Assembly: GCA_963716725.1 (NCBI GenBank)
Contig: CAVQUB010000015.1
Coordinates: 128,001 to 192,000, forward strand
DNA from: an uncultured delta proteobacterium
Lineage (GTDB): Bacteria > Myxococcota_A > Polyangia > Polyangiales > Polyangiaceae
DNA length: 64,000 nucleotides
Reading direction: 5' to 3'
Part shown: piece by piece, positions 1 through 64,000 of the stretch
Position numbering within the stretch: position 1 is the stretch's first letter
Layout of the letters: each line of letters starts with the position of its first letter
Notes under the pieces: model-generated
What the model was told of the DNA's origin: nothing
The model's database searches: none
Seen by the model: only the letters and a program-made list of their open reading frames with translations
Translations under genes and position numbers: made by a program

Positions 1-635
1 CGGCCGGGCACCGAGTGGCCGAGCGAGCCGAACACCACTACTTCCCGGCGCTCCTGGCCAACGGCGACGATCCGGGGCTCTTGGTATTTCCCACGCACCG
101 CCTCGTGCACTCGCTCCCCGAAGCCGACCTCTCGACGCTGGTGGTGCGGGCCGAGGCGCTGTTCGCGGTCACCCCGGCGAGCGGAGAGATCGACGATCTC
201 GTGGCGGCTCTCGATCGCGCGCCGGACGACGCCATGTGCGTGGTGGCGCCCGATGGTCGCGCCGTGCTGCTGGTCGCGCGAAACGACGTCGATCTCGAGG
301 CCCATCCGGTGCTCGGGAAGCGCCCCGGGTTGTTGCGTCAGACCGCGGTCACTCTCCTGCACGACGGTGTGTTCGAGCACCTGCTCGGCATCACTCCGGA
401 AGCTCAAGCGGCGAAGACCAACCTCCGCTATCTGCAAGACGCCCGCGCCGGCGTCCGGGCCCTGGGATCGGGGGAAGCTCAGCTCCTGTTCTTGATGAAG
501 GCCACCCCGGTGAGCGTGGTCCGCGCCGTCGCGGAGGCGGGGGAAGTGATGCCCCAGAAGTCGACCTTCTTTCATCCCAAGGTCCCGACTGGCCTGTTCT
601 TTCACACCCTCGATCCGACGCGCAGCGTGAGCTGA
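1..635 (+). CDS. DUF1015 family protein, 5'-truncated by window edge
   Basis: C-terminal MPQKSTFFHPKVPTGL and PTHRLV motifs; typical position next to serC. Confidence 0.85.
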   Translation, partial: AGHRVAERAEHHYFPALLANGDDPGLLVFPTHRLVHSLPEADLSTLVVRAEALFAVTPASGEIDDLVAALDRAPDDAMCVVAPDGRAVLLVARNDVDLEAHPVLGKRPGLLRQTAVTLLHDGVFEHLLGITPEAQAAKTNLRYLQDARAGVRALGSGEAQLLFLMKATPVSVVRAVAEAGEVMPQKSTFFHPKVPTGLFFHTLDPTRSVS

Positions 636-736
636 CGCGTCCTTGACGCGGCGCAGCACTGGGGGTACGCAGCCCTCGCGCGAGCGTCGCGCGCCCGAGC
701 CGTATCGGGCCCGACCGCTTGCAGGTGGAGCTGACC

Positions 737-1819
737 ATGCGAGCCATGAACTTCAACGCCGGACCCGCGGCGCTTCCCCTCTCGGCCCTCGAACGCGCAG
801 CCGGCGAGCTGCTCGACGTCGACTCGACGGGCATGAGCATCATGGAGCACAGCCATCGTGGCAAGGCCTACGAGGCCGTTCACAATCAAGCCATCGCGCT
901 GGTTCGCGAGCTGCTCGGAGTTCCAGAGAGCTACGACGTGCTGCTTCTGCAGGGCGGAGCCAGCCAGCAATTTGCCGTCGTGCCGATGAACCTGCTCGAA
1001 GCGGGCCGGAGCGCCGATTACGTCCTGACCGGTGCCTGGTCGCAGAAGGCCTACAAGGAGGCCAAGGTCCTCGGCAAGGCGCGGGTTGCGTGCTCGACCG
1101 AAGCCGACAAGAAGTTCACTCGTGTCCCGAAGCAGAGCGAGATCGAGCTCGACGCCGAGGCCGCGTACGTGCACGTCACCAGCAACAACACCATCTTCGG
1201 GACGCAGTTCCACGCATTCCCCGACACCGGCAAGGTCCCGCTGATTGCCGACATGTCGAGCGACATCATGTGGAAGCCCATCGACGTGTCGAAGTTCGGC
1301 CTGATCTACGCGGGCGCACAGAAGAACCTGGGGCCATCGGGCGTCACTCTGGTGATCGTCGACAAGGCCCTGACCGCCGGCGCCCGCAAAGACATCCCGA
1401 CAATTTTCCAGTACAGAACCCACGCCGACAACAACTCGCTCTACAACACGCCGCCGACCTTCGGCGTGTATCTGCTGCGCAACGTCCTCGACGCGCTGAA
1501 GCAAGCCGGCGGGTTGGCGGCCATCGAGCGGCACAACCGCGACAAGGCTGCGCTGCTCTACTCAGCCATCGACGCGCGTCCGGACTTCTTCCGCTGCCCT
1601 GTCGACACAGACAGCCGGTCCACCATGAACGTGGTGTTCAACCTGCCCAGCGAGGCCCTCGAGGCCGAGTTTTTGGCCGAAGCGAGCCGTCGCAAGATGG
1701 TCGGCCTCAAAGGACACCGCTCTGTGGGCGGCGTTCGCGCGAGCATCTACAACGCCTGCAGCAAGGAGTGGGTGCAGGCGTTGGTCGACTTGATGACCGA
1801 GTTCCACAAGGGCGAGTGA
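737..1819 (+). CDS. serC: Phosphoserine aminotransferase
   Basis: [58 protein letters not shown] upstream of ATG 737. Confidence 0.97.
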
Positions 1820-1820
1820 G

Positions 1821-2534
1821 TCACAGCCGCGGCGGGGTAAATCTCGCCGCGATGGTCTTGCCCTTGGCGTCTCGAACGCGGGTTCCACCGGCGCTCAAGA
1901 AGGGCAGCGATCCAAGCACCAGCACAGCGCCCACCGCCAGGGTGATCAAGCCCGCGGTGCGCAGCGCCGCCTGGTCTTCGACCCTGCCGTAGCCCCAGAG
2001 CCCCATGCCCAACAGGGCGACCGGGATACCCCCGGCGAAGCCTGCGGTGCCGATGGCCTTGGAGCGAGCGCTGCCACCGACCACTTTCAGGTTCGCGGTG
2101 CCACGGCCCGGATCGACGCGAAAGGGATTGGAGGTCGTCATGCCCCGGGCGGCTACGCGGACGTCCATGCCCTCGACGCGCAGCACGCGATCGCAGGGTG
2201 CTCGGCACGCCACGGACCACTCGCCGTCGTCGACGTAGCTCCGCAATTCGACCACTGCGTCAGGATAGTCCGCGTGCAAGTGAACGAAGGCTTCATGGAG
2301 CGTATCGATCTTGGAGGCGTCGGGCGCTGCGGGCTGCGCCGCGCCCGCGTCGGCGGGCACCGTCGCGACGGAGGCGTCCACTGCGGCGGGCGGCGGCGGA
2401 GCGGCTTCGACCTCCGGGGCGGCATCCCCAGCGACCTGCTGGTCCACGCTCCCGTCGGCGGGCTCGCTGGCGCCCAGCATGCTGACGAAGACCATCGAGA
2501 GCGCGATTGCTTCTGCGCGACTTGGACCGAGCAT
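1821..2534 (-). CDS. Hypothetical exported/membrane protein (signal peptide, Pro/Ala linker, two C-terminal TM helices)
   Basis: ORF track; hydrophobicity pattern. Confidence 0.65.
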   Translation of the reverse strand: MLGPSRAEAIALSMVFVSMLGASEPADGSVDQQVAGDAAPEVEAAPPPPAAVDASVATVPADAGAAQPAAPDASKIDTLHEAFVHLHADYPDAVVELRSYVDDGEWSVACRAPCDRVLRVEGMDVRVAARGMTTSNPFRVDPGRGTANLKVVGGSARSKAIGTAGFAGGIPVALLGMGLWGYGRVEDQAALRTAGLITLAVGAVLVLGSLPFLSAGGTRVRDAKGKTIAARFTPPRL

Positions 2535-2615
2535 TTGTGGGCCGCATGGAACCCCAAGGGCAGACCGGACCGCAAGCCCTTGACCTGCACCCCGCCCGAA
2601 GGATACGCGGACGGC

Positions 2616-3044
2616 GTGGAGCCCGTCGTCGATCTAGCCCCGGGTGCGGACCACGTTCCTTTGGCGCTCGAGATCGCCGAGCGGGTGCGGTGCGCGGTGA
2701 AGAAAGAGGCGCTGCGCCGCGACTTCGATCGGATGCGCGGCGCAGTGGGGATCGTGGCGGACCACACCGACACCGCGCTCACTCTCCGCTTCGACTTCGG
2801 CCGCCTCACCATCCACGAAGGACTGATCGGAGTGCCGACCGTGACCATCCGGGGGATCACCCGGGGCCTCGAGGGGCTCTCCGGGTTACCGCCCATGCCC
2901 GTCCGCGGCGTGATCGCCTCGGGCCGGTCCCTCGCGCGGGTGTTCAGCGCGGTTCGCGGCGGGAAGCTCAAGATCTACGGGCTGGCGGCGCACCCGCGTT
3001 TGGTCGTTCGATTGCTGCGGCTGCTGTCGGTCGACGCCGAGTGA
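2616..3044 (+). CDS. SCP2 (sterol/lipid carrier)-like protein
   Basis: TLRFDFGRLTIHEG..PTVTIRG and GKLKIYG pattern; start GTG 2616 inferred. Confidence 0.55.
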   Translation: MEPVVDLAPGADHVPLALEIAERVRCAVKKEALRRDFDRMRGAVGIVADHTDTALTLRFDFGRLTIHEGLIGVPTVTIRGITRGLEGLSGLPPMPVRGVIASGRSLARVFSAVRGGKLKIYGLAAHPRLVVRLLRLLSVDAE

Positions 3045-3120
3045 GGCGGTGTGGGCAAGAGTAGGTCTTTTGACCTTGGCCGCCGAGCTGGCTAACCTGA
3101 CGAAGCTAGGCGGAATTTTC

Positions 3121-3996
3121 GTGGGCCGTTACCGACTCCGATTCTTGCTCCAGGAAATCGACCTGCCCCAAGGCGACACCTTGGTGGGCAGGAGCGCCGC
3201 GTGCCACGTGACCATCGAGGACCCACTGGTGTCGAGGCAGCACGCGCGCTTTCGCATCGAGGGAGCCCGGGCCACCGTCGAAGATTTGGGATCTCGCAAC
3301 GGCCTGATCATCAACGGTCGCAGTGTGGCAGGAATTGCCGAGCTGGCGGACGGCGATCGCGTGCGCATCGGAACCCAAGAGCTCGTGTTCTGCGCTGTCC
3401 GCGCGGCGTCGAAGACTGGCGCGTCGGCCGGAACGCGGCCCACGGGCTTCATGTGTCACTGCGCGGCGTGCGGTCTGCCCTACCCGATGGAATCTCCCCA
3501 GTGCCCCAGCTGCGGCTCCCGGGAGAGAATGGACGAGGACACGATCAGCGGGGTCGTCGGTGAACCGAACCGCAACTGGACCCTGGAGCTGTTGGTCGAG
3601 GTGCTGCTTCGTGCCGCGGCGCTCCACCGCTGGGACGATGTCGATAGGATGCTTCGACGCTCCCAGGCCAACATCCAAGAGCGCGTGAAGAGCGGCCAGC
3701 CCGTTCAGCAGGCGCACCTCGACAGCTTGGCAGAGGCCGCTGCTCGCCTGGCGGAAGAGCGCAAGTCCGCGGAGTGGGGCAACTGGTTGCTCGACGTCTA
3801 CGCGGATCTGGGCATGGTGCCCCACGAAAGCATCTCCGTGCGGCTCTCGACCTTGCCTCCCCAGGCGCGCAAGTCGCTGGCGCCTGCTGCGAACCGCGTG
3901 CTCGAGAGCGTGGTGGCCCGCGGCGGTCCGGCCGAGGAGGACCGCGCCGGGTACCAGCAGGTCGAATCCCTGTCGTTCACGCCACCCGAAGCGTGA
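3121..3996 (+). CDS. FHA-domain protein with central Cys cluster (CHCAAC..CPSC) and helical C-terminal domain
   Basis: VGRS..DPLVSRQHA..DLGSRNG FHA motifs. Confidence 0.88.
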   Translation: MGRYRLRFLLQEIDLPQGDTLVGRSAACHVTIEDPLVSRQHARFRIEGARATVEDLGSRNGLIINGRSVAGIAELADGDRVRIGTQELVFCAVRAASKTGASAGTRPTGFMCHCAACGLPYPMESPQCPSCGSRERMDEDTISGVVGEPNRNWTLELLVEVLLRAAALHRWDDVDRMLRRSQANIQERVKSGQPVQQAHLDSLAEAAARLAEERKSAEWGNWLLDVYADLGMVPHESISVRLSTLPPQARKSLAPAANRVLESVVARGGPAEEDRAGYQQVESLSFTPPEA

Positions 3997-4743
3997 ATGG
4001 CCTACGTTCTTCGGTACGGACAACATCAGATCGCCTTGCGCCCGGGCCGCTTCGTGATCGGCCGCGCCGCCGAGGCGCAGTTGGCGCTCGATGACCCCTT
4101 GGCGTCCCGGCAGCACGCGGCCTTGCTAGTGACCGCGGCCGGCGTGACCGTTCAGGACCTGGGCAGTCGCAACGGGGTGGTGGTCAACGGCGTGCGCATC
4201 TCGGGCAGCGCTGCCCTCGCGCCAGGAGATCGGCTGAAGATTGGGCGCCAAGAGCTGACCCTCGACGCAGATGCGCCCTCTCCTCACTCCGGAGGCCGCG
4301 GCGCGCCCACCGCGCGATTCACGGTGTTTGGCGTGGTGGGCAGCCTCGCGGACAAGGCGCTTGGGTTGGGCCATGCCGAGGAGGCGGAGCGTCTGCTGAG
4401 TGGGCTACTGGGCTCCGTCCTCGCCGCAGCCGAGGCCGGCAAACCCGCGGAGGCCAAGACCAACGAGCAGGCGGCGGCCTACGCCACTCGGCTGGCGATC
4501 GGCACGGAAAAGGCCCAGTGGGTGAACTACGTAGTGAGTCTGTACTTTGCGCTGTCACGGCCGCTTCCGGCCGCCATCATCGATGCGCTCCACGAAGCGC
4601 TGCGGAAGGTGGGCGCCATCGACCTCACGCGGCTTCGGAGCTACGTCGAAGCGCTCCAAGTGGCCGCGCCGAAGCTCGGGGCCAGCGAGCGCTTCCTGGT
4701 GAGCAGAATCGAAGGGCTCGAGCGCGTCGCCGCGGCCCGATGA
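3997..4743 (+). CDS. FHA-domain protein (paralog 2)
   Basis: IGRA..DPLASRQHA..DLGSRNG. Confidence 0.9.
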   Translation: MAYVLRYGQHQIALRPGRFVIGRAAEAQLALDDPLASRQHAALLVTAAGVTVQDLGSRNGVVVNGVRISGSAALAPGDRLKIGRQELTLDADAPSPHSGGRGAPTARFTVFGVVGSLADKALGLGHAEEAERLLSGLLGSVLAAAEAGKPAEAKTNEQAAAYATRLAIGTEKAQWVNYVVSLYFALSRPLPAAIIDALHEALRKVGAIDLTRLRSYVEALQVAAPKLGASERFLVSRIEGLERVAAAR

Positions 4744-4798
4744 GCGGCGAACCCGCTGGAATTGCGTCGCGGGTGCGGTATGGTTTTCGCTCAGCACC

Positions 4799-5680
4799 GT
4801 GAGCGACGGCCGACACACCGACCCGATCTTGAACGGGGTCTCCAGCTTGGAGCGACCGCTTCGCTTCGCATTGCTGTACCGGGGACACCGCTTCGAGCTG
4901 CGACCCGGCACGCTCGTGATGGGTCGTGGCACGGCCTGCCAATTGGTGCTGGACGACGCCTTGGTGTCGCGCAAGCACGCCGAGATTGAGGTCTCCGACC
5001 GCGCCGCGACGCTGGTGGATCTGGGCAGCGTGAACGGTGTCTTCGTCAACGGCGCTCGCATCGACGGTCGGCAGGGACTGAACCACGGCGACAAGCTGTT
5101 GATTGGGCAGCAAGAGATCACCCTGCTCGCCGGCCAGGCTCCCTCGGTTTTGCCCGAGTCGCCCACGGGGCGACTGTCGGCTGAGACCCTGGTGGGCATC
5201 GAGTCTCCGATTGCGCCGGGCGCGAGGCCCGTCGATGAGTCTGAGCCGACGCATCAAGGAGACGCCCTGGCGCTGCTCGGCGGAGTCGTCGACAAAGTCC
5301 TGGCCCTGGGCCGCGGCGACGAGGCGGAGCGCATCATCGGCCCGTATCTGAAGAACTACCTGGCCACGGTGCAGCGGACCCAAGCGACGACCCCCGAAGC
5401 CGCGGACAAGGCGGTGGGCTATGCGATGAAGCTCGCGAGCGCTACGCGGAAGGGCGACTGGGTGGACTACGCTTTCGCGCTCTACATGGTTTGCCAACGA
5501 CCACTTCCCGGCGCCGTCGTCGACCAGCTCTACACCTTGATGCGGCAGGTCTCGAGCGTGAATCTCAGTCTTCTTCGCGAGTACCTGGGGGTGTTGCAGG
5601 CGGTTTCGACCCGCCTCGGTCCGAACGAGCGCTTTCTTGCCCAGCGGATCGAGGGTCTCGAGCGCTTGGCTTCCGCCTGA
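4799..5680 (+). CDS. FHA-domain protein (paralog 3)
   Basis: MGRG..DALVSRKHA..DLGSVNG. Confidence 0.9.
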   Translation: MSDGRHTDPILNGVSSLERPLRFALLYRGHRFELRPGTLVMGRGTACQLVLDDALVSRKHAEIEVSDRAATLVDLGSVNGVFVNGARIDGRQGLNHGDKLLIGQQEITLLAGQAPSVLPESPTGRLSAETLVGIESPIAPGARPVDESEPTHQGDALALLGGVVDKVLALGRGDEAERIIGPYLKNYLATVQRTQATTPEAADKAVGYAMKLASATRKGDWVDYAFALYMVCQRPLPGAVVDQLYTLMRQVSSVNLSLLREYLGVLQAVSTRLGPNERFLAQRIEGLERLASA

Positions 5681-6159
5681 TCGGCGCGGTGGGCTCGCGC
5701 GCTTGGTTGGCCAGCGATTGGGCCATCGCATCGGCGATCACTTCCCGGAGCGCGGGGTCATCGACCTTGGCGAGGCGCTGCTCGGCGTCTTCCGACAGCT
5801 CGATGGGGCTGGGGATCTGCCGCGGGGGCTCGCGCGGCGCCGGCGACTCGACGGTGCCGGCACGGAAGCGGATGGAACGTTACCGAGAACCCCCTCAGCC
5901 TCAGCTTCTTGGCGATGTCTTCCGCCAAAAATGAGAGCTCTTGTGCCCAGACCGGCGAGGTGACCGTCACGCTCAGCACCCCGCCATCGAGGGCACCCGG
6001 CGCCGAACGCTGCGCGATTCGATCGCCGGCGACCTCCCGCCAGGTCTCGCGATCGAGCGCCACGCCGGCGCGTCGCGCGGCGGTTCGGTGCGCCTGGGAC
6101 AAGAGATGGCCGAGCGGTTCGAGCCCTCCGCGGCTACCAGTTGTCGGGCGCCTCGCCAT
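5565..6159 (-). CDS. DciA/DUF721 family protein, frameshifted near 5876
   Basis: W.EVAG..IA..S.P....GVL.V.V.SPVWAQELSF; continues in a shifted frame as SIRFRAG...DDPALREVIA to TGA at 5565. Confidence 0.75.
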
Positions 6160-6225
6160 GAAGTAGCGAAGCTACATGACCTCCTGCACCTCGGCTAGCG
6201 TACCGATCGCCGCTGGTGCGCGCTG

Positions 6226-6531
6226 ATGCTGACGCTTCGGAATGATGCGTTTCCTTCGGAGGCCGTTCGGGACTTGATCGGGATCCTGCGGGCGCTGTAC
6301 GCCGCCGAGCACGTGGCACGGGCTGACTCGCGACGCGTCCGCGAAGTCGCACGGATCGGCCGTGAGTTGGCGGCCGCGGTGGAGCTGGCGACGGCGCATG
6401 CGCCCGGCACGATGGGGCACGCCGCCGCCTGGTCCCGCGCAGAACGGGCGACCGCAGCCCTCGGGGATTTGGTCGACGCCACGACTCCGCTCGCCCCCAC
6501 GCTCGCGGCCGCCGCGCGCCGAGTGCGTTGA
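6226..6531 (+). CDS. Hypothetical all-helical small protein
   Basis: ORF track, amphipathic helices; lies just upstream of the att site. Confidence 0.6.
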   Translation: MLTLRNDAFPSEAVRDLIGILRALYAAEHVARADSRRVREVARIGRELAAAVELATAHAPGTMGHAAAWSRAERATAALGDLVDATTPLAPTLAAAARRVR

Positions 6532-6572
6532 CCCTGGGAAACCGCATCGAGATCGACTATAGACCCGGGTCC

Positions 6573-6614
6573 CTAGCCGAAGTGGCGGAACTGGCAGACG
6601 CGGCGGATTCAAAA
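6573..6614 (+). repeat. Left att copy: CTA plus 5' half of tRNA-Leu up to the anticodon loop
   Basis: ctagccgaagtggcggaactggcagacgcggcggattcaaaa identical to 9894-9935. Confidence 0.95.
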
Positions 6615-6697
6615 ACGGCACTGAGCGCACTGCAAGCGTCACGCCAGAGCCAAAAACAAGCCCTTCCGAAAACGCGGGCGAGCACGGACTTACCTCA

Positions 6698-6771
6698 TGG
6701 CCCACCCAAAACGGGCTGGTGGGCCACGCCCCGCGACATTCCGCCGCGCCGCAGAGCGAGGGTGGGCCACG
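6698..6771. repeat. Putative integrase arm-type sites, left (GGTGGGCCACG x2 plus one inverted copy)
   Basis: Copies at 6718-6728 and 6761-6771; inverted tggcccaccc at 6698-6707. Confidence 0.7.
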
Positions 6772-6949
6772 GGATCTCGACCCGATCGAAGCGAGTCTCG
6801 CTCGTGCGATCGAGAGCGCGACTGCAGCCGGTGAGTGGAGCGTCGTCGTCGACCTGTCGAGGCTACTGGGCGAGCGCCAACGGCTGCGCGTCGCACCCGA
6901 CGTAGCGAGCCTGGACGCGGCGCGTGCGCGCAAGGATGGTGGCAAGTGA
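6719..6949 (+). CDS. 3' part of an att-spanning ORF (helical C-terminus DPIEASLARAIESATAAGEW..)
   Basis: Frame is open upstream through the att core; stop overlaps the next start (GTGA). Confidence 0.55.
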   Translation: MGHAPRHSAAPQSEGGPRDLDPIEASLARAIESATAAGEWSVVVDLSRLLGERQRLRVAPDVASLDAARARKDGGK

Positions 6950-7176
6950 CCCGCCCCGTCATCCTCGAGCTTGACGGGGTGCGGGTCCACATCGGCGCCG
7001 AGCCCGAGCGGTGCGACGGGTGCGAGGCCGAGCGGCCGGCGACGCTGGTCACGCTGGAGCACTGGCATGGCGGCGGCCCGGTGCGGCTCTGCGGCGCTTG
7101 CATGCTCGCCCTGCTACCAGCGTCCGCCCGAGCTGAAACGCCCCCAGCGAGGCGCAAGCGACGCCGGGCCGGGTGA
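6946..7176 (+). CDS. Small CxxC..CxxC zinc-finger-like protein
   Basis: CDGC and CGAC pairs, basic tail; GTGA coupling. Confidence 0.55.
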   Translation: MTRPVILELDGVRVHIGAEPERCDGCEAERPATLVTLEHWHGGGPVRLCGACMLALLPASARAETPPARRKRRRAG

Positions 7177-7274
7177 TCTCGGACCTCGCCCCTTGGCCGT
7201 GACCTCGTGTCGTGGCCGGTGGGCGGGGCTGAGGCACTGACGCCGAAGCCTGCCGCATCGAAAGGACACACCCC

Positions 7275-7553
7275 ATGAACATCACCAAGACCCCCCGGCG
7301 CATCGTGGCCGAGCGTCGCATCTCGCCGCGACAGGTCGACCACTACGCGGGCGGCGACACCGTCCACGCCACGGAGCTGGCCAAGACCCTCACGATCTAC
7401 GTGGTCACCTGGGACAGCGACGGCCCCGACCCGACGCGCCCTGGCGTGGACGTGCGCCAGGGGCAGCTCGCGCACGAACCCGGCCAAGCGTGGGCGAGCC
7501 GCGAGGGCGCCGAGTCGTGGCTCGCTCGCCAGCTCGAGGGCGACGCCGAGTGA
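7275..7553 (+). CDS. Hypothetical phage-like protein
   Basis: AAAGGA RBS upstream, clean ORF. Confidence 0.6.
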   Translation: MNITKTPRRIVAERRISPRQVDHYAGGDTVHATELAKTLTIYVVTWDSDGPDPTRPGVDVRQGQLAHEPGQAWASREGAESWLARQLEGDAE

Positions 7554-7607
7554 ACCCCCGCGCGCGGTGGCCTCACCCTCGCGAGCCCTGGCACGGCTCG
7601 GCGCGCG

Positions 7608-7862
7608 CTACCTGTATGCCTCACGCCGGTGCAAGACCCGCAGGATCGTCAACGTGCCCGACGTCGGATCGACGGCGAAGCGCACGCGGTAGTCACCCAC
7701 ACGCAGCCGGTGCTCTTCCTCGCTTCCTTGAAGCCGCTTCACGTCCCCGGCGCCAGTGTCGGCGTAGCGTTCGATGGAATCGAGCACTCGCGCCCGATCG
7801 GCGCGGTCAACACCATCCCGGTCCTTCTCCGCGCGTCGCGCCCAAACGATTCTCAGGCTCAC
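7608..7862 (-). CDS. RelE/StbE family toxin
   Basis: DVKRLQG...RLRVGDYRV...ILRVLHRREAYR. Confidence 0.9.
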   Translation of the reverse strand: MSLRIVWARRAEKDRDGVDRADRARVLDSIERYADTGAGDVKRLQGSEEEHRLRVGDYRVRFAVDPTSGTLTILRVLHRREAYR

Positions 7863-8059
7863 GGCTTCGCAAGCCAGCTCGCGCGCACCGCAGGGTGGGA
7901 GACGACGCGCCCTTGACGCACGTCTTCCTTCGCTTCCTCGACCGCCGCACGCTCTTCCTCCGTCTCCGGCTCGTCATCGATCGGAGCGTTCCGAAGCGCC
8001 ACGATCGCCGGGTGCTCCCCGGACAGGAGGGGCGCGGCTTTGGGGACGGGAGGGGCCAT
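7859..8059 (-). CDS. Cognate antitoxin
   Basis: Acidic DDEPETEEERAAVEEAKEDVRQGRVVSH; 4-bp overlap with the toxin. Confidence 0.8.
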   Translation of the reverse strand: MAPPVPKAAPLLSGEHPAIVALRNAPIDDEPETEEERAAVEEAKEDVRQGRVVSHPAVRASWLAKP

Positions 8060-8225
8060 GCACCCCAAGTGTAGGAGCCTCGCCCCGGCCGTGTCACTAA
8101 TCAGGCAACAAACCAGCTAAAAGCAGGCGGCCGGCGTGGCGTCAACCACCCGGCCGCGGACAGGGAGTGAAGGTCCCCGTGATCGACAGCGTAGCAGAGA
8201 ATCTCCGAGCAGAGCGCCGAGCCCG

Positions 8226-8519
8226 CTACACGGCCGAGCGCAACGCGGCACCGGGGAAGCGTCGGGCGTACCTGAAAAGCCAGCGGCTCGAGCTGGTGGC
8301 CATGCTCGACCACGCGACGCACACCGCGGACGTGTTGAGCGCGATCAACGGCTCGACGGACATGTCGCCGGCGCGAACCGCGCGAATGAAACGCCGCGGG
8401 CCGAGGGGGCTCGCGTGCTGATCCACCACGTCGGAATCGCCCAGAAGTCGATCCACCACTTTCGCCGCGACAGCAGCGGCGAGCGCATCAATATAGCCGT
8501 CCAGTGCATGCTCGGTCAT
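8226..8519 (-). CDS. Small gene divergent from the integrase (excisionase/RDF candidate), probably truncated near 8360
   Basis: Position typical of xis; overlaps a head-on ORF 8167-8421. Confidence 0.4.
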   Translation of the reverse strand: MTEHALDGYIDALAAAVAAKVVDRLLGDSDVVDQHASPLGPRRFIRAVRAGDMSVEPLIALNTSAVCVAWSSMATSSSRWLFRYARRFPGAALRSAV

Positions 8520-8607
8520 GCACTCGGTTTTGCGCGTCGCCGGCGTCGAGCGCTAGACGGGACATGCGCTTCGTGGTTGCTTTTGCGCGTCGCGAGACGC
8601 GAGGCCA

Positions 8608-9897
8608 GTGTGCGCGCTGGCGTGTCGGCGGCCGCGGGCGTCGTCGCGGCAGTCATCACGCGGTGCCCAGCTCGACGGCGCGCGCGCCCGCAAGGTGGTG
8701 GACATCATGCAACGGGCCGCTGCCCTCATGGCCGACCGTCCGGCAGATGGTCCGCGCGTGCTCAAGGCGATCGGCGAGGCCGGCGAGCTCGAGGAAGCGC
8801 GCGCGTGCCTGGCCGTGGCAGAGAAGGCCACGAAGCGCAAGGCGCCGGAGCCGGTGTCAGCTGCGCCGGTGGCGACGACGTTCCGCCAGGTGGCCGAGCG
8901 TTGGACGTCGGGCGCGTTGGCGCGAGAGTACCCGGACCATGTTCGAGCCAAGCGCACGGCAGACGACGACGATAGCCGGCTCGCTCGCCTGTACCCCGCG
9001 ATCCAAGACGTTCCGATCGCGGACTTCACGATCGATCACGCGGACGCGGCAATGCGCGCCATCCCCGCCGATCTGTCCAGCTCTTCCCGGCGCCACTACG
9101 CTCAGACGATCGCCCGGGTGCTCGGGCTCGCGGTGTTCCCGTTGCGACTGCTCAAGGTGAGCCCGTTGCCGCGCGGTTGGCTGCCGAAGGTGCGAAGCCA
9201 CAAGGCCACCGCGTGGTTGTACCCGGCCGAAGACGCTGCGCTGCTCAGCTGTACCGAGCTGCCGCTGGCTCACCGGGTGCTGTACGGTTTCCTGTCGCGC
9301 GAAGGGCTACGGCTGGGCGAGGCATCGGCGCTTCGCTGGGGTGACATCGACCTGGAACGCGGCGCCGTTCGGCTCGACGCCAACAAGACGGACGACCCGA
9401 GGGCTTGGGCGCTCGACGCTGGCGTCACTCGGGCGCTCGCCATCTACCGCAAGACAAGGGGCAAGCCCGACGCGGCCCAGCTGGTCTTTCACAACTTCGA
9501 CGAAGCGCACCTGGCGCTGCGGTTCCGTGCGCACCTGGCAGCCGCCGGAGTGGAGCGCGGCGAGTTGTTCGAGCGGACCGCCAAGCGCCGGCCCATCCGC
9601 ACCCATGACCTTCGGGCCACGTTCGTCACGCTGTCGCTGGCTGCGGGGAAGACCGAGGCATGGGTGGCCGACCGCACCGGGCACCGTTCGTCGGTCATGA
9701 TCAATCGCTACCGGCGGGCGGCCCGGACCGCCGCGGAGTTGGAACTGGGGGAGCTGACACCGCTGGACAGGGCCATCCCGGAGTTGTACGAGAGCGCCAT
9801 CGAGCCCACCGGAGGGCCCCAAGGTGGGCCACGGGGTGGGCCACGGACACCGGCCGACGGGCCGACGATTCACGAACCAGCACGAAACATGCACTAG
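8608..9897 (+). CDS. Tyrosine recombinase/integrase (start uncertain)
   Basis: Catalytic set R (EGLRLGE), K (NKT), HxxR (THDLR), H (TGHR), Y (INRY). Confidence 0.93.
   Translation: MCALACRRPRASSRQSSRGAQLDGARARKVVDIMQRAAALMADRPADGPRVLKAIGEAGELEEARACLAVAEKATKRKAPEPVSAAPVATTFRQVAERWTSGALAREYPDHVRAKRTADDDDSRLARLYPAIQDVPIADFTIDHADAAMRAIPADLSSSSRRHYAQTIARVLGLAVFPLRLLKVSPLPRGWLPKVRSHKATAWLYPAEDAALLSCTELPLAHRVLYGFLSREGLRLGEASALRWGDIDLERGAVRLDANKTDDPRAWALDAGVTRALAIYRKTRGKPDAAQLVFHNFDEAHLALRFRAHLAAAGVERGELFERTAKRRPIRTHDLRATFVTLSLAAGKTEAWVADRTGHRSSVMINRYRRAARTAAELELGELTPLDRAIPELYESAIEPTGGPQGGPRGGPRTPADGPTIHEPARNMH
9823..9845 (+). repeat. Putative integrase arm-type sites, right (tandem GGTGGGCCACG, 12-bp period)
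   Basis: Copies at 9823-9833 and 9835-9845, inside the int 3' end. Confidence 0.7.
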
Positions 9898-9935
9898 CCG
9901 AAGTGGCGGAACTGGCAGACGCGGCGGATTCAAAA
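9894..9935 (+). repeat. Right att copy (42 bp)
   Basis: Identical to 6573-6614. Confidence 0.95.
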
Positions 9936-9980
9936 TCCGCTTCTCGAAAGGGAGTGTGGGTTCAAGTCCCTCCTTCGGCA
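9897..9980 (+). tRNA. tRNA-Leu(CAA)
   Basis: Acceptor GCCGAAG/CTTCGGC, anticodon arm GCGGA-TTCAAAA-TCCGC, long variable arm, GGTTCAAGTCC T-arm; CCA not encoded. Confidence 0.96.
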
Positions 9981-10076
9981 CCGATCACCCGAGCGCCCCC
10001 CCGGGTGACGAGTTCAGGCCTCGTTCCCGGAGCGCTCAGCAGCTCTCCGAGAGAGCGGCCTCCAACTGATCGCTCT

Positions 10077-11861
10077 TCACTGCCACGTGATCCCACCATC
10101 TTCGCTGGCCAGGGTCTCGACACGGAGCTTCATGCGCTGGTCGCGCCGCCAGAACAAGAACAACTTGCGGTCGCTGGCGGCGACCCGCAGATCGGTGGGT
10201 TTGCCGTGTTCGTTGGGTGTCACGATCATCGCCGCGCGACCGGGGCCGCGGATGCCGGTGGTGTGAACCCAGATCTGGTCCCGGGCGAGATGCGCAACGA
10301 GTACCAGATCACCCTGGCAAGTCGCGACGCTTTGCTTGGCCTTGCGCTCGGTCGTTACGAAGAGCGGCGCGCCGACTCCGAGTTTCGTCAACCGGTTGCC
10401 AATCGGCAGCATGAGCGATAGCTCCTCGTCGCTGCGAGCCAGGAGCGACGGCGGACAGGTGCCGCAGACGCGGCTCAGATCGGGCATCGGCGCGTCGAAC
10501 TTGAGGCCGAAGAGCTTCGGACCGATGGTGACCAGGTACGACTTCTTGGTGTGACGCGCGACGAAGGGCAGCCAGCGTTCGTTGGCTACGCCGCAGGCGA
10601 TCTCCGGGGCCCGATCCATCGCGAGATCGCCTGGTGGGAGCGGAACTCGCTGGGGCTCCGGCCACCCTTCGGCATTTCGAGGCACGTCGTAGAGCGCGAG
10701 CCCCGCGGAGGCCGCGACCCGCTCGAATACGAGCACCCGGGGTCTGGGGCTGACGACGGCGGCCAGGAGCGTGCCGGCAGGCGTGGGCGTCACGTCGAGT
10801 TTCCCGTCGGGCATCAAGCGCACGAGCGCGCCGCCCGCTCGGCTTGCATCCTTTGGACCGATGGCCAGCGTCGGGACCTCGTGCTTGCCTTGATCCGAGA
10901 GCCAGACCGGAGTGCCGGCCTTCAGGGGCTCGAGCCCCTCGGGCAGTGCCGGGACTTCCACCGCCGCATCGATTCCAGGCGGGTCGCGCGTCACGCGCGC
11001 GACGAAGCTGCGCCCGACGGCGCCGTTGGCGTCCTGCGACGTGACCAGCAGCACGCTCGGTGCGCCGTCGCGCAGGCCCACCAAGGGCGCGTTCGTCGCG
11101 CCGCCGACCCGTCCCATACGTCCCGTGATGAGCTCGAAGCTCTTGCCTTCGTCCTTGGACGAAGCGAGGTGCACGCCGATGCTCTCGCTGTCCCGCTCGA
11201 CGGTGAAGCAGTCGAGTCGTAGGCTGCCATCGGGCTCCGCAGCCGCCTGGAACTTGGCGCTGAGCAGGAACTCCACGGGCTCGTCGAGGACCACTCGCGG
11301 CGTTGGCAGCGGCGGTGTCTCGAAGGCGCGCCCTGCGGAGGGGCATGCCCCGGGTGCCACGGCGCCTTCACCCAGGGCGAGCCGGCAAGCGGACTTGACC
11401 AACCCGTCGATGCGGGTGTCGAGCGCGTCGACTTCCCCGGACAACAGCGCATCCGCGCGCTCGCGAAAGAGCGCCTCGCTGAGCCCGGTCAGCAGGGAGT
11501 CGAGGCCGCGAATGCCGTCGCGGTCGCGAGGCAGGCGCAGGCCGACCAGCTCGCGAGCGTCGCGCTGCACCCGGCCGACGAGGGGAGCGCAGGCGGCGAG
11601 CGGCGTCGACTCCGCCGGCCGCTGCTCGATGGCGTCCCGCAAGGTTGCCGCGTCGGCGCGGACCGCGAAGGCGCACTCGGCGAGCTCGACGCTGGCCAGG
11701 TAGAGCGATTCCGAGAGGACCTTTGCGCGGCTCCGCGACGAGAACCAGGTCGCCGCGAAGGCGACGATGCCCAGCGTCAGAGCGCCCGCCAGCAGCAGAT
11801 CGACCGCCCGAAAACGACGGGCACGAGGCGCTTGTCGTTCGATCGCGGGGTCATCTGGCAC
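10077..11861 (-). CDS. Hypothetical membrane-anchored protein with beta-rich extracytoplasmic region
   Basis: 594-aa ORF, N-terminal TM helix. Confidence 0.7.
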   Translation of the reverse strand: MPDDPAIERQAPRARRFRAVDLLLAGALTLGIVAFAATWFSSRSRAKVLSESLYLASVELAECAFAVRADAATLRDAIEQRPAESTPLAACAPLVGRVQRDARELVGLRLPRDRDGIRGLDSLLTGLSEALFRERADALLSGEVDALDTRIDGLVKSACRLALGEGAVAPGACPSAGRAFETPPLPTPRVVLDEPVEFLLSAKFQAAAEPDGSLRLDCFTVERDSESIGVHLASSKDEGKSFELITGRMGRVGGATNAPLVGLRDGAPSVLLVTSQDANGAVGRSFVARVTRDPPGIDAAVEVPALPEGLEPLKAGTPVWLSDQGKHEVPTLAIGPKDASRAGGALVRLMPDGKLDVTPTPAGTLLAAVVSPRPRVLVFERVAASAGLALYDVPRNAEGWPEPQRVPLPPGDLAMDRAPEIACGVANERWLPFVARHTKKSYLVTIGPKLFGLKFDAPMPDLSRVCGTCPPSLLARSDEELSLMLPIGNRLTKLGVGAPLFVTTERKAKQSVATCQGDLVLVAHLARDQIWVHTTGIRGPGRAAMIVTPNEHGKPTDLRVAASDRKLFLFWRRDQRMKLRVETLASEDGGITWQ

Positions 11862-11886
11862 GCGCGCATGCTACCGTTTTTCTTCG

Positions 11887-12756
11887 ATGCGCGCTCTGCT
11901 CGGAAGCCTGGTGGTCGGGTTGACGTTCGTCGTTGCTGCGTGCAGCGGCGATGACGGCGGCGAGTCGTCGGGTGGCACTGGGGGAAGCGCAGGAGCCGCC
12001 GGCTCTGGCGCGGGCGGCAGCGGTGGCGCGGGCGGCGGCGGCGGCGCGGGCGGCAGCGGCGGCGTGAGCGGCAGCGGCGGCGCGGGCGGCAGCGGCGGCG
12101 CGAGCGGCAGCGGCGGCGCGAGCGGCAGCGGCGGCGTGAGCGGCAGCGGCGGCGTGAGCGGCAGCGGCGGCGTGAGCGGCAGCGGCGGCGTGAGCGGCAG
12201 CGGCGGCGCGGGAGGCAGCGGCGGCGCGGGAGGCAGCGGCGGCGCGGGAGGCAGCGGCGGCGCGGGAGGCAGCGGCGGTGCCTGCAACGATCCCGGGGTC
12301 GAGCCCAACGACAGTATCGTGCTCGCCGTACCGGCGTGCGGCGTTCCGGCATGCGAGATCGGCGACTGCAACGGAGACGGATCGAAGGGCTATGGCGGTC
12401 CGAAGCCGACCATCGTGGGGGTCGTGAGCAGCGCTGACAGCGACCACTTCAGGTTCGACGGCAAGGATGGACTCGGGTTTTGCCAAGTGGATCCCGCGGC
12501 CAAGACCAAGGACTCCGGCTTCCGGCTCTGTATCTTCGTGCAGTGCAAGCACGGAGCCACGAAGGTCAGCGCCTGTCCCGGTGGGCTGGCGGTGGAGACC
12601 AGCGGAGCGCCCGGTTGCTGCGTGAACACCCCGGGCGAAGCGAAGATCGACTACGACTGCAGTGGCAGCATCAACGACGACGACTCGGCGCGGATCGTGG
12701 TGCGCATGGACCAGGCGACGGCGTGCACGCCTTACGCCGTGGACTACCACTTTTGA
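11887..12756 (+). CDS. Lipoprotein with Gly/Ser linker and Cys-rich C-terminal domain
   Basis: VAAC lipobox; EPND motif; many Cys. Confidence 0.8.
   Translation: MRALLGSLVVGLTFVVAACSGDDGGESSGGTGGSAGAAGSGAGGSGGAGGGGGAGGSGGVSGSGGAGGSGGASGSGGASGSGGVSGSGGVSGSGGVSGSGGVSGSGGAGGSGGAGGSGGAGGSGGAGGSGGACNDPGVEPNDSIVLAVPACGVPACEIGDCNGDGSKGYGGPKPTIVGVVSSADSDHFRFDGKDGLGFCQVDPAAKTKDSGFRLCIFVQCKHGATKVSACPGGLAVETSGAPGCCVNTPGEAKIDYDCSGSINDDDSARIVVRMDQATACTPYAVDYHF
12049..12281 (+). repeat. 18-bp coding tandem repeat (GSGGVS/GSGGAG/GSGGAS)
   Basis: About 12-13 units of ggcagcggcggcg(t/c)g(a/g)g(c/a). Confidence 0.85.
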
Positions 12757-12763
12757 CGCGAAA

Positions 12764-14277
12764 TCAGGGCTTGCCGGTGCCCGGCGGGTTGTTCTTGCAC
12801 CAATCGATGCCTGCCTGACTCGGCGCAGCGCTCGGCGCGCCCGTCGGCGGAGTCATGAAGGGCGGGTTGTCGAAGTCGAACATGTCCAGGAAGGGCCAGG
12901 CGTTCGCGTCCCGCGCAGTCATGGCGGGCAGGTCGAAGCGGTTCTGGATGAAGCGGGTGACGCTGGTGATGTCCGTCGTGAAGTGGCTCACGTAGCCCTT
13001 CTTGACCCAGGGCGCGGCGATGACGAAGGGCGTGCGGACGCCCAGGCGATCGAATTTGTAGGTCGGCGGGAGGATGCCGTCCGGTTCGCAGGCCTCGGGC
13101 GGAGGCACGTGGTCGTAGAAACCCCCGTGCTCGTCGTAGAGCAAGATGAACACGGTCTTCTGCCAGACCTTCGGCTTGCTCATCAGCTTGTTCAACACGC
13201 GGGCCGCGAACTGCTGTCCCTTCTGGATGTTGGCCGGGGGGTGCTCGTCGTTCTGGCTCGCGCCACTGAAGCTCGGGTCGATGATGGAAAGCGCCGGCAG
13301 TTTGTCGGCATCGACGTCATTGTCGAACTGAGCGATGTTCACACCGAGGTACTTGACCCCGAAGATCACCGCGAACGACGTGATGCCGTCCCGGTAGATC
13401 TTCCAGCTTCGTCCGGCCTTATCCATCGTGTCGAGGAGCTTGTCCGAGCTCTGATAGACGTTGTTGGTGAGGAAGCCGACGTCGGAGGTCTTGATGTTTC
13501 CCCACGACGTTCCGCCGTAAAAGTAGAGCCGGTTTGGCCAGGTCGGACCGAGCAATGAGCAGAAATGGCGGTCGCTCATCGAGAACGTCTTCGCTAGCCA
13601 GTAGTAGTAGGGCAAATCCGTCTGGTCGTAGTAACCCATGGCGCGGGCGCCGCCAGGGTTGTTGGTCGCGACGAAGCCGTCCATCTTGCCTTCGTCGTAC
13701 TGCCAGTGGACTTGGTCCCAGTCATGGGCGACGTCTTCTACGCAGTATCTAGACTCGTGGAAGCGTTGTACCTGCTTGGGGGGATTGGCGTCTGGGTCGA
13801 TGTTCGAAGCGTTGGCCGCGGGCACGTCCACGTCCTTCACGCCGTAGTTGGCGAGCTCCGAAAATAGTGGTCGAAGCTGCGGTTCTCTTGCATCAAGACC
13901 ACGACGTGCTCGAAGGGCATCGCGTCGCCGTGGGGCACCTTGGCGCCGATGGTCTCGGTGGTCTTGGAGCCCGACGTGAACTTGCAGGACTTGCGATTCG
14001 ATTCTTGGGTGTCGTAGCTGGGCGCTGCGCCCGACCCGCCGCTGCCGGCCGCGCCGCCGCTGCCCGAGCTGCCTCCGGCGGCGCCGCTGCCCGAGCCGCC
14101 GCCCGTGCTGCCTCCGGTGCCGCCGCCGCTCGGCGCTCCGCTGCTGCCCGCGGCTCCGCCGCTGCTCGCACCGCCGCCGCCCGGACTCTCGCCGTCGCCG
14201 TCGTCCCCACACGCAAAGGCGCCGAGCGACGCGAGCATCGCCAGCGAAACCCCGAGAACGATCGATCGGCTCACCAC
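12764..14277 (-). CDS. Phospholipase C/phosphoesterase family lipoprotein, frameshifted near 13862
   Basis: HVVVLMQENRSFDHYF, GPTWPNR, YDEHGGFYDHVPPP, LGVRTP; break lies in a T run. Confidence 0.9.
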
Positions 14278-14291
14278 TCGCCGAGCATAGC

Positions 14292-15320
14292 TCAGGTCCC
14301 CCCAGGGGTCGTCAGATACACCAGGAAGGTCCCGAGCCAGTGGGTTGTCGCGTAGTCATTGCTGCCGAGCCCGTCCAGGGCCGCGGCCCGGTGCGTGCTG
14401 GCGGCGCCCAGCAGCGCGGGGCGCCGAGCGTCGCCGGGCGCCAGCGCGTCGGCGATGCCCGCGAGCATCCAGGCGCGGCTCGCGTTCAACCCGTCCAGGT
14501 GGACGAGCTTGCCGTCGCTGCGATCCGGGCACGTCACCGGGCGGAGCCACGACGGGTCGCCGCCCTCTGGGATGTTCGGCAGGAACTGCTGGAGCCAGCT
14601 CGAGAACTGCGGCGGGGTCAGCACGCGTCGCATCACGTCGGCTTCGGCGAGGCAGGGGGACAAGAAGTCGTAGCCGGAGGGCTCGAGGTGCAAGGCTCCC
14701 CGGAGATCTGCGGCGTAGAGTTCTCGAACCCGCGCGGCCGCGGATGCGCGCACTTTGCCTTGGGCCCAGTCGAGGAAGAGCGACGCCCCGAACGCGGTCT
14801 GGGAGTGCTCGCCCGTGCGCACGGGATGGGGCAAACCTTCGAGGTAGCGCAGCATGCGTGCCGCGCCGAGCTCGACGATGGGGTCCAGCAGAGAGCACCA
14901 GCGCTCAGCGTCGGCTTCATCCCACTCGCTGAGTTCGCGGTGCAGCGTGAGCAGCCAGCCGATGCCGTAAGGGATCTCGAAGCCAACGCGGTCCGGGTGA
15001 TTTAGGTAGCGGAGCTCCCCGTCCAGCTTCTCCGGGCTGAGGCTGGAGCTCAGCGCTAAACGGGCGGGCCCGACGAAGGGTGCGTCGGGAAACCGGCGGC
15101 ACAGGCGCGCGAGCGTCCAATGGCCGTGCACGGCCGAGTGCCAGTCGTAGCAGCCGAAGAAGGCGGGAGTCAGCGCTCGTGGAGGAGCGACGTCGTCGTC
15201 GCCGGCGAGGGCGTGCGCGATCTTGTTCGGGTACTCTTGTTTCACCGCCGACAGGACGCGACCGGCGATGGCTGCGGCGGTGGTGGGAGCGAGGCGGTCC
15301 ACGGCGGGGTTTGATACCAC
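14292..15320 (-). CDS. DUF2891 family protein
   Basis: EYPNK, PAFFGCYDWHSAVHGHW, EPSGYDFLSP, HLDGLNASRAW, HWLGTF. Confidence 0.9.
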   Translation of the reverse strand: MVSNPAVDRLAPTTAAAIAGRVLSAVKQEYPNKIAHALAGDDDVAPPRALTPAFFGCYDWHSAVHGHWTLARLCRRFPDAPFVGPARLALSSSLSPEKLDGELRYLNHPDRVGFEIPYGIGWLLTLHRELSEWDEADAERWCSLLDPIVELGAARMLRYLEGLPHPVRTGEHSQTAFGASLFLDWAQGKVRASAAARVRELYAADLRGALHLEPSGYDFLSPCLAEADVMRRVLTPPQFSSWLQQFLPNIPEGGDPSWLRPVTCPDRSDGKLVHLDGLNASRAWMLAGIADALAPGDARRPALLGAASTHRAAALDGLGSNDYATTHWLGTFLVYLTTPGGT

Positions 15321-15397
15321 GCGCCGCGCCGCAGGTGCGCGGATGTAGGCGTGAAGATTCGACTCAAGGAGAGGGGCGGCCCGTCGTTCCGTGGGAC

Positions 15398-15946
15398 GTG
15401 ACTACGCTGGTACCGCTTGGGCTTCACGAACGCATAGCCGCTCTCGAAGCCGCTCTAGCGGAGGCGCGGGTCGAGAAGCGACGCCAGAGCAACTGCCTGT
15501 CGATCGTCGCCTTTAGCGGCGACCTGGATCGGCTCTTGGCCGCCATGAACGTGGCGACTGGCAGCGCGGCCATGGGCATGGACGTCCACGTGTTCTTCGC
15601 GTTTTGGGCCGTCGGAGCGCTGCGATCCGAGCGGAGGGCGAGCCGGGGGCCGTTCGGGTTTCTGACCGCCAAAGGGCCTCGGAGCGCCGCGCTGTCGCGG
15701 TTTCACCTGGGCGGGCTCGGAGCGCTCGTCTTGGCCCGCCGGATGAAGAAGCTCGGGCAGCCGGCGCTCGATGAGTTGATCGAGATGGCCCGAGAGTCCG
15801 GCGTCCGCTTTTCGGTATGCGAAGCCAGCCTGGGAATGCTCGGGCTCGAGATGGGCGATCTCGAGGACTACCCCGGATTGTCCGCGTGCGGAGTGACCAG
15901 CTTCATGGAATCAGCCTCGCAAAGCCAAACCACGTTGTTCATTTGA
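15398..15946 (+). CDS. DsrE2/DsrE-F-like sulfur-relay protein
   Basis: SIVAFSGDLDRLLAA..A.GSAAMGMDVHVFFAFW; GVRFSVCEAS; GVTSFME; ends TLFI. Confidence 0.88.
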   Translation: MTTLVPLGLHERIAALEAALAEARVEKRRQSNCLSIVAFSGDLDRLLAAMNVATGSAAMGMDVHVFFAFWAVGALRSERRASRGPFGFLTAKGPRSAALSRFHLGGLGALVLARRMKKLGQPALDELIEMARESGVRFSVCEASLGMLGLEMGDLEDYPGLSACGVTSFMESASQSQTTLFI

Positions 15947-16183
15947 ATGGAGCCCGAGATGACCGAGCGCGTGCTGATGACTTTGGGAATGAAGTGCCCC
16001 AAGCCGCTCTTCGAGGTGCACAAGATGATGAAGGACATCCCCGGTGGCGACGTGCTGCGGATCATGAGCGACGACCCGGCGTTCCGACTGGACATCCAGG
16101 CGTGGTGCCGCCGCACCGGCAACGAGCTTGTCGAGCTCAATCAGGAATCCGATCGGCTCGTCGCCGTGATTCGAAAGGTCTGA
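15947..16183 (+). CDS. TusA/SirA family sulfurtransferase
   Basis: GMKCPKP, GDVL.IMSDDP, DIQAWCRRTGNEL. Confidence 0.93.
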   Translation: MEPEMTERVLMTLGMKCPKPLFEVHKMMKDIPGGDVLRIMSDDPAFRLDIQAWCRRTGNELVELNQESDRLVAVIRKV

Positions 16184-16186
16184 CGC

Positions 16187-16555
16187 ATGTCCGACAAGAT
16201 GCTGATCATTCTAGCCACCGGTCCAGAAGACCGCGGCAACCGAGCGACGCTCGCCTTCGCCATGGGCGTCTCCGCCATCATCTCCGGCGTCGACACCACG
16301 GTCTACCTGACCATGGGCGGCGCATTCTGGTCGCGGTCGAAGAGCGTCGGCAAGGTGCACATCGACGGCTTCGAACCGCTCTCCGACTACGTGGGCCAGT
16401 TCACCGAGGGCGGCGGCAAGTTGATGCTGTGTAGCCCCTGTAACGAGTTCTACTGCTCCATCGAGCCCGAGAAGAACCTGGTGCCCGGCACCGAGCTGTG
16501 TGGGCTGGCGCACGTGGTCGACCTCGCCATGGGAGCCTCCGTCGTCACCTTGTGA
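16187..16555 (+). CDS. DsrE family protein
   Basis: TGPED..RATLAF; GGKLMLCSPC. Confidence 0.88.
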   Translation: MSDKMLIILATGPEDRGNRATLAFAMGVSAIISGVDTTVYLTMGGAFWSRSKSVGKVHIDGFEPLSDYVGQFTEGGGKLMLCSPCNEFYCSIEPEKNLVPGTELCGLAHVVDLAMGASVVTL

Positions 16556-16562
16556 GCATCCC

Positions 16563-17720
16563 GTGCACGCCGATTACCCCATCGACATCCCGCGGCTCGA
16601 TCCCGAGATCGGCGCGGAGTTGCAGCGCGTGCGGCGAGCGTTTCGGGAGGGGCGCGGCCCAGGGGAGTCGGCGCTCTTCGCCCTCGAGCGACTGCTGGCG
16701 CGGAAGCTGGCGGTCATGGCCGCGCAGGCGAGCGCCGTGGCCGACGCCAACGTCCGGGCGGTGGAGCTGGTCGAGAAGCAGGAAGAGATCAGCACGCGGC
16801 TCGACACCCAGAACCGGGAGTTGGCCGAGCAGACCCAGCGCATCGAGCAGGCGCGCGCGGAGCTCGAGTCGCAGCTCGAAGCCATGGTCGCGGCGAACGT
16901 CGATGCGGTCCTGATGCTGGACGACAGCGAGCAGCGCATGCAGGAGATTGCCGGGGCACGAGATCGTCTTTCGGACGTGTCGCGCCTGCTGTTGGACCGC
17001 GCCCGCACCCTCGAGCAGGAAGCGATGGCCCTCGCGGAGTCCAACGCGAGCGCGGTGTTGATGCTCGACGAGCGCGAACACCAGATTGCGACTGCCCAAT
17101 CCGCGGTCAAGAAGCTCGCAGGTGAGCGGGCCGAGTTCGAGCAAAAAGCCTTCGTCGACGCCATGACCGGGCTGTTCAACCACCGCTACTTCAAGGAGCA
17201 GACCATCCTGGAGCTGGCGCGAGCCAAGCGCTACCAGCGGGCGCTGAGCCTCGTGTTCATCGACGTGGATCACTTCAAGAAGCTGAACGACACTCACGGC
17301 CACCAGGTCGGCGACGAGGTCCTGACCGCGGTGGGCCGGATCCTGTCGAGCGAGGTGCGCGGCGCGGACATCACGGTGCGAATGGACGGTGTGCCGTATG
17401 CCGTGCGCTACGGGGGCGAAGAGTTCGTGATCATCCTTCCCGAGACGGACGTCGCGGGAGCGCTGTGCGTGGCAGAGCGATTGCGGGAATGCATTGCGGT
17501 CGCGGATTTGCCGGGAGGGACCACCCAGCCCTCGGGGCGCGTCACGATCAGCGCGGGCGTGGCGGCCTTCGCGCCGGGTGACAGCAACGTCGAGGCGCTG
17601 GTCCAGCGCGCAGACGCCGCGCTCTACGCCGCGAAACGCGGTGGTCGAAATCGGGTCGTCGTCGCGGAGTCGAGCACCGAGTCGAGCGCGCACCCGAGCG
17701 TCGAGCTATCAGGCGTCTGA
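16563..17720 (+). CDS. Diguanylate cyclase with repeated coiled-coil stalk (true start may be GTG 16552 if one C is missing)
   Basis: DAMTGLFN, DVDHFKKLNDTHGH, RYGGEEF, ADAALYAAKRGGRN. Confidence 0.93.
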   Translation: MHADYPIDIPRLDPEIGAELQRVRRAFREGRGPGESALFALERLLARKLAVMAAQASAVADANVRAVELVEKQEEISTRLDTQNRELAEQTQRIEQARAELESQLEAMVAANVDAVLMLDDSEQRMQEIAGARDRLSDVSRLLLDRARTLEQEAMALAESNASAVLMLDEREHQIATAQSAVKKLAGERAEFEQKAFVDAMTGLFNHRYFKEQTILELARAKRYQRALSLVFIDVDHFKKLNDTHGHQVGDEVLTAVGRILSSEVRGADITVRMDGVPYAVRYGGEEFVIILPETDVAGALCVAERLRECIAVADLPGGTTQPSGRVTISAGVAAFAPGDSNVEALVQRADAALYAAKRGGRNRVVVAESSTESSAHPSVELSGV

Positions 17721-18524
17721 AGCCTCGGTCGCGCGGGCGCGACAGACCAGGACCGCGTCGTCCAAGACGTAGATCTCGCGACCGGGATCGCCGCCCGAGA
17801 GGTAGGGCGCGCGGGTCAGCGCGACCACCTCGAGCCCCAACGGTTCGATGACGCGAGCGACGAGCTCCGCGACGGCGTGCTCCCAGGACTCTTGCTCGAG
17901 GGGCAGGCGCTCGTCGGGATCGCGCGTCACGCCGCCCGCGTAGACGAAAGGGCGATAGGGTAGGGGCGTGGCGACCACGAGCCGTCCGTCGTTCGTGAGG
18001 GCGCTCGCGAGATTTCGGAGCAAGGATTGCGGTCGATTCGAGCGATCGATGACGTTGAGGCAGGTCACCAGATCGAAGCGGTCATCGAGGTGCGCCTCGG
18101 CCAGATCCACACGCCGACAGTCGTAACCCCGGCGCTCCAAGCGTCGCGCCATCATGCGCGAGGTCTCGCTCGTCACGACCTGCTCCGCGCGGGTCGCCAG
18201 TCGCGCCGTGACGTCTCCGCAGCCGGCACCCACATCGAGGAGGCGAGGCTGCCGCTGGGGGCCGAGCAAGCGCGTCCACTGTTCGGCGCTCAGCAAGAAC
18301 AACGGATAGGTGCCGAGCAGGGCGTTCACGTCGAAGTCCGAGAGGAAGGTGCCCAGCGCACCGTGCAAGAACGCCATGGATCGACCGTGCCGACGGCGAC
18401 CCGCGGCGTCGGCAAAGGCGCGGGTTTCGTCGTCGACCTCGAGCTGAAGGAAGCGCTCAGCGAGCCTTGGCGGCAGCTGCGTGACGTCGCAGTCGTACGC
18501 AAATTCGGCGTCTGCGGGGCGCAT
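17709..18524 (-). CDS. METTL9/DREV-like class I SAM methyltransferase
   Basis: LLDVGAGCGDVT, TCLNVIDR..P, TRAPYLSGGD..YVLDDAV. Confidence 0.85.
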   Translation of the reverse strand: MRPADAEFAYDCDVTQLPPRLAERFLQLEVDDETRAFADAAGRRRHGRSMAFLHGALGTFLSDFDVNALLGTYPLFLLSAEQWTRLLGPQRQPRLLDVGAGCGDVTARLATRAEQVVTSETSRMMARRLERRGYDCRRVDLAEAHLDDRFDLVTCLNVIDRSNRPQSLLRNLASALTNDGRLVVATPLPYRPFVYAGGVTRDPDERLPLEQESWEHAVAELVARVIEPLGLEVVALTRAPYLSGGDPGREIYVLDDAVLVCRARATEASDA

Positions 18525-18544
18525 GCGTGATCGTAACCCCGCTC

Positions 18545-19810
18545 TCAGGCCGGGCGCCCCAGGGACGAGAACGGACCCTGGATGGCGACGGTCTTGCCCT
18601 CGAGGAACAGGTTCAAGAACAGCGCGCTGCCGTCGGGTGAGAAACATGGGCCGGCGAGCTCGCCGGGCCCACCGGCGTTGAACGCGATGTCGTAGACGTA
18701 GCCCTCCGGGGTGAGGCCGCGCAGGAAATTGCCGTCGGCGCCGTCCTCCGCCATCAACACATGGCCCCAGGGCGCGACGGTGATGTTGTCGGGGCTGTCG
18801 AGGACGTCGGCGTTGGGTGACTCCGCCAAGAGCTCGAGCTCGTCGGCTTTGCCGTCGTTGCCCAGGTTCAGCTTGAAGATCTGGCCGCGGTCTTTGCGGC
18901 CGCCGAGGGTGGTCGCAAAGTAGAGCGCACCGGCGTGGAAGAACGCGCCCTCGCCGCGACGGAACTTCGCGGCGCCGAGCTCGTGCGCTTGCAGCCTCAC
19001 GGTGTCTTCCTTGGGAGCGGGCTCCTTGACCTCGACCCACTCCACGGTGACCCGCGTTCCGGGGGACATGTCGAGCGCCGTTTCGAGGCGCGGGCGGCCG
19101 GTGACGGCGAGGGCCCAGAGCTTGCCGACGAAGGGCTGGTCTTGGTTTGCGGGCACGAAGCGATAGAGGCAGCCGTCCGCGCGGTCTTCGGTCATGTAGG
19201 CGTTGAACGTGGCGGGGTCGAAGCCCACCGCTTCGTGGGTGAAGCGCCCGTATCCGTCGAGTCGATCTGGCTTTGCGACGCGTTCGGCGTCGGGGCTGCA
19301 GAGAAAAGCGTAGCCGTGTCCCGCTTCGTTGATCTCCTCGCAGGCGATCCAGCCCCAAGGGCAGGAACCCCCACCGCAGGTCTTGAGGGTGCCGGTGAGG
19401 ACCAGGTTGTTCGACACCTTCGCCAGCGTCTTGCCGTCGAGCACCACCCGCGTCACTCCGCCGAAGCAGGTCTTGTCGTAGGCCTCCGGCGGCGGGTCGT
19501 TCGAAGCGTACGCGCCATGCCCGAAGTGGCGGGTGATCTCGTGGTTTCTGAGCAAGACCAGCTGGCCGCGCCCGGTGGCGAAGCAGCCCATGCCGTCAGG
19601 CAAGTTGGGGACGCGATAGCCGTCGCTCATGGGCTCTCCGGCGCCGTCGATCACGCGGTAGGTGAAGCCCGGCGGTAGGTCGAGCACCTTGGCGGGGTCG
19701 CGAACCAAGCCCCGCGCTTGGGGCCGTCGCGAACGAAAGATCAGGGGCAGGGCGGCCACCGACGCGGCGACGCCTCCGAGCACGAGCAGCTTCCGACGCG
19801 TGAGCTGCAT
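18545..19810 (-). CDS. PhoX/DUF839 family alkaline phosphatase-like protein, Tat-exported
   Basis: TRRKLL, PDGMG, RNHE, CGGG..PWG..CEE, GRF.HEA, PDNI, GELAG. Confidence 0.88.
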   Translation of the reverse strand: MQLTRRKLLVLGGVAASVAALPLIFRSRRPQARGLVRDPAKVLDLPPGFTYRVIDGAGEPMSDGYRVPNLPDGMGCFATGRGQLVLLRNHEITRHFGHGAYASNDPPPEAYDKTCFGGVTRVVLDGKTLAKVSNNLVLTGTLKTCGGGSCPWGWIACEEINEAGHGYAFLCSPDAERVAKPDRLDGYGRFTHEAVGFDPATFNAYMTEDRADGCLYRFVPANQDQPFVGKLWALAVTGRPRLETALDMSPGTRVTVEWVEVKEPAPKEDTVRLQAHELGAAKFRRGEGAFFHAGALYFATTLGGRKDRGQIFKLNLGNDGKADELELLAESPNADVLDSPDNITVAPWGHVLMAEDGADGNFLRGLTPEGYVYDIAFNAGGPGELAGPCFSPDGSALFLNLFLEGKTVAIQGPFSSLGRPA

Positions 19811-19816
19811 GGACCT

Positions 19817-21343
19817 TCAGGACGGCGGGAGCCGCTTCTCTCGCAGATGCCAGGCGATCCGGAGAGCCATGCTCATGATGCTGAGCTGCGGATTCACGCC
19901 CAAGCTCGAGGGCAAGATGCTGCCGTCGGCCACGAAGAGCTCGGGCAAATCCCACGCTTGCCCGAAAGGATCCACCACCGAGGCTTGGGCAGAAACGCCC
20001 ATGCGGCAGGTCCCGAGGGGGTGCTGAGAGCTGCTCTCGAGGGCGGTCGCCGGGACGTGATCGAGATCGACGCTCGCGAGTCCATCGCGATCGATGCCGC
20101 CTAGCCCCAAGATCGGCAGGTACACCTCCTCGGCACCGCCCGCGAAGAAGGCCTCGGCCATGCGACGCATGAGCACCGGGATCGCGGCGCGATCTTTGGG
20201 CGCCATGCGGTAGGTCATGAATGATCGATCGAAGAGCGTCTGGACGCGGCCGCCGCCTTCGTCGTGGATCATGCCGCCGAAGATCGCCATGTTCGGAATG
20301 GAAGCGGCGACGCGTTGGTGCGCGAGCCCGATGCCGGGGAGCGTGCCCGCCAGGGCGCCCGGCGGGATGAAGAGGCTCGTCATGGTGATGCGGTCGCGTT
20401 CGAGCGCGTCGGAGTAAGCGCTCTGCAGCGCGCCCTTCCAGCCCTCGACCGGGTCTTTGAAGCGCGCCATGACGCGGAAGCCGGGATGCAGCGTCATGTT
20501 GCGCCCGACTTGCCCGGAGCGCCGGCCGATGCCGCTGCGCTCGAGCAAGAGCGGGGAGGCGTAGGCCCCCGCGGCGACGACGACGCGTCGTGCGCGCACC
20601 CGGAGATGGCCCCGAGCTTTCTTGTGCGGGCCCGAGAGCAAGCGCCCGACGACGCCGCTCGCACGGCCCCGCGTGGCGAGCACCCGGTCGACGCGACAGT
20701 CGGAGTAGAGCCGGGCGCCTGCCGCCAGCGCTCGGGGCAAATAGGTGAGGTCGACGCTGAGCTTTGCGCCGTGCGGACAGCCGAAGTTGCAGCGCCCGCA
20801 GCCGTTGCAGCCCTTGGTATTGCGCCGCATGGGCTCCCAGCCGAGGCCGATGGCGTCCAGGCCTTTCAGGAAGTGCTGGGTGGACCGCGAGCGCATCGCC
20901 GCCGGGACTTCTTCGACGTGGATCCGGCGCTCGACCTCCTCGAAGACGGCCTCCATCCGCTTTGGACTGATGTCTTCGAGCCCGTGATGGGCCGCCCACT
21001 CGTGCATCACTCGATCGGGGATCCGAAAGCACACGCCGCCCGTCAGTACCGACGAACCACCGACGCACTGGCCCATCATCACGTTGATGACCGGCGTGTC
21101 GCCCAGGCCGACGGCGAAGGTGAGGCCCGCGTCGCGCCACATATGACGCAGGTTCTCGCTCGGTCGCATGCGCCCGTAGCGCTCCGGCGGAACGAAGGGG
21201 CCTTCTTCGAGGATCAGGACGCTCTGTCCAGCCTCGGCCAATTCCGCTGCGACCACCGCGCCGCCGGCGCCCGAGCCGATCACGACCACGTCGGCGTCGA
21301 GGCTGAGATCGCCCGCCTGCGCTCGTCCCTCGATGATCGTCAT
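19817..21343 (-). CDS. GMC family oxidoreductase
   Basis: GSGAGG, VGGSS, C.GCG.C.FGC, HPLGTCRMG, GVNPQLSI. Confidence 0.92.
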   Translation of the reverse strand: MTIIEGRAQAGDLSLDADVVVIGSGAGGAVVAAELAEAGQSVLILEEGPFVPPERYGRMRPSENLRHMWRDAGLTFAVGLGDTPVINVMMGQCVGGSSVLTGGVCFRIPDRVMHEWAAHHGLEDISPKRMEAVFEEVERRIHVEEVPAAMRSRSTQHFLKGLDAIGLGWEPMRRNTKGCNGCGRCNFGCPHGAKLSVDLTYLPRALAAGARLYSDCRVDRVLATRGRASGVVGRLLSGPHKKARGHLRVRARRVVVAAGAYASPLLLERSGIGRRSGQVGRNMTLHPGFRVMARFKDPVEGWKGALQSAYSDALERDRITMTSLFIPPGALAGTLPGIGLAHQRVAASIPNMAIFGGMIHDEGGGRVQTLFDRSFMTYRMAPKDRAAIPVLMRRMAEAFFAGGAEEVYLPILGLGGIDRDGLASVDLDHVPATALESSSQHPLGTCRMGVSAQASVVDPFGQAWDLPELFVADGSILPSSLGVNPQLSIMSMALRIAWHLREKRLPPS

Positions 21344-21855
21344 GACCGCACCGGCAGCTGCAACGGCTCGGCCGACTTCAGGCAGCGGCCGTCGAAGCCG
21401 ACCTCGCGGGCGGCGTCGGGGTGCTCGTAGTACAGGATGCAGAGCATGGCCTTGACGGCCAGGACTGGAGCCCCGAAGCGATCTTCCAGCCGCGCGAGTG
21501 CCCGCGCGCGATCGCGCACCGACAGCCGAGCCAGGGGAACGAAGCGTCGGATCATCAGCGGGGCCAGGACCCCGACGACGAAGAGCGCCAGCCCGATCAC
21601 CCAGCGGGAGCGGGCGCCTGCGCGCGCCAGCATGTCCTCGACCTCGAGCCCCAGCCACTCGATGCGCTCGCGCGCCGGGGGACCGGCGTCCGTCAGGAAT
21701 ACGGCCTCGGCCACCGTGCACGCCCGGGCGACCAGCCGCGGCGAGACGATCGGGCTGCCGTCTGCCTCCCGGAGCGGGCTCAGCGGGGCGGGCTCGAAGG
21801 CGTCCCCACCCAGGGATTGCCAAGGGTCGTCGGAATCGCGGTCTCGGGAACTCAC
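21340..21855 (-). CDS. GMC partner protein (gluconate dehydrogenase subunit 3-like)
   Basis: Coupled upstream of GMC; K...LYYEHP...VGFDG motif; start uncertain. Confidence 0.6.
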   Translation of the reverse strand: MSSRDRDSDDPWQSLGGDAFEPAPLSPLREADGSPIVSPRLVARACTVAEAVFLTDAGPPARERIEWLGLEVEDMLARAGARSRWVIGLALFVVGVLAPLMIRRFVPLARLSVRDRARALARLEDRFGAPVLAVKAMLCILYYEHPDAAREVGFDGRCLKSAEPLQLPVRS

Positions 21856-22023
21856 GGCAGCCGGAGATTGCCCGCGAAAACCCGACGAGACAAGCGCCAC
21901 GATCCGCCTGCCGGCTTGTCCTATACTCCGCGATCGCTACGCCGTCGAAGCCTCCACCCCTTGCGTGTGGTGGCCCTCGGCCCAACGAACTCGGTCACCG
22001 CCGAATAAAGAGGAGAGAACGAA

Positions 22024-22611
22024 ATGGACTTCGAGGTTGCCCCGCTGCCGTACTCAAAAGACGCACTCGAGCCCGTGATGAAGGTGGAGACCTTCGAGTT
22101 CCACTACGAGAAGCACCACAAGGGCTACATGACGAACCTCAAGGGCCTGCTCGAGGGCAAACCCGAGGCGAACAAATCCCTGATCGAGGTGATCAAATCG
22201 AGCTCCGGTGGCGTGTTCAACAACGCCGCTCAGGTCTACAACCACAGCTTTTTCTGGGACGGCATGAAGCCCGGCGGGGGCGGCGCTCCGAGCGGAGAGG
22301 TGCTCGACTTGCTGAACCGCGACTTCGGTGGCGTCGACAAGTTCCGCGAGGCCTTCGTCAAGGGTGGCCTCGGACGCTTCGGCTCCGGCTACGTTTGGCT
22401 CGTGCTCGATGAGGGCAAGGCGAAGGTCATCGACACGCCGAACGCGGAGACGCCGCTCACCACCGCGCAGACCCCGCTCTTGACCGCTGACGTGTGGGAG
22501 CACGCCTACTACTTGGATCACCGAAACAACCGCAAGGGGTTCCTCGAGGCCTTCTGCGACAAGCTCGTCAACTGGGAGTTCGTCGCCAAGAACCTGAAGG
22601 CGGGCAAGTAG
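22024..22611 (+). CDS. sodB: Fe/Mn superoxide dismutase
   Basis: HYEKHH, FNNAAQVYNHSFFW, FGSG, DVWEHAYY; strong RBS. Confidence 0.95.
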   Translation: MDFEVAPLPYSKDALEPVMKVETFEFHYEKHHKGYMTNLKGLLEGKPEANKSLIEVIKSSSGGVFNNAAQVYNHSFFWDGMKPGGGGAPSGEVLDLLNRDFGGVDKFREAFVKGGLGRFGSGYVWLVLDEGKAKVIDTPNAETPLTTAQTPLLTADVWEHAYYLDHRNNRKGFLEAFCDKLVNWEFVAKNLKAGK

Positions 22612-22619
22612 CGCCCGGC

Positions 22620-23147
22620 GTGACGGTTCGCTACTTCGCCTTCGGTGCGAACCTGCACCCCGCCACCCTCGAGCGACGCCGGATCGAGCCGCTCCGACAC
22701 GCGTCGGCGCGGCTCGACGGCCACCGACTGGTTTTCGACTTACCCGGTGTGCCGGTGTTCGAGCCGGCGTTCGCGAATATTCACCCCGCCGACGACCACG
22801 TCTGGGGCGTGCTCTACGAACTCTCGACCGCCGACATGCGCCGCCTGCGCAGCTACGAAGGCGCTGCCTACGGAGAGGTGGACGTCGAAGTCGAGAGCGA
22901 CGGCGCCCGGGTGACCGCCCGGGCTTTCTCCGCGGAAGAGAGGCACCGTCCGCGCCCGCCCTCGCGCAGATATCTGCGAGTGATCACCGAAGGGGCCAGG
23001 CACCATGCGCTGCCTGACCCATGGATCGACCGCCTCGAGGCCCAGCCCTCGGCCTACGTTCCCGGTCTGCACGAAGCCTGGAACGCAGCCTTCTGGCTGG
23101 TCGAGGTCGTTCATCGACGGCTGGTCGCGCCTTCGCGACGGCGATAG
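22620..23147 (+). CDS. Gamma-glutamylcyclotransferase family protein
   Basis: YFAFGANL, VWGVLY, YEG, PSRRYL. Confidence 0.85.
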   Translation: MTVRYFAFGANLHPATLERRRIEPLRHASARLDGHRLVFDLPGVPVFEPAFANIHPADDHVWGVLYELSTADMRRLRSYEGAAYGEVDVEVESDGARVTARAFSAEERHRPRPPSRRYLRVITEGARHHALPDPWIDRLEAQPSAYVPGLHEAWNAAFWLVEVVHRRLVAPSRRR

Positions 23148-23151
23148 CGCT

Positions 23152-23628
23152 TCAGTCGTCGGTGGCGGCGCCGCTCACGGGCAAGATCGGCGCCCAGATC
23201 AACCGTTCGAGCATGGAGTCGTTGACGACGATGCCCCGGTCGCTGAAGTAGAGCGCGTTGAGCTCCGAGCCTTCGCGCTGTTCGCCCACGAAGATGATGC
23301 CCTGACCGCTCTCGTTGTAGCCGAGCTGCACGACGGCGTTCTTCAGCCAGCGCCCGCCGCCGTCGAGCTCGACGGACTCGGGCAAGGTGTAGAAGCCCTC
23401 CGAGGGCAGCGCCTTCAGGGTCTTGGCCCAGGTTGGTGACCGCAGCGGCGTGGTGGGCTCGCCCCAGAACCAGCGATTGCTGCGGTTCTGGCCGGGTCGC
23501 ACCACGAACTTCACGCCGCCGTTTTGCGGCTGTCCGAGGTAGACCAGGACGCCGGCTGGAAACGCGTCTTCGTGGCCGGGAAATGCTTGGGTGGTGCGAT
23601 AAAGTCCGGGATCGGGGAGGTCCAACAT
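23152..23628 (-). CDS. Conserved hypothetical protein
   Basis: Clean 158-aa ORF. Confidence 0.7.
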   Translation of the reverse strand: MLDLPDPGLYRTTQAFPGHEDAFPAGVLVYLGQPQNGGVKFVVRPGQNRSNRWFWGEPTTPLRSPTWAKTLKALPSEGFYTLPESVELDGGGRWLKNAVVQLGYNESGQGIIFVGEQREGSELNALYFSDRGIVVNDSMLERLIWAPILPVSGAATDD

Positions 23629-23715
23629 GATGGGGGCCGGAATCTAACCCATCGTCGGCGATGCACAAGCGTCGCGAGGCTTCGCCGGCCGCGGCAAGGG
23701 TGGCAGACTCGGCTC

Positions 23716-24649
23716 GTGAGTCTCCGATCCATCCCCATCGTCACCGCCCTCGTGCTGTCGGCCTGCACCCCGGCGCGGGGCGGCGGCAGTGGCGGCCGGG
23801 AGGGCACGGCGCCGCTCGACCGACCGACGGGGCCGGTGGGGCTCGAGGAGGCGCGGCGCTACGTGCTCGGGTTGGTCAACCGCGACCGCGCCGAGGCAGA
23901 CCTGCCACCGGTCGAGCGCGACGAAGTTGCCGAACGCGCGGGGCAACGCCACGTCGATGACATGGTCAAGCACGGCTTCACGGCGCATTGGGGGACCGAT
24001 GGGTCGGTGCCTGAGCAGCGCTACACCGAGTCCGGCGGGGTGCACTTCGCGCAAGAGAACGCTGCGTGCTTCTTCGACGGCACGGTCCGCGAGCTCGACC
24101 CCAACCCGACCTTCTCGCCCGACCAACTCGAGCAGATCGAGAGCGCCTTCGTCCATGAGACGCCGCCGAACGACGGACACCGCAAGAACATCCTGAAGAA
24201 GTGGCACAACAAGCTGGGCGTCGGCCTAGGCAAACCCGTCGGGATCGAGCAGCCCTGCATGGCTCAGGAGTTCGTCGACGAATACGGTGAGTACGATGGC
24301 TTGCCCCAGCGGGCGACGCTTGGTCAGAAGATCTCGGTCGCGGGAGAGATCGCACGCGCCGGCGGAGTTTGGCGGGGTCGGCCTCGTGCGAATCGAGCCT
24401 GCCAAGAAGCTCGGCGCGGCGCACCTGAACGGGACGTCGTCGTATCCAGTGCCGAACCCCGACGACCTGTATTTCCCGGCGGGGTTCAAGACGCCAAAAC
24501 CGGTGAAGCTCGAGGGAAAGCGCTTCAGTATCGACCTCGATCTTCGGCAACCCGCCGGTCCCGGTCGCTATCAAGTCAGCGTTTGGGGGCGCTACCCGGG
24601 TGACAAAGCCTTCGTGATGGTCAGTCTCAGGACCATCGACGTGCGATAG
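23716..24649 (+). CDS. CAP/SCP-domain lipoprotein, frameshifted near 24352
   Basis: LSAC lipobox; LVNRDR, H..DM, QEN, GHRKNIL, LGVG; continues as HAPAEFGGVG in the next frame. Confidence 0.85.
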
Positions 24650-24652
24650 GTC

Positions 24653-25552
<900 letters not shown>

Positions 25553-25566
25553 AACTGGAGGTGATG

Positions 25567-26058
25567 ATGGCGACCAAGAAGAAGATCGTGAAGAAGCCCC
25601 CGGCGACGAGGCCAGTGGACGAGCTGGTGGGCCGCCGCGCGCCCAAGCTCCCGCTCCCGAAGGGCGAGTCTGTCGCCGGTCGGGCTCACGTGGTCTATTT
25701 CTACCCCAAGGACGGCACGCCGGGCTGTACGACCGAGGCCTGTGACTTCCGCGACCACTGGACTCGCCTGGCTCGGGTCGGCGTGCGGGTGATCGGGGTC
25801 AGCCCCGACAGCGAGGCGAGCCACGGGCGCTTCCGGGAAAAATCCGAGCTCCCGTTCACGCTCCTCTCGGACGCTGATCACAGCGTCGCGCGCGCCTACT
25901 CGGTCTGGGTGAAGAAGCAGAACTACGGGCGCGAGTACCTCGGCATCGAGCGCAGCACCTTTCTAGTGGACGCCAAGGGCGTCGTGCGCCGCGCGTGGCG
26001 CCGCGTGAAGGTCGCCGGGCACGTCGAAGAGGTGCTGGCCGCGGCCCGCGAGCTCTGA
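25567..26058 (+). CDS. bcp: Peroxiredoxin Bcp/PrxQ
   Basis: YFYPKDGTPGCTTEACDFRD, ERSTF. Confidence 0.92.
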   Translation: MATKKKIVKKPPATRPVDELVGRRAPKLPLPKGESVAGRAHVVYFYPKDGTPGCTTEACDFRDHWTRLARVGVRVIGVSPDSEASHGRFREKSELPFTLLSDADHSVARAYSVWVKKQNYGREYLGIERSTFLVDAKGVVRRAWRRVKVAGHVEEVLAAAREL

Positions 26059-27066
26059 GTGTCGGTCCCCCTCGTCTCGGTGCTCCTGCCGGTCCACGAC
26101 GCGATCGGCACGCTGCCGGCGGCGCTGCGCAGCATCCAACGGCAGACCCTGACTGACTTCGAATGTGTGGTGGTGGACGACGGCTGTTCGGACGGCAGCG
26201 CGGGCATAGTCAGGTCGTTCGCGGCCGCGGACGCTCGTTTCGTGCTGGTCTCACAGCCCCACGCCGGCGTCGCCGCTGCCCTCGAGCGGGGGCTCGCTCG
26301 ATGTCGAGGCCGGTACGTTGCTCGCATGGACGCCGACGATCTGTCTCATAAGCGGCGCCTCGAGTTGCAGATCGAGCGGCTCGAGGCGCGGCCGGAGTTG
26401 GCGGGCATTGGGGCGCATGTGTGGATGTTTCCGCGCCGCACGTTGACCGACGGGCTGGCTGCCCACGAGCGCTGGCTCAACTCTCTGGACGAACCCGCGA
26501 GCGTTGCTCGAGACGCATTCGTGGAGTGCCCCATCGTGCACCCGACGCTGTGCATCCGGAGGGAAGTGCTCACCGCCCACGGTTATCGCGACGCAGGTTG
26601 GCCCCAGGACTACGATCTGGTGTTGCGGCTGCTTGCGTCGGGGCAGCGGCTGGCCGTGTTGCCTCGGAAGCTCTTGGGCTGGCGGGACGGACCGAACAGG
26701 ATCACCCGAACCGCCGACTACACGCGGCGTGAACGCATTGTGGCCTGCAAAGCGCACTACCTGGCGCGAGGTTTTCTCGCGGGGAGCCATCGCTACGTGC
26801 TGTGGGGCTACGGTGACACCGGCAGGACGCTGTGTCGGGCGCTCCGGCTCCACGGCAAGCAGCCGCATACCATTGTCGAGCTTCACCCGCGCCGAATCGG
26901 TCAGCAGATTGCCGGAGCGCCGGTGGTGCATCCGAGCGCGCTCGCCGGCCGCGCGGGGCTCGCAGTGGTGATCTCGGTTTCGGGCACCGAGCAGCGCAAC
27001 GAGGCCCGGGCGCGCGCCCGCACGCTGGGCCTGGTGGAGGGCGGGGACTTCGTGGTGGCGGCCTGA
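26059..27066 (+). CDS. GT2 glycosyltransferase with C-terminal Rossmann-like domain
   Basis: VVVDDG, ARMDADD, QDYDL. Confidence 0.9.
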   Translation: MSVPLVSVLLPVHDAIGTLPAALRSIQRQTLTDFECVVVDDGCSDGSAGIVRSFAAADARFVLVSQPHAGVAAALERGLARCRGRYVARMDADDLSHKRRLELQIERLEARPELAGIGAHVWMFPRRTLTDGLAAHERWLNSLDEPASVARDAFVECPIVHPTLCIRREVLTAHGYRDAGWPQDYDLVLRLLASGQRLAVLPRKLLGWRDGPNRITRTADYTRRERIVACKAHYLARGFLAGSHRYVLWGYGDTGRTLCRALRLHGKQPHTIVELHPRRIGQQIAGAPVVHPSALAGRAGLAVVISVSGTEQRNEARARARTLGLVEGGDFVVAA

Positions 27067-27068
27067 AC

Positions 27069-27869
27069 TCAGCGTCGCGCGGGGAAGGTCGCGCTGGGGA
27101 GGGGAAATGCCGGGCGCGCATAGAGGTACCCTTGGGCGAACACGACGCCGCAGTCGACCAACGCCGCGTGCTCCTCCGGCGTCTCGACGCCCTCCGCGAT
27201 GGCGTACGCGCCCAGGTTCGCGCAGAGCTCGAGCAGGCGTCGCACCAGCTTTTGTTGTCGGTCGCTGGTGTGAATGGCGGCGATCAGCTCACGATCGAGC
27301 TTCAGGACCTGCGGTTCGAGGTCGACGATGCGCTTCAGGTCGGAGTAGGCGGCACCGAGATCGTCGATGGCGAGCGCCGCGCCCGACCGGTCACGCACCT
27401 CGCGCAATACGCTTCTGCAGAGGTCGAAATGCGTCATCGGCACCGACTCGCTGATCTCGATGCAAAGGTCGTGATCGTGAGCGAAGACCGGATCGTCGGG
27501 CCGGATCAGCCAGCTCTCGTTCAACTCTTGCGGGTGCACGTTGACGAAGAGCGGCTTGCCCGCGCACATGGGGACGGCGATCTCCCGGATCATGCGTCCA
27601 AGCCGACCTGCGCAGTTCTTTTGGACGGCATGCCTGAACAGCGCTTCTGGCCGCGAGAACTCGGGGACGCGACAGCGGACGAGGGCCTCGTAGCCATGGA
27701 CCTGGCGGGTGTCGAGGCGCACGATGGGCTGAAACACCACGCTGAGGTCGGAGGCGCGGACCATCTGCGAGAGCGCGGTCGAGGAGTCCACGGGCAGATC
27801 CCAGGTCTCGTCGCTGGGCGCATTTTGCGCATCCGACAGCCGATTCGAGGGTGGCCGCGAGCGGTGCAT
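27069..27869 (-). CDS. Stand-alone EAL-domain protein
   Basis: FQPIV, YEALVR, FVN, EISE, AIDDLG, KLD, AEGVE, QGY. Confidence 0.9.
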   Translation of the reverse strand: MHRSRPPSNRLSDAQNAPSDETWDLPVDSSTALSQMVRASDLSVVFQPIVRLDTRQVHGYEALVRCRVPEFSRPEALFRHAVQKNCAGRLGRMIREIAVPMCAGKPLFVNVHPQELNESWLIRPDDPVFAHDHDLCIEISESVPMTHFDLCRSVLREVRDRSGAALAIDDLGAAYSDLKRIVDLEPQVLKLDRELIAAIHTSDRQQKLVRRLLELCANLGAYAIAEGVETPEEHAALVDCGVVFAQGYLYARPAFPLPSATFPARR

Positions 27870-27963
27870 CGGTCCTCTTCATCCGGTTATCACTCGCGAT
27901 GTTCCCGGGCAAGCGCGGGAGGTCGTGCAGCAGCACGCGGGCTCTGGTATGCGTCCTTTCGCC

Positions 27964-28809
27964 ATGACTTGGTTCACGCGTGCGGCCCTCTCCATCGTGA
28001 TCGTCGCGGCGGTTCCCGCCTGTGACGGCGACAAGAAGCTCAGCCGGTCCAAGGCTGCGGAGCACGTCAGCTCAATGGTCGAAACGGCCACCGCGGACGT
28101 GCAAGAAATCCGCGGCGGGCTCCCCGAGGGCGCCAAGCATTTGGCCAAGCTCTACGAGGGCGCAACCGCACCCAAAGACGATCTCCCGGCGGTGCGCGAA
28201 GCGCTCGACCGGGCACGCAACAAGGTCCAAGATCTGCGCGTCGCCAAGAGCACCTTCTTCGCGCTCCTCGACGATCAAGGGAACGTGCTTCGAAACGATC
28301 AGGACCAGGACCTGATGGCTGGCAAGAACGCGTTCCAGAGCTTTCCGGCGCTGAAGGCGGCGCTCGAAGGCAAGTACGCAGAAGCGCGAGGATCCATGCC
28401 CGAGGCAGCCCGCGTCAAAGGCGCCGACGGCCAATGGGTGGCAGCGGCACCCGTGGAGGTCGCCGGCAAGGTGCGCGGGCTCTACGCCACGGGCTTCTCG
28501 TGGTCCGCCTACGCCTACCGGCTCGAGAACGCGGTTCGCGGCAGCGTGCGCGGCACGATGCCGGAGAACAAGAAGGAGCCGCTCATCTACGTCTACGTCG
28601 TGGTCGAGAAGCAGGCGTTTGGGGCTCCGGTCTCGCCGGAGGTGAACGGCCGAGCGATCTTGGATCTCGATCCTCTGTCGAAGGCCCAGGGCGACGCGGT
28701 GTACTCCGAGGTGCTCGAAATCACCGGGCGAGACTTCGGGCTGGCGATCAAGCGAGCTCCGGCTCTCGGCGTCGACGTCGCCGTCGCCGTGCTGCGATCC
28801 GAGACCTGA
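27964..28809 (+). CDS. Hypothetical lipoprotein (Cache-like region possible)
   Basis: VPAC lipobox; ALLDDQGNVL; AAPV. Confidence 0.7.
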   Translation: MTWFTRAALSIVIVAAVPACDGDKKLSRSKAAEHVSSMVETATADVQEIRGGLPEGAKHLAKLYEGATAPKDDLPAVREALDRARNKVQDLRVAKSTFFALLDDQGNVLRNDQDQDLMAGKNAFQSFPALKAALEGKYAEARGSMPEAARVKGADGQWVAAAPVEVAGKVRGLYATGFSWSAYAYRLENAVRGSVRGTMPENKKEPLIYVYVVVEKQAFGAPVSPEVNGRAILDLDPLSKAQGDAVYSEVLEITGRDFGLAIKRAPALGVDVAVAVLRSET

Positions 28810-28812
28810 AGA

Positions 28813-28989
28813 CTAGGGCGAGGCTTCGTCCGGGCCGGTACGTCCGAAGCGATGCAGCCCGTAGATCAACAGGACCAGGGAGGGCACCGTCACCACGCCG
28901 CCGGTGGGCGGATCGCCGGTGGCGGCGATGGCGATGCCCACGAGCACCGTGGTCACGCCGATGGCCAGGAGCGAACGCGGGTTGCCCAT
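28813..28989 (-). CDS. 58-aa two-TM membrane protein (not in ORF track)
   Basis: MGNPRSLLAIGVTTVLVGIAIAATGDPPTGGVVTVPSLVLLIYGLHRFGRTGPDEASP; TGATG coupling to the upstream gene. Confidence 0.7.
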   Translation of the reverse strand: MGNPRSLLAIGVTTVLVGIAIAATGDPPTGGVVTVPSLVLLIYGLHRFGRTGPDEASP

Positions 28990-29525
28990 CAGGGCCAGCG
29001 CTCCGCGTGGGCACGAACCAAGAAGTCGCGCACGTCGCGCGCGAGGCGGCGCTCCGCCGTGATCGTCGTCTGCTCGTGGGCGGTCCCAATCTGGTCGTCG
29101 TAGCGATACTCGGTGTCGTGCAGGATCAGCACGCGCGTCTCGGCGTCGGCACCGATGCCGTGGACCAGTTGCAATGCGTCTCCCATATCCGCGGCCCTAG
29201 CCGGCAACGCGGCGCCGAGCGCGGCGCGTTCGTTGGGCGTCACGTACGCAACGCCGTACTTGCGCCCATCGCCCATCACGTCCACCTCGAGGGCCTTGCC
29301 CTCGGCAATGGGGATCGCCCGGCCGGGGACCGGCGCGTCGTGTTCGTCGTGGAAAGCCTGAGCGATGACCTGCACCGCCCGTCGTTCGTCCAGGCTGCGG
29401 GTCGGGTTCGCGGACTTGGCGGGACCGCTGCCGCAAGCCGCGACGAAAGCCAGGGCGAGGGTGGCGAGGGTTTGGCCGAGGGCGCGGGGCTTTCGCCGGG
29501 CGCCGGAGCTGTCGAGTGCGTGCAT
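28989..29525 (-). CDS. Hypothetical lipoprotein
   Basis: VAAC lipobox. Confidence 0.7.
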   Translation of the reverse strand: MHALDSSGARRKPRALGQTLATLALAFVAACGSGPAKSANPTRSLDERRAVQVIAQAFHDEHDAPVPGRAIPIAEGKALEVDVMGDGRKYGVAYVTPNERAALGAALPARAADMGDALQLVHGIGADAETRVLILHDTEYRYDDQIGTAHEQTTITAERRLARDVRDFLVRAHAERWP

Positions 29526-29576
29526 CGGAGCAAAAGGTAGCCAACCGGCGCCCGATTCGCTAGCTCTCGTCCCAGG

Positions 29577-30209
29577 ATGCCCTCCCATCCCGCCCGCATT
29601 TCCGCTTCCGCGGTCCTGGTCCTCGCCTTCGTCTCGTGCGGCGGCCAAGGCTTGCCAGACCCCAAGATCACGGCGGCCGAGTACGCTGCGCGGGTCGAGA
29701 AGGGGGACGCGGACGGGGTCTACGCCATGCTCTCGACCGACGCGCAGCGCACTCATGGCGAGCAGGGCGTGCGGCGCATGGTGAAAGAGTCCCGCGCCGA
29801 GCTCTCGCGAACGGCACGGGCGGTCGCGGCGGCCGGTGCCAAGATCGAGATGCAGGCCACGCTTCGCTACGCTGATGGAGAGCAGGCGAGCCTCGACGTC
29901 GAAGGGGGTTCCTTTCGGGTCGCGAGCGCCGGCGCGCTACCCCTCGGCGCTCGCACTCCCGCGCAGGCCCTCGCGGAGCTCCGCATGGCCCTGGCGCGGA
30001 GGAGTTATGCAGGCGTGGTTCGAGTCCTGTCTTCGGAGTCGCGGAGCGCCGTCGAGAACGACATGAAGTCGCTGGTGCAGGGGCTCGAGCAACCCGAGAC
30101 CCTGGAAGTGAAGGTGACCGGCGATCGCGCGCAGGTTCAGGTGCCCGGGGGGCATTCGGTCAAGCTCAAGCGCGAGGCCGGGTTCTGGCGAGTCGAGGAT
30201 TTCGATTGA
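29577..30209 (+). CDS. Hypothetical lipoprotein (two NTF2-like repeats possible)
   Basis: FVSC lipobox. Confidence 0.7.
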   Translation: MPSHPARISASAVLVLAFVSCGGQGLPDPKITAAEYAARVEKGDADGVYAMLSTDAQRTHGEQGVRRMVKESRAELSRTARAVAAAGAKIEMQATLRYADGEQASLDVEGGSFRVASAGALPLGARTPAQALAELRMALARRSYAGVVRVLSSESRSAVENDMKSLVQGLEQPETLEVKVTGDRAQVQVPGGHSVKLKREAGFWRVEDFD

Positions 30210-30225
30210 TCGAGGAGCAGGTTCG

Positions 30226-30990
30226 GTGAGGCTCTCGCGTCGGCACGCGCTGGCGGGGCTGGCGGCGCTGGCCAGCTTCAGGCCGGGCCGCGCCCGGGCG
30301 TTCGGGGACGCCGGTGCGTTTCATCCGCGGGTCGTCACCAGCGGAGGGGCCAAACTGGATGTCGAGCGCAGTTCGGCGCCGGCGCGCTGGAGCTACGAGC
30401 TGGTGCGGCGCACCAGCGCACCCGGGCGACTGGCCGCCAGCTCTGTCGCCTTCGATCAGCCCGCCTTCGCCGCCGAGCCCTTCGCGATCTGGGCGGGCGC
30501 GAGCGCGCTCGCTCCGCTCTCCGGTCCCGAACGTCGTGGACTGGAACGGTTCCTGAAGATGGGCGGCGTTCTGGTGGTCGACGACCTCGCCCCGGCCAGC
30601 GGCGCCTTTGGAGCCAGCGCCCGCCGCGAGCTCCGTCGAGTGTTGCCCGACGTCGCCCCGGTGAAGCTCGACTCGTCCCACGTGGTCTTCAAGAGCTACT
30701 ACATCGTCGATCGCCCGGTGGGTCGGGTGCAAGGCCCGCCCCACGTCGAGGCGCTCGTTCGCGGCAGGTACGCCCAAGTATTTCTGCTCAGTCACGATCT
30801 GCTGGGTGCTCTCGCCCGGTCGCGCGCCGGCGGGTTCGCCCTGGACGTCGAGCCGGGCGGCGTGGCGCAGCGCGAGCAAGCAGTGCGCCTGGCGGTGAAC
30901 ATCGCGATGTACGTCCTGTGTTCGGACTACAAAGACGATCAAGTCCACGCTCCCTGGCTGATGCGCCGTCGAGCGCGCCGCCGGCCATGA
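30226..30990 (+). CDS. DUF4159 family protein, Tat signal
   Basis: SRRHAL; GGVLVVDD; H.VFKSYY; NIAMYVL.DYK.DQVH. Confidence 0.85.
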   Translation: MRLSRRHALAGLAALASFRPGRARAFGDAGAFHPRVVTSGGAKLDVERSSAPARWSYELVRRTSAPGRLAASSVAFDQPAFAAEPFAIWAGASALAPLSGPERRGLERFLKMGGVLVVDDLAPASGAFGASARRELRRVLPDVAPVKLDSSHVVFKSYYIVDRPVGRVQGPPHVEALVRGRYAQVFLLSHDLLGALARSRAGGFALDVEPGGVAQREQAVRLAVNIAMYVLCSDYKDDQVHAPWLMRRRARRRP

Positions 30991-33188
30991 GCGCACGCTC
31001 GTGGGCGTTCAGCGACGACCTGTCGTCCGTCGTCAGCGTGCTGACGCTGGGATTTGCCACGCTCTCGGTCCTGCTCCTGCTGCTCGAGCTCCGTCGGCGC
31101 GAACGATTGGGAATCACGATTGCAGCGACGGGGCTCGTCGCGACCTTCGCGTTGGCTCTGGCGGTGCTGCGACCCGTGCGTGTGAGCGAGCGCGGCAGCC
31201 TGGTTGGGCCGCGGGTGATCGTGCTCGTCGATCAGTCGCGGCGCCTCGAATTGCCCGCCGAGGACGGCCGCTCACGTCGGGAGCGTGCCGAGGCCAGCGT
31301 TTCGGCGGTTCGGCGCCACTTCGGCGACGCGCGCCTCGCGACCTTCGGCTTCGGATCGGGTCGAGTGCAGCCGGTGGGCGAGTCGGGCTTTGGTGCGCGC
31401 CGAAGCGCCGAGAGCGATCTCGTGGCTGCCCTCGACGACCTCGCCGAGACACCCGGCGAGCGGCCGCGAGCCGTCGTCGTCATCAGCGATGGCCGCCTGA
31501 GCCGCCCCGGTCCGGGCGGCGACGACGACGCTCTTCGGCGAGCAGTCGGCGCGCTCGGAGTTCCGGTGCACAGCGTGCGACTCGCGGAGGCTGGGCCACG
31601 AGATGCGAGTATCCGCGCCGTGCGCGCCGCCGGCGCCGCGGTGGCCCATCAGCCGCTGAGCCTCACCATCGAGGTGGGGTGCTCTGGTGGGCTCGACTGT
31701 GGTGACATCCCCGTCGCGGTGCGGGAGCACCGGCAGGGCGTGGAGCCCGCGGTCCTGGCCAGCGGCACCGCCCGGGTCGAAGACGGAACGGCGACGCTCG
31801 AGCTCCGCGTCACCCTCGAGCGCGCCGGGGCTCGCGTCGTCGAAGTGAGCATCGATCCGCCCGACGGCGACCAAGTTCCGGAGAGCGACCGGCGGTTCAT
31901 CACCTTCAGCGTCGCGCGCGAGCGCGTGCGCCTCTTGCACGTCGCCGGACGGCCCACCTACGACGTTCGCACCCTGCGGCAGTGGCTCAAGAGTGACGAG
32001 TCCGTCGACCTCGTGGCGTTCTTCATCCTGCGCGGCATCACCGACGACACGATGACCGACGACGACTCCGAGCTTGCGCTGATCCCGTTTCCGGTCGAGG
32101 AGCTTTTTACCGAGCATTTGCCCAGCTTCGACGCCATCGTGCTGCAGGACATCGACGCGGTGGTCTACAAGCTCGATCGGCACTTGCCGGCGCTCGCGAA
32201 GTACGTCGAGGGTGGTGGCGGGCTGATCATGGTCGGTGGTCCGTCATCGTTTGCCGGCGGCAACTACGCCGGCACGGCGCTCGAGCGCGTGCTCCCGGTG
32301 GAGATCGACGAGAAGACCGATCCCTACGACTCTGCCGAGTTCGCACCCCGCTTCACGGAGGTCGGCCGATCGGCTCCGGTGCTGGCCGCGCTCTTCGATC
32401 TGCTCGGCGAAGACCTGCCGACGATGACCGGATCGAATACCCTCGGACAGCCCCGGGGTTCGTCCTTCGTCCTGATGGAGCACCCGCGCCGCAAGGTCGG
32501 CGCCGCAGCGATGCCGGTGCTCGCGCTCGGTGAGGCCGGCGACGGTCGAAGCATCGCGCTGGGCGTCGACGGCAGCTACCGCTTGGCGTGGAGCGAGCGC
32601 GCCGCGGGCGTGGCCGGACGAGCGTTTGGTGCGCTTTGGGACGGCCTGCTCGGCTGGCTCATGCGCGATCCTCGCTTCGAGGTGGCCCGTGCCGAGATCG
32701 TCGGTGAGTGTGTCAGCGACGAGGACACCACGCTGCGCTTGCACCGGCTGCCGGGGGCCACCGGCGAGGTGGAGGTTACGGTGGAGCGGTTGGGCAAGGC
32801 CGAGAAGAAAGCCGTGGAGAAGAAGCTGCCGAGCCCGCCCGCGGGTCCCGTCGACGTCCCGCTCGGCAAGCTCGAGCCCGGGGGCTATGTGGCGCGCGTG
32901 AAGGTCGGGCAGGCGCCGCCCGCGCGGCTTGATTTTGCCTGTGAGAAGGGTGGGGAGGCGTTCTCCGACGCGCGTCCGGACGGCGCTCGCCTCGAGCGGA
33001 TCAGCGCGGTCACCGGGGGCAAGTCGGTGAGAGCCGGCGGGGAGGGCGAGCTGCCCTCGCCGGCGTCCACCAGGATCGCGGCCGAGCGCCACGTGACCCC
33101 AATCTTGCCGCCCTGGGGATGGACGCTGATCGCCGCGGCGTTCTTGGGAGCGCACTGGCTCGTGCGGCGGCGAGGCGGCCTGACCTAG
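30987..33188 (+). CDS. Membrane protein with vWA-like and GATase1-like domains
   Basis: LVDQSRR, VVISDG, GGGLIMVGG..SF, C-terminal W..RRRGGL. Confidence 0.82.
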   Translation: MSARSWAFSDDLSSVVSVLTLGFATLSVLLLLLELRRRERLGITIAATGLVATFALALAVLRPVRVSERGSLVGPRVIVLVDQSRRLELPAEDGRSRRERAEASVSAVRRHFGDARLATFGFGSGRVQPVGESGFGARRSAESDLVAALDDLAETPGERPRAVVVISDGRLSRPGPGGDDDALRRAVGALGVPVHSVRLAEAGPRDASIRAVRAAGAAVAHQPLSLTIEVGCSGGLDCGDIPVAVREHRQGVEPAVLASGTARVEDGTATLELRVTLERAGARVVEVSIDPPDGDQVPESDRRFITFSVARERVRLLHVAGRPTYDVRTLRQWLKSDESVDLVAFFILRGITDDTMTDDDSELALIPFPVEELFTEHLPSFDAIVLQDIDAVVYKLDRHLPALAKYVEGGGGLIMVGGPSSFAGGNYAGTALERVLPVEIDEKTDPYDSAEFAPRFTEVGRSAPVLAALFDLLGEDLPTMTGSNTLGQPRGSSFVLMEHPRRKVGAAAMPVLALGEAGDGRSIALGVDGSYRLAWSERAAGVAGRAFGALWDGLLGWLMRDPRFEVARAEIVGECVSDEDTTLRLHRLPGATGEVEVTVERLGKAEKKAVEKKLPSPPAGPVDVPLGKLEPGGYVARVKVGQAPPARLDFACEKGGEAFSDARPDGARLERISAVTGGKSVRAGGEGELPSPASTRIAAERHVTPILPPWGWTLIAAAFLGAHWLVRRRGGLT

Positions 33189-33206
33189 GGCGCGCCGTCG
33201 GTAGAG

Positions 33207-34521
33207 TCAGTCGTAGTACTCGTGACCCAAGTGCGTGATTGCGCCCTCGCCGCGCATCCAGCGCAGGGTGTTCTTCAGCTTCATGAGTTGAATGAACAGG
33301 TCGTGCTCGGGGTCGAGCCCTGGCGCCGAGGTCGGGCTCTTCCAGTAGAAGCTCAGCCACTCCTGCACTCCGTGGAAGCCCGAGCGCTTCGCCAGGTCCA
33401 TGAAGAGCGCGAGGTCGAGCACGATGGGCGCTGCCAGGATCGAGTCGCGGCACAGGAAGTCCACCTTGATCTGCATCGGGTAGCCCAGCCAGCCGAAGAT
33501 ATCGAGGTTGTCCCAGCCCTCTTTCGAGTCGCCGCGGGGAGGGTAGTAGTTGATGCGCACGACGTGGTGAACCTCGCCGTACAGCTTCGGGTACACCTTC
33601 GGTTGCAGGATGGTGTCGAGCACGCCGAGCTTGCTGACCTCTTTGGTCTTGAAGTTCTCTGGGTCGTCGAGCACCTCGCCGTCCCGGTTGCCGAGGATGT
33701 TGGTGGAGAACCAGCCGTTCAAGCCCAGCATGCGAGCCTTGAGCCCCGGCGCCAGGATCGTCTTCATCAGGGTCTGCCCGGTCTTGAAGTCCTTGCCGGC
33801 GAGGGGAGTCTGGGTCTCGCGCGCCAGATCGAAGGCGGCCGGGAAGTCGACGGTCAGATTGGGGGCGCCGTTGGCGAAGGGAACGCCTTCTTTGAGGCAC
33901 GCCCAGGCGTAGATCTGCGAGTTGGAAATTGACGCGTCGTTGGCCAACAGGCCCTGCTCGAAGGCCGCGATCGACTGGTGCACCGCGGTCTGCTCGATAT
34001 AGATCTCGGTCGACCCGCACCACACCGTGACCACGCGACTACAGCCGCTGGTCTTGATGAACGCGCGGATGTCGTCCCGGATCTTCTCGACCATTTCCGC
34101 TTTGGTGGCGCCGGTCTTGATGTGGGTGCCGTGTAGCCGCTTGACGTACTCCGGGTAGAACACGCCCGGCATGGGCACGATCGCCTCGAGCTCGCCCCGG
34201 ATCGGATCGAGGTGCCTGCTCTCGAGCACCTTGGCGTGAGCGGCCGACTCGTAGGCGTTGTCCGGGAAGATGTCCCAGCCGCCGAAGACCAGATCGTCGA
34301 GCCCGGCCAGCGGCACGAAGTCCTTGATCGCCGGGGATCGATTGTCCGTGCGCTTGCCCAGCCGAATCGTGCCGAGCTGCGTGAGCGAGCCGACGGGATG
34401 CCCCGAGGCCCTTGCGCGCGAGCAGGCAGCCCGCGATGAACGTCGTCGCGACGGCGCCCAAACCCGGCAGGAGCACGCCGAGTTTTCCTTCGGCCTTCTC
34501 GATCTGTTGCGGCTGCTTCAT
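33207..34521 (-). CDS. ino1: myo-Inositol-1-phosphate synthase, frameshifted near 34403
   Basis: GLGAVATT, FGGWD, WCGSTE, NGAPN, GKDFKTGQT, NILGNRDG, RDSILAAP; break lies in a G run. Confidence 0.95.
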
Positions 34522-34571
34522 GGCGACGGTGACTAGCAAGGCGCGTGCCCGTATGCAATCGTCGCGCTCAC

Positions 34572-35291
34572 ATGAGCGAGACACGAACTGCCGTGTTGTT
34601 GGTCGCAGGCATCGGATCGCGGCTGCGTCCGCTCACCGACGACCGACCGAAGGCGCTGATGGACATCGGCGGCGAGACCATCCTGGGTCGGGCGCTGCGG
34701 ATCCTGGGACAGCACGGGGTCGAGCGGATCGTGCTCGCGACGGGCTACCGTGAAGACGCAGTGCGAGCCGCGCTGGCGGCGTGTGCCCTCGAGGTCGTCA
34801 TCTGTCGCAACGACCGCTTCGACTCGACGCAGAACGCCGTATCGCTCGCCCTCTGCGCCGACGCGCTCGCGGGTCGAGGGTTCTTCAAGCTCGACGGCGA
34901 TGTGGTGTTTTGCCCCGAAGTTTTGGCCCGACTCGACGCCTGCGCCGGGCCCCTCGCGGTCGCCGTGGACGGCACGCGGCGCACCGACGCCGAGGGCATG
35001 AAGTACCGGCTCGGCCAGGGCGACAGCATCGAGGCTTTCGGAAAGGCGCTGTCCCTCGACTGTGCCGCCGGCGAGACCATCGGGATCGAGCGCATCACGA
35101 GTGAGGTCGGTGCTTCGCTCTTCGAAGCGCTCTCGCGCCCAGAGCACGCGGGGCTCTACTACGAGGACGTCTACTCGCTGCTGATCGCGGCGGGGGAGCT
35201 GTCGGCTCGGGCGGTCGAGGTCGGGGACCTGCCCTGGACCGAGGTCGACGATCCCGCCGACCTCGCGCGGGCCCGCAGCCTGTTCGGCTGA
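34572..35291 (+). CDS. LicC/PntC-like cytidylyltransferase
   Basis: LLVAGIGSRL.PLT...PKAL, DGD, YYED, WTEVDD..DL. Confidence 0.88.
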   Translation: MSETRTAVLLVAGIGSRLRPLTDDRPKALMDIGGETILGRALRILGQHGVERIVLATGYREDAVRAALAACALEVVICRNDRFDSTQNAVSLALCADALAGRGFFKLDGDVVFCPEVLARLDACAGPLAVAVDGTRRTDAEGMKYRLGQGDSIEAFGKALSLDCAAGETIGIERITSEVGASLFEALSRPEHAGLYYEDVYSLLIAAGELSARAVEVGDLPWTEVDDPADLARARSLFG

Positions 35292-35480
35292 GTGACCTCG
35301 ACGAGGCCGGGGCGTGCCGCTTTCCGCGACCCAGGAGTCACGGGGTGTTGCTGGGATGCGGCAGGTGCCCGTGAGGCCCCGTTCACTGCGGTGGGCGGTT
35401 CGCGTGCGATCCTGGCGCATTCGCCCCTTGGGTCCGGCGCCACCCGCCCCCACTGCGTAGCGAATGACGCAGCGCGGGGC

Positions 35481-35496
35481 TGGCATCTCGATTGCT
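35481..35496 (+). promoter_or_regulatory. Putative sigma-54 promoter
   Basis: TGGCAT-CTCGA-TTGCT with exact -24/-12 spacing. Confidence 0.65.
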
Positions 35497-35740
35497 CAAG
35501 GAGGAAGCAGCCGAAGAGAGAAGCCCGAAACACCGCGGTCTCACCGCTTGGTCGCGCGGAACCGAGCTCGAAACCCTGGCGCTCGACGCCGAGTCGAGTG
35601 TTGCCAATCGGCCACAGTGTGCACGCCGTGCGACAGCTGACGATCGCGTAACGTCCCAGAACCGAAAAGGAATTGCCCGATTTGCGCACCGCGTGGTACT
35701 CCCCGCGCGCTTAGCCTCGAGTTGAAAGCGAGACCCCCTG

Positions 35741-37654
35741 ATGACTGACCGACGAGTGACCCGAGCCATCATCCTGGCAGCCGGTACCGGCACGCGCCTG
35801 GGTGAGGGCGGCGATCCGACGCCGAAGCCGCTGCGCGCGGTGGCTCAGGTCCCGCTGCTGGTGCGGGTGTTGCGTACGTTGGAGGCCGCGGGCATTCGCG
35901 AGGCCGTCGTCATCATCGGGCACCAGGGCGAGGCCGTGCGGACCGCGCTGGTCGCCGAGCCGAGCCTGGGCCTCGAGCTCAGCTTCGTGAACAACGAGCG
36001 CTACCTGGCGAAGAACGGCGTGTCCTTGCTCGCCGCGGCCGACTTCGTCGACCGCGAGTGCCTGCTGACGATGTCGGACCACTTGTACTCGCCCGAGCTC
36101 GTGCGCCGCCTGCTGGCCGTCGATGTTCCCCCGGGCGCCGGCGCCCTCGGCGTCGACTACGACATCGAGCGCTGCTTCGACATCGACGACGCAACCAAGG
36201 TCGGCGTCACCGCTGGCCGGATCTCGGACATTGGCAAGGAGCTCGAGCGCTACGACGCTCTCGACACCGGAGTCTTCCGGATCGGTCCTGCGCTGATCGA
36301 AGAACTCGCTCGGCTCGACGACCAACACGGCGACTGCTCGCTGTCCGACGGCGTGCGCGCGCTGGCCAATCGTGGCGAGTTCATGGCGGTGGACGTGGGC
36401 GACGTGCGCTGGATCGACGTCGACACCGCGGCGGCGCTCGAGCGAGCCGAGGCGATGCTGCGGGTGTTCGGCGACCACCTGGGCGACGAGCCCGGCGCGG
36501 GCGCTCCCGCGGTCATCGACGCTGACGGCATGGAGCTGTTCGCCCCGAGCTGGGTGCGGGCCGCCAAGCCGTACAACGAAGACCACTTCGCCGTCGCCGA
36601 GAAGACCGGCGTCGCGCGCATGATGAGCAATGAGAGCGCCCACGCTCCGAGCCAGCGCGTGGTCGACGCCATCGTGCACGCGGCCACGCGCGGGCACCTC
36701 TACCCGAGCGGCGGCCCGGATCTGCGGCGGAAGCTCGGAGCGCGGGAAAACCTCGGCGGCGACAACGTGCTCCTGGGCGCCGGTTCCACTGAGCTCATCG
36801 ACGTGATCATCCGGACCTTCGTCGCCGCGGGCGAAGAGGTCCTGCTCAGCGTGCCGACCTTCAGCATGTACGAAGCCCGCACCCGCGTCTGCGGCGGCAT
36901 CCCGGTCCTCGTGCCGATGAGCGAAGACCACGAGCACGACCTGATGGGCATGCTGCGTGTCGTCACCGAGCGCACGAAGGTCATCTTCTTGTGCACGCCC
37001 AACAACCCCACCGGCAACCGCATCGCCGAGGTTGATCTGCGCCGGCTCCTCCGCCTCGGTCTGCCCACCGTGATCGACGAGGCGTATTACGAGCTCGGGG
37101 AGGGCGGCTCGCTCTCGTACTTGATCCAAGAGTTCCCGAACGCGATCGTGCTCCGGACCTTCTCCAAGGCCTTTGGGCTGGCGGGCTTGCGGGTCGGCTA
37201 CGCCCTGGGTCACGGCAGCGTGATCAAGCTCCTGACCCGGGTGAAGGTGCCGTGGAACGTGCCGGCTGTGTCCATCGCGGCGGCCAGCGCGGCCTTGGAC
37301 GACATGGCCGACTTCGATGCCCGGGTCGCCGAACTCAAGACGGCGCGGGACGAGCTCGGTCGCGGGCTGTCACGCATGCCTGGAGTGGTGGCGATTCCGA
37401 GCGAAGGCAACTTCATCCTGGTCGATATCTCGCATACGCGCATGAGCGCCGATCGCATGGTGCAGGCGTTGCTCGCCGAGGGCGTGCTGATCCGCTCGTT
37501 GGGATCGCACCACGCCGAGAAGAGCTACGTGCGAGTGACGGTCGGCACCCGGGAGCAGAACGCGCGCTGCCTGGCGGCGTTCGAGCGAGTCCTGGGGCGT
37601 CGGCCGCAGCGAGATGTCGCGACACCGGTGTTCGTGGGTGGTGACGCGGAGTAG
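35741..37654 (+). CDS. Fusion: inositol-1-phosphate cytidylyltransferase-like domain + HisC/CobD-type PLP enzyme
   Basis: LAAG.GTRL, MSDHLY, DATKV, DTGVF, WIDVDT; then SNE, PNNPTG, DEAY, RTFSKAFGLAGLRVGY. Confidence 0.88.
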   Translation: MTDRRVTRAIILAAGTGTRLGEGGDPTPKPLRAVAQVPLLVRVLRTLEAAGIREAVVIIGHQGEAVRTALVAEPSLGLELSFVNNERYLAKNGVSLLAAADFVDRECLLTMSDHLYSPELVRRLLAVDVPPGAGALGVDYDIERCFDIDDATKVGVTAGRISDIGKELERYDALDTGVFRIGPALIEELARLDDQHGDCSLSDGVRALANRGEFMAVDVGDVRWIDVDTAAALERAEAMLRVFGDHLGDEPGAGAPAVIDADGMELFAPSWVRAAKPYNEDHFAVAEKTGVARMMSNESAHAPSQRVVDAIVHAATRGHLYPSGGPDLRRKLGARENLGGDNVLLGAGSTELIDVIIRTFVAAGEEVLLSVPTFSMYEARTRVCGGIPVLVPMSEDHEHDLMGMLRVVTERTKVIFLCTPNNPTGNRIAEVDLRRLLRLGLPTVIDEAYYELGEGGSLSYLIQEFPNAIVLRTFSKAFGLAGLRVGYALGHGSVIKLLTRVKVPWNVPAVSIAAASAALDDMADFDARVAELKTARDELGRGLSRMPGVVAIPSEGNFILVDISHTRMSADRMVQALLAEGVLIRSLGSHHAEKSYVRVTVGTREQNARCLAAFERVLGRRPQRDVATPVFVGGDAE

Positions 37655-37661
37655 ATGCGCC

Positions 37662-38687
37662 ATGACGATGGGTTCAGTCGAAATTGGTGAGGAGCACCCG
37701 CTGGCGGTCGGCGGCGTCGATTCGGTGGCCGAGGCCCCCTCCGAGGGGTTCTGGGCTGGATACTGGAAGACGCTCAAGCCGCTGGCCGTCGAGGAGCCCG
37801 TGGACGTCTGGATCCACCGGCCCGTGGCCTACGTGCTGGCAAAGGCGCTCTACCCGACGCCGGTCTCGCCCAACCTGGTGACGATGATCTCCATCGTCTT
37901 CGGGGTGCTGGGCGCGAGCTGCTTCTTGGCGGATTTCCGGCACCACATGCTGCTTGGTGGCCTCGCCATCTTCGTCTCGGCGATCTTCGACTGCGCCGAC
38001 GGACAACTCGCTCGCATGCGGGGCACCTCCAGCGCGTTCGGGCGCATGCTCGACGGAGTCGCCGACCTGGTGGTGAGCGTCGCCGCCGTGGGCGGCGGCA
38101 TCTACGTGATTGCGTCGAGGTTTCAAGGGTCCACGCCGGCGCTCGTCGCCGTCCTCGCCCTCTGTGTGGCGACGGCGGTGACCGGGTCCTTCCACACCGG
38201 CATGTACGATCAGTACAAGAACGTCTACCTGCGCTTCACCAACGCGGGGTTCAAAGAGGGTGAGGACTACGAGACCGCTCGCGAGCGCTACGAGTCGCGC
38301 AGCGGCGGTTCATTCCTGGTCAACGCGATCGCTTGGCCGATCTACTTGTTCTACGTGCGAAGCCAGACCAACTACGTGCACCGCTTCGACCCGCACACCA
38401 GCGCACGGTTCGCGTTGTTTGGCCCTTACGACCCACGGCACGCCGAGATCTACCAGCGCCACGCGGGAGGGCTCATGCGCCTGTGGCGGAGCTGGTTCGG
38501 ATTCGGCTCACTGGTCTTTGGCATCGCGCTGTTTTCGGCCATCGACCTGCTCGAGGTCTACATGGTCTTCCGCCTGGTGGCGCTGAACGCGGTCTTCTAC
38601 GGCTACATGCGCCCGCGCCAGCGCGCCGCCTCGCGGGCCGCGTTCGCGGAGATGGGCCTCTCGCTGCCCGATTGCGCAAAGGCCTGA
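37662..38687 (+). CDS. CDP-alcohol phosphatidyltransferase family protein
   Basis: SPNLVT; DCADGQLARMRGTSSAFGRMLDGVAD signature. Confidence 0.93.
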   Translation: MTMGSVEIGEEHPLAVGGVDSVAEAPSEGFWAGYWKTLKPLAVEEPVDVWIHRPVAYVLAKALYPTPVSPNLVTMISIVFGVLGASCFLADFRHHMLLGGLAIFVSAIFDCADGQLARMRGTSSAFGRMLDGVADLVVSVAAVGGGIYVIASRFQGSTPALVAVLALCVATAVTGSFHTGMYDQYKNVYLRFTNAGFKEGEDYETARERYESRSGGSFLVNAIAWPIYLFYVRSQTNYVHRFDPHTSARFALFGPYDPRHAEIYQRHAGGLMRLWRSWFGFGSLVFGIALFSAIDLLEVYMVFRLVALNAVFYGYMRPRQRAASRAAFAEMGLSLPDCAKA

Positions 38688-38720
38688 GCAAGCCCGCCAC
38701 TCTCGGGTAGACTGGCACGC

Positions 38721-41186
38721 GTGAGGCGAGTCGGTGTCCCGCTGCTATTGCTGGCGCTCGCCGCGTGGAGCGAACCCGCGCGGGCGTTCACCTGGCCGAA
38801 CGCGGCCGAGTCCATCGCGAAGCAGCTCGAGAAGGGTGATGCGAGCGCGCGCCGACGTGCGGCGCGTCGGTTGGGCGAGCTGACGCCGGCTGCGCAGAAA
38901 CGGCTGATCTTCAAGGCGCTCGCGGACGCCGACGCGGAGGTACGCCTCGCTGCCGGCGAGCTGGTGCTCGAGCGGCGCGTGCGCGGCACCGGCGAACTGG
39001 TGGTGGGTTGGCTCAATGATCCCGAGCGCCGCATCCGCTTGGCTGGGGCCGAGATCCTCGCCACCGATCCAGTGGTCCGCGCGGTGCAACCCCTCGGCCG
39101 GGTGCTCGGCGACCCCGACGCTGCGGTCCGCTCCGCTGCCGCCGCCGCGCTGGGCGCCACCGCCTCCAAAGACGCCGTCTTGCCGCTGCTGGGGCGGCTC
39201 GACGACTCGGTGCCGCAGGTCCGCACCGCCGTGGTGCGGGCCCTAGCCCGCCTCCAGGATCCCCGGGCGGTCGTGCCGTTGATAGGCAAGATCCAAGACT
39301 CGCGTCCCGCGGTGCGTCGGGCGGTCGCCCGCGCCCTTGGGGAGCTGGGGGACACGCGCGCGTCGAGCGCCCTGGTGCTCGCGCTCCGGGATGCCGACGA
39401 AGGCGTGCGCATCGCGGCGGTCGAGGCCCTGGGCGTGCTGCGGGATCCGGGTGCGATCCTCGCCATTGTTGCCATCGCCGGCAGCGAGTCGTCTCCTGCG
39501 GTGCGCGGCGCGGTCGTGCTCGCGCTTGGGCGCATCGGCACGAAAGAGGCGCTGGACACGTTGCTGGCCATGATGCAGAGCGAATCGTCGGACGAGACGT
39601 TACGGCTGCTGTACCGCTCGCTGGCCCGGGCTGGTGCGCCCGCCCGCGAGCGGCTCGAGCGTTGCCTCGCGGGGCAGCCGCCGACTCGCCTGGCGGAGAA
39701 CTGCGCGCTCTCGCTGGCCGAAACCGGGCGCACCGAGAGCGCCCGCGCAGTGACTGGGGCGCTCAAGCGCGGTGTGGTCGGCGCCATCGCCGCGCTGACG
39801 GCGCTGGAGAAGTTGGGGGATGAGAAGAGCCTCCCGACGGTGCTCGAGCATTTGGCCGACGCAAATCCGTCCGTGCGTCGCGCGGCCGTGGACGCGGCTG
39901 TGGCGCTGCTCGATCCCAAGAAGCCCGACGGGCGTGCGGTGGACCCCATCGTGCAGGCCCTGGACAAGGCACGCTCGAGCAAGGCCGAACGGGCGGCGCT
40001 GGCCCGCCTCCTGGGGCGCACGGGTTCGCCTCGGGCAGTCAAGGCCCTCTCTCCGCTGGCGGACGCAGCCGACAACGTCGAGCTCCGCATCGCCGCCATC
40101 GATGCGCTCGGGATGCTGCCCCCCGCTGGGCAGGATCGCGTGCTGCTCTCGGCCCTGGAGGCCGATGAAGCTCCGGTGCGCCTCGCCGCCGCTGCTGCCC
40201 TTCGCCGAGCGGCCTCCGGGGCTGCTGCGCGCACGCTGCTCGACCGGCTCGAGCGCTCGGCTGAGCAAGATCGCGCCGCGCTCGCGCTGGCGCTTGGAGG
40301 CGCGCTGTCTCGTGCCAAAGATCCCGCGTTGCTCACCCGTGCCTACGGACTGATGCTGGCCAGTCGCGGCGGGCAGCGCGATGCGCTGATCGAGGCCATC
40401 GGCCACTTCCCGTCCAAGGACGCCGCGGTGTCCTTGGCGGCCCACGGTCGACAAAGCGGGGACGTCGCCGATCGGGCCAAGGTCGCGGAGGCGTTGGGCT
40501 CCCGCGCGGATGGGGTCGATGCGCTCCGTGCACTCGCGGCAGACGTCGACGGATCGGTACGCGCAAACGCCGTCTGGGGGCTTGGGAGTCGAGGCGGCCG
40601 CGCTGACCAAGCGGTGCTGCTTCGAGCCCTCGAAGATCGCGACGTGGCGGTGGCAGGAAACGCAGCCGCGGCGCTGGGGCGGTGGGGCAAGCGCACCGGG
40701 GTTCGGGTCGAGAAATCCCTGTGCGAACGCCTGTCGGACTCCCGCGCCTACGTGCGCGCCAACGCGATGGGGGCCCTTCGCGTGGTGGGCGCTCGGTGTG
40801 CCCAGGACGTCGAGGAGCGCCTGCTCGTCGAGGATCGATCCGACGTCGTGCGTCGCGCGGCGGCGGTGCTCATCGCCTCGGTTGCATCCGCTGATACGAA
40901 GCGCGATCGACGACTGCTCGACACCTGCGCGGCGGAGGATACGGACAGCTCGGTGGCGGCGACCTGCGCGAACGACCCTCCGAAACCTGGGAAGCTCACG
41001 GAGCCGGTGGTCGTGTACGTCGTACCGGTGGGCGAGTCGTCGCCCATTTCGCGCGCGCCCTTCGCCTTGGTGCGCGCTGACGGCCTGATGCGGCTCGGGC
41101 TCGCCGACCGCCGCGGCGCCGTCTTCGAGAGTGACGCCCCGTCGGGGGACGTCTCACTGGCCGTGCCCGCGCCGCTCGCGCGGTGA
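38721..41186 (+). CDS. Exported HEAT/PBS-lyase repeat protein
   Basis: Signal peptide; many D....VR.AA..ALG repeats. Confidence 0.88.
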   Translation: MRRVGVPLLLLALAAWSEPARAFTWPNAAESIAKQLEKGDASARRRAARRLGELTPAAQKRLIFKALADADAEVRLAAGELVLERRVRGTGELVVGWLNDPERRIRLAGAEILATDPVVRAVQPLGRVLGDPDAAVRSAAAAALGATASKDAVLPLLGRLDDSVPQVRTAVVRALARLQDPRAVVPLIGKIQDSRPAVRRAVARALGELGDTRASSALVLALRDADEGVRIAAVEALGVLRDPGAILAIVAIAGSESSPAVRGAVVLALGRIGTKEALDTLLAMMQSESSDETLRLLYRSLARAGAPARERLERCLAGQPPTRLAENCALSLAETGRTESARAVTGALKRGVVGAIAALTALEKLGDEKSLPTVLEHLADANPSVRRAAVDAAVALLDPKKPDGRAVDPIVQALDKARSSKAERAALARLLGRTGSPRAVKALSPLADAADNVELRIAAIDALGMLPPAGQDRVLLSALEADEAPVRLAAAAALRRAASGAAARTLLDRLERSAEQDRAALALALGGALSRAKDPALLTRAYGLMLASRGGQRDALIEAIGHFPSKDAAVSLAAHGRQSGDVADRAKVAEALGSRADGVDALRALAADVDGSVRANAVWGLGSRGGRADQAVLLRALEDRDVAVAGNAAAALGRWGKRTGVRVEKSLCERLSDSRAYVRANAMGALRVVGARCAQDVEERLLVEDRSDVVRRAAAVLIASVASADTKRDRRLLDTCAAEDTDSSVAATCANDPPKPGKLTEPVVVYVVPVGESSPISRAPFALVRADGLMRLGLADRRGAVFESDAPSGDVSLAVPAPLAR

Positions 41187-41250
41187 AGAGCAAGCGCACG
41201 CGCCTGGACCACGGAGTCTCACTGGCCGTGCCCGCGCCGCTCGCGCGGTG
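41151..41250 (+). repeat. Perfect 35-bp direct repeat with 30-bp spacer (duplicated gene 3' end)
   Basis: gtctcactggccgtgcccgcgccgctcgcgcggtg at 41151-41185 and 41216-41250. Confidence 0.9.
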
Positions 41251-41265
41251 GAGGCCACGGTCAGG

Positions 41266-42633
41266 TCACTTGCCGCTGGCAGCGCACTTCATCGCGCACT
41301 GCAGATCGCCTGGCGCGCAACCGCAGCCACCGCTCGGCTTCGGCTTGGGCTTCTCTCCGGCCGCCGGCTTCTCCCCGCCGGGTGCCGGCTTGGGCTTTTC
41401 GCCGCCCGGCTTGGCCACGTAGCCGCCGACGGGCTTCTTTCCTGCCGCGACGGGCTTCTTGTCTTCTTCGGCCGTCCCCGTTGCAGGAGGCTTGGCGGTC
41501 GACTCTTCGGTGGGCGTTGGGGCCGGCGTGGGGGTCGGCGCTGGCGCAGCAGTGGCCACGGCCGTGGGTGCGGGCGGGGGGGGCTGCGTCTTGCCCACCA
41601 CGACGATGGCCGCCGCGATGGCGATGGCGGCGACCGCGATGCCAGCCCCGATGAAGATGCCGGTCTTGCTCTTCTGAGGCGACGCCATGGGCATCGCGAT
41701 TTGCGACTCGACACCGCCGCCGAGGGGCGGCGCGAGCCCGAGGGGCGGCGCCATCCCGAAGGGCGATGGGGTGAGCTGCGCCATATGCTGCGCGGGTGCG
41801 TCTGACGCCGCCGTGAGGGCCTTCAGGTCGATCAGACCCGAGTCCTCTTTGGTGGTCGAAGTCCCGCCACCACCACCGCTGGTCGCCGCCAACGAAGGCG
41901 ACGTCGGGGCCGGAGCAGATGCCGTCAGCGCGCTGAGCGAGAAGAGCACGCTCGATTCGTTGCGCGCTCCGGTTCCCCCGGCCGAGGCCGAAGACGCGGA
42001 GGAGCCCGCCGGCGGTGCCGGCTCGCGTGCGCTGGTCGTCACGTCTTGTTCGCTACCGGCGGTCTCGAACGACGACCCGAACAAGTCGGCGGTCGAACCT
42101 CGGCTGCCACCTATGCGTGCGGCTGCGCGCGCCGCGCTCGGGACGTCCGCGGGTTTCGACTCCCAGGGTGCAGCTGCCGGACTCGCGATGTCGCTCGAGT
42201 GGATCAGATTGCTGGGGGCCGGGGCGGCGGCAGGAGCCGAGGCCGCGGAGTTGAGCGCGTCCACGAGCGCTGGCACTTGCCCGACGGCTTGCCAGTCTGC
42301 CATCCCGTCGGCCCACACGAAGGTCTCGGCCGTGAGCTGCCCTGAGTTGTACGCCGCGACCACCTCGGCGACCGTCATGGTGCGCTGATCGTTGTCGCCA
42401 AAGTCGACCGAGTACTCGCCGGCGTCCACGGTGGGAGCGCCCGCAGCGCTGGGATCTGAAGCGCCGACCTGGGACGCGCCTGCGTCACCCGCGGAGACGC
42501 TTGGAGGATCGACCTTGCCGTCAATGACGATCGTCGCGCCGCACTTCCGGCAGCGGATCTTGGCGAGCTTGTCTTGAACCTTTTCGTCTGCGATCGAGTA
42601 CTTGGCCGCGCAGGCGGGACACGAGATCTTCAC
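41266..42633 (-). CDS. Zinc-ribbon + GYF_2 domain bitopic membrane protein (AgmX/GltJ-like N-terminus)
   Basis: CPAC.AKY.I.D...CRKC; TFVWADGMADW; SVLFSL; SGLIDL; TM helix; Cys-rich tail. Confidence 0.85.
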   Translation of the reverse strand: MKISCPACAAKYSIADEKVQDKLAKIRCRKCGATIVIDGKVDPPSVSAGDAGASQVGASDPSAAGAPTVDAGEYSVDFGDNDQRTMTVAEVVAAYNSGQLTAETFVWADGMADWQAVGQVPALVDALNSAASAPAAAPAPSNLIHSSDIASPAAAPWESKPADVPSAARAAARIGGSRGSTADLFGSSFETAGSEQDVTTSAREPAPPAGSSASSASAGGTGARNESSVLFSLSALTASAPAPTSPSLAATSGGGGGTSTTKEDSGLIDLKALTAASDAPAQHMAQLTPSPFGMAPPLGLAPPLGGGVESQIAMPMASPQKSKTGIFIGAGIAVAAIAIAAAIVVVGKTQPPPPAPTAVATAAPAPTPTPAPTPTEESTAKPPATGTAEEDKKPVAAGKKPVGGYVAKPGGEKPKPAPGGEKPAAGEKPKPKPSGGCGCAPGDLQCAMKCAASGK

Positions 42634-42968
42634 GGTGCACCTGTCTGGGTTGCCCACCGCCGTTCGGTGGCGCAATCGCTTTTCCCATACATTATCAGGA
42701 GATACGTTCGGGTTCACATTTCGGTCTGAAAACCCGATCGGAGGGACCGTTGTACCACGCCCTGAGGCCCGGGTCCCACGGCACAATTGGCTTTTCTCGG
42801 CGGTCATCGTCCATTCTCCTTCGGACCTGCCGTGCCCCATTCGCGGGGCCGGCCAGCCCCTCCGACCTCAGCTCTCGCCCTCGCCTTGGGAAAGCCAGGC
42901 ACGAGTTTGGTTCGGCGCCGCGGTGGGCGCTTGTCCCACTCGGGTCCCGGCGCGTCGACGCTGCCCGG

Positions 42969-43601
42969 TCAGTGCATCTTCGGGCGGTCTTGGGCCACGA
43001 ACGACTGCACGCTCGGTCGCCGCCAGATTTCGCGGGCGTAGTCGACGAGGCGCGCGGGGACCGCGTCTCCGTTGACGATCAGCCGCTGCAGGGCCAGCGC
43101 CAAGTCTACGTCTGCCATGGTGACGTACGCGAAGATGGATCCCCCGACCTCTGGTACCAACCGCTCGGCGACGGAGAACAGCTTGTCGCGGGCCGCCAGC
43201 GCTCGTTCCGAGAGGGGGGTGCTCACCGGTGCGAAGAAGATGGCAGTGGTGGGGCGAGCTGCGCGCAGCTCGCCGAGATCGGTGCGCAGCCAGGCCATGA
43301 TTTGCCGCGCCCGCGCCCGGTCTTGGATCGAGTCCGGGTAGAGTGGCGGGAAGTCTGGGGCAGGGAATGCCTCCTCCAAGTACTCGACGATTGCCTGCGA
43401 CTCGGAGAGCACGAAGCCGTCATGGTCGATGCTGGGCACCCGCGCGGTCAGCGAGGCGTCGCGATAGCCAGGCGTCGACTGCTCTCCGGCCGTGAGATCG
43501 AGGGCGCGGGTTTCGAAATCGATGCCCTTCTCCCGGAGCGCGACGTACGCCGTCAGCACCCAAGGGCTGTCCCACATCGATTCGCCGTAGAGCGTGATCA
43601 T
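42969..43601 (-). CDS. yfcF: Glutathione S-transferase, YfcF type
   Basis: SPWV, SLTARVP, LSESQAI.EYL, RARARQIMAWLRTDL..LR..RPT. Confidence 0.88.
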   Translation of the reverse strand: MITLYGESMWDSPWVLTAYVALREKGIDFETRALDLTAGEQSTPGYRDASLTARVPSIDHDGFVLSESQAIVEYLEEAFPAPDFPPLYPDSIQDRARARQIMAWLRTDLGELRAARPTTAIFFAPVSTPLSERALAARDKLFSVAERLVPEVGGSIFAYVTMADVDLALALQRLIVNGDAVPARLVDYAREIWRRPSVQSFVAQDRPKMH

Positions 43602-43824
43602 CTCGATGCCGGAGAGTCCCGCGTCGGGTGCTGGACGGCAAGCTCGGCCATCGCTCCCCGCGAAAAGTGCGAGGGTGACGGCCCCGATTTGCTCGGCCAG
43701 TTGTGGGCGACAGCTCCGTGATCATCGCGGCGCGGAAGAGCCCCGTGTCGGGCGCCGGACGGCGAGCTCAGCCATCGCCCCCCGCGAAAAGCACCAGGGT
43801 GATGGCCTCGATTTGTTCGGCCAG
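43593..43824. repeat. Imperfect tandem duplication (~108 bp, 124-bp period) of the J-protein/GST junction
   Basis: 43593-43700 aligns ungapped with 43717-43824. Confidence 0.85.
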
Positions 43825-44316
43825 CTTCGGGTTGACGTTGCCGTCGAACACCAAGGCCTTCTCCAGCTCCCGCTTTGCCGCTTCGAGCTCGCCCTTTTCC
43901 AGCAGCTTGCCGGCCTTCTGAGCGGCGAGCTTGGCGCCGCCGGAGCGGGCCAGTTCGTCGAGGCCTTTGCTTCGAATGCTGACCGGGGGTTGGGTTTCGG
44001 CCCTGGGGGCGAGTGCCTCTCCCAGTCGGCGGATGCCGCGCTGCAGGCCCATGTCGTAGCGAATGCGAAGCTCACGATCCGCGAGCACGCGATGGGCCTC
44101 GGTGCCCCGTTGGTAGACCCGGCCCACCATGGCCTGAATGGGAACGGGTGCGTCTCGGAAGAGATCCGGGTGAAAGGTCAGGGCGAAATCCCGGAACGCT
44201 TCCCGCAGCGCTTCGTCGTCGCAGATCTCCAGCACCCCGAGGATCTCGTAGTAGGTCGAATCGTCGAGGACCTCGTTCCACTCCTGCAGGCGCTCGAGGT
44301 TCGCGCCGTCGTTCAT
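43768..44316 (-). CDS. J-domain co-chaperone with TPR-like C-terminus
   Basis: YYEILGV, FHPD, EAHRVL...RYD. Confidence 0.88.
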   Translation of the reverse strand: MNDGANLERLQEWNEVLDDSTYYEILGVLEICDDEALREAFRDFALTFHPDLFRDAPVPIQAMVGRVYQRGTEAHRVLADRELRIRYDMGLQRGIRRLGEALAPRAETQPPVSIRSKGLDELARSGGAKLAAQKAGKLLEKGELEAAKRELEKALVFDGNVNPKLAEQIEAITLVLFAGGDG

Positions 44317-47081
44317 GACATCATCGGCATCGCCGCCTGACGTGCGGCCATCTCGGCGACGTTGCCCATGTCCGGAACCGCCACCAAGCGCACGACCACC
44401 CGCGCCTCGTGGCCTGTCGCGACGTCCAGCGCGCGGATGTTGAGGATGCCGTCGGTGTCCAGCCCGAAGATGACCTCGATCTTCACCTGGCCACGCTGCG
44501 CCGGCCGGAGCCCCGAGAGTTCGACCTCGCCGAGCAGCGTGTTCTCCCGAAATGCTTTGGACTCACCTTGAGCGACGCGGACTCGCACGGTCGTCTGGTT
44601 GTCGGCGGCAGTGACGAAGGTCCGACTGCGTTCGCAGGGGACCGGCGAGTTTCGCCCAATCACCGGATCGCAAAACCCCTGAACCGTTTCGACGGTCAAG
44701 GTGAGCGGAGTCACGTCGACCAAGAGCGGCGTCGCCGGCCCGCCGGGCATCTGTTGGATCACCGGGGTTGGGGCGAAAGCGCTGGCTGCGCCCGCCGTCG
44801 CGACGCCCAGGGGAGGCGCCCAGGCCGGCGCGGCCTGGGCCGATTCCTGCGTTCGTGGAGCGCCCAAGGGCACGCCGAAGGGTGGAGGCATTCCCGGTGA
44901 GGACCCGCCCGTCGCTGAGGGGACTTCGTTCATCGGCGCGGTCGCCAGCGGCGCGCTACCCAGCGGGGCCGAGATCAACGTGCTTGGCTGACCGAAGGGT
45001 CCCGCAGTGGGAGTGGGTGCTCCGAAGGGTTGGGTCATCCGTCCGCCACCGAGCGCGGGCCCCGGCGAGGTCGGCGTCGTGAGCGACTCGGGGAGGCCGC
45101 GCATGGGCGGCGGCGGCGGGGCCGCGGGCATCCTCAGCGTGCCGCCCAGCGGCGCCTGGGCCTGGGGCGACGTGGCCGTGTCCATCGTCATGTCTTCGTC
45201 GTCGGGAATGCTCGGGAGCGGGAGCGCCCGCTCGTCGATGGACGCGCGGGAGCCGGGGCGTGGCCGGTTGACCTCGGTGACTTCGTCGGTCGACAGCGGG
45301 CCCGCCATGCGCCGGAGATCCGCGGTCGTCGGCACTTGCAGGGCGCTCGGATCGTCGTAGAGGATCTCATCGTCGCTGAGCCGATGAGCGATGCTCTCTT
45401 CCTTGAGCTTGGGCATCGGCCCGGTCCCTTGGGGCTGCGTCGTGCGGGGCTTCTGTGGGGTGCTGGCGTAGCGGGCGAGAAAGCTGGCGATGTGGCCGGC
45501 TTCCGCCGTCGGGTCCTCGAGGCCCGGAAGATTGATGGGGCCTCGTTCTGGAGGAACGATTTGACTGGGGCCGTCGCCGCCCATGCCTGGATCCGTCATG
45601 CGGCGTGCTTTGTCGGCGTCCGGCCCGAGCCCCGATCCGGTCGGGACGCGACCGCGCGCTCCGAGCCCCGAGACCGTGCCCGGAGGCTGGGTGCCCGGCG
45701 GCGCGCCGTCGCTCGGAACCACCACTCGCTGCGCGGCGCCGATCGGCAGTTGCCGCGCCCCGGAGTCGGCCTGCACCCCTGGGTTCGTCGCTTTGCGGCT
45801 GCGCCCGCCGTACGGCTCGGTGCCCGGCTCTGCCGAGGTGGGGGGACGCGCGACGCCCGGCGGCCAGGTCTGGCCCTTGCGCGCCATCGGACCCCGCGCA
45901 GCGGGCGATGGAGCGATGGGCATCTCACGCCGCCGCTCGGTCCCGCCCGTCAGCGCCGCGGCTTGGATGGCCGCACCGATGGCGACGACCTCGTCTGGAC
46001 TGACGTGGCCGAGTACCGGGCGTTTGAAGAAGCTCTCGACGTGCTGTCGCACCATCGGGATACGCGTCGAGCCACCGACCAGAAGCACTTGATCGAAGTC
46101 GCCGACGCCGATGCGCGCGATGTTCATGGCCTCGCGACAGACCTCGAAGGTCTTCTCGATGATCGGGCCCGAGAGCGCTTCGAACTCCGCGCGCGTCATG
46201 CGGAACTCGAGATCGAGGGGTTTGCCCCCGGCGCCGTGCGCGACTTCGGGGAGTCGAAGCATCACCTCGTTCTCGCGCGAGAGCCTTATTTTGACCTCCT
46301 CCGCCGCGGCCCGGAGCCGCTCGTAGGCCTGGCCGTCCGCGCGCGGATCGGTCTTGTGCTGCTGGAGAAACATGAGCGCCATGCGATCAGCGACGGCGAT
46401 GTCGATGTCATCTCCACCCAGGAAGGTGTTGCCCGCGGTCGCGAGGACCTCGAACACGTTTTCGCTCAAATCGAGCAGAGTGACGTCGAAGGTGCCGCCG
46501 CCGAAGTCGTACACGGCGATACGTTCATTGGCGGACTTGCCGTAGCCGTACGCCAGCGCCGCAGCAGTGGGCTCGTTCAAGATCCGCAGCACTTCGAGGC
46601 CCGCTACTCGTCCGGCGACCTTGGTCGCGGCCCGCTGGAGGTCGTTGAAGTTGGCGGGGACCGTGATCACGGCTTTCTCGACGGGGGCGCCCAACGCGGC
46701 CTCGGCTACCGCCTTGGCGCGGCGCAATACGAAGGCGCTGATCTCGGGCAGCGTGTAGGTCTGGGCCCGCGCGACGACGAGCGCTGCCTGACCGGGCCCC
46801 TCGCGCATTTCGAAGGGAAAACGCGAGCGCGCCTGCTTCACCTCTTCGCTGTCCCAACTCCTGCCGATGAGTCGCTTGATGGAGTAGACCGTGTTTGCGG
46901 CGTCCACCAAGCGGCGATCCTTCGCGGTCTTTCCCACCAGCACGTTGCCGCTCGGATGGAACGAGACCACCGAGGGGATGAGGCGGTTCCCGTGTTCGTC
47001 GGCGAGGGCCGCGGCGTGTCCGTCTTTGACCACGCCGACGACTGTGTTGGTCGTGCCCAGATCGATTCCGACTACCGTCAT
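44313..47081 (-). CDS. Hsp70 family protein with ~400-aa Pro/Gly-rich insertion and no lid
   Basis: [47 protein letters not shown] + SBD-beta. Confidence 0.92.
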
Positions 47082-47674
47082 GCTGCGTGTTCTCCGTGCT
47101 CGATGGGCGAGCGAAGGTCGGTCCCGCGAAGTTCAGGGTGTTCGTTCGAGATGTCTTCGAGCGCGCGATCGTACCAGTGCTGCACCTGCCGATCGAAGGG
47201 CCACATCCAGCCGTAGTCGGGTCCGGTGAAGCGACGCACGATCTGCGACCGCAACTCGGGGGCTCGGGCGGCAGCCAACCCGGCGAGCTCCGCCGTGGCG
47301 CGCAGGGTTTCGGTGTAGGCTTCCCACTCGATGCGCGCGCGGCCGTAGGCGAGGCCAAGCGGGAAGAACGGAACCAGGTAGAGGAAGGTCATCAGCGCGA
47401 AGCCGTAGCGACGGCGTTGGCGCAGATGAACGCGCTCGTGCCGCAGCACGATGGCGCGGTCGATGTCCGCCGTCGCGTCCCATGAGGCCGGGAGGTACAG
47501 GGTGTCTCCGATGACTGTGTGGTACACGCTCAAGTAGCCGCGCTGGCCCCCAAGAGTCACGATCCGGAGCGCGCCGTCGATAGCCCGGCTGAGCGCGTCC
47601 TGGCGCTTGTCGACGGTGCGAAACCTTGGAAACTCTTGACGAATTTCCTTGATCAGGGCGTCCGATAGCCGCAC
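47078..47674 (-). CDS. HExxH zincin-like membrane-associated protein
   Basis: LRHERVH, E.EAY; ATGA-coupled to Hsp70. Confidence 0.7.
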   Translation of the reverse strand: MRLSDALIKEIRQEFPRFRTVDKRQDALSRAIDGALRIVTLGGQRGYLSVYHTVIGDTLYLPASWDATADIDRAIVLRHERVHLRQRRRYGFALMTFLYLVPFFPLGLAYGRARIEWEAYTETLRATAELAGLAAARAPELRSQIVRRFTGPDYGWMWPFDRQVQHWYDRALEDISNEHPELRGTDLRSPIEHGEHAA

Positions 47675-47706
47675 CGCACGAGCTTAGCACCAATGAGGAA
47701 ATCGGC

Positions 47707-48675
47707 TTAGTTCAGGCAATCGCCCTCGCCGAGGGCGCGTCCGTTCAGCAGATCCGCGGCGCCGAGCTCCTTCTTGCCCTCGAGCTGGGCTCGGAGGACT
47801 TCCACGCTGCCGTCGCCGGTGGCGACCAAGATCTCCCGTCCGATGCCCAGAGCAATGGTGCCCGGAGGACCCGCGGCGCTCTGCCGAGAGACCGCCGCGC
47901 GGGTGAGGCGCAAGTGCTTGTCGCGGACGCTGGTGTGGGCGCCCGGGCGCGGCGCCATGGCCCGGATCAGGTTCACGATTTCCAGCGCCGAGGCGGACCA
48001 ATCAACGCGGGTGTGAGCCTTGGTGATGAGCGGCGCGTGGCTGGACTGGGTCTCGTCCTGAGGTCTGGCGGCGAGGTCTCCCGCCACAGCGCGGGGCAAA
48101 TCCTCTCGAACCACGACCGCCGCGAGGCTCGCCAGGCGCTCGGCCAGCTCGCCGCCGGTCTCGTTGGGGCCGATGGCTAGCGCCCGCGCCGTGAATACCG
48201 GGCCGGTATCGAGGCCCGCGTCCATTTGCATCAGGCTGATGCCCGTCTCGTGTTCGCCTCGGGCGATGGCCCAGTTGATGGGCGCCGCGCCGCGGTATTT
48301 GGGCAACAGAGAGGCGTGGAGGTTGAGGCAGCCGAGGCGAGGCGCGGCCAAGACGGCCTCCGGCAGGATCCTGCCGTAGGCCATCACCAGGGCGACGTCG
48401 GCGTCCTGCTCTCGAAGCCAACGCTCGAGCTCGCCCGTCCTGACCTTGGTCGGCTGATGTACCGGCTTGCCGAGGCGAGCTCCGGCCAGCTTCACCGCCG
48501 GTTCAGCCAATTGGAGGCCGCGCCCCGCTGGGCGGTCGGGCTGACAGACCACCGCAACGAGGTCGGTCGTTTCGTGCAGGGCCTCGAGGGCGGGCACTGC
48601 GATGGCGGGAGTGCCGAAGAAAACGCTACGAATGCGGGACACGGGTGCTGGCCTCTCAGGTGCGTCATCCAGCAT
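47707..48675 (-). CDS. fmt: Methionyl-tRNA formyltransferase
   Basis: FFGTP, QPDRPAGRG, AYGRIL, NLHASLLPKYRGAAPI, GLDTG. Confidence 0.96.
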   Translation of the reverse strand: MLDDAPERPAPVSRIRSVFFGTPAIAVPALEALHETTDLVAVVCQPDRPAGRGLQLAEPAVKLAGARLGKPVHQPTKVRTGELERWLREQDADVALVMAYGRILPEAVLAAPRLGCLNLHASLLPKYRGAAPINWAIARGEHETGISLMQMDAGLDTGPVFTARALAIGPNETGGELAERLASLAAVVVREDLPRAVAGDLAARPQDETQSSHAPLITKAHTRVDWSASALEIVNLIRAMAPRPGAHTSVRDKHLRLTRAAVSRQSAAGPPGTIALGIGREILVATGDGSVEVLRAQLEGKKELGAADLLNGRALGEGDCLN

Positions 48676-48766
48676 AGACGCGATCGGACGGAGTGCTTAG
48701 CTTGACCCGCGTGCCCGAACGTCACAAAAGTCGAGCGACCCCCTGCGTCGGGTCGAAAGGTACCCC

Positions 48767-51202
<2,436 letters not shown>

Positions 51203-51213
51203 TCGGAGCCGCG

Positions 51214-52350
51214 TTACCCCGTTCGCACCAGATCTGCGCCACGGCACTCGTAGCGCCGGAGGATCACGTTCCCCCTCATCCAACTCGCGACCAGCAGCGA
51301 GGTCCCGGTCCACGCTGCTCGAGAGCCCGGGACTCCGAAGGCCGCGGGCAACACCGCGCCGAGATTGCCCAGGGCATCGCCGAGATTCATTTCGAAGGGC
51401 GGTGACCCCGGCGCCGAGAGCCGGGGGCGTCCGAGCACGCACTCGAGCTTGGGGCTCGTGAGATCCACGTTGCGTTCGCGGTCGCCGAGGCCACCGATGC
51501 GCATGCCGCGTCGACCTTCCGCGCACTCGAGCACGAACAGCGCGTCCGAGCCGACGCGCAGCGAGCCGAGCGGATCGCAGCCGGGAGCGGGCTTCGAGAG
51601 GCCCACGTAGAGCGGGTCCGGCTGCCGCATGAAAGCAGTGACCTCGCTACGGCTCGAAGCGCGCGAACAGTAGGCGTAGTGCGAACGTTCGCCGACCAGC
51701 TCGAATCCGGCGAGCGGCGACGGGCAGGGGCTCGGGACGCTGGCGGGCAGGCCGCGCAGCTCTGGCCCGGTGGAGAGCAGTTCGCGGAAGCGAAAGGTGG
51801 CGCACTGCTTCTCGTCGTCGCAGGGCTCGTCCATTCCGCGTGTGAGTGCCACCATCCGGTGCTTGTCGCTGACCGCGAAGGCGACGTGTCCGCGCCGAGT
51901 TGGATCACCGACGCTGACCTCGGATAGGGCAAAGGCCTCGGAGAACGACCTCGTCTCGGCGTCGCCGATCACGCCGAAGGTCGCGGCCCCCGAAGCCGAG
52001 CGGCTGAGCCAGGCGAGGCCGACGCGACCGCCCAGGCTGGCGCCGGCGATCTCGATGATTGGGTTGCCCGGGGACAGCTTCACCTCGATCGGAGCGCCCC
52101 CGGCGCGGCCGGATCCATCGAGCAGCTCCAGTTCGAGCCCGCCCCTCGGGCGGCCCCAGGCCAAGAGCGCGCCGTCCTGAATCGCCAACAGATCGAACGC
52201 CACCTCGCCCTCGACGGCTCGCTCGGGCAGCGGCGCCGAGGGCGTCGGGCCGGGCCGCGCGCTGCTGGAAGGTGCCGGCGTCGGCGAAGCTCGCCGTTGG
52301 TCGCAGGAGAGCGCCAGCGCCAGCACGAGCCCGATCAGTGATCGTCCCAC
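51214..52350 (-). CDS. Hypothetical lipoprotein
   Basis: ALSC lipobox; Cys pairs. Confidence 0.7.
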   Translation of the reverse strand: MGRSLIGLVLALALSCDQRRASPTPAPSSSARPGPTPSAPLPERAVEGEVAFDLLAIQDGALLAWGRPRGGLELELLDGSGRAGGAPIEVKLSPGNPIIEIAGASLGGRVGLAWLSRSASGAATFGVIGDAETRSFSEAFALSEVSVGDPTRRGHVAFAVSDKHRMVALTRGMDEPCDDEKQCATFRFRELLSTGPELRGLPASVPSPCPSPLAGFELVGERSHYAYCSRASSRSEVTAFMRQPDPLYVGLSKPAPGCDPLGSLRVGSDALFVLECAEGRRGMRIGGLGDRERNVDLTSPKLECVLGRPRLSAPGSPPFEMNLGDALGNLGAVLPAAFGVPGSRAAWTGTSLLVASWMRGNVILRRYECRGADLVRTG

Positions 52351-53042
52351 AGTCGGATCCCGCCTCGAAGCCCCTGCACGTTCTCGAAGCGCACCACGTT
52401 GTCAGGCAGCGTGAGCTCGAGCTTCTTCAGATTGCCGCCGCCCAGGTACAGCGTGTCGAAGTTGAAGATGGGCGCGAGCTGGTCGAGCATTCGACCGACC
52501 CGCTTGCTCCAGCGCTGCCGCCCGATCCGGTCGAGTTCCTTCTCGCGGACCCGCTCCTCGTAGGTCAGCCCCTTTTCAAAGGGGTGGTGGCCGAGTTCGA
52601 GATTTGGAACCAGGTGTCCGTTCACGAAGAGCGCAGCCCCGAGGCCGGTGCCAAGTGTGAGCACCATCTCGACGCCTTCGCCGCGCACCACGCCGTAGCC
52701 CTGCAAATCAGCGTCGTTGATGACCCGCGCCGGGCAGCCCGCGAGCTCGGAGATTTCGGCCTCGAAGGCCTGTCCCGCCCACAGCGCGGTGTCGAGGTTC
52801 GGGGCCGTCTTCACGACCCCCTGCCGCACGACGCCCGGGAAGCCAACGCTGACGCGATGGAAGGGGCGATGCGCTTGAAACATCCGGCCGAGCACCTCGA
52901 GCACCGTCACGGGCAAGGCAGGCCTCGGCGTCAGCTCGCGCGTGCGCTCGGTCACCGGATGGCCGTCCGCGTCGAGGACCAGCATCTTGATGCCCGTTCC
53001 TCCGATGTCGACCGAGAGCGTGCGAGGAGAAGGTTCGTTCAT
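52335..53042 (-). CDS. ROK family kinase (polyphosphate glucokinase-like)
   Basis: DIGGTGIK, GFPG, NDAD, TLGTGLG, NLELGH. Confidence 0.88.
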   Translation of the reverse strand: MNEPSPRTLSVDIGGTGIKMLVLDADGHPVTERTRELTPRPALPVTVLEVLGRMFQAHRPFHRVSVGFPGVVRQGVVKTAPNLDTALWAGQAFEAEISELAGCPARVINDADLQGYGVVRGEGVEMVLTLGTGLGAALFVNGHLVPNLELGHHPFEKGLTYEERVREKELDRIGRQRWSKRVGRMLDQLAPIFNFDTLYLGGGNLKKLELTLPDNVVRFENVQGLRGGIRLWDDH

Positions 53043-53258
53043 CTGCGAGAGCGCTCCGGAGTGGTTCGTGGACGGCGAGAGTAGACGCTTTTGCCCGCCG
53101 CTGCCGCTGCATCCAACCCAAGCCCTGGCCGCAGGCCGCGTCGCGTGGTTCTGGTAGCAGCGAATCGCCGCCGCGATCGGCGCGGGCGGCAGGCGAGTCG
53201 GCTCGGGATCGGGCCACCGGTTGCAGCCAGCCATCTAGATCGCTAGCGTCCTTCGCCC

Positions 53259-54895
53259 GTGAAGCGTCCGATCTGGCTCGCCTTGTCCTGCGCCCTGGTC
53301 GCGTGCGCCGAAGCGGCCCCGCCCCCGGAGCCAGCAGCCATCGCTGCCGCGAGCGCAGCCGTCCAGGTGGCGACCGCCGAGCCCACCCCCGCCGCGGCTT
53401 GTCGAGCCCGCATTGCCCAAGCCGAGAGGCTGGCGGCCGAGCCCGGGGCGCCAGGCCTCGAGGCGAAGCGCGGGGAAATCCTCGGTCGCGCCAAGGCAGA
53501 GCCCGTGCTCTTTCGCCGCGCGCCGACGCCCTTGCAGGACGTGACCGGCGAGGTCCGGAGCCTCCGCTCCCAGCTGGCCAGCAGCCCATCACCGGGCTGG
53601 GCGCTGCACGGAGTGTTCAAGACGGTGAGGAATCGTCCGGACGTGGCCCGCGCGCTGCTGCTATCCGAGGGCTACCTGTACTCCGAGGTCCCCAGCCTGG
53701 CCGCCAGCTTCGTCGACGTCATCGAGTTGCATCACCTCTTCCGTGAGCCCGAGGTCACGCTGCAGCGAGGCGGCCAGATCTGCTGCACGCGAGGAAGGGC
53801 AAGAGCTTCTGGTACGAGTACGTCGATGGGCCCGAACGGGGGCAGCGCGCGCGGCTGCTCTTGCTCGACCGGGTCTGGGCCAGCGGCGGCGATCCCGGAG
53901 CCCCGCTGCATCTGGATCTGCGCCGTGTCGTCGCCGAGACCGGCATCGAGCGAGTGCGGGTCCGTCGGATCACCGCAGAGCACGTGGTGATCGACGCCCG
54001 ACACGGCAACCACTGGGTCCCGACCTTGCTCTCGGTCAAGGAGGGCGCCCGGCTCGCCCTCGAGTGCCAGGCCGATCCCGAAGCGCACCAAGCCGAAGTG
54101 AATCAGGCGCGCGGCCTGGCGGTCCGGCGGCTGCGCGCCTTCGACGGCGTGCGTGCGGCCATCGTGGACATGGTCAGCGAGGCGCTGCCCTTCGATGAGC
54201 CGCGCACCGAAGAAGGGCAACAAGACGGCAACCTGCGACCCGCCTGGCGCTGGGCGTACACGCACGGCTGGGATTCGTACACGTTCAACGACGACAGCTA
54301 CATGGTCTTCGACCTCCAGGGGCGCCCGAAGGTCCCGCAGGTGTGCATCGACTTCATCACCGACGCCCTCGAACGCGCCAGCGGGACCTGGTGGGCGGCG
54401 CGCAGCGCGGAGCGCCAGCGCCTGCGTGGTCACGTCGACTTCGACGAGATCGGCATCGAAAACCGTCGCAGCGTCGAGGTCTTCCTGCGCTTCGCGAAGG
54501 ATCGGCCAGAGCTGTTCGACGTGTCGCCGCTCAGCGAGGTCGAGCGCATCAGATTCTTGGACCGAGGCGCATTCTTCACGCACATCGGGGAGCATGCCGA
54601 TCGCTACCTTGCCGGTGACGTCATCGCTATCCACGGGCCGCGCAGCGACGGCGAGAACCACTGGCACTCGTTCTTCGTCTACGACACCGATCCCATCACT
54701 GGGCTGCCGACGCTGCTCGCCAGCAACGCCGGCCGCCCGCGGATCCGCACCTGGGAGGGGGAGATGCGGGCGGCCCCACTGCGCAGCATTCACACCCGTG
54801 TCCGACCCAGGCTCGAGTGGCTGGAGTCGGTGATCCGCGTCGATGCGGCCTCCGCCACCCGGGAGCCCGCACCGCTGATCTCGGCGCCGATCTGA
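53259..54895 (+). CDS. Lipoprotein with putative NlpC/P60-like Cys-His domain, frameshifted near 53780
   Basis: LVAC lipobox; QVCIDF; GDVI..H..F; frames join at GGQI/LHARKG. Confidence 0.7.
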
Positions 54896-54897
54896 TC

Positions 54898-57600
54898 ATG
54901 GCTCGGGTCCAGATCTCCGCCGCAGTGCTCGCGATGATGGTCGCCTGCGCGGCCCCTCCGGCGTCGCGGGTGCGATCGTCGCCGCCAGTGGAGGTCGCGG
55001 AGCCGGCCTGGGTGCCTCCGCCCCGCGACGACGGCCGCCTGCCCCCGGGCGCTCGACCCACGCGCTATCACCTCGAACTCACCATCGATCCCCGCGAGAA
55101 GAGCTACGCCGGCCGCGTGCGCATTGGCGTCGAGATCGAAGCGCCGACGCGGGTGCTGGTGCTGCACGCCAAGGGCCCGCAGATACTGACCGCGGCGGTC
55201 AGCTCGCGCGCGGCGAAGCACTGGGCAAAGGCCAGCATGCGGCTCGCGGCGCACGGCAAGGTCGAGCCCGAGGAGCTGGTGCTCGAGCTCGCCCAAGAGC
55301 TGCCCGCTGGTCCGGCGGAGATCGATCTCCAGTACGAAGCTGCCTTCGGTCCGAACCTCTCGGGGCTGTACCGGGTCGAGGAGGGAGGGCGAGCCTACGC
55401 CTTCACCCAGTTCGAGCCGAACGACGCGCGCCGAGCCTTCCCTTGCTTCGACGAGCCGGGCCACAAGGTGCCGTTTCGAGTCTCCATCACCGTCCCCGAG
55501 GGCATGTTGGCGGTGGCAAACACGCCGGAGCTCCGCCGACGCGAGACGCCGTCGAGCGGGCTCGTCAGCTACGAGTTTGCGCCCTCGGAGCCGCTGCCAA
55601 CGTATCTGGTGGCGTTCGCTGTCGGCGCCTTCGAGATCCGACACGGCGCGCGCGATCCCGTTCCGATCCGGCTGATCACGCTGCCCGGAAAGAGCCACCT
55701 GGGCCAGCTCGCCCTCGACGCAGCACGGGACGAGCTGGCGATCTTGGCGGACTACTTCGGTTCGCCCTATCCCTACGCCAAGCTCGACCTGGTGGCGGTG
55801 CCGGAGTTTGGTGCGGGCGCCATGGAGAACGCGGGGCTGGTCACCTTCCGCGAAGAGCGGGTGCTGCACGACGCGGCGGCGGTCTCCCTCGAGGCGCGCC
55901 GTGGGCTCTGGGGCATCATGGCTCACGAACTGGCGCACCAGTGGTTCGGCAACTTGGTGACCATGAAGTGGTGGGACGATCTCTGGCTCAACGAAGGCTT
56001 CGCGACCTGGATGGGAGCGAAGGTGGTCCAGACTGCCAAGCCGGGCTTCCTCGTCGATCTCGAGCGGGTGAGTGACAAGCAATGGGCGATGGGCATGGAC
56101 ATGCTTGCGAGCGCGCGTCGCATCCGGCAACCGGTGCGCGGGTCGAGCGAGGCCCTCGAGGCCTTCGACGGCATCACCTACGTCAAGGGCGCGGGCACGC
56201 TGTCGATGATCGAGAGCTGGGTGGGAGAGAGTGACTTCCAGCGTGGGGTTCGGGCCTATCTCGGGCAGCATCGCTTCGGCAACGCCGAGGCGAGGGACCT
56301 GTTCGCTGCTCTGGGCCGCTCGAGCGGAAAGGACGTCGCAGCGGTGATGTCCAGCTTCGTCGATCAGACCGGAGTTCCCCTCGTCGACCTGAAGTCCAGC
56401 TGCGCAAAGGACCGCCTCAGGATCACGCTCGCGCAGCGCGAGTATCGTCCGCTGGGGCGCGCGGCGGCCACGGCGACCAAGACCTGGCGCATCCCGGTGT
56501 GTCTCCGGCTCGAACAGGTCGACAAGGACGAGCGCGCCTGCACGCTGCTCGACCAGGCGACGGCAGAGCTCGACCTTGCCGTGAAACGCTGCCCCACGGC
56601 GGTGCACCCAAACGCCGACGAACGCGGGTACTACCGCTACTCGATGCCGGCCACGGAGCTGACCGCGCTGGCTTCGCGCCCGCGGCTCACGCTGCGCGAG
56701 AAGGTTGGGCTGCTCGGCAACGCCTGGGCGCTGGTTCGCAGTGGCGATCTCGAGCTCGACGCCTACTTCGAGATGCTGCCGCCGCTGCTCGCGGGGCAGA
56801 GCCCCGTCCCCTGGGATCAGGTGACGGAGTCGCTGCGCGAGCTCGAGCGCGCGCTGGTCTCCGACTCGACTCGAGGCGCATTCGAAGCCCGGGTCCGAGC
56901 CCTCGCGGGCAAGGACGGCAAACGTCTGGGTTTTCGCACGCGAAGCGGGGAGTCCGAAGGCGTGAAGCTGGAGCGGGCGCTGGTGCTGACGCTGCTCGGC
57001 GATCTGGGTGCCGATCCGGGGGTGCTCGCCGAGGCTGGCAGGGTCGCGACCGCGTGGCTCGACGATCCCAAGGCCGCGGACGTGGACCTGGCTCGGATCG
57101 CGGTGCCGCTGGCTGCTCGACGCGGAGACGAGAAGCTGTTCCTGCGGCTCCTCGAGCGCATGAAGCGAGCGGCCACCCCCGAAGCACGCATGTTGGCGCT
57201 GGCCGGGCTCGCGGCCTTCGATGACCTCCGCCTGGTCGAGCGCCTGCTCGGTCACGCTCTCGACGGCACCATCAAGGGCTCCGATCTGCGCTACGTCTTC
57301 CCGCCCTTGTTTCAGCGGTCGCATACGGCCAAACCGACCTACCTGTGGCTCACGCGCCACTTCGACGAGCTCGCGAAGAAGCTGCCCAGCTTCGCGATTG
57401 GGCGCTTTCCCTGGGTTGCCGCCGCGCTCTGTGACGAGGTGGCGGCCCGGGAGGCCGAGGCGTTCTTCGCGCCCCGCCTGCGCCTGATCGAGGGCGCCGA
57501 TAAGCACTTAGCCCAGGCGACCGAGGCGGGTAAGCTCTGTGCCGCGCTTCGCGCCGGCAAGGCGAAGGCGTTTTCGGATCTCTTCGGAGGCAAACGGTGA
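54898..57600 (+). CDS. M1 family aminopeptidase with ERAP1-like C-terminus (lipoprotein)
   Basis: TQFE..DARRAFPCFDEP, GAMEN, HELAHQW..NEGFA, YVKG. Confidence 0.95.
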   Translation: MARVQISAAVLAMMVACAAPPASRVRSSPPVEVAEPAWVPPPRDDGRLPPGARPTRYHLELTIDPREKSYAGRVRIGVEIEAPTRVLVLHAKGPQILTAAVSSRAAKHWAKASMRLAAHGKVEPEELVLELAQELPAGPAEIDLQYEAAFGPNLSGLYRVEEGGRAYAFTQFEPNDARRAFPCFDEPGHKVPFRVSITVPEGMLAVANTPELRRRETPSSGLVSYEFAPSEPLPTYLVAFAVGAFEIRHGARDPVPIRLITLPGKSHLGQLALDAARDELAILADYFGSPYPYAKLDLVAVPEFGAGAMENAGLVTFREERVLHDAAAVSLEARRGLWGIMAHELAHQWFGNLVTMKWWDDLWLNEGFATWMGAKVVQTAKPGFLVDLERVSDKQWAMGMDMLASARRIRQPVRGSSEALEAFDGITYVKGAGTLSMIESWVGESDFQRGVRAYLGQHRFGNAEARDLFAALGRSSGKDVAAVMSSFVDQTGVPLVDLKSSCAKDRLRITLAQREYRPLGRAAATATKTWRIPVCLRLEQVDKDERACTLLDQATAELDLAVKRCPTAVHPNADERGYYRYSMPATELTALASRPRLTLREKVGLLGNAWALVRSGDLELDAYFEMLPPLLAGQSPVPWDQVTESLRELERALVSDSTRGAFEARVRALAGKDGKRLGFRTRSGESEGVKLERALVLTLLGDLGADPGVLAEAGRVATAWLDDPKAADVDLARIAVPLAARRGDEKLFLRLLERMKRAATPEARMLALAGLAAFDDLRLVERLLGHALDGTIKGSDLRYVFPPLFQRSHTAKPTYLWLTRHFDELAKKLPSFAIGRFPWVAAALCDEVAAREAEAFFAPRLRLIEGADKHLAQATEAGKLCAALRAGKAKAFSDLFGGKR

Positions 57601-58910
57601 GCAAAGAGCGCATCAAATTCCCGGTTCGGATCGGCCTCTTGGGCTGCGGCACGGTCGGGGGTGGGGTGATCCGGCTGATTCAGGACAACCAGGAGTACCT
57701 GACCTCGCGGGTCGGCGCGCCGCTGGAGATCCGTCGCGTGCTGGTCCGCGACGCGGAGAAGGATCGCGTGCCCGAGTGTCGGCGCGAGTGGATCACGACC
57801 GACGTGGACGAGGTGCTGAGCAAGGACATCGACGTCTTGGTCGAGGTGATGGGCGGAGAGGAGCCGGCCAAGAGCCTGATCGAGCGCGCCATCCGCGAGG
57901 GCAAGGGCGTCGTCACCGCCAACAAGCTGCTGCTCTCGAAGCACGGGCCGGGCTTGGTCCGCATGGCCAGCGATCACGGTGTCGATCTCGCCTTCGAGGC
58001 CTCGGTGGGCGGCGGGATCCCCATCATCCGTACCTTGCGCGAAGCGCTCACCAGCGACTGGGTCGAGAGCGTGCACGGTATCTTGAACGGAACCTGCAAC
58101 TACATCTTGACCCGGATGCGCGACGGCAAGGTCGCCTTCGATGTGGCCCTGGCCGAGGCCCAGGCGAAGGGCTACGCCGAGGCCGATCCGACCCTGGACG
58201 TGGACGGCCACGACGCTGCGCAGAAGCTGTGCGTGATCAGCATGCTGGCCTTCGGCGCCAACGTGCACGAAGTCGACGTGCCAGTGGAGGGGATCCGCCG
58301 GATCGATCAGCTGGACTTCCGCTTCGCCGAGCGCTTCGGCTACACCATCAAGCACCTGGTCATCGGCCGCGATCTGGGCGAGCGCATCGCGCTCCGGGTG
58401 CATCCCGCGTTGATCGGAAAGACGAGCGTGCTCGCCAACATCGACGGGGTGCTCAACGGAGTCCTGATCGTGGGTCGAGGGCTCGGCCCCTGTCTCTTGG
58501 TTGGCCGCGGGGCTGGCGACATGCCCACTGCGGTGAGCGTGGTGGCGGACATCGTCGACGTTGCGCGCTCGAAGATCGGCGGGGAGCCGGGGCTGTCGAC
58601 CCGAGGCATTCAGACCGCCGATCGACCGCTCGCGCCCATCACGGAGGTCGAGTCGCGCTTCTACTTGCGCTTCGACGTCGAGGACCGTCCCGGCGTACTC
58701 GGCAAGATCGCCAGCGGCCTCGGCGATGCGGGGGTCAGCATCGAGCAGATGGTGCAAGAAGGCCGCGCCGCCGAAGTCAGCGACGCGGTCCCGGTGCTGA
58801 TCATCACGCATTCCTGCCGCGAAGGGGCGGTGCGCGACGCGCTCGACGCAATCGCTCGCGAGGGTTTCATGCGGGGGCAGCCTCGCCTCTTGCGCATCGA
58901 GGACGTCTGA
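57597..58910 (+). CDS. hom: Homoserine dehydrogenase with ACT domain
   Basis: GCGTVGGG, TANK, EASVGGGIP, NGTCNYIL, GYAEADP, DRPGVL. Confidence 0.96.
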   Translation: MSKERIKFPVRIGLLGCGTVGGGVIRLIQDNQEYLTSRVGAPLEIRRVLVRDAEKDRVPECRREWITTDVDEVLSKDIDVLVEVMGGEEPAKSLIERAIREGKGVVTANKLLLSKHGPGLVRMASDHGVDLAFEASVGGGIPIIRTLREALTSDWVESVHGILNGTCNYILTRMRDGKVAFDVALAEAQAKGYAEADPTLDVDGHDAAQKLCVISMLAFGANVHEVDVPVEGIRRIDQLDFRFAERFGYTIKHLVIGRDLGERIALRVHPALIGKTSVLANIDGVLNGVLIVGRGLGPCLLVGRGAGDMPTAVSVVADIVDVARSKIGGEPGLSTRGIQTADRPLAPITEVESRFYLRFDVEDRPGVLGKIASGLGDAGVSIEQMVQEGRAAEVSDAVPVLIITHSCREGAVRDALDAIAREGFMRGQPRLLRIEDV

Positions 58911-58911
58911 A

Positions 58912-59742
58912 GTGAGCGCGGCTCCCCTCGGCGTGTTCGATTCGGGGCTGGGCGGCCTGACCGTGGTGCACGCCATCGCGGAGGCTCTGCCCGGCGAGCC
59001 CGTGGTGTACCTCGGAGACACCGCGCGTGTTCCTTACGGCACACGTTCTCCGGAGACCGTCGTGCGCTACGCCCGCGGCTGCGCCAGCGTGCTCACGCGG
59101 CGCGGAGTGAAGGCCCTGGTCATCGCCTGCAACACCGTGAGCGCCGTGGCCCTGGAGATCTTGCGTGCTGAGCTCGATCTGCCGGTGATCGGCGTCGTGG
59201 AGCCCGGCGCGCGCGCGGCGGTGGCTGCCGTCGAGGCCGAGGCGGCGCGACGCGGCCATCCGGTGAAGATCGGCGTCTTGGGGACCCAAGGCACCATCGC
59301 GAGCGGGGCGTACCCGCGGGCGGTGAGCCAGATCTCCACGCGCATCGAGGTGATCGGTCGGGCGGCGCCCTTGCTGGTGCCCTTGGTCGAGGAAGGCTGG
59401 ATCGACGGGCAGGTCCCCGAGCTGGCCGTGCGTCGCTATCTCGAGCCGCTGCTGGCGGAAGGCGCGGGGGTGCTGGTGCTCGGCTGCACTCACTACCCGC
59501 TCTTGGCGCCCATCATCGCGCGGGTGGCGGCCGAGCTCGCCGGGCACCCAGTGCCCATTGTCGACAGCGCGGTCGCCACGGCTGGCGAGGTTGCCCGTTT
59601 GATTGACGAGGGTCGCATCGAGGCGGGCTCGGCGGCGCCCCGGCTCGAGGTGCTGGTCACGGATCGGCCTCGGTCATTTGCCGAGGTGGCCAGCCGGTTT
59701 CTGGGCGAGCGGGCGCCGGAGATCACGCAGATCGATCTCTGA
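58912..59742 (+). CDS. murI: Glutamate racemase
   Basis: FDSGLGGLTV, PYG, ACNT, LGCTHY. Confidence 0.96.
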   Translation: MSAAPLGVFDSGLGGLTVVHAIAEALPGEPVVYLGDTARVPYGTRSPETVVRYARGCASVLTRRGVKALVIACNTVSAVALEILRAELDLPVIGVVEPGARAAVAAVEAEAARRGHPVKIGVLGTQGTIASGAYPRAVSQISTRIEVIGRAAPLLVPLVEEGWIDGQVPELAVRRYLEPLLAEGAGVLVLGCTHYPLLAPIIARVAAELAGHPVPIVDSAVATAGEVARLIDEGRIEAGSAAPRLEVLVTDRPRSFAEVASRFLGERAPEITQIDL

Positions 59743-59752
59743 GCGGCCGCGC

Positions 59753-60698
59753 TCACTCCGAGCCGATGGGTTGACCGGGCTCGGTGCCGCACAGGTAGAG
59801 CACCGCCATGCGCACCGCGACGCCCGCCTCGACTTGGCTGGTGATCACACTGCGATCGCCGTCCGCCACGTCGTCGTTGATCTCGACGCCGCGGTTCATG
59901 GGGCCCGGGTGCATGACGATGGCGTTGGGGTTGGCAAGCGCGAGGCGCTCGCGGTTCAGGCCGAAGGTGCGCGCGTACTCGCGCAGCGTTGGCAAGAGCG
60001 CGGCGCCGAGGCGCTCTTGCTGGATGCGCAGCATCATCACCACGTCAGCGCCCTCGAGCGCGGGCTCGATTCGAGTGAATGTCTCGTGCTCCGAGCGCCC
60101 TCGCGTCGTGAGGCAAGAGGGTCAGCGGGCCCGCGAAGCGCACCGTGGCGCCGAGCAGCGACAGGAGCAGGGCGTTGGAGCGCGCGACGCGGCTGTGCTG
60201 GATGTCACCGCAGATGGCGACGGTGAGCCCCGCCAGGCGGCCCAGGTGCTTCTGCATGGTGAAGGCGTCGAGCAGCGCCTGGGTCGGGTGCTCGTGCATG
60301 CCGTCGCCGCCGTTGACGATGGCGGCCCGCGTACGGTTCTTGATGTAGTCCGCCGAACCGGACGCCGCGTGCCGGACCACGATCACGTCGGCGTGCATGG
60401 CGTCGAGGGTGGCGACCGTGTCCCGCAACGTCTCGCCCTTGCTGGTGCTCGACGCGCTGCCGCCGATGTTGACGACGTCGGCGCCGAGGCGCTTTCCGGC
60501 GAGCTCGAACGAGGTGCGGGTGCGCGTCGACGCCTCGAAGAATGCGTTGATGATGGTCTTGCCGCGCAGCGTTGGCACCTTGCGTACGGGCCGACGCGTG
60601 ACCTCGAGGAAGGCCTCGGCGGTGTCCAGGATGCGCAGCGCCAGAACGCGGTCGAGGTCGCGAACGCTGGTCAAGTGGCGTAGGCGCGTGTCGGTCAT
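59753..60698 (-). CDS. pyrB: Aspartate carbamoyltransferase catalytic subunit, frameshifted near 60086
   Basis: [31 protein letters not shown]. Confidence 0.95.
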
Positions 60699-61243
60699 GG
60701 CGATGGGGCCGTGGGGGGTGAGCCGACTGGGCGCAGTACGACGACGATCCCGTCAGGCCGCTCGAGCACGTCGATTCGATCGAGGGGGCCCACCTCGGTC
60801 GACAGCACCACGTAGTCCGGTTGGATGGGCAACTCGCGCCCTCCGCGGTCCACCAGCGCCGCCAACTCGATGCGCTCCGGGCGCCCGTAGTCCATGAGCG
60901 CGTCGATGGCGGCGCGGATGGTGCGTCCGGTGAAGACCACGTCGTCGACCAGCACCACTCGTTTGCCCTGGAGGGAGCAGGGGATTTGGCTTGGACCGAT
61001 GCGCGGGTTGGGAAGCGCCGTGGCTGAGTCGTCGCGATAGAGAGTGATGTCGACGCTGCCTACGGGTACGTCACGGGACTCCAACTCGTGGATCCAACGC
61101 CCGATCTCCCGAGCTAGAGGCTCGCCTCCACGTCGCACGCCAATCAGCACCAGGCCTTCGGCGCCCCGCTGCCGCTCGACGATCTGACCCGCGACGCGGC
61201 GCAGGCCGCGCGAGACGCCCTCGGAGTCGATCAGCTCGCGCAT
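60695..61243 (-). CDS. pyrR: PyrR bifunctional regulator/uracil phosphoribosyltransferase
   Basis: [31 protein letters not shown]. Confidence 0.95.
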
Positions 61244-61334
61244 GCGGCTCGGCGATGTAACACGGCGCGGCGCGGTGGGAAACCCGTTCCGGCGCCGCCG
61301 GCGCCGCCCGCTCCCGAGGAGCGGCCACCGGCGC

Positions 61335-61847
61335 TCACTCGCGCGTCGGGGCGGAGCGCAGTCGAGCCAGCGCGGCTCGGAGCACGGCCGCGTCGGCGCG
61401 GTCTCGGTCGCGCGTGCCCCCTTTGGTCAGCAGCAATCCCTCCAAGCCAAGGACGGGGATCGTGCAGCCGTCGATCGTCTTGGTCTCGATGAACGGAGCG
61501 AGTTCAGCCCACGAATGACCGCAGGCCGCGGGCATCACGTCCACCGTGAACTCGTCGTTGATCCGTACCGCGTAGGGACCGGACTCCTCGAACAGTTCGG
61601 GGTTGTCGGCCAGCTCGCGCGCCGCCTGGTCGGGCAGCTCCGAAAGTGCAGCGATCCATCGCGTAGTGTTTTCCGGCGAGGGATCGACCAAGACGTCGAC
61701 GTCCTCCGAGAAGCGAACGAAGCCGTGGGACGCGATGGCATAGCCCCCGATGAGCGCCCACGACACCCCGTGTTTCGCGAACAATTCTGCCAGGTGGACC
61801 ACGTCGCTCCAAGTGGCGGGGCGCGTGTACCCTGGGTCGGTCGACAT
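61335..61847 (-). CDS. Minimal nucleotidyltransferase (DUF6036-like)
   Basis: LIGGYA...HG..R.SEDVD, VDV, LL.K...R..D.AD. Confidence 0.8.
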   Translation of the reverse strand: MSTDPGYTRPATWSDVVHLAELFAKHGVSWALIGGYAIASHGFVRFSEDVDVLVDPSPENTTRWIAALSELPDQAARELADNPELFEESGPYAVRINDEFTVDVMPAACGHSWAELAPFIETKTIDGCTIPVLGLEGLLLTKGGTRDRDRADAAVLRAALARLRSAPTRE

Positions 61848-61851
61848 GCGA

Positions 61852-62079
61852 TCAGCGCCCCGCTGCGACGATGGCGTCGACCGTCCAGCGCTCGCGGTCG
61901 GCGTTGGCCTCGTCGTGGCTTCGATAGAGGAAGACGCCTTTGGGCGCCCGCGTCGTGTAGCGAGCCATCTGCGCCAGGGCCTCGCGCGACGCGCGGGGCG
62001 GCACTTGCCCAATCGGTGACGCCTTCCGACTGCCGACGACGCGCAGAAAAGTCTCGCCCGTCAGTGGGTCTCGAACCAT
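61852..62079 (-). CDS. Small protein upstream of the nucleotidyltransferase
   Basis: PKGVF.YRSH.EAN motif; 4-bp gap to the NTase. Confidence 0.6.
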   Translation of the reverse strand: MVRDPLTGETFLRVVGSRKASPIGQVPPRASREALAQMARYTTRAPKGVFLYRSHDEANADRERWTVDAIVAAGR

Positions 62080-62135
62080 TCGGTAGAGCCTATCACGTCA
62101 CGCGGCTGGTGGGCCGGCGAGCCGGCAACCCTCAC

Positions 62136-62960
62136 TCAGTTCAGCATGCGGCCGTCGGGTCCGCGATCGTCATCGTCGTCGTCATCGTCGTCGTCCTTGC
62201 CGCCGCCGATCACGCGCAGGCCGGAGCGCGCAACGCGCTGCTTTCGCTCAGTGCTCTTGCGCTTCGCCTCTTGTTCGAGCCGCGACAAGCGCACTTTGAG
62301 CCAGAACCGCCGAGCGGGTGAGGGCGTTCCGCCGCCGAAGAGCCACCCCGCGAGCATGCCGCCGAAGGGCGCTATCAACCCACAGGGCAGCTGCTCGAGC
62401 GTGATGACGTAGAGCACGCTCACGCCGACCACGAACAGGATCAGCCCTCGGGAGCTGATCGGCAGGAAGAAGAACAGCCGCACGGTCTGACCTCGGAAGG
62501 TCAGCGCCCACGCGACGCTGATGGCGCCGAGGACCGGCGTCGCCGAAAACCAGTACTCCCCGACCAGCTTTCCGGCGAGGGACTTCGGCAGCGCGAGCCC
62601 GATCAACATCTGGCTCGCGTAGGCGACGAACGAGGACAGGATCAGAAAGCGGATCAGTCGCGCCCCGCCCCATTGCTGCTCGAGGGTGGGCGTCAGGAAG
62701 TAGAAGCCCACCAGCAGGAACAAGATCGAGCCGACGCTGGGCGGGTGCAGCAGCGGCGCGGTGAACAGACGCCAGATCTCGCCCTGCAGGACGCGCTCGG
62801 TGTTGCCCGCGAACAGCCAGAAGACGTCTTCACCCACCCCGCCCCAGTTGAGCCCGACCGCGAAGGCGAGCCAAACCGCGAAGAGTGTGAGGATGACGCC
62901 CCAGAGCGCGCGGCCGGGTCGCGGCAGGCCGGGCATCTGAGCGCCCTCGTCGCGACTCAT
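62136..62960 (-). CDS. Rhomboid-like membrane protein, catalytic dyad apparently lost
   Basis: GEIWRLFTAPLLH, LEQQWG; acidic D9 tail. Confidence 0.8.
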   Translation of the reverse strand: MSRDEGAQMPGLPRPGRALWGVILTLFAVWLAFAVGLNWGGVGEDVFWLFAGNTERVLQGEIWRLFTAPLLHPPSVGSILFLLVGFYFLTPTLEQQWGGARLIRFLILSSFVAYASQMLIGLALPKSLAGKLVGEYWFSATPVLGAISVAWALTFRGQTVRLFFFLPISSRGLILFVVGVSVLYVITLEQLPCGLIAPFGGMLAGWLFGGGTPSPARRFWLKVRLSRLEQEAKRKSTERKQRVARSGLRVIGGGKDDDDDDDDDDRGPDGRMLN

Positions 62961-63802
62961 AGCTCGACCAAGAGGTCGCACGCTGCGCGGAGCACGGCGC
63001 CCGAGAGCGCCTTTCGGTAACAGGTCGTGCCCCAACGCGGAGTCGACGCTCCGGCTTCGAAGGCCTCGATTGTGAAGGTGTGGCTGGCGCCCGGCTCGAG
63101 ATCCAAGAAGTCCACTGCCCCGTCGCAACCCGCGCCTTGGCTTGGAGCGTCGGAGGCGTCCCGCTTGGCGGTGAAGACCGAGACCTGACCGGGCGCGTCG
63201 CCGCAGGACAGCGAGCCCAGAGCATCGTCGAGATCCACGCGGATCCCGGTGGCAGTGGCGGGCAGCGCGGTCGCGAGGGGCGCGCAGCCCCGCACGAAGC
63301 GCGTCAGGTACCAGGCTGCCGTCACCGGCCCCTCGGAGGCCGAGCCGCTCTGCTTGCGACCACAAGTCGTGGTCCAACGCGGCTCGACGTACTTGCCCGC
63401 TCCGTCGACCAACTGCCTGCTGCCGGCGCCCAAGGCGCGGAGGTCGTCGCGGTCGTAGACCTCGACCTCGGCGTCGTAGCGGTGGCCGGGGATCACGAAC
63501 GAGAAAGCAGTGGCGCTCTCGCAGCGTGCCGGCGCGAAGCCTCCGTCGGACTGTCTCACCACGCTCGACGGCAGGGCGAAGGCATCCTGCGGCTCCTCGG
63601 CTGTGCCGAGATCGAAGAGAGTGACCACGTAGCTGCGCATGGCCCCGGGCGCGTCCACGCAGGGGATGTCGCCAGCGAAATCGAGGGGCGAGACCGCCAC
63701 CAAGGTCGGCGTGGTGGGGCCGGTGGTTCCGCCGCTCACCGTACAGCCGACGACCAACGCCGCGAACGTGACGAACGCGAAGATCGGACGGGTGCGCAGC
63801 AT
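62957..63802 (-). CDS. Hypothetical lipoprotein
   Basis: VVGC lipobox; internal repeat PRW.TTC. Confidence 0.7.
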   Translation of the reverse strand: MLRTRPIFAFVTFAALVVGCTVSGGTTGPTTPTLVAVSPLDFAGDIPCVDAPGAMRSYVVTLFDLGTAEEPQDAFALPSSVVRQSDGGFAPARCESATAFSFVIPGHRYDAEVEVYDRDDLRALGAGSRQLVDGAGKYVEPRWTTTCGRKQSGSASEGPVTAAWYLTRFVRGCAPLATALPATATGIRVDLDDALGSLSCGDAPGQVSVFTAKRDASDAPSQGAGCDGAVDFLDLEPGASHTFTIEAFEAGASTPRWGTTCYRKALSGAVLRAACDLLVEL

Positions 63803-63845
63803 GGCGAGCGGTTCTAAATCAAGGCGCCGGCACCGGCAACCCCGC

Positions 63846-64000
63846 TCACTGCACCGGCAGAAACACGCGTCTTTCGTTGAGCGGGGCGAAGCCGACGAGC
63901 TGTTCGTCTTGGAGGCGGAATCGCGAACTTCCCCCGGCGAGCTGGATCTCGCGCTCGGGATAGTCCGCCGGCATGCAGGTCCTGGCCATGATCATCGACG
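63846..64000 (-). CDS. 3' end of an unknown gene cut by the window edge
   Basis: Open frame ..ARTCMPADYPERE..RRVFLPVQ*. Confidence 0.45.
   Translation of the reverse strand, partial: SMIMARTCMPADYPEREIQLAGGSSRFRLQDEQLVGFAPLNERRVFLPVQ

Follow-up and report, generated by a model that had tools for sequence, protein, structure and literature searches.

A 3.3-kb element probably integrated in a tRNA-Leu(CAA) gene and supplying its 5' part

The analysed window, a stretch of 64 kb, contains a single tRNA gene according to ARAGORN, tRNA-Leu(CAA) on the + strand with the anticodon at position 35, and the Rfam scan likewise found only this tRNA (54.1 bits vs a gathering score of 29). Its anticodon (9931-9933) lies in the 7-nt loop TTCAAAA (9929-9935). 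The first-pass annotation had noticed a 42-bp direct repeat comprising 3 upstream bases and the tRNA from position 1 to the anticodon loop, with the truncated copy on the left and the intact tRNA on the right. Both observations hold: 6573-6614 is identical to 9894-9935, the shared sequence is CTA plus tRNA positions 1-39, and the repeats bracket a unit of 3,321 bp, measured start to start (Table 1). In the repeat search the similarity extended over 47 nt (6573-6619 vs 9894-9940, 96% identity), with mismatches at 6615/9936 and 6617/9938. Exact identity stops at the last base of the anticodon loop, i.e. at its 3' edge, beyond which the left copy reads ACGGC and the tRNA reads TCCGC, the 3' strand of the stem. 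With up to 3 mismatches permitted, the 39-nt tRNA part has exactly two matches in the window (6576-6614 and 9897-9935), and two or more matches were obtained in none of 100 dinucleotide-preserving shuffles. At the same tolerance the 47-nt 3' remainder of the gene (9936-9982) has no second copy in the window. The GC content along the window shows no clear boundary of the unit.

Table 1. Features of the repeat-bounded unit and its edges (window positions)
Feature	Position	Strand	Remarks
Candidate -10 (TATAGA) of the native tRNA promoter	6558..6563	+	12 nt before base 1 of the fragment; weak
attL, left repeat copy	6573..6614	+	6576-6614 = displaced 5' fragment of tRNA-Leu(CAA), positions 1-39
Left-arm GGTGGGCCACG cluster	6696..6771		6696-6706 (-, 1 mismatch); 6718-6728 and 6761-6771 (+, exact)
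orfA	6719..6949	+	76 aa; residues 21-71 similar to a C-terminal domain found in long homologues of the integrase
orfB	6946..7176	+	76 aa; two CxxC pairs; GC3 0.86
orfC	7275..7553	+	92 aa; GC3 0.92, strong coding signal
ParE/RelE-type toxin	7608..7862	-	84 aa; Pfam PF05016, PHROG 1213
Candidate antitoxin	7859..8097	-	ATG 8059 or TTG 8068; overlaps toxin start
Small ORFs	8167-8421; 8226-8519	+; -	Opposite strands; GC3 does not separate them
Tyrosine integrase gene (int)	8608..9897 incl. stop	+	Start GTG 8608 or ATG 8707; Pfam, PHROG
Candidate element-borne tRNA promoter TGGACA-N17-TACGAG	9764..9792	+	int 3' region; weak
Right-arm (P-arm) GGTGGGCCACG pair	9823-9833; 9835-9845	+	Within int tail, translated GGPRGGPR
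attR, right repeat copy	9894..9935	+	Inferred crossover region = anticodon loop 9929-9935
Intact tRNA-Leu(CAA)	9897..9982	+	ARAGORN, Rfam

The gene that fills the right part of the unit encodes a protein matching Pfam PF00589 Phage_integrase (5.6e-13) and PHROG 1 integrase (1.4e-24). All six catalytic residues of tyrosine recombinases (R, K, H-x-x-R, H/W, Y) are present; R202, K227, H300, R303, H326 and Y335 are invariant in alignment A2 (35 sequences) and align to XerA 5hxy. An assignment to the Xer or integron type was rejected (NCBIfam scores well under the cut-offs: XerA 38 vs 220 bits, XerC 19.4 vs 335, integron 22.2 vs 265). The AlphaFold2 model has a mean pLDDT of 86.4 and three N-terminal helices when read from ATG 8707, and Foldseek matched it to XerA, lambda Int and Tn1549 Int; residues 365-396 carry no predicted secondary structure, and from residue 371 onward the block-mean pLDDT is about 50. 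The start of the gene is uncertain between GTG 8608 and ATG 8707. The database copy (P0001) begins at 8707, the stretch upstream of this ATG bears a faint likeness to the N-termini of homologues, and an in-frame TAG (8554-8556) stands just before the stretch where some of these N-termini still align. The N-terminal motif [IV]R[FY]G...RRRF, seen in many homologues, is not recognisable in the window integrase. At the other end, the G of the stop codon TAG (9895-9897) is base 1 of the tRNA, as described before. Because the stop codon falls within the repeat, the C-terminus of the integrase would be the same in the integrated and the circular form.

Next to the left repeat lie three ORFs, all on the + strand. 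No stop codon interrupts the frame of orfA from 6563 across the tRNA fragment, and the coding signal of this ORF is ambiguous (GC3 = 0.74); in BLASTP, orfA matches residues 494-542 of homologue P0084 (52% identity, E 1e-8) and 504-549 of P0066 (49%, E 5e-9), and its domain was also aligned with long homologues in alignment A3. The GTG start of orfB overlaps the orfA stop (GTGA). No family could be assigned to orfB, whose best Pfam match, Endonuclease_7 (E 0.021), is under its cut-off, and orfC has no match in Pfam, PHROGs or NCBIfam; its best atlas score of 0.81 is a lead only. The toxin is recognised by PF05016 (3.5e-10, 40.7 bits vs a cut-off of 23) and as PHROG 1213 RelE-like toxin (9.4e-13). 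From its position, the adjoining ORF is a candidate antitoxin; it has no family match in Pfam and is directly preceded by a promoter-like GTGACA-N18-TACACT (8097-8068, 9/12 matches), found in a scan with 2 sites vs 0.1 expected in shuffles. The two small ORFs have no Pfam families either. Paired direct repeats occur upstream of int, GATCCACCAC at 8420 and 8450 and TTTTGCGCGTCGC at 8528 and 8581. Excisionase, replication and transfer genes were not recognised in the unit by Pfam, PHROGs or NCBIfam.

The 11-mer GGTGGGCCACG has four exact copies in the 64 kb, all in the two arms flanking the core, where 0.11 are expected, and four or more copies occurred in none of 100 shuffles. The four exact copies and one near copy lie 48-71 bp and 82-157 bp from the core. 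They are thus distributed as arm-type sites would be, and we regard them as candidate arm-type sites of a lambda-type attP in which the left arm of the unit would become the P'-arm. The peptide GGPxGGP, the translated form of the right-arm pair, is found in 7 of the 119 homologue tails, 31-39 aa past the catalytic Tyr, and in none of the protein bodies.

The homologues of the integrase were surveyed at the peptide level through their C-terminal tails as predicted (119 tails, taken from the 120 homologues listed), in which six-frame peptides of the window tRNA were searched at E ≤ 0.05. Matches were obtained in 7 of 119 tails in sense and 19 of 119 in antisense, while the controls, protein bodies and reversed tails, gave 0; a second round contributed 3 further sense cases, the controls remaining at 0. 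Sense tails enter the tRNA from its 5' end, as in the window, and the more numerous antisense tails from its 3' end. Tail labels beyond those supported by BLAST are peptides read by eye. The tRNA-derived peptide of P0066 runs ...GLEPTGPFGQRILKP and then diverges, at the anticodon arm, and that of P0013 continues through the entire tRNA. In P0029 (read by eye) and P0116 (second round and eye) int is followed by the sense 5' half, a divergence and an orfA-like domain, a layout that would correspond to the attP form of the window type. About 19 of the 120 homologues listed, read by eye, are one long ORF across att into an orfA-like domain. We place the integrase in an extensive family with distant kinship to Mx8 Int. 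In its members int adjoins attP or runs across it, and the neighbouring tRNA block may be a 3' part (antisense) or a 5' part (sense). One related integrase comes, by its name, from a metagenome-assembled Polyangiaceae genome.

The closest annotated integrase is that of virus Rctr16k (KX853514.1; 53.8% identity over 76% of the query, E 8e-84). Its record, a partial genome of at least 16.7 kb, is tailed-phage-like, with tail, terminase and replication genes. Rctr16k shares the target species and site: a 3' fragment of tRNA-Leu(CAA) at 7565-7620 (78.6% over 56 nt, E 2.6e-6) begins in the anticodon loop, and there is no whole tRNA in this record. However, the part found in Rctr16k is the usual 3' one, which lies about 600 bp downstream of int and is separated from it by a gene on the opposite strand, whereas the window unit carries the 5' part. 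Short repeats surround the core there, too (GTGGACAGTT twice at ~7672-7693, TGTCCAC twice at ~7452-7476). Counterparts of orfA, orfB and orfC were not found in this record.

We propose that 6573-9893 is, with high probability, an integrated element of 3,321 bp that was inserted by its tyrosine integrase into tRNA-Leu(CAA) and supplies the 5' part of the gene. The earlier reading as an integrative element is supported: a Phage_integrase-family protein lies between a full tRNA gene and its cognate, directly oriented 5' fragment, the arm-site-like 11-mer occurs at both ends only, and in relatives int, a tRNA block and the conserved domain are arranged alike. The element would have entered by recombination in the anticodon loop of the chromosomal gene, the crossover presumably lying within the 7-bp loop TTCAAAA. 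Its attP would have consisted of the tRNA 5' part (3 upstream bases and positions 1-39) directly after int, with the 11-bp motif in both arms. By the logic of site-specific recombination, the working tRNA would now combine an element-derived 5' part with a host-derived 3' part, and the host's own 5' part and everything upstream would have been left 3.3 kb away. The ParE module may aid retention. In the protein collection the window integrase stands alone as a singleton (1 member, 1 contig), with best relatives of about 60% identity, so the mobility of the element is only predicted. As to an empty site, the genome-contig scan gave one locus (L001), whose only match to the window is the tRNA, with no DNA or protein synteny.

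Geometry suggests that integration has separated the tRNA from its native promoter and left the host promoter facing the left-end genes. Since three + strand ORFs follow the fragment and no terminator-like site was found within 6200-10186, this promoter may read through the fragment into orfA-orfB-orfC. Transcripts of the tRNA would then start within the element, either as read-through of int or at a promoter in the 3' region of that gene, and RNase P would release the tRNA. The candidate -10 before the fragment scores 7/12 in a loose scan, and such scores occur about twice per kb per strand in the window; the tRNA of L001 is preceded by TTGAGC-N17-TACATC, ending 11 nt before base 1, which resembles the window TATAGA in geometry only. 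A stricter scan of 6200-10300 gave no promoter-like site on the + strand. The promoter-like matches upstream of the fragment and of the tRNA are at background level, and consensus matching is weak at about 70% GC.

That the repeat is no att pair, and stems from a chance or assembly duplication or from a stray tRNA pseudogene fragment near an integrase, appears extremely improbable: no shuffle out of 100 produced a 39-nt exact duplicate, the copy, directly oriented, comprises one end of the tRNA and stands on the side where such a fragment belongs, its boundary coincides exactly with the edge of the anticodon loop, the arm motifs are common to both ends and confined to them, and the far-end domain matches what follows att in relatives. 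Just as improbable is a conventional island of the 3' type to the right of the tRNA, with an unrelated left fragment. We found no point in its support; even with 3 mismatches tolerated, the 47-nt 3' part is unique in the window, 54 kb of which lie to the right of the tRNA, and the only integrase near the tRNA is on its left.

Two other readings carry more weight and leave the origin of the element as proposed. In the inferred circle int ends at its TAG, with orfA in another frame, unlike in the fused relatives, so the element may be decaying. We consider it possible, though we lean against it, that it has by now become fixed and defective, the remains of a larger element or prophage kept in place by its toxin-antitoxin module, with excision lost and the tRNA permanently rewired. 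Such a remnant would fit the length of only 3.3 kb without recognised excisionase, replication and transfer genes, the much larger record in which the Rctr16k integrase stands, the uncertain start of int with its in-frame TAG and diverged N-terminus, the singleton status, and the separate frames of int and orfA in contrast to the roughly 19 of 120 listed homologues that are fused by our own reading. However, both 42-bp repeats are still identical, the six catalytic residues are all kept in a confidently modelled core, the four exact arm motifs are intact, and many homologues have predicted starts near the equivalent of 8608, so the N-terminus need not be truncated. We are similarly hesitant about a dedicated promoter in the int-proximal arm, for example at 9764-9792, that would serve the tRNA independently of int regulation. 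Among + strand matches in the 300 nt before the tRNA, this site scores highest (8/12; background 0.34 per kb per strand, about 0.1 expected per 300 bp), and the title of Zhao and Williams (2002) points to an element-supplied promoter in the known bacterial case, where the element reportedly must provide it. Yet this match falls within the codons for the conserved LDxAIPEL segment and may be a coding by-product, the stricter scan did not recover it, and a consensus match says little at this GC content.

Elements with the 5' part of their target are rare and have already been catalogued. Table 1 of Islander gives 159 islands with a 5' fragment and 3,760 with a 3' fragment, 3,919 in total (PMC4383910), and recombination with the 5'-distal part is called 'considerably less frequent' in PMC6563490, which bears out the earlier statement that most elements restore the 3' part. 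Because the 5'-fragment arrangement is already on record, the novelty implied by the first-pass annotation was too high; the window element adds another case. As described for the Islander 5'-fragment islands (PMC4383910), a full tDNA and its cognate 5' end fragment (tRNA positions 1-39) lie on one replicon in the same orientation, the fragment 3.3 kb upstream on the correct side, a tyrosine integrase of neither Xer nor integron type lies between, and att is centred on the anticodon. The spacing falls within the 2-200 kb length range and passes the >2-kb filter. The window element differs in its place at the small end of the size range and in the overlap of the int stop with tRNA base 1. PMC6563490 cites Zhao and Williams (2002) as the bacterial example for recombination that involves the 5'-distal part of a tRNA gene, and the title also stands in the reference list of PMC1635311. 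In archaea, pTN3-like/TKV4-type elements use a tRNA 5' half as attB, that of tRNA-Leu in the case of pTN3, and the integrase promoter then drives the rebuilt tRNA (PMC8371274). These elements encode SSV-type 'suicidal' integrases with att inside the gene, which is split on integration (PMC8371274), whereas the window element, in a high-GC bacterium, holds one intact int ORF that stays whole.

The myxophage Mx8 targets the 3' end of a tRNA-Asp gene. Its IntP extends across attP, as in many of the homologues, and the Mx8 Int C-terminus changes on integration (PMC6070905, PMC4383910), whereas that of the window integrase would be the same in both states; the window int ends at its TAG, and the inferred crossover lies 32-38 nt downstream. 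The C-terminus of Mx8 Int has no similarity to orfA (E 12). The window integrase matches Mx8 Int with 30% identity over 47% of the query (E ~5e-4), and homologue P0066 matches Mx8 Int at E 2e-15, with a GLEP peptide aligned in both tails that, by our own reading, would be the T-arm in antisense.

The tRNA-Leu(CAA) gene is the only tRNA gene of the window, and a direct repeat joins its 5' half to a truncated copy 3.3 kb upstream. A repeat search of the window aligned 6573-6619 with 9894-9940 (47 nt, 96% identity); read in the sequence, the initial 42 nt are identical and consist of CTA followed by tRNA positions 1-39. The 39-nt tRNA part has exactly two copies in the 64 kb (6576-6614 and 9897-9935) when up to three mismatches are allowed, a number reached in 0 of 100 shuffles, and the remaining 47 nt of the tRNA are present once. 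Because the anticodon lies at 9931-9933, the loop TTCAAAA occupies 9929-9935 and the repeat ends at the last loop base; past the loop the left copy reads ACGGC and the tRNA TCCGC. The first-pass annotation had described a repeat of three upstream bases plus the tRNA from position 1 to the anticodon loop, with the truncated copy on the left and the intact tRNA on the right, whose first G is the final base of the integrase TAG. These features are all present: the long forward-strand ORF that starts at 8608 terminates at 9897 in a TAG, and the G of this codon doubles as tRNA base 1. The annotation's reading as an integrative element at the 5' half of a tRNA gene is correct and the finding is real. 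At both ends the identity runs three bases beyond the tRNA into non-tRNA DNA (CTA; 6573-6575 and 9894-9896), where the locus L001 from the genome-contig search has CAA. This extension may be chance (1 in 64) or may be a trace of the element's acquisition of a host 5' half.

tRNA genes are the commonest landing sites of mobile DNA, and usually the element provides the 3' part, so that the gene retains its promoter. The first-pass annotation had likewise stated that most tRNA-targeting integrases restore the 3' part, and this agrees with Table 1 of the Islander paper, where 3,760 of 3,919 islands have a 3' fragment and 159 a 5' fragment (PMC4383910), and with the description of 5'-distal recombination as "considerably less frequent" in PMC6563490, where Zhao and Williams 2002 and archaeal cases are cited. 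Islander also counts 2,083 islands with anticodon-centred sites, and under its configuration filter a 5' fragment should lie upstream of the gene (PMC4383910). For pTN3-like integrases, use of the 5' half is described together with expression of the rebuilt tRNA from the integrase promoter, a situation seldom met in bacteria according to that account (PMC8371274). The element in the window is thus a further case of a known, rare kind that is already catalogued, and represents a compact, fully delimited exception to the 3'-part rule.

We propose that crossover occurs inside the 7-bp anticodon loop, so that the working tRNA would consist of a 5' part from the element and a 3' part from the host. 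Transcription of the tRNA would then originate within the element, while the native upstream region, now at 6572 and leftwards, would feed into orfA, orfB and orfC, three small ORFs at the left end of the element that all lie on the forward strand; a search for terminator-like sites reported none between 6200 and 10186. In this scheme a tRNA gene would depend on transcription inside a 3.3-kb guest, and the former tRNA promoter would aim at guest genes. The tRNA is used though not heavily, since TTG accounts for 118 of 1,085 leucine codons (10.9%) counted in 21 long ORFs. Promoter evidence is weak in either direction. A TATAGA lies 12 nt ahead of the tRNA fragment in a geometry that resembles TTGAGC-N17-TACATC at L001; both score 7/12, and sites with this score occur at about 2 per kb per strand in the window, which is background. 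At the other end, TGGACA-N17-TACGAG (9764-9792) scores 8/12 against about 0.1 such sites expected in 300 bp, and lies in conserved codons. A strict promoter scan returned no promoter-like site on the forward strand in 6200-10300.

Integrase homologues are numerous, with at least 1,130 at E ≤ 1e-20 among 8,000 candidates scored; the closest among the matches listed are about 60% identical, and the window copy is a singleton. Because this GC content makes stop codons scarce, many predicted integrases extend past int into the following DNA. We cut 120 listed proteins after the catalytic Tyr, which gave 119 tails (P0077, without the motif, was left out), and searched these with six translations of the window tRNA at E ≤ 0.05. 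The first-pass annotation had suggested a survey of homologous integrases for 5'-half att sites. Seven tails matched sense frames, as if reading into a tRNA from its 5' end (P0007, P0016, P0045, P0049, P0100, P0110 and P0113), and 19 matched antisense frames, as if entering from the 3' end. The same queries matched neither protein bodies nor reversed tails. Seeding a further search with these seven sense tails brought in P0047, P0104 and P0116, and the controls once more gave zero matches. Wider labels, soft because they derive from manual reading of T-arm and anticodon-arm peptides, comprise 18 sense tails (window included), 46 antisense tails (by motif) and 55 unlabelled ones; T-arm motifs such as G[IFLV]EP, found 21 times in tails and once in bodies, served as soft labels only. 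A degenerate back-translation test for T-arms in tails proved too permissive (126 and 129 matches in 45,079 aa of control bodies) and was set aside. Sense and antisense labels are mixed across a FastTree tree of integrase cores and require at least 11 changes, of which well-supported branches force 8; the window integrase forms a lone deep branch. Judged from these translated tails, which side of the tRNA the element supplies appears to have switched repeatedly within one integrase family.

The integrase of virus Rctr16k (KX853514.1) is 53.8% identical to that of the window over 76% of the query (E 8e-84, phage collection). Its record contains no tRNA gene; at 7565-7620, on the int strand and about 600 bp downstream of int, it reads ...CTCAAAATCCG...TTCGGCACC, the 3' part of tRNA-Leu(CAA) from the anticodon loop onward (78.6% over 56 nt). 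Therefore a related integrase targets the same loop of the same tRNA, yet carries the conventional half. This fragment is bracketed by two copies of TGTCCAC (~7452-7476) and two of GTGGACAGTT (~7672-7693), and the stretch 7440-7700, in which no feature is annotated, resembles an attP region. Mx8 Int is a more distant relative (phage-collection match) that matches the homologue P0066 at E 2e-15 in an alignment that pairs the GLEP of the two tails, and its attP is described as lying inside int (PMC4383910, PMC6070905). Since one integrase family seems to have both layouts, it offers a natural system for asking what sets the orientation of tRNA att sites and what the host pays, and the small size of the element makes it easy to test. 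Three points may, on indirect evidence, go beyond the literature consulted: how often the 5'/3' choice apparently varies and switches in one Mx8-related family, the overlap between the int stop codon and the tRNA, and the apparent relocation of a C-terminal domain described below. At the DNA level, a search of genome contigs with the 39-nt 5' half found one locus, L001 in a metagenome-assembled Deltaproteobacteria genome, and no empty site of the element. The tRNA-Leu(CAA) of L001 is intact (94% over 87 nt), and blastn, tblastn and tblastx found nothing in common with the window flanks beyond the tRNA, flanking genes included. The plasmid collection gave only weak matches to the integrase in 11 records, the best with 23% identity over 63% of the query.

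In several long homologues, int is followed by a tRNA block ending at the anticodon arm, then by unrelated sequence and a conserved C-terminal domain. The antisense P0066 diverges after ...VPKVGLEPTGPFGQRILKP; P0013 instead runs on, with ...RILSPSRLPIPPLRLV, across the entire tRNA and corresponds to the integrated form. The sense homologues P0029 and P0116 have the 5' half, diverge past the loop and close with a domain of this kind. OrfA matches this end domain (52% identity to P0084 residues 494-542, E 1e-8; 49% to P0066 residues 504-549, E 5e-9); therefore the layout of int, core and domain is conserved. A search of orfA against longer proteins in a set of 5.8 billion gave none at E ≤ 0.001, the domain being too short for a set of that size. 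The orfA frame is open from 6563 across the tRNA fragment, where it reads SRSGGTGRRGGFK, the frame in which the ORFs of sense relatives cross the 5' half. Judged from these alignments, integration has moved the conserved domain to the far end of the element in the window. In the inferred circle, int halts at its TAG and orfA is read in another frame, so no fused protein is predicted here. Many database "integrases" of 450-600 aa among the proteins P0002-P0120 end in translated adjacent tRNA genes in sense or antisense, and about 19 of the 120 homologues run on into a conserved domain of about 50 aa. Either gene callers over-extended these proteins in high-GC DNA, or the int genes genuinely span attP as in Mx8.

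The motif GGTGGGCCACG has exactly four copies in the window (6718, 6761, 9823 and 9835), against 0.11 expected and four in 0 of 100 shuffles, and an inverted copy with one mismatch at 6696-6706. In the inferred circle two copies would lie 48-71 bp before the core and three 82-157 bp after it. This layout is that of arm-type sites, for which we consider the copies candidates. The right-hand pair is translated within the int tail as GGPRGGPR; 7 of 119 homologue tails have GGPxGGP, 31-39 residues past the catalytic Tyr, and no protein body has it. This confinement to tails suggests a conserved DNA element more than a motif of the protein.

The integrase is of the tyrosine type and is neither a Xer nor an integron equivalog (NCBIfam). 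R202, K227, H300, R303, H326 and Y335 (numbering of P0001, its database copy, with ATG 8707 as start) do not vary among 35 aligned family members and align with the catalytic residues of XerA 5hxy in a profile search (E 5e-9); a PDB search with the single sequence gave no match, a profile being required. The AlphaFold2 model has a mean pLDDT of 86.4, with no predicted secondary structure in residues 365-396 and block means of about 50 from residue 371, and its Foldseek matches are XerA, lambda Int and Tn1549 Int. The N-terminal region bears on whether the element is a decaying relic kept by its toxin pair, which would be compatible with the proposed integrative origin. An in-frame TAG (8554-8556) directly precedes a stretch (TGHALRGCFCASRDARP...) that bears a faint resemblance to the N-terminal ends of some homologues, among them P0039 and P0066, the first canonical start past it is GTG 8608, the common N-terminal motif of the family is unrecognisable, and no excisionase was recognised in the element. 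Many homologues as predicted, however, also begin at the point equivalent to the window start, and we consider decay a realistic possibility that we do not favour. A search for the N-terminal domain in other frames upstream of 8608 gave matches in all six frames at similar rates and was discarded as noise.

A more far-reaching reading is that integration acts as a two-way expression switch on the tRNA. Were the tRNA processed out of a transcript that reads through int, cleavage by RNase P would deprive the int message of its stop codon, and integrase output would be curbed in the integrated state only; the circle has no whole tRNA and its int message would retain the stop. In sense relatives, int reads directly into the tRNA. 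The conserved domain at the C-terminal end of the long int ORF that crosses attP in relatives would be moved by integration to orfA, behind the host tRNA promoter. That the curb on int, the domain relocation and the repeated 5'/3' switching all hold jointly we regard as quite improbable.

Genes and sites of the element and of the flanking host DNA
Feature	Position	Strand	Remarks
FHA-domain protein	4799-5680	+	host, left of site
DciA-family protein	5758-6159	-	host, left of site
ORF, 101 aa	6226-6531	+	no family assignment; stops 42 nt ahead of repeat
attL	6573-6614		
orfA	6719-6949	+	GC3 0.74
orfB	6946-7176	+	GC3 0.86; start overlaps orfA stop
orfC	7275-7553	+	GC3 0.92
ParE/RelE toxin	7608-7862	-	PF05016, 40.7 bits vs cut-off 23
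Small ORF overlapping toxin, upstream		-	promoter-like site 8097-8068 directly before
Promoter-like site	8519-8490	-	upstream of int
int, tyrosine integrase	8608-9897	+	PF00589, 5.6e-13; PHROG 1, 1.4e-24
attR	9894-9935		
tRNA-Leu(CAA)	9897-9982	+	ARAGORN; Rfam 54.1 bits
ORF, 329 aa	11767-12756	+	

OrfA, orfB and orfC belong to no family in Pfam, PHROGs or NCBIfam, a relaxed Pfam scan of the small ORFs gave nothing over the cut-offs, and the best ESM Atlas score of orfC (0.81) is uninformative. GC content gives no clear element boundary. Upstream of int (8420-8593) there are two pairs of direct repeats, GATCCACCAC at 8420 and 8450, with a third copy at 19969, and TTTTGCGCGTCGC at 8528 and 8581, which may be operator sites. 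The 329-aa ORF beyond the tRNA encodes long GGSGGAGG-type Gly/Ser/Ala repeats, with local GC up to 0.815 and strong GC skew.
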